Part shown: positions 1-39,111 of the stretch, in pieces
Position numbering within the stretch: the first letter of the stretch is position 1
Layout: the number at the start of each line of letters is the position of its first letter
IMG/VR virus record: IMGVR_UViG_3300037692_000352
Coordinates: 1-39,111 of that record
Reading direction: 5' to 3' (one strand)
Source: a virus
Taxonomy: Duplodnaviria > Caudoviricetes
Length of the DNA: 39,111 nucleotides
Notes under the pieces: generated by a model
What the model was told of the DNA's origin: nothing
The model's database searches: none
Seen by the model: only the letters and a program-made list of their open reading frames with translations
Program-made: the position numbers and the translations under genes

Positions 1-127
1 TGTTCTCCGCGGGAAGCGGCGTCGTGGCGACGTCGACGGGGATCGCGCCCCGCCAGCGCATGCCGTTCTGGCGCACGTTGCCGTCGACGGTCTCCTCGCG
101 GAAGACCTCGGGCGTCGCCGGCTCCCA
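1..127 (+). repeat. Terminal direct repeat (copy 1), assembly circularisation overlap
   Basis: Bases 1-127 identical to 38985-39111; a gene reads through the join. Confidence 0.95.
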
Positions 128-229
128 CCCGTCGCGGAGCGTGGCCGTCATGAGGATCTCGTCCCACGTCCCTGCCTGCGTGGACCAGACGAGGTCGTCC
201 GAGAACTCAAGCTTGCTGATGCCTACCAT
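1..229 (-). CDS. 5' part of putative tail tube protein A (138 aa, continues across the origin into 38984-38797)
   Basis: ATG at 229; MVGISKLEFSDDLVWSTQAGTWDEI... reads in frame into the 38797..39060 ORF after removing the 127-bp overlap; paralog of 38365..38784. Confidence 0.75.
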   Translation of the reverse strand, partial: MVGISKLEFSDDLVWSTQAGTWDEILMTATLRDGWEPATPEVFREETVDGNVRQNGMRWRGAIPVDVATTPLPAEN

Positions 230-232
230 GTC

Positions 233-451
233 CTACTCGGCCTCTGCCGGGTCTTCTGATGTGGGTGGTGTGACGATCTCCGCGAATCCGCGCTTCACGA
301 GGTGGTCGGCCATCTCGCGGGCCGTGAGCCATCCCTTGGGGTGGGGCCCCGCCTCGAACTCCTCCCCCTCGCGGATCTCGCCGTAGGGCCACGAGAAGGT
401 CTTGATGGCGCGGAGGTACTTGCCCCGAGTGCTTTTGGATTTCCTTGTCAT
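233..451 (-). CDS. Small virion-associated hypothetical protein (72 aa)
   Basis: ATG at 451 next to the upstream stop; MTRKSKSTRGKYLRAIKTF...; lies between tail terminator and tail tube genes. Confidence 0.7.
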   Translation of the reverse strand: MTRKSKSTRGKYLRAIKTFSWPYGEIREGEEFEAGPHPKGWLTAREMADHLVKRGFAEIVTPPTSEDPAEAE

Positions 452-452
452 G

Positions 453-962
453 TCACTCCACCGCGATCGTGAATGCCATATGGTGGGCCAGCGCTTCGGT
501 GCCGCTCGTGAGTGCCACGATGTCGAAGGACGCTTCTGTGGGGATACCGAGCGGCGCCGACGCCGAGGACAGCCATGCCGTCTGCCGGAGGACGTCGAGG
601 ACACTCCCCTCCCCCGTCGTCATCGCGTTCCACATGGCCTCGCTCGAAGAGGCGAGGTCCTCGTGGTCCTGGTAGCGGTACCAGAGTTCGACCAGGAAAG
701 TATCCCGCGTGTCGAGCGGGCGCTCCTGGGCCGTCATCCGCCCCGGCGTCTGGATGAATCCCTCGCCGATGAGGTAGACGGCGCCGTAGCGCACGGGGTC
801 GCCCATAACGCGGCGGCGGTCCTCGGCGCTCGCGCCCTCAAGGACGGCGAGGCGGTAGTGCTCGTCGATGCGCCACGAGGATTCGTACTGCGCGCCTTCG
901 ATGGTCTCCAGCGTCTGGAGGATCAGCGCCGCGATCTCGGCTCGCTTGCCAGTCATGCTCAT
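453..962 (-). CDS. Putative tail terminator / tail completion protein
   Basis: ATGA overlap at 959-962; 169 aa MSMTGKRAEIAALILQTLE...HHMAFTIAVE; product from synteny only. Confidence 0.6.
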   Translation of the reverse strand: MSMTGKRAEIAALILQTLETIEGAQYESSWRIDEHYRLAVLEGASAEDRRRVMGDPVRYGAVYLIGEGFIQTPGRMTAQERPLDTRDTFLVELWYRYQDHEDLASSSEAMWNAMTTGEGSVLDVLRQTAWLSSASAPLGIPTEASFDIVALTSGTEALAHHMAFTIAVE

Positions 963-1504
963 GGCTGCAGCGCCTCCGCTATGGCTTCGCCCAGGCGCCC
1001 GAGGACGAGGGACTGCGTGGCGGTGACGGCGGGAGAGAGGAAGGCGCGCGCGCGCACGGTGCGCGAATGGGCCGAGACCTGGACGGGGTGCGGCGTGACC
1101 TTCCGGCCGAAGACGACGCGGACGGTCCGCGTGTGGGCGCGCACGACGCCCGACCATCCCTCCTCGTGGACGGGCGCGTAGGGCACGCGCGTCCCGAAGG
1201 TCATCTGGCCGCGGCCGCCGCTCCACGAGAAGACGTTGACGTCTTCCCTCCGCCCGGCACCGCCGCCGGCGCCGAGGGCGCCCGTGAGCGAGCGCGACAG
1301 GCGGCCCGTGACGATGCGGAGCGGTCCGCGGTCGTCCGGAGCCCGGGGCCCTACGCGCGCGCCGGCGTAGCGCATGTAGGCGCTCGTGGCGCTCATGGTG
1401 AGGATCGTCCGGATCGCGGGGCGGCTCTGGTCCACGGCCCGTTCCAGGCGCGCCGGGAATCCCGCGAGGTCCGGGTGCGGCGTTATCGTGACGCGCGTGC
1501 TCAT
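959..1504 (-). CDS. HK97 gp10-like / virion morphogenesis tail-completion protein
   Basis: Motifs TGRLSRSL, FGTRVPYAPVHEEG, ARAFL typical of the family; position after the head-tail connector. Confidence 0.8.
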   Translation of the reverse strand: MSTRVTITPHPDLAGFPARLERAVDQSRPAIRTILTMSATSAYMRYAGARVGPRAPDDRGPLRIVTGRLSRSLTGALGAGGGAGRREDVNVFSWSGGRGQMTFGTRVPYAPVHEEGWSGVVRAHTRTVRVVFGRKVTPHPVQVSAHSRTVRARAFLSPAVTATQSLVLGRLGEAIAEALQP

Positions 1505-2142
1505 ACGGCGAGGGGCCTCCAGGAGTGCAGGCGCTGCAGGATGCGTGTCCTCCGCAGGGGGTCGGGCGCCTCGATCGTCATCGGCACACTCCCCACCTGC
1601 TGGATCTTGCGCCCTCCCGAGTAGCGCCCTGCCGCCCGCACGTCAATCATGTGAAGCGCGAGCTCGCAGGCGACGTCATGCACCAGACCGTCCATGGCCT
1701 CCGGAAGCACGGTGAGCGCCGAGAGGCCCGTGATCGCCTGGAGCGTGGCGAGGGTCTGGTCCTCGCGGCGGTATCCGAAGAACCCCGCGAGCTCCGTGTA
1801 GCGCTCATTCGCGTACACGATCTGCCCTCCGGGGTAGGCCGTGCCGGCGGCCACCGTGACGCCGGAGGTCGTGACCTCGACGAGCGGCCACAGCGGGAGC
1901 CAGAGCATGGCCGCGTAGCCGTCGCGGGGTGACTCCTCCCAGTCCGAGGTCTGGAGGTGGAGCGTGTCCGCGTGGACGTGGAGCCGCCGCCCTACCTCCT
2001 CCTCCACCTCGCGGGATACCGTGTTGATGATCGACGCGAGGATGCCCTCGCCGAGGCTCGTGACCTCGGTCTCCATGCCCCCGACCGCCGCCTCGGCGAT
2101 GTCGGTCGGCACGATGAGCGCATGCGGCGAGAGCGTCGTCAT
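1501..2142 (-). CDS. Head-tail connector (HK97 gp6/SPP1 gp15-like)
   Basis: Synteny; 'INTVSREVEEEVGRRL', 'LPLWPLVEVT', C-terminal 'ILQRLHSWR' pattern. Confidence 0.7.
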   Translation of the reverse strand: MTTLSPHALIVPTDIAEAAVGGMETEVTSLGEGILASIINTVSREVEEEVGRRLHVHADTLHLQTSDWEESPRDGYAAMLWLPLWPLVEVTTSGVTVAAGTAYPGGQIVYANERYTELAGFFGYRREDQTLATLQAITGLSALTVLPEAMDGLVHDVACELALHMIDVRAAGRYSGGRKIQQVGSVPMTIEAPDPLRRTRILQRLHSWRPLAV

Positions 2143-2145
2143 GGG

Positions 2146-2394
2146 CTACTCCTCGGTCTCCTCCTCCGTCTTCTCCGCCTTGACCTTCTTGGCCACCAGG
2201 GGCCGCGTCTCGTACCAGCCCTGGCGGACGTGCGCGAACTCGCCCTCGGGAGCTTCGATCAGGTCGCCCGCGCGGAAGCGCCTCGGGATGCCGGTCACGA
2301 AGCCCTTTGTTGCGCCGGGGCGCAGGAAGTAATACCCGACCGCTTTGCCCTTGGGCGCCGGCGTGGGCGCCTTGGGCTCTTGCGTCTTTGCCAT
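2146..2394 (-). CDS. Small hypothetical protein following the major capsid gene
   Basis: 82-aa ORF filling the gap, with GC-biased codons. Confidence 0.7.
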   Translation of the reverse strand: MAKTQEPKAPTPAPKGKAVGYYFLRPGATKGFVTGIPRRFRAGDLIEAPEGEFAHVRQGWYETRPLVAKKVKAEKTEEETEE

Positions 2395-2416
2395 GATGGA
2401 TCTCGGTTTGGGCGAA

Positions 2417-2444
2417 GGGCGGCGACCCGCTCAGGCCGCCGCCC
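2417..2444 (-). terminator. GC-rich hairpin downstream of the major capsid gene (attenuator or mRNA-stabilising stem)
   Basis: Minus strand GGGCGGCGGCC-tgagcg-GGTCGCCGCCC; only a short U tail. Confidence 0.45.
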
Positions 2445-2469
2445 CCGCCTCATTCAGTCATCGGGCGAC

Positions 2470-3990
2470 CTATGCGGCCGCCGTGGTCAGGAGCGAGAAC
2501 GACGCCTCGAAGGCGCCCGGCACCGCGAAGGCGATGCGCTCGCGGGCCACCAGGATCGTCGCGTCCTGCTGCAGGGCGTTCAGGAGAATCGCCCCGCCGG
2601 CGTCCGAGATGACGCCCTCGCGGGAGGTGGCCATCTGCACGCCGCCCTTCTCGCCCCGGAGGACGTACTGCGAGGGGTTGCCGAAGATGACGTACGGCTC
2701 TCCGGCCGCAGCCGTCGCCGGCATGTCCTCGGACAGCACGTACGGGTAGCCCCAGATCCGGGCAATCTCGCCATTCGAGTCGACCGTGAAGCCCGCGAGG
2801 TTCGTCGATGCCGTGCCGCTCCCCTCGACCTCGATGATCGACAGGATGTCCGGGTGCATATAATATGCCGACCCCGTCCGGCGCGCGATCGTCACCTGAT
2901 CGCGCATCTGCCGCAGGTAGGCCAGGCTCGCCGATGCGTGCGTCGTCTCGCCCCCGGCCTGCGTGACGCCGACCGCGTTCGCCAGGTTGAGGAGACCGAC
3001 GGTCGAGCCATAAGTCGATCCGTCGCCCAGGAAGAAAGCCAAGTCCTCCTGCAGCGCGAAGGCCTCGCCGATCGACTGGATCCGGTACGGCAGGAGTGCC
3101 ACCTGCTCGTCTTCGGTCAACTCGTTCGACCAGCTGGTAAGGCCCGTGAGCTTCGACGGCTCCAGCGACGCCGTGCCGAGTACCAAGTCGGCGGCCGTGT
3201 AGAGCGCAAGTTCCGCCTTCCAGTAGGCGACCATCTTGGTCGCGATGCTGGTGAGGTCGAGCGACTTGTTCACGACCTGGATGGGCCGCGAGTTCGCCCG
3301 CGCGATGCTGTGCTGCTCGACGACGACATAAATTTCCGCCGCCATCGGGATCGGCACGTCGTAGGCGCCCGCGCCGTCCGACAGCGTGGACATCGTCCGC
3401 TGGATGGCCAAGCCCTTGAAGCCCGCATCCTTCAGGATGTCCTCGGCGACGGCCCGCTCGGCGGCCTGCAGCTGCGGGGTCACCGCCCGCTGCAGCTCCC
3501 GCAGCCGCGCCGTGAAGCGCTCGATCTTGTCCGGGTCACGCTGGGCCGTGGCCGAGAGGACGTTCATGAGCGCCACTGCCCTACGCTGCCAGTTCGGCGT
3601 GCGGTCCGCGATGACGCGGGTGGCGCCCGCGATCTTCGCGATGGCAGAGTCCTCCTTCGGGGCCTCGGTCTTGCGGATCTCTCCGAGCGCCGCACGTACG
3701 GCCTCTCGGACCGTGACCTCGATCGCCTTCTGGTCGTACTCGACGCCGTCGCCGGCGGGAACGACCGGGGTAGCGGTCTCTGTGTCTCCATCCCCTCCCG
3801 TACTGCCCACGGCCGCGACGATCGGAGCCGCCGCCATCAGGAGGCCGTCAGTATGGCCTGTGAAGCCCTGGAACCAGTCGACGCAGAGCGTCAGGGCGTC
3901 CGGGGCACCGATGCCCGTCACGACGAAAGCCGCGACGAGCATGGCGAACAGCGCGAAGAGCGCTATCCGCCACCTCTGAAAGTCCTTCAT
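2470..3990 (-). CDS. HK97-fold major capsid protein with hydrophobic N-terminal leader
   Basis: DGAGAYDVP, 'AYWKAE', 'LEPSKLTGL', 'EDLAFFLGDGS', 'RIWGYPYVLSEDMP', 'IFGNPS' capsid motifs; follows the prohead protease. Confidence 0.92.
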   Translation of the reverse strand: MKDFQRWRIALFALFAMLVAAFVVTGIGAPDALTLCVDWFQGFTGHTDGLLMAAAPIVAAVGSTGGDGDTETATPVVPAGDGVEYDQKAIEVTVREAVRAALGEIRKTEAPKEDSAIAKIAGATRVIADRTPNWQRRAVALMNVLSATAQRDPDKIERFTARLRELQRAVTPQLQAAERAVAEDILKDAGFKGLAIQRTMSTLSDGAGAYDVPIPMAAEIYVVVEQHSIARANSRPIQVVNKSLDLTSIATKMVAYWKAELALYTAADLVLGTASLEPSKLTGLTSWSNELTEDEQVALLPYRIQSIGEAFALQEDLAFFLGDGSTYGSTVGLLNLANAVGVTQAGGETTHASASLAYLRQMRDQVTIARRTGSAYYMHPDILSIIEVEGSGTASTNLAGFTVDSNGEIARIWGYPYVLSEDMPATAAAGEPYVIFGNPSQYVLRGEKGGVQMATSREGVISDAGGAILLNALQQDATILVARERIAFAVPGAFEASFSLLTTAAA

Positions 3991-4003
3991 GTGTGTGTCT
4001 ACC

Positions 4004-4930
4004 TCACGCTTTTCCGGTGATTCGTAAGAGTTCGGACCGAATCACAGGCGTCACCGCAAGAGCCAGCGCGGCGTAGTCCGCGGGGCCGGCCTGGCGACGA
4101 CGTGGGGCAGAGACGACGGGAGGCACACTCTCGGCGGGCCCGGGCGACGGATCGGGGTCCGGAGAGCCCCCCCGGCTCTCGGGATCCGCATCCTCGGCGC
4201 TCGTGGGCGCCGGGTCGCGAGGGCCCGCAGACAGCGAGCCTGCGGTCGTTCGGCCCCGGAGGGGCTGCAGGAATCCCTGCTCGTGCCCCATCCGGTCCAT
4301 CATCCGCTGCGTTACGAGCGCAGCGGGATTCGAGGGGACGCTGACGAGTGACCACTCGACGAGCTCCCAGTCCGTGATGCGATACCGGAAGTTGCGCCAG
4401 TCGCGCGGGTCTCCCTCCGGGTCGATCATCTCCTCGACGTAATCGTGGACCATGAAGCCGATGCTCGCAGCCTTCAGGAGGCCGCGCTTCAGCTTCCGGA
4501 ACCACCTCTCGACCTCGGGGTCGTCGTGGTCCCAGTCCTCGTCCGACAGGTTGGCGACGAGCGCCGTCTCCGAGCGGGAGACGGAGCTGGTGGCCGCGAG
4601 GAGTGAATAATCGTGGTTGATGAGCACGACGGGGTTGCGGCCGTACTCGTCGAGGCGCGCGCCCTTCGGCTCGATGATGGTGCCGTGGCGGTCCTGATCC
4701 ATCGTGTTGATCGTGACCGTCGTGCGGTTGTCCACGTCCGAGCCCGAGGCGCGGGTGCGACGCACCTCGATCGGGAAGTCGCGCCGCGCGCGCTCGCCGC
4801 GCACGGGGGCCCAGTCGGGGCGCTCGATGGCCGCGTCGAAGGCGAAGACGCCGGTCGTGGGCTCCTCGGTGAGGGCCGGAAGGGTCGTGGTGGCGGGCGA
4901 GAAGCCGGCCGTGACCGGGTCGACTTTCAT
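4004..4930 (-). CDS. HK97 family prohead maturation protease
   Basis: DRHGTII, NPVVLINHD, ASIGF, ELVEWSLVSVPSNPAAL motifs; ATG at 4930 preferred because it lies downstream of the promoter motif at 4955-4998. Confidence 0.92.
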   Translation of the reverse strand: MKVDPVTAGFSPATTTLPALTEEPTTGVFAFDAAIERPDWAPVRGERARRDFPIEVRRTRASGSDVDNRTTVTINTMDQDRHGTIIEPKGARLDEYGRNPVVLINHDYSLLAATSSVSRSETALVANLSDEDWDHDDPEVERWFRKLKRGLLKAASIGFMVHDYVEEMIDPEGDPRDWRNFRYRITDWELVEWSLVSVPSNPAALVTQRMMDRMGHEQGFLQPLRGRTTAGSLSAGPRDPAPTSAEDADPESRGGSPDPDPSPGPAESVPPVVSAPRRRQAGPADYAALALAVTPVIRSELLRITGKA

Positions 4931-4954
4931 CGTGCGGTGCGCAGAGTGGACAGG

Positions 4955-4998
4955 TGTCACGCGTAAGGTACGATGACCCCCCGCCCGCGACCAACGCG
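4955..4998 (-). promoter_or_regulatory. Putative late promoter, copy 1 (upstream of protease/capsid)
   Basis: Minus strand CGCGTTGGTC-N16-CGTACCTT-acg-CGTGACA; identical spacing at 9817-9860 and 27757-27800. Confidence 0.75.
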
Positions 4999-4999
4999 C

Positions 5000-5278
5000 C
5001 TACTCCACCAGGTCGGGGTAGCGCCGCACGAGGGACTGGCGCCCCGCGAGGTACACGTCGAAGAGCGCGTCCGCGACCTCCTCGTCCTCGAAGGTGGCGA
5101 GCGCGAGCACGTCCTTCAGCATGCGCTCCTGGAGGTCGCGGTCCTCTTCGAGGGCCTTCGCGTGGCGCACGGCGCGCGTCACGGCGGCGTAGGCGCGGTG
5201 CAGCTCACGAAGGAGGAGGAGGCTCCGGAGCCCCACCGTCAGGATGATCCCGATGATGATGGCGTCCGCGGTCGTCAT
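5000..5278 (-). CDS. Hypothetical protein with N-terminal TM helix
   Basis: ATGA overlap with portal stop; MTTADAIIIGIILTVGLRSLLLL then coiled coil. Confidence 0.6.
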   Translation of the reverse strand: MTTADAIIIGIILTVGLRSLLLLRELHRAYAAVTRAVRHAKALEEDRDLQERMLKDVLALATFEDEEVADALFDVYLAGRQSLVRRYPDLVE

Positions 5279-7368
5279 GGCACCGGGAGCATACTGCAAC
5301 GACACCCCACAACGGCGCTCGGGTCATTCGCATCCGGATCGCCGGGAAACGCGAGCTCGGTCGTCGTCCCCGGCACCGTCCATTTCTCGGTGACTCCGAC
5401 GACGACGCCCCCGAGGGCGCGGTGCGAGTCCCGCACGCGGTCGTCGCCCTGCTCCAGCCACCGCTTCTTCGTGGCACCCCCGTCGATGAACATCTGGATC
5501 TGCCCTCCCTCGAAGGCGCCGGTACTCGTGGTCTGCGCGATCTGGTGCGCCTTCCAGGGCGTCACCTCGTCGTAGTGCTGGCGGATGCGCCCCGCGAGCT
5601 CGTCGAGGCTGACCCGGTCCCGGATGGCCTGCTCGATGATGGGGTCGAGCTCGTCCATCATCGTCCGAGGCACCGACTTCGTCTTGTCCGCGAGCTTCGC
5701 GAGGATCCTCACGACCTCCGGAGCATCCAGGGGGATGGTGCCCGTCAGATCGAAGGCCACGCCCGCGAAGTCGTAGCCCGCGGCCATGGCCGCCTCTATG
5801 AGCGGCGCGAGGTCGGAGGCGAGGAGCTGCTGCCAGAAGGCGAGATCGAAGAGACTCTCCACCGAGAGGCTGGGCGGCAGGTCGGCACGCTGCGCGCTGC
5901 GCCCCCCGCCCGCGATCTCGTAGAGGCGCGCGATGACGGTGTCCGCCTGGCTCGTGAGGTAGGAGCGCGCGGCAGCGTCGAGCGCGGCCTCGGGCGCACG
6001 CCTCGCCTTGTCGATCTTCTTCCAGGCCTCCGCGTCCTCGTCGTCGCCGGCGCGCCCACCCACTCTGGCGACGTCTGTCGCCACGGCAGGGCGTCCGGCC
6101 TCACGAAAAGACCGCTCGGGTTCTGGGGGCTTCGCCGCGAGCGGCATGAGGCCCAGGGGTACCAGGACCTGGTCGCCGCCGTCGACAGGGTCCTCGCCGT
6201 CGCGCTCGCGGACCTCGTTGATGGTCCGGAGGCCGCTCCGGATCCGCCGCTCGTCGATCTGCGACTGCTCGTACTCGTCGACAGGCACCGAGTCGGGCAC
6301 GCGGATTTCGAGCACTCCCGGCTCGGCGCCGAAGATCCGCTCGAAGGCGATCGTCAGCTGGCCGGCCACGGACTCCGCCTCGGGCATGATCGTGTCGACG
6401 GCGAACACGAAGCGCGCGGCGTTGGCGTTGGCGCGGTTCGCGCTCTCCGAGTACATGCCCTGGGGGATGCCGCAGAGCCAGAAGAGGTGCGTGTCGGTGA
6501 GCTGCTCCACCTCGGTGAGCGCGAGTTGCTTGGCATCCAGCGAGATCGTCTTGGCCTTGAGCCCGCTCGTCAGGATGGGCACCCCCCGGAACTCTCCTGA
6601 GGCCATCTGGAATTTCTTGAACCTCGTCCGGATGCTGTCGACCGTCATCTGGTCGAGGGCCTGGTCCGTCTCGAGGAGGAAGGGCGGCACGCGCCCCTCC
6701 TTCATCATGTCGCGGGAGTAGAGATCCGAGTACGTCCTCTTGTCGAGCTCGTAGGCCGCGCGCTCCATCAGCGACTGCGTCTCGTAGGGCGAGATCGGAT
6801 CGGGGTGTCGAATGCGGATCACGTCGTCCACGGCGAGGGGAATGCGTTGCCCGTCTGAACGTTCGAAGAGCCAGGACGCAATACCCCCCATGCCGTCCGG
6901 GATTGGCACCATCTGGCCGAAGACCGGAAACACTTCATGGAGCCCGATGGGGATGTTCAGAGGCCCGCGCTCGACGACGAAGTCGGCGGGCCCCGACAGG
7001 TCGCGCATCATGGACACCCACCGCCAGATGTCGATGCGGGCTCTGTGGGGGTTGGGCCGGCGGATGAGTTGCCGCCACGGGTGTTCTATCTCCACCTCCT
7101 GGGACGTGCCGTCGGGGAGGGCACGCACCACGGTGGCGTCCGCCAGCACGCGCCCGATGCCCTTGGCGCGCATCCCCACGAACTCCGAGAAGACGCCGCG
7201 GTTGTTGTCGCGGACCTGCTGCTCGGTGGGGCGCCCGCGGTCCATGCCGCCCCACCCCGCCTGCACGCGGACGGTGGCCGTGTCGAAGACGTCGTCCGGC
7301 ACGTCGCGGACCTGGGGCGTGGGGCCCCGCAGGGCCTGGATGAGGTTCTGGAGGAGTCCCATGGTCAC
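5275..7368 (-). CDS. HK97-family portal protein fused to a C-terminal MuF (minor head) domain
   Basis: LIRRPNP, DDVIRIRHP, GLRTINEVR...DPVDGGD portal motifs; C-terminal KKRWL..GDDRVRDSH...FPGDP...GCRC MuF motif. Confidence 0.92.
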   Translation of the reverse strand: MTMGLLQNLIQALRGPTPQVRDVPDDVFDTATVRVQAGWGGMDRGRPTEQQVRDNNRGVFSEFVGMRAKGIGRVLADATVVRALPDGTSQEVEIEHPWRQLIRRPNPHRARIDIWRWVSMMRDLSGPADFVVERGPLNIPIGLHEVFPVFGQMVPIPDGMGGIASWLFERSDGQRIPLAVDDVIRIRHPDPISPYETQSLMERAAYELDKRTYSDLYSRDMMKEGRVPPFLLETDQALDQMTVDSIRTRFKKFQMASGEFRGVPILTSGLKAKTISLDAKQLALTEVEQLTDTHLFWLCGIPQGMYSESANRANANAARFVFAVDTIMPEAESVAGQLTIAFERIFGAEPGVLEIRVPDSVPVDEYEQSQIDERRIRSGLRTINEVRERDGEDPVDGGDQVLVPLGLMPLAAKPPEPERSFREAGRPAVATDVARVGGRAGDDEDAEAWKKIDKARRAPEAALDAAARSYLTSQADTVIARLYEIAGGGRSAQRADLPPSLSVESLFDLAFWQQLLASDLAPLIEAAMAAGYDFAGVAFDLTGTIPLDAPEVVRILAKLADKTKSVPRTMMDELDPIIEQAIRDRVSLDELAGRIRQHYDEVTPWKAHQIAQTTSTGAFEGGQIQMFIDGGATKKRWLEQGDDRVRDSHRALGGVVVGVTEKWTVPGTTTELAFPGDPDANDPSAVVGCRCSMLPVP

Positions 7369-8858
7369 ATGAAGGCTACGAGTACGGGAGAGGGCGCGAA
7401 GGCGTAGGCGACGGCGTCCGCGCGGTCTGGCGAGCGGCCCAGGCGCTCCTTGATGGCGTCCTTGGGCTCGAGCTGGATGCCGCGGACCGTCGGCTTGAAG
7501 CGCGGCGACGCGAGCTCGGCGGCGAGGAGCGGGTCGCTGGGGAGCGAGATGCCGTCACCCAGGTTGGGGTCCAGGGCTTCGCGGAGGCGCCAGTAGACCT
7601 CGGCGCGGCGGTTGGCGAAGCGCAGATACCCCGAGCGGCCGCCGTACGTCGACGCTTCCGAGGAGTTGAAGGCGACCGTCGGGAGGCCGTTGGCGGCGAG
7701 AGCGTCCACCACCGACGACCCGATGCCGATGGCGTCGACGACGATGGGGCATCCGTCCTCGGCGTGGCGCATGGCGAGCGCCGCGACGGCCGGCCCGTCG
7801 GGGGTCGTCTTGCCGGGGTACACGCGCAGGGGCTCCACGACGGAGCTGCGGCGCACGCAGATCACGGTCTGGTCCCTGCCGCCGCGGGCCGGGTCTACGC
7901 CCAGCTGCGACACGGGGTACACCTCGGAGGGCACGCGGTCCATGGCCGCGCGGATCCACGCCGTGGGGATGACGCTCCAGGGGTCCTCGATGGCGCTGGC
8001 CTGGAAGTCCCCGTCACGGAAGGCCCGCCGGATCTCCTCGGGCAGGGCGTCGAGGGCGCGGCCGTAGTCGGTGGCGAGGAGGTAGGGGTTGTCCTCCAGG
8101 CGCGCAGGGATGAAGGTCCGGCTCTTGGGGTGCACCGTGCGCCCGTCGACCTCGATCGGATCTGCCGTCTTTTGCCAGACGATGCGCTCACCCTCGTAGG
8201 CGTACCACCGCAGCTCACCCGGGCGCGCCGGCTCGGGGTGTGCGGGGTCGAGCCACGGCGCCCACTCCTCGATGATCCAGCGCTCCTCCTCGGATGTGGG
8301 GGGGTTCGTACCGGCGACGACGCGCGTGCGCTGTCCCTGCTTCACCGTGCGGTTCCACACGATGGACATCCGGTACTGCTCGCGCGTGAACTCGCTCAGC
8401 TCGTCGAAGGCCAGCAGGTCGTGAGGCCTGCCCTTGTACTTGCGCCAGTCGTAGGGGCGCGGCATGGATCCGATCTCGACAATGCGCCCGCCGGGCAGCG
8501 TCCACCGCCGGGTGTTGTGGTTGATGGCTACCGCGTAGCCCTCCAGGAGACCGTCGAGGGTGTCCTCGATCTCGGTGGCCTGCGTCGCCTCACGCCGGAA
8601 GATGATCGAGCTCTGGTGCGCCATGACCGCGAGGCCGACCTGTAGGAACGTCTTGCCTCCGCCGGCGGCGCCGCCGTAGAGCAGCTCGTCGGCCTCGGAG
8701 AGCGACGCCTCGAGCTGGGGCCCCGCGAGCGGCCGGATGTCAGGCGGTGGCGCGAGGGGCCGAGCCGTTGCTGCCCCATGCGCCGATGACAGCGTCGGGG
8801 ACATCATCCGGGCGGCCCTTATGCGCGTCCGCTCCAGCCTGCGCAAGAGCTTGCTCAT
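7365..8858 (-). CDS. terL: Terminase large subunit (true start may be near 8807)
   Basis: Walker A LYGGAAGGGKT, LLAFDELSEF, GTNPP, FIPARLEDNPYL, GVDPARGGRD, SPDRADA nuclease motifs. Confidence 0.95.
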   Translation of the reverse strand: MSKLLRRLERTRIRAARMMSPTLSSAHGAATARPLAPPPDIRPLAGPQLEASLSEADELLYGGAAGGGKTFLQVGLAVMAHQSSIIFRREATQATEIEDTLDGLLEGYAVAINHNTRRWTLPGGRIVEIGSMPRPYDWRKYKGRPHDLLAFDELSEFTREQYRMSIVWNRTVKQGQRTRVVAGTNPPTSEEERWIIEEWAPWLDPAHPEPARPGELRWYAYEGERIVWQKTADPIEVDGRTVHPKSRTFIPARLEDNPYLLATDYGRALDALPEEIRRAFRDGDFQASAIEDPWSVIPTAWIRAAMDRVPSEVYPVSQLGVDPARGGRDQTVICVRRSSVVEPLRVYPGKTTPDGPAVAALAMRHAEDGCPIVVDAIGIGSSVVDALAANGLPTVAFNSSEASTYGGRSGYLRFANRRAEVYWRLREALDPNLGDGISLPSDPLLAAELASPRFKPTVRGIQLEPKDAIKERLGRSPDRADAVAYAFAPSPVLVAFM

Positions 8859-9210
8859 CGAGGATGCGGATGGCGAGGAGCGTCTCGGAGACGCTGTTGT
8901 GCGCGGCGGCCAGGGCCGCGATCGTGTCGGGGTCCGCGGTCGAGGCGTCTCGCGACGCGCGCTCGAAGTAGTCGAGGAGGGCGCGGATCGCCCGCGTGGC
9001 GCGCGAAGCCCAGTCGTCGGGCTCCTTGACCTCAGCTGTCATATAGGCGACAGACTGCGACAGATCGGGATCGACGGACATCTGCTTGCGGTAGCGCTGG
9101 AGTGTCCTCAGGGTGATGCCGTACTCCCGTGCCGCCGCCTCGTCGCCGTGCATCTCCGCGTAGACCAGGGCCTTGGCCTTGCCGTCGATATCGAGCTTGG
9201 GGCGGGCCAT
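8740..9210 (-). CDS. Terminase small subunit
   Basis: N-terminal HTH (AAAREYGITLRTLQRYRK), helical body, directly upstream of TerL. Confidence 0.7.
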   Translation of the reverse strand: MARPKLDIDGKAKALVYAEMHGDEAAAREYGITLRTLQRYRKQMSVDPDLSQSVAYMTAEVKEPDDWASRATRAIRALLDYFERASRDASTADPDTIAALAAAHNSVSETLLAIRILDEQALAQAGADAHKGRPDDVPDAVIGAWGSNGSAPRATA

Positions 9211-9211
9211 C

Positions 9212-9730
9212 TTATGTTTCGTAGGATCGGGCCACGGCCGCGTCGTCTTTGCGCTTCGAACCGAAGCTCGATCCGAACCAGAAACCGAGGATCGCACCAA
9301 ACGCCAGGGTCATCACCCCCGACCACTCTCCACTCACGACCGACGGGGTGATCCAGTCGGCGCCGGCGGCGATTGTCATGCCGAACCAGCCGGTGAGGAA
9401 GACATAGGTGATGATCGCGTGGTGGACGAGCCCGCGGCTCTTGGCCAGGTCGCGGGCCGAATCCCTGTCCTGCACTTCGAGGGCGGCCAGCGCCCGGTAG
9501 TGCACCTGGTCGGCCGCTTTGAGCGCCAATGCCTGGTCGGCCGTCATCGATTCGACCTTGGCCAGGATTTCATCTTCGGGGGTACCCTCGGGGATGCCGA
9601 GCACGTCCTTGAGGATCCCCATACCCAGTTCGGCGGCAGTACCGAGCGGGTTGGCGATCGCCCGCCCGATGAAAGGCGCCACCTTGGATACGACGTTCCC
9701 GATCGTCCTGAAAATGTTTCCTTTGGGCAT
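9212..9730 (-). CDS. Holin of the 3-TM (GTA-holin-like) family
   Basis: MPKGNIFRTIG...; 'QDRDSAR' and C-terminal 'GFWFGSSFGSKRKD' signature, hydrophobic helices. Confidence 0.75.
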   Translation of the reverse strand: MPKGNIFRTIGNVVSKVAPFIGRAIANPLGTAAELGMGILKDVLGIPEGTPEDEILAKVESMTADQALALKAADQVHYRALAALEVQDRDSARDLAKSRGLVHHAIITYVFLTGWFGMTIAAGADWITPSVVSGEWSGVMTLAFGAILGFWFGSSFGSKRKDDAAVARSYET

Positions 9731-9816
9731 CGGCGAGAGGCGCACCGGGACGGCGGCGTTCGAGGAGAGGCCACCATGCAAGCCCCACCGCCGCCCGGTG
9801 CATGGCGTGTGACGGA

Positions 9817-9860
9817 TGACACGCTCAAGGTACGCCCGTGGGCGTGCCGGGACCAACGCG
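9817..9860 (-). promoter_or_regulatory. Putative late promoter, copy 2 (head of the late operon)
   Basis: Minus strand CGCGTTGGTC-N16-CGTACCTT-gag-CGTGTCA in the intergenic gap before holin/terS. Confidence 0.75.
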
Positions 9861-9877
9861 GGGCGGGTGCCGCAGTC

Positions 9878-10237
9878 TCACCCTGGCGCGATCAGGATCA
9901 CCACGGCCTTGCGGATCACGATGCGGATGTCCTTCTCGCCTTCCTGCTGGATGACGAGCGTCGGGTACGTCTGGCCCTCGTGGAGCATGAGGCGCGTGCG
10001 GGGGATGCGGAGGGCGTCGGCGATCTGGCGGAGGCGTTCGAGGCTCGGCTCCACGGTGCCGTCCCTCCAGCGGGCGACGCTCTGGCGGGAGACGCCGACG
10101 AGGCGCGCGAGCTCGGAGACGGAGGTCCCGGTATCCACCATGACGGTGCGGAGGCGGTCCGAGGTCGTGACGAGACGGTCGACGCGCTTGTCGCACTCGA
10201 TGTCGCCGCGACGGCCGACGCCGAAGATCATTTTCAT
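9878..10237 (-). CDS. XRE-family HTH transcriptional regulator
   Basis: SVSELARLVGVSRQSVARWRDGTVEPSLERLRQIADAL; co-oriented downstream of the repressor. Confidence 0.85.
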   Translation of the reverse strand: MKMIFGVGRRGDIECDKRVDRLVTTSDRLRTVMVDTGTSVSELARLVGVSRQSVARWRDGTVEPSLERLRQIADALRIPRTRLMLHEGQTYPTLVIQQEGEKDIRIVIRKAVVILIAPG

Positions 10238-10241
10238 GGCG

Positions 10242-10892
10242 TCAGAGAGGCTTGTCGACGCGGAGGACACGAGCGATGACGTGCCACGGCGGGTCATCGT
10301 CGGAGGGCATGATACGCCCAGCGGGCTCGGAGTCGGAGTCTCCCTGGAGCGCGATCGACCCGTCGGCCTGCAGGATGGCCCGCTTGATGAGCAGGCCGTC
10401 GTAGCGGGACCGCCAGACGTACACCGAATGCGACAGGAGCGGCTCGCCGTTCTGGCGCGCGATGAGGAGGCGGTCCCCGGGCATGATGGTCGGCACCATC
10501 GACGTCCCGGTAGCAATGACGGCGACCAGCCTCGACGCGTCCACGCCCGTTTCCCGCTTGATGAGCAGGCGGTGCACGGCGAGGTATCGGGCAATCTCGG
10601 GCTGCCACACGTCGGATCCGCTGCCGGCCGAGGCGTGCGCTGACGAGAGTGGGATGTAGGCAACGGTCTCCGTATCGGCCTCTCCGGGAGTGTTCTTAAC
10701 TCCGGAGGGCAGGGCGTAGTAGCCGTGGCGGGGGCGGTGTATCCCCCCGGCCTTGACGAGGGCCGAAAGGGCGGGCTTCACCGAGTTCGCCGGCATCCCT
10801 GACGTCTCGATGATCTCTGCGGTCGACAGGGGCAGCTCGGCATCCCGGAGCAACCGGACAATCGTGTCCGCCACCGTTTCGGGAGGTCCCAT
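10242..10892 (-). CDS. CI/LexA-like repressor: winged-HTH plus S24 autopeptidase
   Basis: N-terminal wHTH (LSTAEIIETSGMPANSVKPALSALVKAGGIHRPRHGYY); ASAG cleavage site, GTSM catalytic Ser, IKR catalytic Lys. Confidence 0.88.
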   Translation of the reverse strand: MGPPETVADTIVRLLRDAELPLSTAEIIETSGMPANSVKPALSALVKAGGIHRPRHGYYALPSGVKNTPGEADTETVAYIPLSSAHASAGSGSDVWQPEIARYLAVHRLLIKRETGVDASRLVAVIATGTSMVPTIMPGDRLLIARQNGEPLLSHSVYVWRSRYDGLLIKRAILQADGSIALQGDSDSEPAGRIMPSDDDPPWHVIARVLRVDKPL

Positions 10893-10906
10893 GTGAAGAG
10901 GGCGTG

Positions 10907-10951
10907 AAGTAGGCACGAAGGTGTACCTGCCTATTGCACTCGTGCCTACTT
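10907..10951. promoter_or_regulatory. Operator-like inverted repeat in the lysis/lysogeny switch
   Basis: AAGTAGGCACGA (10907-10918) / TCGTGCCTACTT (10940-10951), perfect 12-bp arms with a 21-bp spacer containing a further TGCCTA. Confidence 0.7.
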
Positions 10952-10962
10952 GTGTATATGTT
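10934..10962 (+). promoter_or_regulatory. Putative sigma70-type early rightward promoter
   Basis: TTGCAC (10934-10939), 17 bp, TATGTT (10957-10962) in an AT-rich gap, overlapping the operator arm. Confidence 0.6.
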
Positions 10963-10982
10963 CGTTCCGTCCTACACAACAC

Positions 10983-11180
10983 ATGGTACAAATGTCCGAC
11001 GATCGAAACACGAACCGCATCCAGACGCTGGTCTCCGACGGCGACCTCGAGGAGATCCGCCAGGCTGCCGATCGCGAGGAGCGATCCGTCTCCGCCTTCA
11101 TGCGCCTCGCCGCCCTGGAGCGAGCCCGGAAGAACCACCGCGCGCTCGCCGCCGTCGCCGAGCTGCCGCCCGCCGCGTGA
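10983..11180 (+). CDS. Ribbon-helix-helix DNA-binding protein (Cro position)
   Basis: RIQTLVSDGDLEEIRQAADREERSVSAFMRLAALERA fits the CopG/Arc RHH pattern; divergent from the repressor. Confidence 0.78.
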   Translation: MVQMSDDRNTNRIQTLVSDGDLEEIRQAADREERSVSAFMRLAALERARKNHRALAAVAELPPAA

Positions 11181-11217
11181 CACGGTAACGCCGTACGCGA
11201 CCAGTCACAATCCGATC

Positions 11218-11652
11218 ATGCATCCGATTCCGGACATGTCAAGTGCCAGGAGAGCGCTTCGGCGCGTGTTGAGCGAAAACCGCTTCACCGCCACGGAGAT
11301 CGCCGAGATCGCAGGTTCGAGCCTGTCGTCGATCCACAAGGCGGCGTCCGTATCGGAGGACGCGAGCGACCTGTCCGCCGCGCGCTGGGAGATCATCGCT
11401 CGCTGGCTCTGCGAGCACGGAGAACGCCGCGTCTCGATGGCCTACGTCTCCCCCGACTGCGTCATCACGCGCATCGCGGAGGACGCCGGGGCCGACGGGC
11501 GCGTCGACGACGAGCTGCGCAGCCTCCTCGAGGTCGGAGGCCGCATCTCAGCCGCCCACCGCTCGCGCGACGAGGGCACCATGTCCGGAGCCATCGAAGA
11601 GCTCGACCACCTGCTCTCCCGGCTCCGCGCCGAGGGAGCACTTCTGAGGTAA
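11218..11652 (+). CDS. CII-like regulatory protein
   Basis: N-terminal HTH (TATEIAEIAGSSLSSIHK), helical C-terminus, position after the Cro analogue. Confidence 0.55.
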   Translation: MHPIPDMSSARRALRRVLSENRFTATEIAEIAGSSLSSIHKAASVSEDASDLSAARWEIIARWLCEHGERRVSMAYVSPDCVITRIAEDAGADGRVDDELRSLLEVGGRISAAHRSRDEGTMSGAIEELDHLLSRLRAEGALLR

Positions 11653-11656
11653 CACC

Positions 11657-11854
11657 ATGCATCAGCCCCTGCTGCCCATCGTGGGCACCGTGACCCGCGC
11701 CGGCGCCCGCCGCTTCGTGGGCTACGACGACCGCACCGACCGCTACGTCGTCTTCATCAACCCCGTGCTCCGCGTCCTGTGGGCGCCCTCGACGTGGGCG
11801 CGTGCCCTCGCGAGCGGCGCGGCATCCCCCATCGGCCCCACGGTCGCAGCCTGA
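11657..11854 (+). CDS. Hypothetical protein (65 aa)
   Basis: Fills the operon, GC-biased codons. Confidence 0.6.
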   Translation: MHQPLLPIVGTVTRAGARRFVGYDDRTDRYVVFINPVLRVLWAPSTWARALASGAASPIGPTVAA

Positions 11855-11860
11855 GCCGCC

Positions 11861-12088
11861 ATGACCCCCTACGAACAGGCGCTCGCCGCGCTCGCCAAAC
11901 AGGTGGACCGCGTGATTGAGCCCGAAGACAGCCTCTTCCTCTGCTCCGAATGCGGCGTCGCCACCGACGAGGAGGACATCGTCTGGCAGCGCGGCGTGCC
12001 CGTCTGCGCCGACTGCCGGCACCAGGATGCGCCCGACCCCCGCGACTGGGACGACCACGAGCACGACCTGCGGAGGGAGGAGGCATGA
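11861..12088 (+). CDS. Small zinc-finger protein
   Basis: CSEC...CADC; ATGA-coupled to the next gene. Confidence 0.7.
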   Translation: MTPYEQALAALAKQVDRVIEPEDSLFLCSECGVATDEEDIVWQRGVPVCADCRHQDAPDPRDWDDHEHDLRREEA

Positions 12089-12972
12089 CCGACACCACGA
12101 CCATCACGCCGGTTCAGGCCGACTTCTCGTCGGTGCCCCTTCCCGAGTACCGCCTGTACCGCGCCGACACCTCGGGCGAATCCCGCTGGTACTACTGTCC
12201 GGAGACGGACCGGTACTACCCGTCCGTGACGAGCGTCATCGGCGCGACGACCCCCACGCCGTACGGTCTCCTCCAGTGGATGAAGACCCACGGGCACGCT
12301 GCCGACGACATCCGGGACGAGCGGGCCGAATACGGCACGTTCCTGCACCGCGAGATCGGGCGCCTGCTCAAGACCGGGGAGTACGACCTGGACGCCCTGC
12401 CGTCGGCCTGCCTGTCGGCAGCGATCGAAGCTGGCGAGTCGCGCCTTGCGGCCTCCTGGTACGCCGACGCGCGGAAGGACATCCTGGCTTTCGAGGCGTT
12501 CCGCCGCGAGAAGGAGGTTGAGCCCATCGCCATCGAGGCGGTCCTGAAATCGGAGGGGGGCTACGCCGGGGCCATAGACCTGGTATGCCTGCTGAAGTTC
12601 GGGCGCGGCCAGGTCGTGGCGATCGTCGACTTCAAGTCAGGGCGCAAAGGCTTCTACGAGAGCCACGAGATCCAGCTGCACATGTACCGGGCGCTATGGC
12701 AGGAGAACCTGCCGGACCTGCCCATCGGCATGCTCTTCAACTGGAGCCCCAAGGACTGGGTGTCGGCCCCGTCCTACAACCTCAAGAACCAGACCGACAG
12801 CCAGAACGCGGCCAAGATCCCGCATCTCATCGGGCAGTTCTCGGTCGGCTCCCAGGCGCCGCCGCGCCAGCTCGTCGTCCGGGGGAAGATCACCCCCGAC
12901 ACGCCACTCGATCGTCTCTTCGGCTTCGAGGAGATCCGCGATCGCATTCATCACACGAACAGAGCCGCATAG
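12085..12972 (+). CDS. PD-(D/E)XK (Cas4/RecB-like) exonuclease
   Basis: YPSVTSVI, GTFLH, YAGAIDL, IVDFKSG, QLHMY motifs; start ATG 12085 behind GGAGG. Confidence 0.85.
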   Translation: MTDTTTITPVQADFSSVPLPEYRLYRADTSGESRWYYCPETDRYYPSVTSVIGATTPTPYGLLQWMKTHGHAADDIRDERAEYGTFLHREIGRLLKTGEYDLDALPSACLSAAIEAGESRLAASWYADARKDILAFEAFRREKEVEPIAIEAVLKSEGGYAGAIDLVCLLKFGRGQVVAIVDFKSGRKGFYESHEIQLHMYRALWQENLPDLPIGMLFNWSPKDWVSAPSYNLKNQTDSQNAAKIPHLIGQFSVGSQAPPRQLVVRGKITPDTPLDRLFGFEEIRDRIHHTNRAA

Positions 12973-12976
12973 ACCC

Positions 12977-13654
12977 ATGGCAACCGAGAGAAAGTACCTC
13001 ACCACGCCCCCCGCGCCCGTGCGCTGGGCCAACCTCCTGTCGCCGGACTACCGCTTCGCCACGCAAAACGACCCTCGGGGCACCTACTCCATCGAGGTTC
13101 TTCTTGACCCGGCGCGCGAGAACCACGCCGCCATCCTGAAGGAGCTCGAGAATTACTGGGCTTCGGAGTACGAGGCCACCTGCCGCGCCGAGCGCAAGAA
13201 GGCTCTCGTCGTCCACGACAAGCCCTGGAAGACGGACACCGGCGACGACGGCGCGCCCACGGGCCTCGTCTCTCTGAGACCGAAGAACAAGGAGTACTTC
13301 ACCGACAAGGCCGGCAAGCGCGTCAACGTCACGGTCGACCAGTTCGACTCGCAGGAGACGCCCATCCGTGTGCAGATCGGCAACGGCTCGACCTGCAAGG
13401 TGAACTTCGAGGTGTTCGCCTTCTACCACGCGGGGAAGTTCGGCCTGAGCCTGCGCCTGCGCGCGGTCCAGGTGGTCGAGCTCGTCGACTTCGATCGCAA
13501 CTACGGCTTCGAGAAGACCTCCGGGTACGTCGGAGAGCGCTACGTGGCGCCCATCGCAACGGCCCACGAAGCCCCACGCGAGGTGCAGGCCGCCATGAGC
13601 GAAGAGGAAGTGCAAGACGGCTTCGGCACGGAGAACGACGAGCTGCCGTTCTGA
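12977..13654 (+). CDS. T7 gp2.5-like single-stranded DNA-binding protein
   Basis: TTPPAPVRWANLLSPD, IGNGSTCKV, GLSLRLRAVQVVELV, acidic C-terminus ending ELPF. Confidence 0.82.
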   Translation: MATERKYLTTPPAPVRWANLLSPDYRFATQNDPRGTYSIEVLLDPARENHAAILKELENYWASEYEATCRAERKKALVVHDKPWKTDTGDDGAPTGLVSLRPKNKEYFTDKAGKRVNVTVDQFDSQETPIRVQIGNGSTCKVNFEVFAFYHAGKFGLSLRLRAVQVVELVDFDRNYGFEKTSGYVGERYVAPIATAHEAPREVQAAMSEEEVQDGFGTENDELPF

Positions 13655-14097
13655 TGCCCAGGCCTCTCGACATCGTGCTGGACGTGGACGAGCGCGGGGA
13701 GATAGACCCCCGCCGGAGACTCTGGATGGACGATCAGATTCGTCTGTACGCTGGGGGGCGCGTTCGCATTCAGGTCTCCCGTCCACGCCGCACGACCCGG
13801 TCTAACGCCTACTACTGGGCCGGCGTGATCGAGCCCATCCGCCGGGCGCTGGCCGACGCCGGAAGGCCGACCGCCGCCGGCGTCCTGCACGAGTACTTCA
13901 AGGCGAAGTACCTCCCGCCCCGCATCATGGAATGCCTGGGCCACGACGTGGTCCTCGCGCCGTCGAGCTCCGGCCTCGACATGACTTCATTCTCGGACTA
14001 CGTCGAGGCGATCAAGCACGACGAGGACGTGCGCGCGCTCGGCGTGTGGTTCGAGGAAATGCCGGGATCACTGAAAGCCTTTGAGGAGGCCGCATGA
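13654..14097 (+). CDS. NinB/Orf-like recombination accessory protein
   Basis: RRTTRSNAYYW, LHEYFK, SSSGLDMTSFSDYVEAI motifs. Confidence 0.7.
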   Translation: MPRPLDIVLDVDERGEIDPRRRLWMDDQIRLYAGGRVRIQVSRPRRTTRSNAYYWAGVIEPIRRALADAGRPTAAGVLHEYFKAKYLPPRIMECLGHDVVLAPSSSGLDMTSFSDYVEAIKHDEDVRALGVWFEEMPGSLKAFEEAA

Positions 14098-14903
14098 ACG
14101 CCCAGTCCAACAGCATCCTCCGGGAGCGCACTCACACTGAGGGCTTCACGATCATGGCGAACGCCGTTCTCCAGGACAAGCGACTGTCGCTTCGGGCCAG
14201 GGGTCTCATCGCATACATCTTCTCGTTGCCCGACGACTGGGTGCTCCAGATGGACCACCTCCAGAACGAGCTAAAGGAAGGGCGGGACGCCATTCGCAGG
14301 GCCTTCCGCGAGCTCGAGGCCGCGGGGTTTGCAGAACTGGTTACGGCCCAGGCCGAGGGGGGGAAGTTCATAGGCACACACTGGGTCGTTCGGGAGGCCC
14401 CCACTGAAGCCGCAGAAGACGACCGAGCGCCTGAGAATCCGCCAGGAGAAGACTACCGACCGACTGGAAAACCGCAGTCCGGTTTTTCAGTCGGTGAATA
14501 CAAAGGAAAGAGAGACAAAACACACCCTCGGGCGCGCACGCGCGAGGACGGCACCGCCTCCGGGCCTGCCCTGCCTGCCTCCGTCTCGGCCCCACCCAAA
14601 CCCTCCCCGCCCGATAAGAGCCGTCCACCCGACCAGGACGCGGTCGTGGAGTACCTGGGTGCCTACGCCCGGGAGCAGGGTGTCAACCTGGACGCGGTTG
14701 CCGAGGCCGCGCACTGGCTCAGCAACCAGGAGCAGACCGGGTGGAGGCTGTCGGGCGGACGTGGCGGTCCCGTCCTGGACTGGAAGGCCTCGGTTCGGTA
14801 CTGGGTAGGCAACGAGATCAAGTTCCGGGCGGCCCGAGCGGGCCGCGGTGGTGCCGCCACCCCACCTCGCGTCAACCTCGACCTGGTCCTGTGCCCCCGA
14901 TGA
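14094..14903 (+). CDS. Replication initiator protein (HTH N-terminus)
   Basis: FTIMANAVLQDKRLSLRARGLIAYIFSLPDDW...EGRDAIRRAFRELEAAGF; C-terminal WKASVRYW; precedes the helicase. Confidence 0.82.
   Translation: MNAQSNSILRERTHTEGFTIMANAVLQDKRLSLRARGLIAYIFSLPDDWVLQMDHLQNELKEGRDAIRRAFRELEAAGFAELVTAQAEGGKFIGTHWVVREAPTEAAEDDRAPENPPGEDYRPTGKPQSGFSVGEYKGKRDKTHPRARTREDGTASGPALPASVSAPPKPSPPDKSRPPDQDAVVEYLGAYAREQGVNLDAVAEAAHWLSNQEQTGWRLSGGRGGPVLDWKASVRYWVGNEIKFRAARAGRGGAATPPRVNLDLVLCPR
14459..14495. other. Candidate replication origin (inverted repeat within the initiator gene)
   Basis: ACCGACTGGAAAACCG-cagtc-CGGTTTTTCAGTCGGT (15/16 match) followed by an A-rich tract; lambda-type origins lie within the initiator gene. 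Confidence 0.5.
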
Positions 14904-16231
14904 CCGACCCTCGCACCTCCGAGCGCCGCGCCATCGGGCTTGCTCTCCGTGACACGGGGGCCTGCGCGATCGTCGTTTCGATGCTCGAACCCGGTTACTT
15001 CTCGGACTCGTCGCTTCGGGACGTGTTCAAAGCCGCGGCCGCGTTGTACGGTGCGGGGCGCCCGGTCGATCTCATAACGGTGGCGGCCGAGCTTCCAGGC
15101 CGCGCGTCCGAGGTGGCGGAGATCCAGGCGGCGGCCGGATCGGGAGGTGCGACCGAGGGCGAGATCCTGTGCCGCAACATCCAGGCGGACTGGTACCGCA
15201 GGGATGCGCTGGGGCGGTTCTATACCGCCGCCGACCGGCTCATGGCCGGTGATGACGTGTTCGAAGTCGTGGACGACACGGCCGACGCCCTGGCCCGTGC
15301 CGGCGACTTCGGGCGTATCGACACCAGCATCCGGAGCGCGGTGCCCGAGGCCCGCGACGAGCTGGCCCGGTGGATCGCGGGCGAGCGCATGGACGTGGTG
15401 CCCACGGCCTTTCCCTCCGTCAACCGGCGGATCGGAGGCTACTACGTCGGCGAGCTCACGACGCTCGCCAGCCAGGCCGGGGCGGGGAAAACCACGTTCG
15501 CCATTGACGCGGCTCTCGCCTACGCGACAACGCCGGGTGCCCTGCCCACGCTCATCGTGTCGGCCGAGATGTCCCGCCGGAAGATTGCGCACCGTGCTGC
15601 GACCCGGCTGTCGGGCCAGTCGGGGCAGCTCATCCAGATGAGGGACGAGAGGGCATCGGTCAAGCAGTACTCGAACGGGCTGGACCGGCTCGCGGGCCTT
15701 CCGATCCACGTCATGGACGGCGCGGCCCCGACTCTTGCCGAGATCCAGAATGCGGCCCGGCGCATCCAGCTCGCCGAAGGCCTGCGCTTTGTCATCGTGG
15801 ACTACATCGAGAAGATCGGGGAGCGCGGAGACACCGAGGAGCTCCGCGTGTCGTCCATCGCCCAGGGACTCAAGGTCCTCGCAAAGCGCATGAATGTGGC
15901 GGTGCTGGTGCTCTCACAGTACCGGCGCGCCGGCTCCGGTCCTGCCTGGCCGGACGACTCGTGGCTCCGCTATTCGGGCAAGATCGAGCAGGAATCGGCC
16001 CTCATTTTCCACTGGTACTGGCCCGACTACTGGAAGCGCAAGCACCCCAATGGCGAGCCCCCGAGCCATTGGCGCTCCGAGCACAACGGGTTCCTCATCT
16101 GCACGAAGAACCGGTTTGGACCGGTCCAGGCCTTCGAGGTCAACTTCTATCCGGACGCGGCCCGTTTCGAAGACGCACGGACCCCCAGCCTGAACGGCCA
16201 CCACGCAGAACCCGAGAAGGATCTCTTCTGA
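14900..16231 (+). CDS. dnaB: DnaB-like replicative helicase
   Basis: GELTTLASQAGAGKTTF, SAEMS, VIVDYI, LKVLAKRMNVAVLVLSQ, LRYSGKIEQES, KNRFGP; ATG at 14900. Confidence 0.93.
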   Translation: MTDPRTSERRAIGLALRDTGACAIVVSMLEPGYFSDSSLRDVFKAAAALYGAGRPVDLITVAAELPGRASEVAEIQAAAGSGGATEGEILCRNIQADWYRRDALGRFYTAADRLMAGDDVFEVVDDTADALARAGDFGRIDTSIRSAVPEARDELARWIAGERMDVVPTAFPSVNRRIGGYYVGELTTLASQAGAGKTTFAIDAALAYATTPGALPTLIVSAEMSRRKIAHRAATRLSGQSGQLIQMRDERASVKQYSNGLDRLAGLPIHVMDGAAPTLAEIQNAARRIQLAEGLRFVIVDYIEKIGERGDTEELRVSSIAQGLKVLAKRMNVAVLVLSQYRRAGSGPAWPDDSWLRYSGKIEQESALIFHWYWPDYWKRKHPNGEPPSHWRSEHNGFLICTKNRFGPVQAFEVNFYPDAARFEDARTPSLNGHHAEPEKDLF

Positions 16232-16232
16232 C

Positions 16233-16718
16233 ATGACCCCTGCCGAGTACACCGTCTGCCGCTCCATCGTGCGGGCCCTCGCCTACCGCTACGACCGCGG
16301 GAGGGTGCCCGTCGAGCGCGAAGACCTCGAGCTCGTCGGGTGGGAGGCGGCGACGAAGGCGCTCGCTGCCTGGCGCCCCGGTGTCGGCGTCCTCACGGCC
16401 TACGTCGTGCAGGTGGTGCGGCAGGACATGATCGACTACCTCCGCGTCCACTGGCGCTCGCGCTCTGGACACGGGCCCCACCAGGCAGACCACGAGTCGA
16501 CGATGGACCAGCGGCCGTCCGCGGGCGAGGACTACGCCGCGCGCCTCGACGCCGAGCGCGCCCTCTCGCGCCTGCCCGCGAGGTGGCGGGGCGTCATGGA
16601 GCAGCTGTACTACGAGGACCGGAAGGGCACAGACATCGCCCGCGACCTGGGCGTCTCCAGTGCCCGCATCACGAGGATCAAAACCCGCGCCCTCGCCCGC
16701 ATGGCGAGGTGCGCATGA
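16233..16718 (+). CDS. Phage-encoded sigma-70 family sigma factor (regions 2 and 4 only)
   Basis: Region 2 EDLELVGWEAATKA...AYVVQVVRQDMIDYLR; region 4 LSRLPARWRGVMEQLYYE...DIARDLGVSSARITRIKTRALARM. Confidence 0.85.
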   Translation: MTPAEYTVCRSIVRALAYRYDRGRVPVEREDLELVGWEAATKALAAWRPGVGVLTAYVVQVVRQDMIDYLRVHWRSRSGHGPHQADHESTMDQRPSAGEDYAARLDAERALSRLPARWRGVMEQLYYEDRKGTDIARDLGVSSARITRIKTRALARMARCA

Positions 16719-18061
16719 CCAAGGAGAACACCATGAGAATCCAGCGCATCAGAATCCGCAACGTCCTCGGCATCGAGGAGCTCGAGTTCGAGCCGGGGCG
16801 GATCACCCAGATCACCGGCCGCAACGCCTCCGGCAAGAGCTCGATCGTCGAGGCTCTGAAAGCCGCCCTCGGCGGAGGCTCCGACGCGACGCTCCTCCGC
16901 CAGGGCGCCGACGACGGCGAGGTCGTCCTCGTGCTCGACGACGGAGCCGAGATCCGGCGTCGCATCACGGCCGACAAGCAGTCGCTCACCGTCAAGCACC
17001 CGGAGCTCGGGGCCATCGGCGCCGGCCAGACGTACCTGAACCGCCTGCAGGACACGCTCGGGCTCAACCCGGTCGAGCTCCTCACGGCGCCGCCCTCGAA
17101 GCGGGCGGAGTTCGTGATGGAAGCCCTGCCCCTTCGCGTGACGGCCGACGAGCTGCGCGAGGCGCTGCAGCTGGGCGAGGACTCCGGCGATGAGCTCGGA
17201 TCGAAGATCGCCGGCATGCTCGCCGTGGCCGAGGCCAACCACGCGCTCACGGTGATCGCCGGCGTGCGGCGGGCCGTCTACGACGCCCGCACCGGCGTGA
17301 ACCGCGCCGCGAAGGAGAAGCGCATCACGGCCCAGCAGCTCACCGAGGCCATCGGCGAGGCTGACCAGGATCCCGAGGGGATCCGGGGGACCCTCGCGGA
17401 GGTCCGGGCCGAGGCGGAGGAGGCCCACAAGGAGTTCGAGGAGGCGAGGCTGACGGTCATCGCGCACTTCCAGGACCAGGTCGACGAGGCCGTGGCCGTG
17501 TGCAACGCGGAAATCGAGGCGGCCCGCGGACGGCTGGAGCAGGTGAAGGATATCGCCAGGCTCGAGCGCGACAAGGCCCTCGAAGAGGTCATCGCGGGCT
17601 GGGGCGGCGAGACGTACGCCGTGATGCTCGCCGACCTCGAGTCGCAGCTCCAGGCAGCGAGCCGCGCCGCCCAGAGCCGTGAGACCCGCGACCGCCTGGC
17701 CGAGGACGCCGTCGTCGCCGAGCGCGAGGCGATCACACTGAGCGCCGCCCTCGATCGCCTCGATGCCCTCAAGGCGCGCCTCCTCGAGGAGTCGCCCCTC
17801 GACGTCGAGATCGGCGAGGACGGGGAGATCTACCGGGACGGCGTGCCCTTCTCGCGCCTCAACAAGGCGCAGCAGGTGGACATCGCGATGCAGCTCGCCA
17901 TCCTGCGCGCCGGCAAGCTGCCGCTCGTCTGCGTCGACGGTCTCGAGGTCCTCGACCGCGAGTCCTACGAGGCGTTTCTCGAGCGGGCCCGCCAGGAGGA
18001 CGTGCAGCTCATCGTGACCCGGGTCTCCGACGACGACCTGGTCGTAGCCGAGGCCGCGTGA
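16715..18061 (+). CDS. SMC/SbcC-like ATPase with coiled coil
   Basis: Walker A ITGRNASGKSS, long coiled coil, degenerate signature LNKAQQ, Walker B VCVDGLEVLD. Confidence 0.85.
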   Translation: MTKENTMRIQRIRIRNVLGIEELEFEPGRITQITGRNASGKSSIVEALKAALGGGSDATLLRQGADDGEVVLVLDDGAEIRRRITADKQSLTVKHPELGAIGAGQTYLNRLQDTLGLNPVELLTAPPSKRAEFVMEALPLRVTADELREALQLGEDSGDELGSKIAGMLAVAEANHALTVIAGVRRAVYDARTGVNRAAKEKRITAQQLTEAIGEADQDPEGIRGTLAEVRAEAEEAHKEFEEARLTVIAHFQDQVDEAVAVCNAEIEAARGRLEQVKDIARLERDKALEEVIAGWGGETYAVMLADLESQLQAASRAAQSRETRDRLAEDAVVAEREAITLSAALDRLDALKARLLEESPLDVEIGEDGEIYRDGVPFSRLNKAQQVDIAMQLAILRAGKLPLVCVDGLEVLDRESYEAFLERARQEDVQLIVTRVSDDDLVVAEAA

Positions 18062-18510
18062 TGGGAAGCCGGGGCCTGCCACCGATCGAAGAGCGTCATC
18101 CACTCGTCTACCGCCGAGCCATGTCCCGGATGCAACGGCAATCCCCGACCCACACCAGCCATCGCATGGTCCGCGGCGTTGTCGAGCTCGTCGCACAGTA
18201 TCACGGGATGCGCCCGGAGATCCTGCTTGCCCGCACTCGTGTCCGGGACGTGATGGATGCCCGACAGGTCGCCATGTACGTCGCCCGCCGCTGTACGACA
18301 GCAAGCCTGGTGCTCATCGGCAGGATCCACGGACGCCACCACAGCACCGTCATCCACGACATCAGGGCTGTCCAGAACCGGATCGACACGATCCCTGGCT
18401 ACGGCCGCTTTGTGGAGGGCATCGAGAAGGCGGCATCCCGTCGCACGGGCATCCACGCGGCCACCGTCCGCGCCATCATCCACCGAGCCGACAGGGGAGT
18501 GCCTGCATGA
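18058..18510 (+). CDS. Stand-alone DnaA C-terminal (domain IV) HTH protein
   Basis: VAQYHGMRPEILLARTR...ARQVAMYVARR...SLVLIGRIHGRHHSTVIH matches DnaA domain IV. Confidence 0.8.
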   Translation: MMGSRGLPPIEERHPLVYRRAMSRMQRQSPTHTSHRMVRGVVELVAQYHGMRPEILLARTRVRDVMDARQVAMYVARRCTTASLVLIGRIHGRHHSTVIHDIRAVQNRIDTIPGYGRFVEGIEKAASRRTGIHAATVRAIIHRADRGVPA

Positions 18511-19157
18511 CCGAGCCCTACTACAGCGACGAGATGGTGACGATCTACCACGGTCGTTGCGAGGACATCGTGCCAGAGCTGGGGCGCTTTGACCTGCTGC
18601 TCACGGACCCGCCGTATGGGATCGGGGAGGCGCGGGCCAACAACGCCAGTCGTGGCCGGTTGGCTGTAGCAAGGGATTACGGCGTGTCGTCGTGGGACGA
18701 CACCACTGCCGACCATGCCGTTGCGCTTGCTGTCGCCGCCTGTGACACAGCCATCGTGTGGGGCGGCAACTACTACTCCCTGCCGCCCTCGCCTTCGTGG
18801 ATCGTGTGGGACAAACTGAATGGGGCGACAGACTTTGCCGATTGTGAGCTGGCGTGGTCTAACGCGGGTCCAGCGTGTCGCAAGTTCACTTTTATGTGGA
18901 ATGGGATGCTTCGGGCCGAGCCCGGCATACGGGTACACCCCACCCAGAAGCCGGTCGCCCTCATGTCGTTCTGCCTCCAGTACGCGAAGGCGGAACCGGG
19001 GTGGCGCGTCCTCGACCCCTTCATGGGAAGCGGCACGACGCTCGTAGCCTGCCGCAAGGCGGGCATCCGCTCGGTGGGCATCGACGCCGAGGAGAAGTAC
19101 TGCGAGATCGCCGTGCAGCGCGTGGCACAGCGGTCCCTTTTCGAGGACGCACCATGA
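18507..19157 (+). CDS. N6-adenine/N4-cytosine DNA methyltransferase (beta class)
   Basis: DPPY, HPTQKP, VLDPFMGSGTT. Confidence 0.93.
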   Translation: MTEPYYSDEMVTIYHGRCEDIVPELGRFDLLLTDPPYGIGEARANNASRGRLAVARDYGVSSWDDTTADHAVALAVAACDTAIVWGGNYYSLPPSPSWIVWDKLNGATDFADCELAWSNAGPACRKFTFMWNGMLRAEPGIRVHPTQKPVALMSFCLQYAKAEPGWRVLDPFMGSGTTLVACRKAGIRSVGIDAEEKYCEIAVQRVAQRSLFEDAP

Positions 19158-19378
19158 CCCGCCCCGGACGCTACATCGAGGCCGAGATGAAGGCCCGAGG
19201 CTGGACGGCCCACCAGGTCGCCGAGGACTCCGGCCTGTCCGTCACCACCATCACCGGCATCCTCGCGGGCCGCGAAAGGATCACGCCCATCCGGGCGTTC
19301 GGGCTCGCGCGGGCCTTCGGCGTCAGCGAGGCGCTCTTCGTCGCCCTGCAAACTGCTTTCGAGGAGACCACCCGATGA
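19154..19378 (+). CDS. HigA-like antitoxin HTH protein (no toxin partner)
   Basis: PGRYIEAEMKARGWTAHQVAE...ILAGRERIT...LARAFGVSEALFVALQ. Confidence 0.75.
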   Translation: MTRPGRYIEAEMKARGWTAHQVAEDSGLSVTTITGILAGRERITPIRAFGLARAFGVSEALFVALQTAFEETTR

Positions 19379-19707
19379 CCCTCTTCGATTTTCCCGACTT
19401 CGAGCCCCGTAAGGCGTCGGATCCTCCTGCGTTCCACAACACGTCCGGCTTGAGGGGGGCGGACCTCGTGGAGGCGACCTGTAAGTCGCTCACGCAGGAG
19501 GAGCGGATCACGAAGCTCTTCCGCGCGATGCCCGACGGCTGGACCGCGAGCCCCGAGGACGTGCACCGCCGTATGGGCACGCGCGCTCCGCTGACCTCGA
19601 TCCGCCGGGCGATGACGAACCTCACGCGGCGGGGCGTGCTCCTGCGCACGGACGCCCAGAGGACCGGCCAGTACGGGCGCCCGGTCTACCTGTGGAGGGC
19701 GGCATGA
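19375..19707 (+). CDS. Winged-helix hypothetical protein
   Basis: SIRRAMTNLTRRGVLLRT...GRPVYLW. Confidence 0.65.
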   Translation: MTLFDFPDFEPRKASDPPAFHNTSGLRGADLVEATCKSLTQEERITKLFRAMPDGWTASPEDVHRRMGTRAPLTSIRRAMTNLTRRGVLLRTDAQRTGQYGRPVYLWRAA

Positions 19708-19811
19708 CCCTGCACTCCGCGCTCCTCGTCACGGGCCTCGTGGTCGTCGGCATCGTCTCGGGCCTGTGGATGGGGTACCTCCTGTTCCACCCAGACCACT
19801 GGAAGCCATGA
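19704..19811 (+). CDS. Small single-TM protein (35 aa)
   Basis: MTLHSALLVTGLVVVGIVSGLWMGYLLFHPDHWKP; ATGA overlaps on both sides; too short for the ORF track. Confidence 0.6.
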   Translation: MTLHSALLVTGLVVVGIVSGLWMGYLLFHPDHWKP

Positions 19812-20194
19812 CCCAACAGCACGAACACATCGCGCAGCGCCAAGTCGTCGCATGGGCGCAGGCGCAGTCCGGACTGCTGCCCGAGCTGCAGCTCCTCTAC
19901 GCGATCCCGAATGGCGGACACCGGATGAAGGCCGTCGCCGGGAAGCTGAAGGCCGAAGGCGTGAAGGCCGGGGTACCCGACCTCTGCCTGCCCGTGGCCC
20001 GCGGCGGATACCACGGACTGTACATCGAGATGAAGGCCGGGGCGAACCGCACCACGAAGCCGCAGAAGACCTGGATCACGGCGCTCTCGCGCCAGGGATA
20101 CCGGGCCCTCGTGTGCCACGGGTTCGAGGACGCCAGGGGCACCATCATCGACTACCTGGGGGCCGGGTCCCGCATGCTCGTGGAGGCCGCATGA
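19808..20194 (+). CDS. VRR-NUC domain nuclease (Holliday-junction resolvase-like)
   Basis: YAIPNGG, EGVKAGVPDL, LYIEMK, QKTW...GY motifs. Confidence 0.9.
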   Translation: MTQQHEHIAQRQVVAWAQAQSGLLPELQLLYAIPNGGHRMKAVAGKLKAEGVKAGVPDLCLPVARGGYHGLYIEMKAGANRTTKPQKTWITALSRQGYRALVCHGFEDARGTIIDYLGAGSRMLVEAA

Positions 20195-20430
20195 AAGCCA
20201 AAGCCTATTGGGCGGGAGACCTGGAGGCCGGGGGCCTCATCGTCGCCGCCGAAACCCCGGCGCAAGCGCGGTTCTTCGTGAGCCGCTACCTGTTCACCAA
20301 GGAGGATTTTCCGAACATGCGCGCCCGCCGGGTACCTGCGGCCGACGACCTGATCCGTTACGTGTATCCGATCCCCCACGCGATGGACCAGTACGCGAAC
20401 ACGCTCCCCTTCTACCACAACGAGGACTGA
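20191..20430 (+). CDS. Hypothetical protein (79 aa)
   Basis: GGAGG plus ATGA coupling; IVAAETPAQAR, RARRVPAADD. Confidence 0.65.
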   Translation: MKAKAYWAGDLEAGGLIVAAETPAQARFFVSRYLFTKEDFPNMRARRVPAADDLIRYVYPIPHAMDQYANTLPFYHNED

Positions 20431-20431
20431 C

Positions 20432-21022
20432 ATGACACCCCAGCGCACCGTCTTCAGCGAGGCGACCAACCTCGCCTACATCGTGGCCGGCATCACGATC
20501 CTCCTCTCGGCTCAGCCCACGGGGCCGATCGTCGGAGCGGCCTTCATCCTGCTCGGCATCGGGTCGTGGGTCTACCACCACTACTACGCCGAGTGGGCGA
20601 ACCTCATGGACGAGCGCGGCATGTACGTATGCTTCGCGGCGATCGTCGCGGCCGCGCCCTACCAGGAGATCCCCGAGCCGTGGGGCGGCCTCCTGGGGGC
20701 CGTCATCCTCGGCGTCGGCGTGCTCATGGCGATCGCTGCCGGGGACCCGCGCCTCGCGACGATGCGCACGATGCCCGCGTGGGCGCTCGCGCTCGTCGCC
20801 GCCGTCTGGTGGACATCGAATCTCGCGACGGCGGGCGTGCTGCTGGTCGCCTTCCTGCTCGTCGCCTTCCTGCGCGAACTGCCGGAGTCGAATTTCTGGA
20901 CGCCCAAGGCGTGGTTCCGAGAGCGCTACGACGGCCTCCACGGGCTCTGGCACGTCGGCACGTGCTGCCTGATGCTCATGGCGTGGATGGCGATCATCGG
21001 GATCTGGGGGGTGGGACGATGA
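20432..21022 (+). CDS. Multi-TM CREST-superfamily (alkaline ceramidase-like) membrane hydrolase
   Basis: TNLAY, GIGSWVYH (SxxxH), LMDERGM (D), HGLWH (HxxxH) motifs in order; about 6-7 hydrophobic helices. Confidence 0.72.
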   Translation: MTPQRTVFSEATNLAYIVAGITILLSAQPTGPIVGAAFILLGIGSWVYHHYYAEWANLMDERGMYVCFAAIVAAAPYQEIPEPWGGLLGAVILGVGVLMAIAAGDPRLATMRTMPAWALALVAAVWWTSNLATAGVLLVAFLLVAFLRELPESNFWTPKAWFRERYDGLHGLWHVGTCCLMLMAWMAIIGIWGVGR

Positions 21023-21291
21023 CGAGTGACGAAATCCTGAGACACCGGGTCAACTCATTCTTGTTGCCGCCGCCGGGCGGTGAGGCTGTGCGGTTCATTC
21101 TCGACGAGTTGTATCGCCACGGCGACGAGAGGGCGAAGGAGGAGCGGGAGCGGATCGTGGATCACCTCACTTGGCTGGCGGGCACCTACCACGACACACG
21201 CGACAAGGACGCCGCAGATGCACTTTCGGATGCCGCATACCGCATCGAACGCGGCGACCACCTGACGCCGCCCACGGGCGGGGAGGGATGA
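21019..21291 (+). CDS. Cassette ORF 1, hypothetical (90 aa, ends PPTGGEG)
   Basis: ATGA overlap with the upstream stop; ends in the repeat. Confidence 0.7.
   Translation: MTSDEILRHRVNSFLLPPPGGEAVRFILDELYRHGDERAKEERERIVDHLTWLAGTYHDTRDKDAADALSDAAYRIERGDHLTPPTGGEG
21268..21287 (+). repeat. Cassette junction repeat 1
   Basis: CCGCCCACGGGCGGGGAGGG followed by ATGA. Confidence 0.95.
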
Positions 21292-21533
21292 CCATGGCCG
21301 ACTACCGAATGACCGACGAGGAACTGGAAGAACTTAAGAAAGCATCCAGACCCGTACCCTATCTCATCATGGGAGGGATGCCTCCCCCCTCGCCCCGCGA
21401 AAACGCGATGAGGGTATGGAGAAAGATCGCCCAGCGTGTCGGGTGTGTCGTAGACACGATCGCTCCACGAGGCGGCGACCCGCACGATTTTTCTGCTACC
21501 GCCAACCCGCCGCCCACGGGCGGGGAGGGATGA
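21288..21533 (+). CDS. Cassette ORF 2, hypothetical (MTMADYRMTDEELEEL...PPTGGEG)
   Basis: Starts directly after repeat 1 and ends in repeat 2. Confidence 0.75.
   Translation: MTMADYRMTDEELEELKKASRPVPYLIMGGMPPPSPRENAMRVWRKIAQRVGCVVDTIAPRGGDPHDFSATANPPPTGGEG
21510..21529 (+). repeat. Cassette junction repeat 2
   Basis: CCGCCCACGGGCGGGGAGGG. Confidence 0.95.
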
Positions 21534-21537
21534 GGGG

Positions 21538-21873
21538 ATGGGCCGAGCACATTCCATCGGGCGCGATGCAGCAATCGCCCTCTTCGAAACGCGATGGTGG
21601 GAGTCTGCCACCGACGACGAGATCGTGCGCGTTCAACTGTGGACCCGCGAACTCTGCATGGACTTCGGGCGCTTTCATCAGGCGATGGAGGCTGTCCTTG
21701 GCCGACCCGTGTGGACGCACGAGTTCGCCGAATGGGGGCACCTTCAGGACGAGGTGGAGGGCAAGGTCGCCGCGCCCTCCTTCGATGAGATCGTGGCGAT
21801 GATCCCCGAGGGCAAGCGCATCGTGATCGTAATACCCGACCCCGAACAGCCGCCCGCGGGCGGGGAGGGATGA
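21538..21873 (+). CDS. Cassette ORF 3, hypothetical (111 aa, LGRPVWTHEF motif, ends PPAGGEG)
   Basis: Lies between repeats 2 and 3. Confidence 0.8.
   Translation: MGRAHSIGRDAAIALFETRWWESATDDEIVRVQLWTRELCMDFGRFHQAMEAVLGRPVWTHEFAEWGHLQDEVEGKVAAPSFDEIVAMIPEGKRIVIVIPDPEQPPAGGEG
21850..21869 (+). repeat. Cassette junction repeat 3
   Basis: CCGCCCGCGGGCGGGGAGGG. Confidence 0.95.
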
Positions 21874-22160
21874 CCGTGAAGAAGGAGATCGTATTCAGCA
21901 CATTCCGTGGGGATATGTGTGACCCGACCGAATACTATGTTCCCTACAAGGAGGCATCGGCCGGAATCGAGCGCGCCCTCGCCCTCGCCGACGAGCGGGT
22001 GAAGGAGGAGCGCCGTGCGTGCAGGGACATTGTGCGGCAAGAGGCATACGATTTCGAGAGGAGTGGGAACACGGTGTCGGTAGCACTACATCGACTCGCC
22101 GACCATATCCATAGCCGCGACCACCTGACGCCGCCCACGGGCGGGGAGGGATTACGATGA
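21870..22160 (+). CDS. Cassette ORF 4, hypothetical (96 aa), C-half paralogous to ORF 1
   Basis: Lies between repeats 3 and 4; DERVKEERR...RDHLTPPTGGEG. Confidence 0.75.
   Translation: MTVKKEIVFSTFRGDMCDPTEYYVPYKEASAGIERALALADERVKEERRACRDIVRQEAYDFERSGNTVSVALHRLADHIHSRDHLTPPTGGEGLR
22131..22150 (+). repeat. Cassette junction repeat 4
   Basis: CCGCCCACGGGCGGGGAGGG; identity to repeat 1 extends to 36 bp (22117-22152 vs 21254-21289). Confidence 0.95.
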
Positions 22161-22408
22161 AGGTAATCGCATTACACGAGACCCCAACCAACGAGGGCAC
22201 CGACTCGTTCGTGGTCGGGCAGCCGGGGTGGTTCAGAATGGACCGCATCGCCGTCGTCACGAAGATCGCCTGGTGCTCCACGGGTGAACACGAGGATGAT
22301 GGCAAGTGGGTTGTGGATACCGAGGACGGGGGCCAAATAGTGTACCCACCGAATGCTGTCGCTGTACGAATCGAGCAAGAGCCGCCCGCGGGCGGGGAGG
22401 GGACATGA
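22157..22408 (+). CDS. Cassette ORF 5, hypothetical (83 aa)
   Basis: Lies between repeats 4 and 5; ends PPAGGEGT. Confidence 0.75.
   Translation: MKVIALHETPTNEGTDSFVVGQPGWFRMDRIAVVTKIAWCSTGEHEDDGKWVVDTEDGGQIVYPPNAVAVRIEQEPPAGGEGT
22382..22401 (+). repeat. Cassette junction repeat 5
   Basis: CCGCCCGCGGGCGGGGAGGG. Confidence 0.95.
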
Positions 22409-22638
22409 AGGAGACGAGTACACCCATGCCGGGCAGGGGCGGTCAAATATGGCGCGAGAGCCGGGAACTCGCCATGGCCACCGTCCGCGACTGGCACCCT
22501 ACGTGCGAGATGTGCGGGCACGCGAGCGACTGGGACGAGGAATCGGCATCCTGTCCGTTCACGGGATTCGTCGCCCGAGACGACTACTGCAACCACCACA
22601 CCTTCCTCGAAGCCACGACAATCGAGCCCCCCGCCTGA
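22405..22638 (+). CDS. Cassette ORF 6, Cys-rich putative metal-binding protein
   Basis: ATG after repeat 5; CEMCGH...C...DDYCNHH; ends EPPA (truncated repeat-like end). Confidence 0.7.
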   Translation: MKETSTPMPGRGGQIWRESRELAMATVRDWHPTCEMCGHASDWDEESASCPFTGFVARDDYCNHHTFLEATTIEPPA

Positions 22639-22641
22639 CCC

Positions 22642-22905
22642 GTGCCCAAACCCTCCATCACCCCCGCCACGCGTCTCGCCGACCACATCATGGCCCAGCT
22701 GTCCTATCTCGACACGGGCGCGAAGGAAGCCCTCGCGTGGTACACCAAGGCCGAGATGCGCGCGTGGTTCGAGGGGTACGGCTCGGGCGTGAGGGCGCGC
22801 CGCGACGCCGTGATCCGCGTCCTGGAGCGCACCGTCTTCGCGGACGACATCGAGGCGGGGCGCATGGCGCGGTACCGGCCCGAGGCCACCGACCAGGCGG
22901 CATGA
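22642..22905 (+). CDS. Hypothetical protein (87 aa)
   Basis: GTG start, GC-biased codons, ATGA coupling to the excisionase. Confidence 0.6.
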   Translation: MPKPSITPATRLADHIMAQLSYLDTGAKEALAWYTKAEMRAWFEGYGSGVRARRDAVIRVLERTVFADDIEAGRMARYRPEATDQAA

Positions 22906-23117
22906 AGGACCCCGAGACCATAGGCGGCGTGCGCGCCCTGCTCGGCGACGACGCCCTCGTCACCGAGCGCGAGGCGGCGGAGATCCTGTGCGTGCACGTG
23001 GACACCCTGGCCCGGATGCGGCGCTCGAAGGAGATCCCCTACGGGCGGATCGGCAAGAAGATCGTCTACTCGGTGGGCGTCATCCGCCGGGTGGCCCGGA
23101 TGGCGACGGCCGCGTAG
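22902..23117 (+). CDS. Excisionase-like (MerR-type HTH) protein
   Basis: LVTEREAAEILCVHVDTLARMRRSKEIPYGRIGKKIVY; immediately upstream of the integrase. Confidence 0.8.
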   Translation: MKDPETIGGVRALLGDDALVTEREAAEILCVHVDTLARMRRSKEIPYGRIGKKIVYSVGVIRRVARMATAA

Positions 23118-23141
23118 ATTCCGGCCGGAGGACCACCGGCC

Positions 23142-24194
23142 ATGCTCGTCCCGCGTACGCCGATCCTGTACAAGCACAGGAAGCGGTGGAATCTGATTTT
23201 CTACGACCCCGCCACGCAGAGGCAGAAGTGGCTCGCGCTCGGCACGGGCGACAAGGCGGCCGCCGAGCGACGCGCGAAGCCCATCGTACAGGCCTACGAG
23301 CGGCAGGAGTTCAACCCGTGGAGGGATACCTGGTCGAGCGGGACGCCGATCCTCGCCGCCCTCGACGCCTTCACCGCGCGCCCCGACCTCAAGGATCGCT
23401 CGCGCGATAACGCGGCATACCTCGTCCGGCGGCTCGCGCGTGCCATGCCGTCCGGATCCACGCTCGAGATGGTGACCGACGCCGACGTGCGCCGCATCGT
23501 CCTCGCTCCAAGCTCCGTCGACGGCAAGCACTCCTACCGCCGCACCCTCGCGTCGTTCTTCTCGTGGTGCATGAAGCGCGGCCTCGGAGCGGACAACCCC
23601 GCGTCCCGCATCGTCCTCCCGAAGAAGATCCGCCGCTCTCCGCGCTTCCTGACCAGGGCCCAGGCCGTGCACCTGCTCCGGACCGAGACGAACCCCGAGA
23701 TTCAGAGCCTCATCCGCTTTGCGCTCGGGTCGGGCCTCCGCCGCGGCGAGCTCGTGACGCTGAGGCGCGCGGACGTGAGCGCAGAGCGCGGGACGATCAC
23801 CGTGCGCGGGGAGATCGCCAAGGGCTACGCCGACCGGATCGTCCCCCTCGGAGCCTGGGCCCGGCAGGCCGTCGAGGGGCGCCCGGACCACGGCGTCCTC
23901 TGGCCGCTGCGCGGTGAGCATGCCTCGAAGCGCGTGAAGCGGAGCCTCACGGCGGCGGGGCTCGGCGCGTTCAACCTGCACTCGCTCCGCCACACGTTTG
24001 CCAGCTGGCTCCGCATCGGGGGCGCCCCGCTCGACCGGATCCAGTACTGGCTCGGGCACCGCTCGATCACGACGACCGAGATCTACGCGCACCTCCAGCC
24101 GGAGGCGATCCTGGGGGAGTTCGAGGTCGCGTTTTCCGGCCCTGCCCTTGGACCCTTATTGGAAAGCGCGGAGTCTGTAGACACAAGCCCTTGA
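23142..24194 (+). CDS. int: Tyrosine integrase
   Basis: SGLRRGEL (R), K, HSLRH (HxxR), LGHRS (H), TTEIYAH (Y). Confidence 0.95.
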   Translation: MLVPRTPILYKHRKRWNLIFYDPATQRQKWLALGTGDKAAAERRAKPIVQAYERQEFNPWRDTWSSGTPILAALDAFTARPDLKDRSRDNAAYLVRRLARAMPSGSTLEMVTDADVRRIVLAPSSVDGKHSYRRTLASFFSWCMKRGLGADNPASRIVLPKKIRRSPRFLTRAQAVHLLRTETNPEIQSLIRFALGSGLRRGELVTLRRADVSAERGTITVRGEIAKGYADRIVPLGAWARQAVEGRPDHGVLWPLRGEHASKRVKRSLTAAGLGAFNLHSLRHTFASWLRIGGAPLDRIQYWLGHRSITTTEIYAHLQPEAILGEFEVAFSGPALGPLLESAESVDTSP

Positions 24195-24207
24195 CCCGCA
24201 AGGGCTT
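24185..24207. terminator. Hairpin at the integrase stop (possible terminator between convergent operons)
   Basis: AAGCCCTTG-acccg-CAAGGGCTT. Confidence 0.5.
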
Positions 24208-24221
24208 TCGGCCCGTCACAT

Positions 24222-24270
24222 TCTGACTTTTAATCAGAGGGTCGCAGGTTCGAGCCCTGCCGGGATCACC
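24222..24270 (+). tRNA. 3' half of tRNA-Lys(UUU), the attP core (partial, not a functional tRNA)
   Basis: Anticodon arm TCTGA-CTTTTAA-TCAGA, T arm GCAGG-TTCGAGC-CCTGC, acceptor 3' strand CGGGATC-A-CC; no 5' acceptor strand or D arm upstream. Confidence 0.9.
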
Positions 24271-24360
24271 GTTTTTGAGCCGCTGTGGCAGGGTCAACTC
24301 CGGTAATCCCAGACAATACACGATTCAAGACGGCGCACGTTCTTGGCGCCTTATTGGAAC

Positions 24361-24612
24361 TCACCGCCGCGAGCGGATGATCTCGTTCTCTTGCATGAGG
24401 ATCTTCCGGACCCGCTCGCAGTCGTCGAGATCCTTCGCGGCCTTCTCGGCGCGCAGCTCGGCGTGCGTGGCCGCGCGGTCCTTGTCCTTGATCCGGTCGC
24501 GCTGCGCCTTCATCAGGTATCCGAAGAGCGCGCTGATCGCGGCGAACGCCGCCGTCAGGATGTTCTGCACCGAGAAGAGGTCGGCACTGGCGAGGTCTTG
24601 TGGGGTCATCAT
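24361..24612 (-). CDS. Single-TM coiled-coil protein (holin/antiholin-like)
   Basis: ILTAAFAAISALFGYLM then charged coiled coil; last gene of the late operon. Confidence 0.6.
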   Translation of the reverse strand: MMTPQDLASADLFSVQNILTAAFAAISALFGYLMKAQRDRIKDKDRAATHAELRAEKAAKDLDDCERVRKILMQENEIIRSRR

Positions 24613-24622
24613 GGCGGGGTGG

Positions 24623-24901
24623 TCAGAAGTCGCAGGTATCGTTCCGCTGGATGCGGTTCAGGCACTGGATGATTTCCCTGAGGCTCTCGTCGATCTGCCG
24701 GTCCATCTCGGCCTGGCTACGCGTCAGCTGCTGCTGCGTGACGTACGTCGCCTCGACGTGCACGAGACGCTCGGTGTGGTTGTCGAGCACCCGCCCGATG
24801 CTCACGCGGTCGGAGACGGCCCAGCCGATGGTGAAGGGCACCACGAACGCCACGAACCAGATCAGCCCTTTTGATAGCGCGCCTCGCCAGGAGTCATTCA
24901 T
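24623..24901 (-). CDS. Single-TM coiled-coil protein (lysis accessory candidate)
   Basis: MNDSWRGALSKGLIWFVAFVVPFTIGWAV then coiled coil. Confidence 0.6.
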   Translation of the reverse strand: MNDSWRGALSKGLIWFVAFVVPFTIGWAVSDRVSIGRVLDNHTERLVHVEATYVTQQQLTRSQAEMDRQIDESLREIIQCLNRIQRNDTCDF

Positions 24902-24929
24902 GCTCTCTCTCGGTTCGGGTGTGGGTGGT

Positions 24930-25145
24930 TCAGTTGCTCTCGGCCTTGCCGTTGGTCCCCTGCAGCTTCTTGGCGAGCGCGAGGGCGCCGGCAAGCCGTG
25001 AGAGGTTCTGCGTGTTGAGATCGAGCGCCTTCGCCAGCTCCTGGCGCTGGGTCTCGTAGGACCGGATGTCCTGCTCGAGCTTCGTGATCCACCCCTCCAG
25101 AGAGGTGGGTTCGGATTCGATCTTCGGCTTGTTGCTCATGGTCAT
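24930..25145 (-). CDS. Small coiled-coil protein (possible fibre chaperone)
   Basis: ATGA coupling to the fibre gene; WITKLEQDIRSYETQRQELAKAL. Confidence 0.6.
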   Translation of the reverse strand: MTMSNKPKIESEPTSLEGWITKLEQDIRSYETQRQELAKALDLNTQNLSRLAGALALAKKLQGTNGKAESN

Positions 25146-26749
25146 TCGGTGTCGAGTTGGAAGTCGGCCCACGGGAGTTCGATGGAGACGCCGGCCTCGG
25201 GGAGCTCCAGGTGCCAGTCGGCCCACGGGAGTTCGAGCGTGATGTCGGCGATCGGAATAGGGTTGCCGGCACCTTCGATGGTGCCGAGGCCGGCGATGAC
25301 CAGCGCCCCGAGCGTGATCGCGCCAGAGCCCGAGATGAAGACGAGGCCCGATCCGGCAAGCTGGAGGCCTCCGAGCGTGATGGATCCCACGCCGGAGATG
25401 GGCACCTCGCCGACACCCGTGATGGTCAGGCTACCCAGGACGAGTGCTCCGGCCCCGGACACGTGCACCTGTCCGGTTCCGGCCACGATCGGGGGTCCGA
25501 GCGTCAGGGCGCCCGCTCCGGAGATGGCCACGGACCCGGCACCCGCCACCACGAGCGATCCGAGCGTGATGGCCCCCGAGCCCGTGATCGCTCCTGTGGT
25601 CGTGCCGTAGCCCTCGATGAGGAGAGAGCCGAGCGTCAGGGCGCCTGCGCCGGAGATCGCTACCTGGCCCGCGCCATCCACCGCCAGGGATCCCAGCGTG
25701 ATCGCCCCGGCTCCGGAGATTGCCACGGAGCCTGTACCCGTGACGACGGGTGCGCCGAGGGTGATCGCGCCCGCTCCGCTGACCGCCACGGTACCGGCGC
25801 CCGCGATGACCAGCGCCCCGAGCGTGATCGCGCCAGACCCGGACACGGGCACTTCGCCCACGCCGACGACGACGAGATTACCGAGCGTCAGGGCGCCGGA
25901 TCCGGATACAGCTACCTGTCCCACCCCTGCGATGACCAGAGCCCCGAGCGTGATCGCTCCGGACCCGCTGACGCCGCCGACGGTGCCGACGCCGTCGACA
26001 AGCAGACCGCCGAGCGTGATGCTACCCGCTCCGGAGATGGCGACTGCACCGGCTCCGTCGATCGAGAGGCCCCCCAAGGTGACGGCCCCCGCCCCGGATA
26101 CCGCGACCTGGCCCGAGCCCACGGGCTGCAGGCCCCCGAGCGTGATGGCCCCTGAGCCGGAGACGGCCACCTGTCCGGTTCCGGCGATGACGAGGCCGCC
26201 GAGCGTCACTGCGCCCGATCCTGTGATCCCCGCCACCTCCGGCGTGTACGTCCCCGTGATCTCCGCGTAGTCGACGCGGATGCCGTTCGTGTCGCCCCCC
26301 TTGACCTTGGTGATAGTAAGGGCCAAGCGCAGCAACGCGTTGTTCATCTGCGCCTTCGTCGGCGTGCCCGAGATCGTGAAGGCCAGCGCCCCCGAATCCT
26401 GGCGCGTCGTCGCCGTGATGCCCGTCGCCACCGTCCGCGTGGCGGTCAGCGCCACAGGCGACGCCTCGTCCGTGACGAGCTGCGCTGTGAGCGAACGCGT
26501 GTTGGTCTGCGCGCCCGTGACGCGGTACCCGATGAGGAGGTTCAGCGTGTCCGCCGATCCGAAGTCCGCGTCCACGTCTGACAGGCGGTAGTACCCGATG
26601 ACGCCGGCGGTGGCATTGGTGTCGTCTCCGACCTCGTTGCCATCCGGAGACGCCGATCCCTCGTTGATGTCCTCGAAGGTCCCGACGCCCCAGCCGTTCG
26701 TGACGTTGACGGGGGCGCCGTCAGGGAGAAGAGGGGTCAGCGTAGCCAT
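25142..26749 (-). CDS. Fibre-like virion protein: N-terminal globular domain plus 15 Gly-rich 21-aa repeats
   Basis: Repeat consensus ISGAGAITLGALVIAGTGQVA; C-terminal ELP triplet repeats. Confidence 0.8.
   Translation of the reverse strand: MATLTPLLPDGAPVNVTNGWGVGTFEDINEGSASPDGNEVGDDTNATAGVIGYYRLSDVDADFGSADTLNLLIGYRVTGAQTNTRSLTAQLVTDEASPVALTATRTVATGITATTRQDSGALAFTISGTPTKAQMNNALLRLALTITKVKGGDTNGIRVDYAEITGTYTPEVAGITGSGAVTLGGLVIAGTGQVAVSGSGAITLGGLQPVGSGQVAVSGAGAVTLGGLSIDGAGAVAISGAGSITLGGLLVDGVGTVGGVSGSGAITLGALVIAGVGQVAVSGSGALTLGNLVVVGVGEVPVSGSGAITLGALVIAGAGTVAVSGAGAITLGAPVVTGTGSVAISGAGAITLGSLAVDGAGQVAISGAGALTLGSLLIEGYGTTTGAITGSGAITLGSLVVAGAGSVAISGAGALTLGPPIVAGTGQVHVSGAGALVLGSLTITGVGEVPISGVGSITLGGLQLAGSGLVFISGSGAITLGALVIAGLGTIEGAGNPIPIADITLELPWADWHLELPEAGVSIELPWADFQLDTE
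25272..26228 (-). repeat. Degenerate 63-bp coding tandem repeat (15 units)
   Basis: Recurring (c)cgagcgtgat/cgagcgtca about every 63 bp, encoding the 21-aa unit. Confidence 0.9.
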
Positions 26750-27015
26750 CAGCCTACGGCGTTACAGGTGGCGCAGGTCTCTCCGGGCGGAGGCCACGTG
26801 CCGCAGTCGAGGTGCGGCGCGAAGCCGTCCCAGAAGGGCCGCACGTGGGCGAGGTAGCGGGCGTCGGCGTGGACCGCGTCCCACGACCCCAGCTCACGGC
26901 GGAGGGCGCACGAGTAGGGATGTCCGTCCACCTCTTTCTCGAGGTGGCGGCACTCGGCGCCGCCCAGCCAGCAGCAGTGATCCGGCGTGGATGTCGTGTG
27001 CGCGCGACAAGACAC
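26749..27015 (-). CDS. Cys/His-rich small protein
   Basis: HCCW...CRHL...C...C...CATC; GTG start overlapping the upstream TAG. Confidence 0.65.
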   Translation of the reverse strand: MSCRAHTTSTPDHCCWLGGAECRHLEKEVDGHPYSCALRRELGSWDAVHADARYLAHVRPFWDGFAPHLDCGTWPPPGETCATCNAVG

Positions 27016-27407
27016 TACGCCGTGGCCGCAGGCATCGTGATCGTCACCGACGTCAGGGTGACGTTCTGGCCGGACGTGATCCCGAGGCCGTCCAGCTCGA
27101 CGTCGCCGCCGCCGCTCGTGATCGTCACGGTGAGCCCCGTGATCGTATCCGAGGGGGCCGCGGTGTCGTCGCGGATTTGGGCCGCGGCGGCCGTGCCCGT
27201 GCCGGAGGCGACGACGGTGTCGGCGTCGAAGTCCAAAGTCCAGACGCCGGACGCATCTGCCGCGGGCTGCGTGGCGGCGATGTCGAAGGTCGCGAGCACG
27301 GTGCCCATGGCGGACGTGCCGATCTCGAGGACGGAGTCGGCCGCCTCGAAAGCGTTGGCGACGGCATCGGCCGCCTTCTGGCGGAGAGGGTCGGAGAGTG
27401 TTCCCAT
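27015..27407 (-). CDS. Beta-rich virion structural protein (fibre-associated)
   Basis: VLATF..., ASGTGTAAAAQIRD, ITSGQNVTLTSVTITMP pattern common in phage tail-accessory proteins. Confidence 0.7.
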   Translation of the reverse strand: MGTLSDPLRQKAADAVANAFEAADSVLEIGTSAMGTVLATFDIAATQPAADASGVWTLDFDADTVVASGTGTAAAAQIRDDTAAPSDTITGLTVTITSGGGDVELDGLGITSGQNVTLTSVTITMPAATA

Positions 27408-27428
27408 ATCAGGGTGTGGTTGGAGTGG

Positions 27429-27743
27429 TTAATCCGCGAATCGCTCGACGAGCTCGAGGAGGAGCCGGTCGGGTTTCTTGCCGTTGGGGACCCAGATATT
27501 GCCGGCCGAGTCCTCGGCCCTGACATCGATCACCTGGCCGATCGCGAGGCCGGTCGCACCGAGACCGAGCACCAGATTGACGTCGTTGCCCTTGGTAGCG
27601 CCGGCGGCCGTGGCCAGGGAGACCTTCGCTCCCGTGTCCACGTTCTTGCACCACGCCCGAAACGTCAGGCTCGACGTGTCGAAGTTGACCGCCTCGATCG
27701 TCAGCGTCGGGTTCGTGCCGTAGCCTGCGGGTTTGGGCTTCAT
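27429..27743 (-). CDS. Ig/BppU-like virion accessory protein B
   Basis: 104 aa, paralog of 28060..28398; first gene after promoter copy 3. Confidence 0.7.
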   Translation of the reverse strand: MKPKPAGYGTNPTLTIEAVNFDTSSLTFRAWCKNVDTGAKVSLATAAGATKGNDVNLVLGLGATGLAIGQVIDVRAEDSAGNIWVPNGKKPDRLLLELVERFAD

Positions 27744-27756
27744 GATCGGCTCCGTC

Positions 27757-27800
27757 TGTCACGTGAAAGGTACGGTCGTCGCGCGGCGTGGACCAAGGCG
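27757..27800 (-). promoter_or_regulatory. Putative late promoter, copy 3 (upstream of the fibre module)
   Basis: Minus strand CGCCTTGGTC-N16-CGTACCTT-tca-CGTGACA. Confidence 0.75.
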
Positions 27801-27808
27801 GACGGGGG

Positions 27809-28087
27809 TCAGCGGGAGGCTTCCGCGGGCTCCTCCTCGGGGATGAGCAGCGCCTGCGGGTCCATGGTGTCGAGACCGCGGAGGCGTGCGAAGGCCCGCG
27901 CCTCGGGCGCGAAGCGTTCGCCGATGGCTTCGAGCCACCGCATGGTGTGGGCGTGCGTCGGAGCCTGCCCTCCCGCGAGGATCTGGCTCTCGGCCTTGAG
28001 GAGCGCCGCGATCTCCGCTTGCGCCACGCGCCCGTTGATGCCGAGCTGGAAGAGGTAGATCAGGTTGCCCTCGTCGATGGTGCCGCC
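27809..28087 (-). pseudogene. Coding-looking frame lacking a clear start (frameshift partner or truncated gene)
   Basis: GGTIDEGNLIYLFQLGINGRVAQAEI...EEEPAEASR has GC-rich third positions; it overlaps the 3' end of 28060..28398 in another frame. Confidence 0.5.
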
Positions 28088-28398
28088 GCGGGCGCGGGCC
28101 GCGCCACGAGGGTGATGTAGATGTCTTCGGGGTCGGCGTCGTTGGGCGCCCACCGGCGGTCGTCGCCGTCCCACGCCTCGATGCGGTACGTCTGTCCCGC
28201 GGCGAGGCCCGTGACGCCGAGGTCCAGGTTTATGTCCACGTCCGTGCCCGCCGCCGCCCCCGTCTCGGTGCCGAGGGAGTAGGCTACGCCCGTCGTGGCG
28301 TTGGTGGCGTACGCCGTGTGCGTGAGGCCCACGGTGGAGAGGTTGGGCGACCCTATCGTGAGGATCGCGGGAGAGCCGAATCCGAGTTCCTTGGGCAT
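28060..28398 (-). CDS. Ig/BppU-like virion accessory protein A
   Basis: GGAGG RBS; paralog of 27429..27743. Confidence 0.72.
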   Translation of the reverse strand: MPKELGFGSPAILTIGSPNLSTVGLTHTAYATNATTGVAYSLGTETGAAAGTDVDINLDLGVTGLAAGQTYRIEAWDGDDRRWAPNDADPEDIYITLVARPAPAAAPSTRAT

Positions 28399-28423
28399 CG
28401 CGTCCTCCGGGCGTGGGGGTGAG

Positions 28424-28460
28424 AAAAAGGGGCTACTGGTATACCGGTATAGATCAGTAG
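28424..28460 (-). terminator. Hairpin/palindrome after the large tail gene, possible intrinsic terminator
   Basis: CTACTG..TATACCGGTATA..CAGTAG followed on the minus strand by CCCCTTTTT. Confidence 0.45.
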
Positions 28461-28474
28461 AGTTGCTCTGTGGC

Positions 28475-31400
28475 TTATGTCGAGTACAGTCCCGTGATCT
28501 CCAGGTATCCGACCTCTATGGCTGTCGTGTCGGCGCCGCCGCTGGCCGTGTACGTCTGCTTGTACTCGACCACGGCGTCCATGAGGTCGGCGCGCGTCGC
28601 GGCCGTGTTGACGTAGGTGAAGGCCGTCTCTCCCGTCGTGGTGCTGGTCGTCGTGGTAATGCCCGTGGCTACGTCCTGGAACGTGCCGCCCGAGTTGGCG
28701 GCGGCGATGATCGTGGAGCCGCAGACGACGCGGATGGCGAGGTCGTAGTCGTCGTCGGTGACGGCGCTCGCCATCTTGTACTTGAGGTTGTAGTTCAGCG
28801 CCACGAGACCCGTGAGGTCGGAGGGCGGCGTGGACCGCTTGAGGACCGTGAAGAACTGGCTCGACTGCGGGTTGGCGAAGAGGAGGTCCCCGCCGCTGTT
28901 GCCGAGGGCGAGGCCGTAGATGTGGTGCGCCGCGATGGAGTCGTAGATCGTGCGGCGGCTCGTGCCCGTGGAGATGTCCCACGCCGTGGAGAGGTCCCAC
29001 GCCTCGATGCTCTGCGCCGTGATGCCCGATACGTAGAGGCGGCGCCCCGAGGCGTCGAAGTCGAAGCCATAGGGGTCGTTGCCGACGGCGAGGCTCTTGG
29101 AGGCGTACGCTGCCGTGGACAGGTCGTAGGGCGTCGAGAGGTTGTACTGGAAGATGTTCTCGTTGGTCGTGGCGTTCTGGAGCAGGTACAGCCTCGCCCC
29201 CGCGTTCCCAAAGCGGAGACCCCAGCACACACCAGCACCCACCCCCAACTCGGTCGATGCGTCGAGCGACACGGAGTCGTAGGTCGCGCTCGTGACGTCG
29301 TAGTTGGTGCCGAGCGAGTACTGGTACACGAGCGGCGAGTCCTCTTCCGCGACGTACATCTTGGAGCCGTCGGCGTTGAAGTCCACGCCCACCTTGATGG
29401 AGGACGTTCCTTCGGTAGACGTGTAACTCGTGGCGGCGCCCACGGTCGTGATGTCCCACGCCGTGGACAGGGTCCGCTGGTAGATGTTGGCGTTCGAGGA
29501 CTCCGCGTAGAAAATCTTGGTCCCCGAGGGATGCCACGTGAGCCACCGCACATTGGCGACGCCCACGCTTACGGCGCTGCCGTAGGCCGTGGAGAGATCG
29601 TGCGCGGTCTTGAGGCGCACGATGGTCGCGCGGTCGGAGTTGAAGCCCGTGAATGCGATGAACGTCCCCGAGGGGTCGATCCACATGGCCGTCAGGGTCG
29701 TCTCGACGGGCGCCGCCAGCGTCGTCGCGGACCCCAGGCTCGTGATGTCCCACGGCGTGGACAGCGTGTACTGGTTGAAGTCGTTGCCCGTGTCGCCGAG
29801 CATATACATCTTCGCGCCGTCGTCGGAGAAGGCGAGGCCCCGAGGCAGGGTGTCATCCCCAGACAGGAGTTGCGACGCCACCGACGATCCCCCCGTGGAC
29901 ACGTCGTAGGGCGTGGACAGCGTGTATTCGTAGACGGTGAGCGACGTACCCCCCATCACGAAGAGGGCCGTGCCGTCCGGCTTCATCCACACGTCGGCCG
30001 GGGCGCTGTCGTCGGCAGAGACGGAGAGCGACTTCGAGGCGTACGATCCCGTGGTGATGTCCCACGGCGTCGTGAGGTCGTACTGGTAGACGGCGTCCGT
30101 ACCCTGGTTGGCGACGTAGACGGACGTGCCGTCGGGGCGCCAGCAGTGGCCCGCGGGCGTAGTCCCCTCGGAAGAGCCGTTGAGGCCCATCGTCCCGGCC
30201 GCCGTCGCGGAGGCCACATCGTAGGGCGCATCCAGCGTGTACCACACGAGGTTGTCGCTCGTGGATCCCGAGATGTAGAGGTTGAGGCCGTCCGGGGAGA
30301 GGCTGATGCCGCGGGGGACCGACTCACTGGCCACCACAAAGAACCACACGTTCGACATCGCCTTGCGGAGCGGGAACAGGTCCTGCGCCCGCGTGGCGGT
30401 CGCGTCCTCCGCGAAGCGGTACCAGTAGAGGTCGTCGCCAGAGAGTTCGCTGTGCGCGATGGTGATGGCCGCCAGCGTCTCGCCCGCCGCCGTCCCCGCG
30501 TGCTCGGCAGGGCTCGGGTAGAAGTAGAACGTATTCGCATCCGACCAATGCCCCACGATGCGCGAGATGGTGGGGGCTGTAGTCGTGATCTCGCCGGCCG
30601 TCTCCGAGACGTACATGGCCTCGTTCGGAAGCCCCGTGCCGAGGTTCGTGTGGCGGATGAAGCCCCCCGGCAACAGGAACGTCCCGGTCGCCGCAGCACT
30701 CACCGCGGCGGGCGCCATGAGAAGAAAGCCGTTCGTGGTCTCGGCATCCGAGGCGTCGGCCTTGATGACCTCCCCCGAGCCGTCGAGCGTGCAGAGGTCG
30801 GCGGCCGCGATGGCCACGGCCGCGGTGCGCGTCGTCCACGGCTGCGTGTAGTCGCCGGAGGCTCCGAGCGTGGAGTCGGTCTGGGAGGATGTCGCGCCCG
30901 AGGTAGGTACCGGCCACACCTGCCGCCACACCGTGTCCGAGAAGTCCTTGATGTAGAGGACGCCGTGCGTCGTGTCCCACGCGAGGTCACCCGCGTCGCC
31001 CGTGCCGCTCGGGGGAGAGCCGTCGTAGGTGTCGATCCATACGGTGGGGGCATCAGGGATCGCGGCCCACTCCAGAAGATTCGGGCTCCCGGTGCTGGCG
31101 ATCCGAAGCACCTCGCCCGAGGCCGGGGCGTCCGTCGGCCAACGGAAGGACCCGGCGGAGTTCGTGATGGACACGTTGCCCGTAGCCGAGATCAAGACCT
31201 CTCCGCTCGTGGAAATAACGGCAACGGGACCGCTGGACTGGAGGTAGAGGTCAACCTCGGACTGCACCCGCGCAATCCCGAAATCCGTGTCCGCCCAGAT
31301 GGCGATGTACTCGACCGTCGGGGTGTCGATGTCGTCGACGATGGAGTACGACCGCCCCGAGACCTTGCTAGCCGACGCTTCCAGTCGGATGCCGTCGTAG

Positions 31401-34348
31401 TCGATGGCGTAGTAGTCCAGCGCGTGACGGATCTCGCCCCCGGAGCCCATCGTGAGCACGTCGTCCACCGACAGCGCCCCCATCGACGCCGTGATCGCCG
31501 ACAGCGTCGTGACGTTCAGGCGGTCCGCCGTGATCGACCCCGTCGTGATCGAGTCCCCGTCGATCGTCGTCACGCCGGCGTTGATCGCCTCCGCGAGGGT
31601 GTCCCCGCTGTAGAAGGTCGTCGTCCCCGTGATGTCCACCTTGCCCGCCGAGATCGCGACCGCGCCCGTCTGGACGACGGTGTTGATGTCGCCAATGACC
31701 TCCGTGCGGATCACCCGCAGCAGGATCTCCGCGGCGTTCTGGAGGATCTCGCTCGTGAGGCTCGTCTCGTGGAGGTGCACGGCGTCGTTCTCCGCGGCGT
31801 ACACCGTGTGCGAGAGGATCGTGATCGACGTCGACGACGCGGGGTGGTCGCCGTCGACCGTCAGCACGAAGATCCCGCCGTAGAGGTCGATCGTATCCTT
31901 GCGCGAGGAGCGCACGTAGAGCTGCCACCCGTCCTGGATCGCGAAGGGCGTCGGGTCGACGGGAATCGATGTCACCGTGCCCGACACGTCGGCCGACAGC
32001 GCCGTGAAGCCCCCCGACTGGATCGACTGGTAGATCGCGTTCGCGGTCTGCGTCTGGATGGACGTCAGCGTCTCGGTCGCGGGGTACACGAAACTCCCGG
32101 CGGGGATGAGGTCCTCGCCGATGTCCTGGCTCACGACCGTCAGCGTCGTCACGGGCGCCGGGTGCGCGCCCGCGAGCTCGAACTGCCACGCCCCGCCGTA
32201 GAGGCCCGCCACCACCACCAGGGCGCCGTCCGATATCGCCGCCAGGTCGTCGGCGATCGCCGTGATCGGGATGCTCGTCACCACGCCCGTCACGAGCGCC
32301 GTCGTCGTCGCGAGCGCGCTCACGCGCCCGAGATCCGCGACCGTGTCCTGGAAGGCCGCTACGATCGTCGCCGAGCCCTCGCCGCCCGACCCGCCGAAAG
32401 AGGCGTAGTGGTCGTCCGCGATGATTTCGTACGCCGGCGTGAATCCGTCGACGCGCACCTCAACGGCCGTGACGCGCGTGCGCGCCCAGTAGCCGTCGTA
32501 CTCCGTCCACCCGGGGAGGAACGGCACGCCCCCCTCCGACGGCGCGCGGAACGGCGAGAGCTCCTCGCCGCGGTACGTGGCCGCGACGACATCGAGAAAG
32601 CTCCTCACCTGCTTCAGGTCCTCGTAGGCCTGCCACTCGGAGAGCGTGAGGCCGCTCGGCGTGACCTGCACGTCGAGGCCCCAGTCGTCGAGGGTCACGC
32701 CGGCGGCCGTGAGTCCCGCGCCTACGTGGAACTGCGTCGGGCCCGTGCCTGTCCGCACGACCGCCGCCAGCCGGTCCGGAGCGGTCGAAGTGGCGTCCCT
32801 GGCGCGGTACTCGGTCGAGCCGTGGCCCTGGGCGTCATCGCCCGTCACCGGCAGGACCACGATCGGGTACCAGTAGATGGTCTCCGTGAACGGATTGCTG
32901 ACGGCGGAGGCCGTGTCCTGCCCCGTGTAGAACTCGACTTGCAGCGTGCCGTCCTCGGGCGGGGCCTCCATCGAAATCGACACGTCGGCCAGTTCGTTGC
33001 CCGCGACCTCGATCTGGATGAACTTCCCGAACTCCACCGTCTCCCAGGTGCCGGGTTCGTTGGATTTGTTCGCCCGCAGGCTGTAGTACGTGTCCGACGC
33101 CCCTACCCACACAAGGCGGACGTAGGCGTAGACCAGTACCCCGATTTTCAGGAAGATCGCCGTGTCGGTGAGCGGCACGAACGCCCGGAGGTTGACCGTG
33201 AGCCCCGAGACGCCGGCGACTTCGATAGCCACGGGCGTCGTCTGTTGCAGCTTGGGGCCAGCGATGACGTTCCCGATGTCCGTGGAGTAGACGATGGGCA
33301 TCGTGAGCACACGCGCCGCGGCCGTCGCCCGCGAGACCGGCGTCGGGAACCACCCTTTCAGCGTCCACACAAAGGCCGCGCCGCCGGAGCGCGTCCACCC
33401 TTCGGCCTCCGCGGACCCCAGGGTCAGAGGTCGCCACTCGGCATTCGGGACCATGTTGTCGATCGTCCCGTGCTCGTAGCGGATGCCCGCCGACGAGAAC
33501 GGCCGCAGCACCGGCAGCTGGCTGCCGCGCAGGCGCGTGGCCTGGGGGGCCGCGATCGCCGTGTGCGCGGTATACGTCGAAGGCGTGCCCGTCGTGTCGG
33601 CCGACGACCCCGGCCCGTAGGCGTACTGCGTGAAGGAGGACGCGTAGAAGAGCCGCCGAGAGAAGGCCCGCCACGATCCGCGCTCCTGGCCGATGAGAAG
33701 TCCCCGCGGACGCGCGAGCTCCACGAGGGCGTCCCACACCGTGCGCTTGCGGTCCAGGTCGCGCATCCACAGCTTGGCGCGGAGCCACTCCTGCGTCAGA
33801 GGGTCGCCGGCCGTCATGCCGTAGGCGAAGCTGCGCGTCGCCGTGTACAGCCCCGTGGGGAGGCCCACCTTGTCCAGGCAGTACACGAGCCATCCCGCGA
33901 CGGTCTTCATGTCCTCGGGACCGATGCCGTCGGAGACGAGCTCGTCGTAGATGGAGAGCCCCTGGAGCTCGCCGAGGCCGCAGAGGGCCGTGATCGTGTA
34001 GGCGCCGCCGTAGGCGTCGCCGCTCCGCCCGAACGAGTCGACCACGATCGGCCCTATGAACCACTCCGCGCCGGCCTTCTCGATGATGAGGCGCCACGCG
34101 TTCGACGACGTCCAGATGTCGTCCAGGATCGCCTCGCCCTCGGCGCGGAGCGCCACCTGCACGATCGACGGCCGCATCGGGTACAGGGGGTCGGCGTTCT
34201 GGGATCCACTCGCCCGCACGAACGGCGTGCGTCCCGCGAGCGGGAGCGTCGACACCGACCCCACGTACGTATCCTCGTGGACCTCGACACGCCAGAGGGT
34301 CCCCTCGATGTCGTTGTACTCGAGTGCGTATTTCTCGGCGAATGCCAT
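28475..34348 (-). CDS. Large tail tip / host-specificity protein (1957 aa) with C-terminal beta-propeller
   Basis: Downstream of tape measure; ITTGSITADRLNV shaft motif; nine YxLSTPWDIST-type repeats plus a partial tenth (about 28850-30325). Confidence 0.85.
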   Translation of the reverse strand: MAFAEKYALEYNDIEGTLWRVEVHEDTYVGSVSTLPLAGRTPFVRASGSQNADPLYPMRPSIVQVALRAEGEAILDDIWTSSNAWRLIIEKAGAEWFIGPIVVDSFGRSGDAYGGAYTITALCGLGELQGLSIYDELVSDGIGPEDMKTVAGWLVYCLDKVGLPTGLYTATRSFAYGMTAGDPLTQEWLRAKLWMRDLDRKRTVWDALVELARPRGLLIGQERGSWRAFSRRLFYASSFTQYAYGPGSSADTTGTPSTYTAHTAIAAPQATRLRGSQLPVLRPFSSAGIRYEHGTIDNMVPNAEWRPLTLGSAEAEGWTRSGGAAFVWTLKGWFPTPVSRATAAARVLTMPIVYSTDIGNVIAGPKLQQTTPVAIEVAGVSGLTVNLRAFVPLTDTAIFLKIGVLVYAYVRLVWVGASDTYYSLRANKSNEPGTWETVEFGKFIQIEVAGNELADVSISMEAPPEDGTLQVEFYTGQDTASAVSNPFTETIYWYPIVVLPVTGDDAQGHGSTEYRARDATSTAPDRLAAVVRTGTGPTQFHVGAGLTAAGVTLDDWGLDVQVTPSGLTLSEWQAYEDLKQVRSFLDVVAATYRGEELSPFRAPSEGGVPFLPGWTEYDGYWARTRVTAVEVRVDGFTPAYEIIADDHYASFGGSGGEGSATIVAAFQDTVADLGRVSALATTTALVTGVVTSIPITAIADDLAAISDGALVVVAGLYGGAWQFELAGAHPAPVTTLTVVSQDIGEDLIPAGSFVYPATETLTSIQTQTANAIYQSIQSGGFTALSADVSGTVTSIPVDPTPFAIQDGWQLYVRSSRKDTIDLYGGIFVLTVDGDHPASSTSITILSHTVYAAENDAVHLHETSLTSEILQNAAEILLRVIRTEVIGDINTVVQTGAVAISAGKVDITGTTTFYSGDTLAEAINAGVTTIDGDSITTGSITADRLNVTTLSAITASMGALSVDDVLTMGSGGEIRHALDYYAIDYDGIRLEASASKVSGRSYSIVDDIDTPTVEYIAIWADTDFGIARVQSEVDLYLQSSGPVAVISTSGEVLISATGNVSITNSAGSFRWPTDAPASGEVLRIASTGSPNLLEWAAIPDAPTVWIDTYDGSPPSGTGDAGDLAWDTTHGVLYIKDFSDTVWRQVWPVPTSGATSSQTDSTLGASGDYTQPWTTRTAAVAIAAADLCTLDGSGEVIKADASDAETTNGFLLMAPAAVSAAATGTFLLPGGFIRHTNLGTGLPNEAMYVSETAGEITTTAPTISRIVGHWSDANTFYFYPSPAEHAGTAAGETLAAITIAHSELSGDDLYWYRFAEDATATRAQDLFPLRKAMSNVWFFVVASESVPRGISLSPDGLNLYISGSTSDNLVWYTLDAPYDVASATAAGTMGLNGSSEGTTPAGHCWRPDGTSVYVANQGTDAVYQYDLTTPWDITTGSYASKSLSVSADDSAPADVWMKPDGTALFVMGGTSLTVYEYTLSTPYDVSTGGSSVASQLLSGDDTLPRGLAFSDDGAKMYMLGDTGNDFNQYTLSTPWDITSLGSATTLAAPVETTLTAMWIDPSGTFIAFTGFNSDRATIVRLKTAHDLSTAYGSAVSVGVANVRWLTWHPSGTKIFYAESSNANIYQRTLSTAWDITTVGAATSYTSTEGTSSIKVGVDFNADGSKMYVAEEDSPLVYQYSLGTNYDVTSATYDSVSLDASTELGVGAGVCWGLRFGNAGARLYLLQNATTNENIFQYNLSTPYDLSTAAYASKSLAVGNDPYGFDFDASGRRLYVSGITAQSIEAWDLSTAWDISTGTSRRTIYDSIAAHHIYGLALGNSGGDLLFANPQSSQFFTVLKRSTPPSDLTGLVALNYNLKYKMASAVTDDDYDLAIRVVCGSTIIAAANSGGTFQDVATGITTTTSTTTGETAFTYVNTAATRADLMDAVVEYKQTYTASGGADTTAIEVGYLEITGLYST

Positions 34349-34923
34349 CAGAGAATCGGGTCAGGAGGCAGGGTCGGCACGGTGCCGATCACGCCCTCCG
34401 GGAAGTCGGCTTTGAGGCGCTGCACATACCAGCGTCCGCGCGCCAGGACGTCCTTCGAATAGTCGCCGCCGGTGGTGGGGCGGTCGGGGTCGTCGCCACG
34501 CAGCAGCGCCTGGTACACGCGGTATGGACCCGCGTTGTAGGCGGCGATCGCCGCGCGCAGGAGCACGGGGTCCCGGATCTCCTTGCGGCGGAGGTAGCGC
34601 CAGCAGTCGAGCAGCACGCTCACGCCGTAGGCGATGTTGGAGGCGGCATCCGACCACGCGCCCGTCTCGATGTAGGTGGCATGCCAGCGGTCGTCGATCT
34701 GCATGAGGCCGTGGCCGTGGCCGTGGTCGCCGCGGCCGCCGGGACCCGCGATGTCGAGGAGCCGCGACGTGCCCCACGCCGACTCCCGCGAGCCGATGCC
34801 GAGGATGGTGGTCCGGAAGTGGCGGCCCAGGTCCTCGGACTCGGGCAGCGCTACGGCCGCCTTGACGCGCAGGATGTCGCCGTAGTAGCGGAGCGCCGCG
34901 TGGTATTCGTGGTCGGGAATCAT
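34348..34923 (-). CDS. Goose-type/SLT (GH23-like) lysozyme, probable endolysin or virion lysin
   Basis: SRES catalytic Glu, GHGLMQIDDRWH, AAYNAG, TTGGDYSKDVLARG. Confidence 0.9.
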   Translation of the reverse strand: MIPDHEYHAALRYYGDILRVKAAVALPESEDLGRHFRTTILGIGSRESAWGTSRLLDIAGPGGRGDHGHGHGLMQIDDRWHATYIETGAWSDAASNIAYGVSVLLDCWRYLRRKEIRDPVLLRAAIAAYNAGPYRVYQALLRGDDPDRPTTGGDYSKDVLARGRWYVQRLKADFPEGVIGTVPTLPPDPIL

Positions 34924-37523
34924 CGGCTCATTCCCGCGGCGTCGTAGAGAGACTGGACGCGCGCATTGACGGTGTGGAGGTCCGTGCCGCGGACGGTGAA
35001 CTGCTTGCCCTCGAAGGCCTCGCGCGTCGCTCGCAGCTCGGCGAGAATGGCCGCCGTGTCCATGGGCGCACCACCCATCCCTGCACCGAGAGGTATCGCC
35101 GGCACATAGGCGGCGGGCGACGGCGCCTGCGCGATCGAGCCGGACACGCGCTGTCCCGACCCCGCGGAGCCTCCGACGGTGATCTGGCCTCCCCCGCCGC
35201 CCGACCCACTGGCGCGGGCGCTGCCCACGCCGAGGCCCGAGAGGAGGCTGTTGAAGAGGAGGTTGAGGCCCGCGGCGATCGCCGGGCCCAGGAAGAGCGC
35301 CGCAGGGCCGGCGGCGGCCAAGGACTTCGCGATCGTCTCCGCCAACTTCGCCTGGATGATGGCGCGCACCCCCTCGATCGTGGCCTGCACCACGTCCTGG
35401 ATCGTGCGAATCTCCGTGTCCACCGATCCGAGCATGGACTTCAGCGTCTCCTCGCGGGCCTCGCGCTTGCGGGCCTCGGCGTCCACGATGGCCTGCGCCT
35501 CGCGTTCGGCGGCCGTCATGCGCTCCTGGTTCTTGGCCAGGATCGCCGCCTGCTCGTCGTCCGTGATGTCCCCGCCGACTTTCGATTGGTCGACACTCGC
35601 AGGCTTCCCCTTCGCGAGGGACTCTGCCCGCTGTGCCGCAATTCTATGGATGACCTCGCGGTTCTCGTCGATGAGGCTCTGTATCTCGCGCGACTCCTCT
35701 TCCAGGGCCCGCATGAGCTCGCCGTCGGAATCCAGAGTCTCCATCCATTTCTCGAGCTCTTTGTCCAGCTCGGAGACCGACGCCTTGGCGTCATCGGCCC
35801 CGTCCGCGACCGCGCTGAAATCGAGGGGCGCGAGGCCCTGGCGCTCGCGCTCCGTGTTGACCCACGCCTGCAGCGCCTTGACGTACTCACCCGTGGCGCC
35901 GGCCGCTACGCCCGCGTGCATGGAGATGGGCTGCAGCGCCACCGCGATCCCCTCCAGCGCGCGGCGGTGGCCGAAGAGATCGCGCTCTGCGCGGTTGATC
36001 TGCCGCTGATACGCGGCGAGGGCGCCGGTCGCGTCCTCGGTCGCGGCCTTCGCCTCGTGGCCCGCCTTCGCGTAGGCGTAGAGCGCTACGGTGTAGGCCC
36101 CGATGGTGCCGGCAATGCCCAGGGATGCCGCCCGCACCGCGGCGAGATTCCTCGCGAAGAGGAGCGCCGCCGCAGCAGCAGCCCGGAGCGCAGCCGCTAT
36201 GCCCCTCGTGAAGAGGAGCGCCGCCGGCGCTGCAACCCGAAACGCAGTCGCGATGCCCTTCACGAGCGCCGCGATCCGCCCGAGCGTCGAGAGGATGGGA
36301 CCCAGGATGAGGAGCAGGCCCCCCGCGGCGATCGTGACCTTCTTGGTCCCGTCGCCGAGCTCCGAGAACGCCTTCGTCCACGCGGCCACCTTGTCGACGA
36401 TCTTCTCAACGATGGGCAGAAGCTCGGCGCCCAGCTCGATGCCCGCGATGCGCACGTTGTTGAGCGCCCGCCGGAAGCGCTCGTTGGCCGTCTGGCTCGC
36501 TTTCCGGAAGCCCTCCTCGACGATGTCCAGGTCGGGACCGAGACGCCCCCAGATCTCGGACAGCTCCTCGGACTGCGACCCCAGGACCTGGAGCGCCCCC
36601 CGCATGGCCTCCTGGCTCGGCAGAAACTCGCGCATCGCCGCCGTGTTGCCGCCCGTCGCCTTCTCGAGGAGGAGCAGCGCGGGGATCAGGCCCTTCTCCC
36701 GGAGCTCGCGCGAGACGTCCTCGATGCCGATGGCCATGCCCTCGGTGTTCTTCTTGGCCTCCGCGAGCGGCGCGGCCAGCGCCACGATGAGCGCCCGGAG
36801 GTCGTTGGTCGCGGTCGCCGCGTCCTTGCCCTGGCGCGAGTACGTGGCGACGAACGCCGCGACGTCGCGGAACGACACGCCGGCCGCGGCCGCAAAGCCG
36901 GTCACGTTCGTGAGCGCCCCCGCCAGTTCGGTGGTCTCCAGCTGTCCCTCGCGCACGGCGCCGGCGATGAGCTCCAGGGCACGCGCCGCCGTGAGACCCT
37001 CCTTGGCGTAGGCGGTCGTGACCTTGAGCAGCGTCGTGGCCACCACGTCCACCTCGCCGAGGCCTACGACGCTCGCCTTGGCCGCAGCCTCCAGCACCCG
37101 CAGGGCTTCCGCGCCTCGGAGGCCGTTCGACGTCACCAGGAACAGCGCCTTCGCGAGCTCGCCGGGACCGCGCCCCGTGGCGCGCGATATCGCGAGGGTG
37201 CCGTCGCGAAGCTCCTTCAGGCTGTCGCCCGTGATGCCGACGAGGTTCTCGATCCGCGAGAACTCGGTCTCCAGGTCCGCGGCCATTTTCACCGCCGCGC
37301 CGCCGGCAGCCAGGAGTGGCAGCGTCAGCGTCCGCGTCATCCGGTCTCCGATGCGGCGCAGCGATGCCGAGACGCGCTCTACCGACGCCGCGAACGCCTT
37401 GAACGCCGAATCGCTCATCTTGACGCGCGACTCCACGCCCCGCATGTCGCCCTCCAGCGCCTCGACGCGAACCTCGGCGCTCTGCGAGTCGATCTCGTAT
37501 CGGACCTTTACCGTCTCTGCCAT
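34920..37523 (-). CDS. Tail tape measure protein (TP901-like core), 867 aa
   Basis: ATG at 37523 (MAETVKVRY); MTRTLTLPLLAAGGAAVKMAADLE, Ala-rich helical repeats. Confidence 0.92.
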   Translation of the reverse strand: MAETVKVRYEIDSQSAEVRVEALEGDMRGVESRVKMSDSAFKAFAASVERVSASLRRIGDRMTRTLTLPLLAAGGAAVKMAADLETEFSRIENLVGITGDSLKELRDGTLAISRATGRGPGELAKALFLVTSNGLRGAEALRVLEAAAKASVVGLGEVDVVATTLLKVTTAYAKEGLTAARALELIAGAVREGQLETTELAGALTNVTGFAAAAGVSFRDVAAFVATYSRQGKDAATATNDLRALIVALAAPLAEAKKNTEGMAIGIEDVSRELREKGLIPALLLLEKATGGNTAAMREFLPSQEAMRGALQVLGSQSEELSEIWGRLGPDLDIVEEGFRKASQTANERFRRALNNVRIAGIELGAELLPIVEKIVDKVAAWTKAFSELGDGTKKVTIAAGGLLLILGPILSTLGRIAALVKGIATAFRVAAPAALLFTRGIAAALRAAAAAALLFARNLAAVRAASLGIAGTIGAYTVALYAYAKAGHEAKAATEDATGALAAYQRQINRAERDLFGHRRALEGIAVALQPISMHAGVAAGATGEYVKALQAWVNTERERQGLAPLDFSAVADGADDAKASVSELDKELEKWMETLDSDGELMRALEEESREIQSLIDENREVIHRIAAQRAESLAKGKPASVDQSKVGGDITDDEQAAILAKNQERMTAAEREAQAIVDAEARKREAREETLKSMLGSVDTEIRTIQDVVQATIEGVRAIIQAKLAETIAKSLAAAGPAALFLGPAIAAGLNLLFNSLLSGLGVGSARASGSGGGGGQITVGGSAGSGQRVSGSIAQAPSPAAYVPAIPLGAGMGGAPMDTAAILAELRATREAFEGKQFTVRGTDLHTVNARVQSLYDAAGMSR

Positions 37524-37876
37524 GCCCTCCTCCACAGGATGCGGGCGCGCGCCGACGCCACGAGCCACCGGGCTCGCCACAGGGCGCGGCGGAGCGCGGG
37601 CATGAGGTCCTCGACGGGCGCCACCTGGATCCGGATCGTCTCGGCAGCGATGAGCCGCAGGATGAGGGGCCGCAGCTCCTTCTGTCGCCACGTGCGGGCG
37701 AGGCTCCACCTCGGGCGCGCCGTGACGCTGCGGATGACGCGCCACGCCTCGCGGTCCCCCGGGTAGCGGATGTCCTCGAAGTCGCCCGCCAGGGTGCGCA
37801 CGGCGTCGAGACCCAGGGCCTCGCAGAACACCTTCCACGTGCGCGTCTCGATATGCCGGCGGTGGCGGACGATCAT
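37508..37876 (-). CDS. Hypothetical Arg/Trp-rich protein upstream of tape measure
   Basis: ATGA overlap with the upstream gene; fills the gap. Confidence 0.55.
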   Translation of the reverse strand: MIVRHRRHIETRTWKVFCEALGLDAVRTLAGDFEDIRYPGDREAWRVIRSVTARPRWSLARTWRQKELRPLILRLIAAETIRIQVAPVEDLMPALRRALWRARWLVASARARILWRRAWQRR

Positions 37877-38355
37877 CGCGTCCTCCGCGTCCGGTCCTCG
37901 GCGTCCTCAGCGTCCATGGCGTGGAGGTTCTGGAGGTGGAACCACGAGAGAACCTCGCCGAGGGGCGCGTCGAGCGCCGCGCGGTACTCGCCGAGGGAGA
38001 GGCCGCCGAGCGCCTTCAGGAGCGGCGAAGTCTTGCCGCGAGCCGGCACCCCCGACGTCTCCCACAGGGGGGTCATCGTGCGCGCGGCGTCGTCGACGGC
38101 GACCGCCACGCCCGCAGCCACAGCGCCCGCGAGCATGCGCCCGAAGGCCAGGTCCTCGGAGAGCGATTCCGTGCGGCGCTTGGACACCGTGAAGTACGAC
38201 AGCGCTTCGAGGTCGCGCCCCGTGTCGGGACCCACAGGCGCCTCCAGGAGCGCCGCGCCACGCGTCGTGATCGCCACGTCCACGGAGACGCCGAGGACGC
38301 CGCAGGCCGCGACGAGAGTCCGCGCGGTGATCGGGGATCGGAGCCGCGCCTGCAT
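37873..38355 (-). CDS. Putative tail assembly chaperone
   Basis: Position between tail tube and tape measure genes; product by synteny only. Confidence 0.55.
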   Translation of the reverse strand: MQARLRSPITARTLVAACGVLGVSVDVAITTRGAALLEAPVGPDTGRDLEALSYFTVSKRRTESLSEDLAFGRMLAGAVAAGVAVAVDDAARTMTPLWETSGVPARGKTSPLLKALGGLSLGEYRAALDAPLGEVLSWFHLQNLHAMDAEDAEDRTRRTR

Positions 38356-38364
38356 GGCCGCCTC

Positions 38365-38784
38365 TTAGACGTCCTTGGCGATGTCCGCGTAGGCCGCCGC
38401 GATGATCGTGTACATCAGGTCGAGGTACGGACGCCCGTCACGGATGGAGCGCGCGCCCGTCTCGGCGACGGACCCCGTGATGCCGTTCGGACCGCCGATG
38501 AAGATCGCGGAGCCCGCGAAAGGCGTCAATTCGATCCAAAAAGGCGTGTTCACGGCGGGGATGCCCGCGGCGCCGATGAGGTGGCGGATGTTGCCCGACC
38601 ACTCGTAGGCGTCGATTAAGAAGCTGTTGTCCGCCATCTCCGACTCGAGGACGGTCGGGTTCGGGAGGACGTCCGTCGAGTCGAGGAGGATCTCGTCGAT
38701 CGGGACGGTCGTCCAGGTCCCCGTCTCCAGGGTCCAGTCGAAGTCGATGGAGATGCGGATCTGCTGGAATCCGACGGTTGCCAT
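38365..38784 (-). CDS. Putative tail tube protein B (139 aa)
   Basis: Synteny; beta-rich; paralog of the origin-spanning gene. Confidence 0.65.
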   Translation of the reverse strand: MATVGFQQIRISIDFDWTLETGTWTTVPIDEILLDSTDVLPNPTVLESEMADNSFLIDAYEWSGNIRHLIGAAGIPAVNTPFWIELTPFAGSAIFIGGPNGITGSVAETGARSIRDGRPYLDLMYTIIAAAYADIAKDV

Positions 38785-38796
38785 GGGTCCTCAGGG

Positions 38797-38984
38797 TTAG
38801 GTCGCCGCCTTGATGCCGTCGCCGGTCGTGGCCGCGGTGAACGTGTAGCGGATGATGGTGCGGGCGCTCCCCTCGGACAGCGCCCGCGGGCCGGAGCGGC
38901 CGAGCGAGCAGAGCGCGCCGTTGGGACCGCCCATGACGCGGGCCGTCACGCCGTCGAGGCCCGTGATCCGGAACCACGTCGGGG
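38797..38984 (-). CDS. 3' part of putative tail tube protein A (joins 229..1)
   Basis: ...TPTWFRITGLDGVTARVMGGPNG...IKAAT stop at 38797. Confidence 0.75.
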
Positions 38985-39111
38985 TGTTCTCCGCGGGAAG
39001 CGGCGTCGTGGCGACGTCGACGGGGATCGCGCCCCGCCAGCGCATGCCGTTCTGGCGCACGTTGCCGTCGACGGTCTCCTCGCGGAAGACCTCGGGCGTC
39101 GCCGGCTCCCA
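38985..39111 (+). repeat. Terminal direct repeat (copy 2)
   Basis: Identical to 1-127. Confidence 0.95.

Follow-up and report, generated by a model that had tools for sequence, protein, structure and literature searches.

In the 39,111-nt stretch of DNA from a sediment virus of the Caudoviricetes analysed here (the window), six small genes (c1 to c6) stand in tandem and are joined by five copies of a short linker that is itself coding. Together with conserved hinges inside the genes, this linker probably provides the seams at which genes, gene order and half-genes are exchanged, likely by way of the phage's own exonuclease and annealing proteins or of host RecA.

Scanning the whole window, we found five exact copies of the 20-mer, all on the forward strand and concentrated within 1134 nt of one array (Table 1), with copy-to-copy spacings of 242, 340, 281 and 251 nt; no sixth copy is present on either strand at up to three mismatches. 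Chance would give 0.23 ± 0.49 copies, and none of 100 shuffles reached five. The earlier note had described exactly these repeats, their restriction to the array and the presence of one open reading frame (ORF) per unit, all of which our scan and the ORF listing reproduced. As it had also read, 5/5 copies of the linker are translated as PP(T/A)GGEG in frame with the upstream ORF, in each case overlapping the gene end. The synonymous codons are uniform throughout (CCG CCC RCG GGC GGG GAG; the chance of four further copies reusing those five codons, given the phage codon usage, is ~2e-7), which places the identity at the DNA level. Exact identity between copies of the same type extends over 22–36 nt, c1 and c4 having 36 rather than 20 nt in common at the linker. 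Degenerate copies had been proposed at both edges of the array. At the right edge the end of c6 is a worn linker copy, since c6 ends in a full repeat in two other runs; the left-edge copy at 21067 is weak by itself, because sites with as many as its four mismatches turn up 1.7 times in a simulated genome and this one lies 16 codons inside c1.

Table 1. Features of the array and of its surroundings (positions in the window)
Feature	Position	Strand	Remarks
Exonuclease (phrog_298), Gp2.5-like ssDNA annealer (phrog_112), NinB/Orf (phrog_72)	12085..14097	+	candidate recombination genes; same early operon
VRR-NUC nuclease / Holliday-junction-resolvase-like gene	19766..20194	+	upstream of array
c1, 90 aa	21019..21291	+	N-module, EERER hinge, C-module, linker tail; c4 paralogue
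c1 internal hinge (DERxKEERER)	21123..21149	+	joint ends at 21119-21161
Linker copy 1 (A type)	20-mer 21268-21287; element 21254..21289	+	36 nt identical to copy 4
c2, 81-aa ORF	21288..21533	+	likely start 21294
Linker copy 2 (A type)	21510..21529	+	
c3, DUF7736 protein	21538..21873	+	
Linker copy 3 (G type)	21850..21869	+	
c4, 96-aa ORF	21870..22160	+	likely start 21876
c4 internal hinge (DERVKEERR)	21989..22012	+	
Linker copy 4 (A type)	20-mer 22131-22150; element 22117..22152	+	36 nt identical to copy 1
c5, 83-aa ORF	22157..22408	+	
Linker copy 5 (G type)	22382..22401	+	
c6, 77-aa Cys/His-rich ORF	22405..22638	+	two internal hinges, worn linker at end
c6 hinge 1 (ATVRDWHPxCExC)	about 22471-22521	+	
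c6 hinge 2 (DYCNHHT)	22578-22602	+	
xis-like HTH_17 gene	22902..23117	+	
Phage tyrosine integrase (phrog_1)	23142..24194	+	not IntI
attP core	24222..24270	+	48-49 nt identical to 3' half of tRNA-Lys(TTT) gene

The linker likely carries the ribosome site of the next gene, as GGAGG lies 4–9 nt ahead of an in-frame start in all five copies. The next start had been placed 0–8 nt downstream of the repeat; the ATGs at 0 nt (copies 1 and 3) sit just 1 nt from GGAGG, while in-frame starts at 21294 (c2) and 21876 (c4) are 7 nt from it. Whether it functions as a Shine-Dalgarno (SD) site is uncertain: words resembling SD sites are enriched ahead of the starts of phage genes (14/32, versus 7 and 4 in control windows) and show no enrichment before the starts of sampled host loci (5/55, versus 5 and 3 in controls).

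The earlier note had described the cassettes as more AT-rich than the genome. Measured against 19 further genes of the early operon, the difference is real yet modest (GC 0.63 versus 0.68, GC3 0.75 versus 0.89; p = 1e-4 by the Mann-Whitney test). c1 and c4 are paralogues (43% over 56 aa) whose hinges have 23 of 30 nt in common; among 1.84 billion representatives c4 matched itself alone at E ≤ 0.001. In c3, the linker tail is on sequence comparison an add-on relative to distant homologues: it is missing in 20/20 distant DUF7736 homologues and in all 65 DUF7736 proteins read from 80 viral loci. The model of c1 has low confidence (pLDDT 64.6), with four helices and the hinge within a long helix, and gave no Foldseek match at E ≤ 0.001. 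That of c3 is confident (pLDDT 92.6) but offers no functional clue, because there was no BFVD match at E ≤ 0.001 and the best PDB hit reached only Z 3.2. NCBIfam matched none of the cassettes, and neither c1–c6 nor seven related proteins matched the Ead_Ea22 or DUF551 Pfam families. An anti-defence function, for which the earlier note had suggested testing the cassettes, finds no support in PADLOC (0/14 proteins matched), whose models list defence rather than counter-defence. By analogy, the cassettes most likely encode early factors that interact with the host and are dispensable, since their position parallels the lambdoid exo-xis region.

Evidence of exchange comes from related genotypes, for which we used contigs from five other sediment and soil runs (mostly 2020 sediments, possibly of one campaign) and proteins from related contigs that may share samples. 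Flanks of the variant arrays are near-identical (about 96–99.6%; in X3, 2/539 and 5/824 nt differ). A survey of four runs over 20960–22720, with sequences placed at 85–90% likeness, yielded 16 distinct joints, 11 of which have one end ≤15 nt from a linker copy, the remaining five lying at internal hinges or at the c1 start; six of the 14 main-table joints have <30 nt on the short side and are flagged as unreliable by the tool. Among the individual cases, a 1026-nt X4 contig runs from the c1 front through 92 new letters into linker 2 and c3 (190 nt on the short side), so that c2 is bridged over and hence absent. In X4 c6 is followed by a linker and the c4 start, in X5 by a linker and the c3 start, and in both c5 and its linker continue into 9 letters that in the window follow linker 2, giving c5 a different downstream neighbour. 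In X3, c3 enters a c1/c4-type tail 14 nt ahead of the 20-mer (skip 281). A 243-nt X5 contig (depth 4) carries a c6-type end and linker before c6, which fits a tandem, a paralogue or a circle alike. The units are thus exchangeable at the repeat, as had been suspected. A fixed gene order with conservation of the peptide only was looked for and is not what the relatives show.

The unit of exchange is a whole gene at the linker, as first supposed, but often it is half a gene, joined at hinges unrelated to the repeat. This second tier, in which the short conserved hinges are swapped too and yield in-frame hybrids, is apparent from sequence in an X4 contig that joins c4 (21881–22000) to c1 (21135–21282; 120-nt side, 12 letters in common) and in a whole protein from another contig, P0024, that combines a c4 front (37/45) with a c1 back (34/36). 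Further whole proteins likewise agree with the joints: P0025 has a c1 front (36/40) and a new back (5/28), P0037 and P0038 are c6 hybrids, P0026 and P0027 are new genes with hinge and linker tail, and P0029 is c3 differing only in tail T/A; these related 3-kb contigs are represented here by their proteins. P0030 and P0035 terminate in GGEG, not in GGEGLR or GGEGT. Some further observations were kept apart. In X1 the c5 contig has a depth of 9.6 versus about 17, and c2 is without cover in X2 and X5; neither was counted as evidence. From another joint listing we set aside six of 15 joints lying outside the array or only partly in it, four of them with <30 nt on a side and one explained by a similar sequence in another part of the phage; the X6 joint 20280->20421, upstream of the array and also among these six, may be a real replacement.

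Exchange is likely driven by recombination between short homologies, since the phage encodes NinB/Orf, a VRR-NUC nuclease, an exonuclease and a Gp2.5-like annealer; no match to a Rad52-type recombinase was found in the phage. Gp2.5-like proteins may act mainly as single-strand binding proteins. The 22–36 nt of identity between same-type linkers approximates the minimum homology quoted for Red-beta (23–27 bp; PMC3945230). The phage proteins, or host RecA, would cross over at homologies of 12–36 nt. All the genes close with seven identical codons followed by GGAGG and an overlapping stop/start, so that a crossover within the linker would leave the upstream protein complete and, on the single early transcript, the downstream gene translatable; most products should therefore be viable, and the linker would spread to each newly captured gene. 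At the hinges, crossovers would preserve the frame and generate N × C hybrid proteins. The crossover base within the linker is not placeable, and there may be a fixed cut inside it. That the array is a selected combinatorial generator, in which the linker permutes genes and the hinges mix modules to maintain a library of hybrid effectors in the population, possibly with 230–340-bp circles and a hairpin-directed nuclease, seems unlikely to us; if so, the effectors could be, for example, counter-defence proteins or modulators of the lysis-lysogeny choice.

Besides the phage annealing system, the earlier note had considered an integron-like one driven by the tyrosine integrase. In such a system the integrase, alone or together with Xis, would act on the linker copies as on attC sites. 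A distance of 500 nt separates the array from xis/int downstream, its cassettes are promoterless single-gene units and the linker is nearly invariant within the window, with a 6-2-6 palindrome, but we regard this as very unlikely. The best family of the integrase is the phrog_1 phage integrase, and it scores 60.7 bits against TIGR02249 (cut-off 265) and 37 against PRK15417 (cut-off 435). Its own attP follows directly after its gene, with a core that recurs in the tRNA-Lys(TTT) 3' half of seven genomes of Rhodothermia and whose tRNA fragment was the only match of an Rfam scan; the host is likely a member of the Rhodothermales, and the enzyme is likely only a prophage integrase acting at attP/tRNA-Lys. 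The linker and the attP region have just one 6-nt word in common. attC cores follow the consensus RYYYAAC...GTTRRRY, and no such pair within 40–150 nt exists on either strand of 20961–22720. A site-specific mechanism is further at odds with exchange at hinges unlike the linker and with the tails PAGWEG and PAGAEG of related contigs, which, judged from the proteins, imply uncompensated breaks of the palindrome.

These two points, the stem-breaking tails and the use of hinges with no noted hairpin, equally weigh against a model in which the GC hairpin of the linker is nicked or stalls replication and so focuses an exchange that annealing completes. A 5-bp GC stem forms in all five copies with the sole variable base confined to its loop, an SbcC/Rad50-like ATPase gene as well as VRR-NUC lie upstream of the array as potential partners, and a GGGC/GCCC-directed route was speculated for T4-like phages by Arbiol et al. 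(PMC2839356). Folding is no better than that of shuffled sequence in 4/5 copies (z -1.41 to +0.83; one copy -2.09), however, and we hold the model to be rather unlikely. The stem lies inside coding sequence, not between genes, with no T-tract alongside; the array scan found no terminator match for the linker and no sigma-70-like promoter in 20900–23200 (0.3 expected; the scanned consensus may differ from host promoters). It is also quite improbable that the linker owes its retention mainly to a signalling role in translation or at the protein tail, as a start-associated ribosome site or a shared C-terminal tag, with shuffling as a passive by-product that has no selective role. The placement of GGAGG would agree with such a role, as would the ATGA overlaps of most genes of the operon, several of which end in EAA with GAGG inside, and the conservation of tail E and G in 10/10 aligned rows of the c1/c4 family. 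Host use of SD sites is not evident, though, and the tail is predicted to be disordered (pLDDT 44; 62–73 at the c3 end). Synonymous sites are identical while the peptide varies among relatives (T/A, G/W/A, E/D), which points to recent copying rather than selection on the peptide. The signal explanation is nevertheless compatible with exchange by recombination; the two part ways only over the reason for which the linker was kept.

The metagenome search that had been suggested for the 20-mer did not recover further arrays. Exact matches occur at four IMG/VR and 76 JGI metagenome loci, one copy each, in scans from which records very close to the window may be missing. None of these 80 loci showed a tandem array at up to 3–4 mismatches, and tblastn detected no homologue of the cassettes or flanks there; several are longer palindromes, and several are matches that we take to be lysyl-tRNA-synthetase-like coding sequence. 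Matches with two mismatches were seen in 18/301 host-class genomes, about the control level except in one (G109). The c1/c4 alignment matched 1/301 of these genomes (E 8e-4), and the longer c1/c4 tail pattern had no viral match. Queries with the integrase and the AAA-ATPase found no relatives in IMG/VR, and none of 20 regions upstream of integrases (20 of 30 Rhodothermia matches, few of them prophage-like) held a clustered repeat. As controls, clustered repeats were present in 3/80 VRR-NUC loci and in 5/80 DUF7736 loci, of which one (L243) had the repeat at gene ends; two DUF7736 loci (L270 and L262) are looser analogues of the gene-end linker.

It has long been asked how phages can acquire small accessory genes and rearrange them while keeping their operons intact, and few cases of linker-mediated exchange have been well documented. 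Here, in a natural phage population with a little-studied likely host, genes are permuted at a coding linker and half-genes are swapped at 12–30-nt hinges. The array illustrates one route to ORFan proteins and offers a compact, testable substrate for phage annealing proteins at very short homology.

To call this organization undescribed, as was done at first, is too strong, since the literature already offers precedents in linker or boundary sequences, in PeSL cassettes and in the repeats of Cluster O. With integrons the array shares tandem one-gene units that lack promoters, vary in content and order and neighbour a tyrosine recombinase, but it has no IntI, no attC cores and an integrase with a phage attP, and half-gene exchange at hinges is without integron counterpart; it is not a new integron. 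In mycobacteriophages, Cluster O has 17-bp repeats, short elements whose recombination with one another accounts for gene gain or loss, and the start-associated sequences of Cluster K are oriented repeats with an SD site 3–7 bp before non-structural starts (PMC4351075, PMC3203893). Both kinds are spread through a large part of the genome, with 30+ copies in Cluster O and a distribution over the non-structural half in Cluster K, and are interpreted as regulatory sites, whereas the present linker, in spite of a similarly placed GGAGG, is confined to one array of permuted order. PeSL cassettes of T4-like phages (RB49/phi1, T4/PST, KVP40/nt-1; PMC2839356, PMC4122927) likewise place a repeated GC stem-loop element with a 3' SD site between small ORFans, where insertions, deletions and replacements take place without a dedicated recombinase, and gain, loss or replacement of genes at the element is seen in our relatives too. 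PeSLs lie between genes in lytic phages, combine a promoter with a terminator and are proven to form mini-circles, while the linker is coding, 20–36 nt long, carried by a temperate phage and without promoter or terminator match. Lambdoid phages have linker or boundary sequences, described in Botstein's modular theory and for HK620 (PMC2839356, PMC3029335), that are short and conserved, sit where genes meet and in relatives are flanked by unrelated genes, as here, and homologous exchange preserving placement and expression was proposed for them. The present linker differs in recurring five times in 1.1 kb, in being translated as the tail of the upstream protein and in permitting reordering within an array beyond allelic replacement. 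Finally, the mosaic Ea22/Ead proteins of the lambdoid exo-xis region (PMC10834534) are also encoded by small, highly diverse early genes just upstream of xis/int and also join a common helical segment to unrelated C-terminal parts; in the array described here, N- and C-modules both vary around a hinge of 5–10 residues, all with the linker tail.

The array is real, with stronger support than the sequence alone could give. Five copies of the linker, a 20-mer, separate the six small ORFs (c1 to c6), a number far beyond chance, at the positions given in the earlier note. As that note had claimed, each copy is read as the C-terminal end of the ORF before it; the synonymous codons used are identical in all copies. 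The coding part is followed by GGAGG, 4–9 nt from an in-frame start in all five copies, and by a stop overlapping or near the next start. Nucleotides 1–14 are a palindrome that folds to a 5-bp stem with the sole variable base (A or G) in the loop; in four of five copies folding is no better than in shuffles. The encoded tail, PP(T/A)GGEG, varies (T/A, G/W/A, E/D), and judging from the proteins the W and A variants would be uncompensated breaks in the stem. A scan of the array found no sigma-70-like promoter or terminator. The cassettes are AT-richer, though modestly so, and of the proposed degenerate edge copies the right one is backed by relatives while the left one is weak. In one Rhodothermia genome (G109) about 30 dispersed GC-rich palindromic matches resemble the linker when 2 mismatches are allowed, against 13 in the control; they may be a REP-like family.

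Parts of the window between 18000 and 26000 occur in 17 sequencing runs, most of them possibly from a single sampling campaign; contigs from six (X1–X6, X1 possibly being the window's own source) were compared at 85–90% likeness. Content and order differ at the linker in related genotypes, as had been proposed, while the flanking genes are near-identical (for instance, 2 differences in 539 nt for X2 and 5 in 824 nt for X3; flank proteins 95–99% identical). We counted 16 distinct joints, i.e. points where a contig passes from one array segment to another or to foreign letters, their ends marking the limit of the shared sequence, which need not be the crossover point. In 11 of them an end is no more than 15 nt away from a linker copy; the other five fall at internal hinges (short conserved segments inside c1, c4 and c6) or the c1 start. 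As a caution, the short side is below 30 nt for 6 of the 14 joints in the main joint table. A 1026-nt X4 contig runs from the c1 front through 92 new letters to linker 2 and c3, c2 being absent, and a second fuses the c4 front to the c1 back. After c6 with a full linker at its end comes the c4 start in X4 and the c3 start in X5; c5 is followed in both by letters found after linker 2 in the window, and c3 of X3 passes into a c1/c4-type tail 14 nt ahead of the 20-mer. Foreign letters precede linkers (loose ends, 59 to >255) even in X1, whose contigs break one base past the A/G position of linker copy 5; these contig ends suggest an A-type linker entering c6. One X5 contig, with a c6-type end and linker ahead of c6, could reflect a circle, a tandem or a paralogue. 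No second array was found in IMG/VR, JGI metagenomes or host-class genomes.

Whole proteins from other contigs confirmed the main joints (see table), and the seven c1/c4-family proteins compared comprise four front and five back types. The ends of P0030 and P0035 imply that their genes would have other downstream neighbours. The tail is an add-on: it was found in none of 20 distant DUF7736 homologues of c3 and none of 65 C-termini read from 80 viral loci.

Features of the array, related proteins and other loci
Feature	Position (strand)	Observation
Array	21019–22638 (+)	c1 to c6
Linker copies	21268, 21510, 21850, 22131, 22382	
P0024		c4 front, 37/45 identical; c1 back, 34/36
P0025		c1 front, 36/40 identical; unrelated back, 5/28
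P0026, P0027		New genes; hinge and tail as in c1/c4 family
P0029		c3, sole change tail A/T
P0030, P0035		c4 and c5, respectively, ending in GGEG
P0037, P0038		c6 hybrids; P0038 start matches loose end at 21541
Second junction motif, GAGGCCGC + ATGA/GTGA	14086–14097, 18050–18061, 20183–20194	Three early-operon gene overlaps; proteins ending there have EAA tails
Ceramidase-like membrane protein gene	20432–21022	Fixed left flank of array; Pfam PF05875 E 6e-5, below cut-off; presumably CREST-type
xis	22959–23075	About 14 changes clustered at these positions of xis in an X2 contig, integrase part nearly identical; xis seems exchanged too
535-aa protein	25142–26749 (−)	Gly-rich repeat of 21 residues
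Tail-region protein, 1957 aa	28475–34348 (−)	Repeats of about 50 residues
L243 (IMG/VR viral contig)	2168–4840	DUF7736 gene among four elements TAAC...GTTAT (about 50–95 nt), which we take to be attC-like
L270 (DUF7736 locus)	600–1290	SD+ATG block repeated ahead of small genes
L262 (DUF7736 locus)	1569–2470	Promoter-like block repeated ahead of small genes

The window, a single viral record of 39,111 nt, carries a 127-nt terminal repeat, and terminase, portal, protease, capsid, tape measure, replication and integrase genes were all found despite a CheckV completeness estimate of only 49%. A long plus-strand early operon starts at about 11.6 kb and encodes, in order, exonuclease, Gp2.5-like annealing protein, NinB/Orf, replication initiator, DnaB, SbcC-like ATPase, methyltransferase and VRR-NUC nuclease, ending with the array, xis and int. 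The sequence immediately downstream of int corresponds to the 3' half of a tRNA-Lys(TTT) gene. Among 185,579 species genomes, 7 contain an exact match to a 47-nt piece of this half (six titled Rhodothermales or Rhodothermia, one 'Bacteroidetes'), and the identity extends over 48–49 nt. Such an arrangement is the usual attP anatomy, from which we infer a temperate phage with a host that probably belongs to Rhodothermales.

The integron-like, integrase-driven exchange at the linkers envisaged in the earlier note did not hold up. The integrase misses the IntI models by a wide margin and has its own attP, whose region shares only a 6-nt word with the linker; the array contains no attC core pair. 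Exchange is also seen at short homologies unrelated to the linker, at least three that are unrelated in all, and a site-specific recombinase would not act at several such homologies. Taken together, this argues for short-homology recombination, which we consider quite probable, the enzyme being a candidate only; a fixed cut inside the linker is a possible source of the linker exchanges. Same-type linker copies are exactly identical over 22–36 nt, near the lengths that the available part of one source gives for Red-beta (23–27 bp) and RecA (31–34 bp); the same part counts Gp2.5-like proteins among the recombinase superfamilies and shows Orf and Rap aiding mosaic formation (PMC3945230). The advantage of short-homology recombination would be that a crossover in the linker makes the upstream protein complete again and supplies the next gene with a ribosome site, and that one in a hinge keeps the reading frame. 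On the boldest reading, selection maintains the array as a combinatorial source of hybrid effectors, which seems to us unlikely.

The linker's putative SD function is uncertain, because the enrichment of SD-like words ahead of starts in the phage (14 of 32 versus 7 and 4 in controls) is not seen ahead of starts in sampled Rhodothermia loci (L086–L107, L194–L213; 5 of 55 versus 5 and 3), a small and crude sample. Ribosomes of related Bacteroidia ignore SD, according to the part of PMC9976891 available. Reliance of a phage on SD when its host may do without would be worthy of a proper test.

As to cargo, a Pfam-type search assigned c3 to DUF7736; domain and family searches gave no family for c1, c2, c4, c5 or c6, predicted structures gave no fold match, and c4 is the sole member among 1.84 billion representative proteins. 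The array's position is analogous to that of the lambdoid exo-xis region. The Ea22 proteins encoded there favour lysogeny and, in the excerpted source, are mosaics with unrelated C-terminal domains (PMC10834534). By this analogy, our best guess is that the cassette proteins may have early host-interaction or lysis–lysogeny roles.

Junction repeats elsewhere are uncommon but recurrent: a strict test for gene-end repeats singled out one of 80 DUF7736 loci, with two looser analogues. L243 would be a cassette array of true integron type with c3's gene family, its attC likeness judged from the consensus. In literature covering few subscription journals we found no published description of the phage, nor of a coding, promoterless linker with in-frame hinge swapping, for which the PeSL and Ea22 supplements may hold cases; in its working the organisation has precedents. 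For phage comparison, the portion of PMC2629481 at hand offers general mosaicism only. As far as the accessible parts of the sources go, the array, which is not an integron, echoes the Cluster O repeats (PMC4351075) and the Cluster K SAS (PMC3203893), yet is not of the SAS family; it works like the linker or boundary sequences of lambdoid phages (PMC2839356, PMC3029335) and like PeSL cassettes (PMC2839356, PMC4122927), differing from the latter in being without promoter or terminator.
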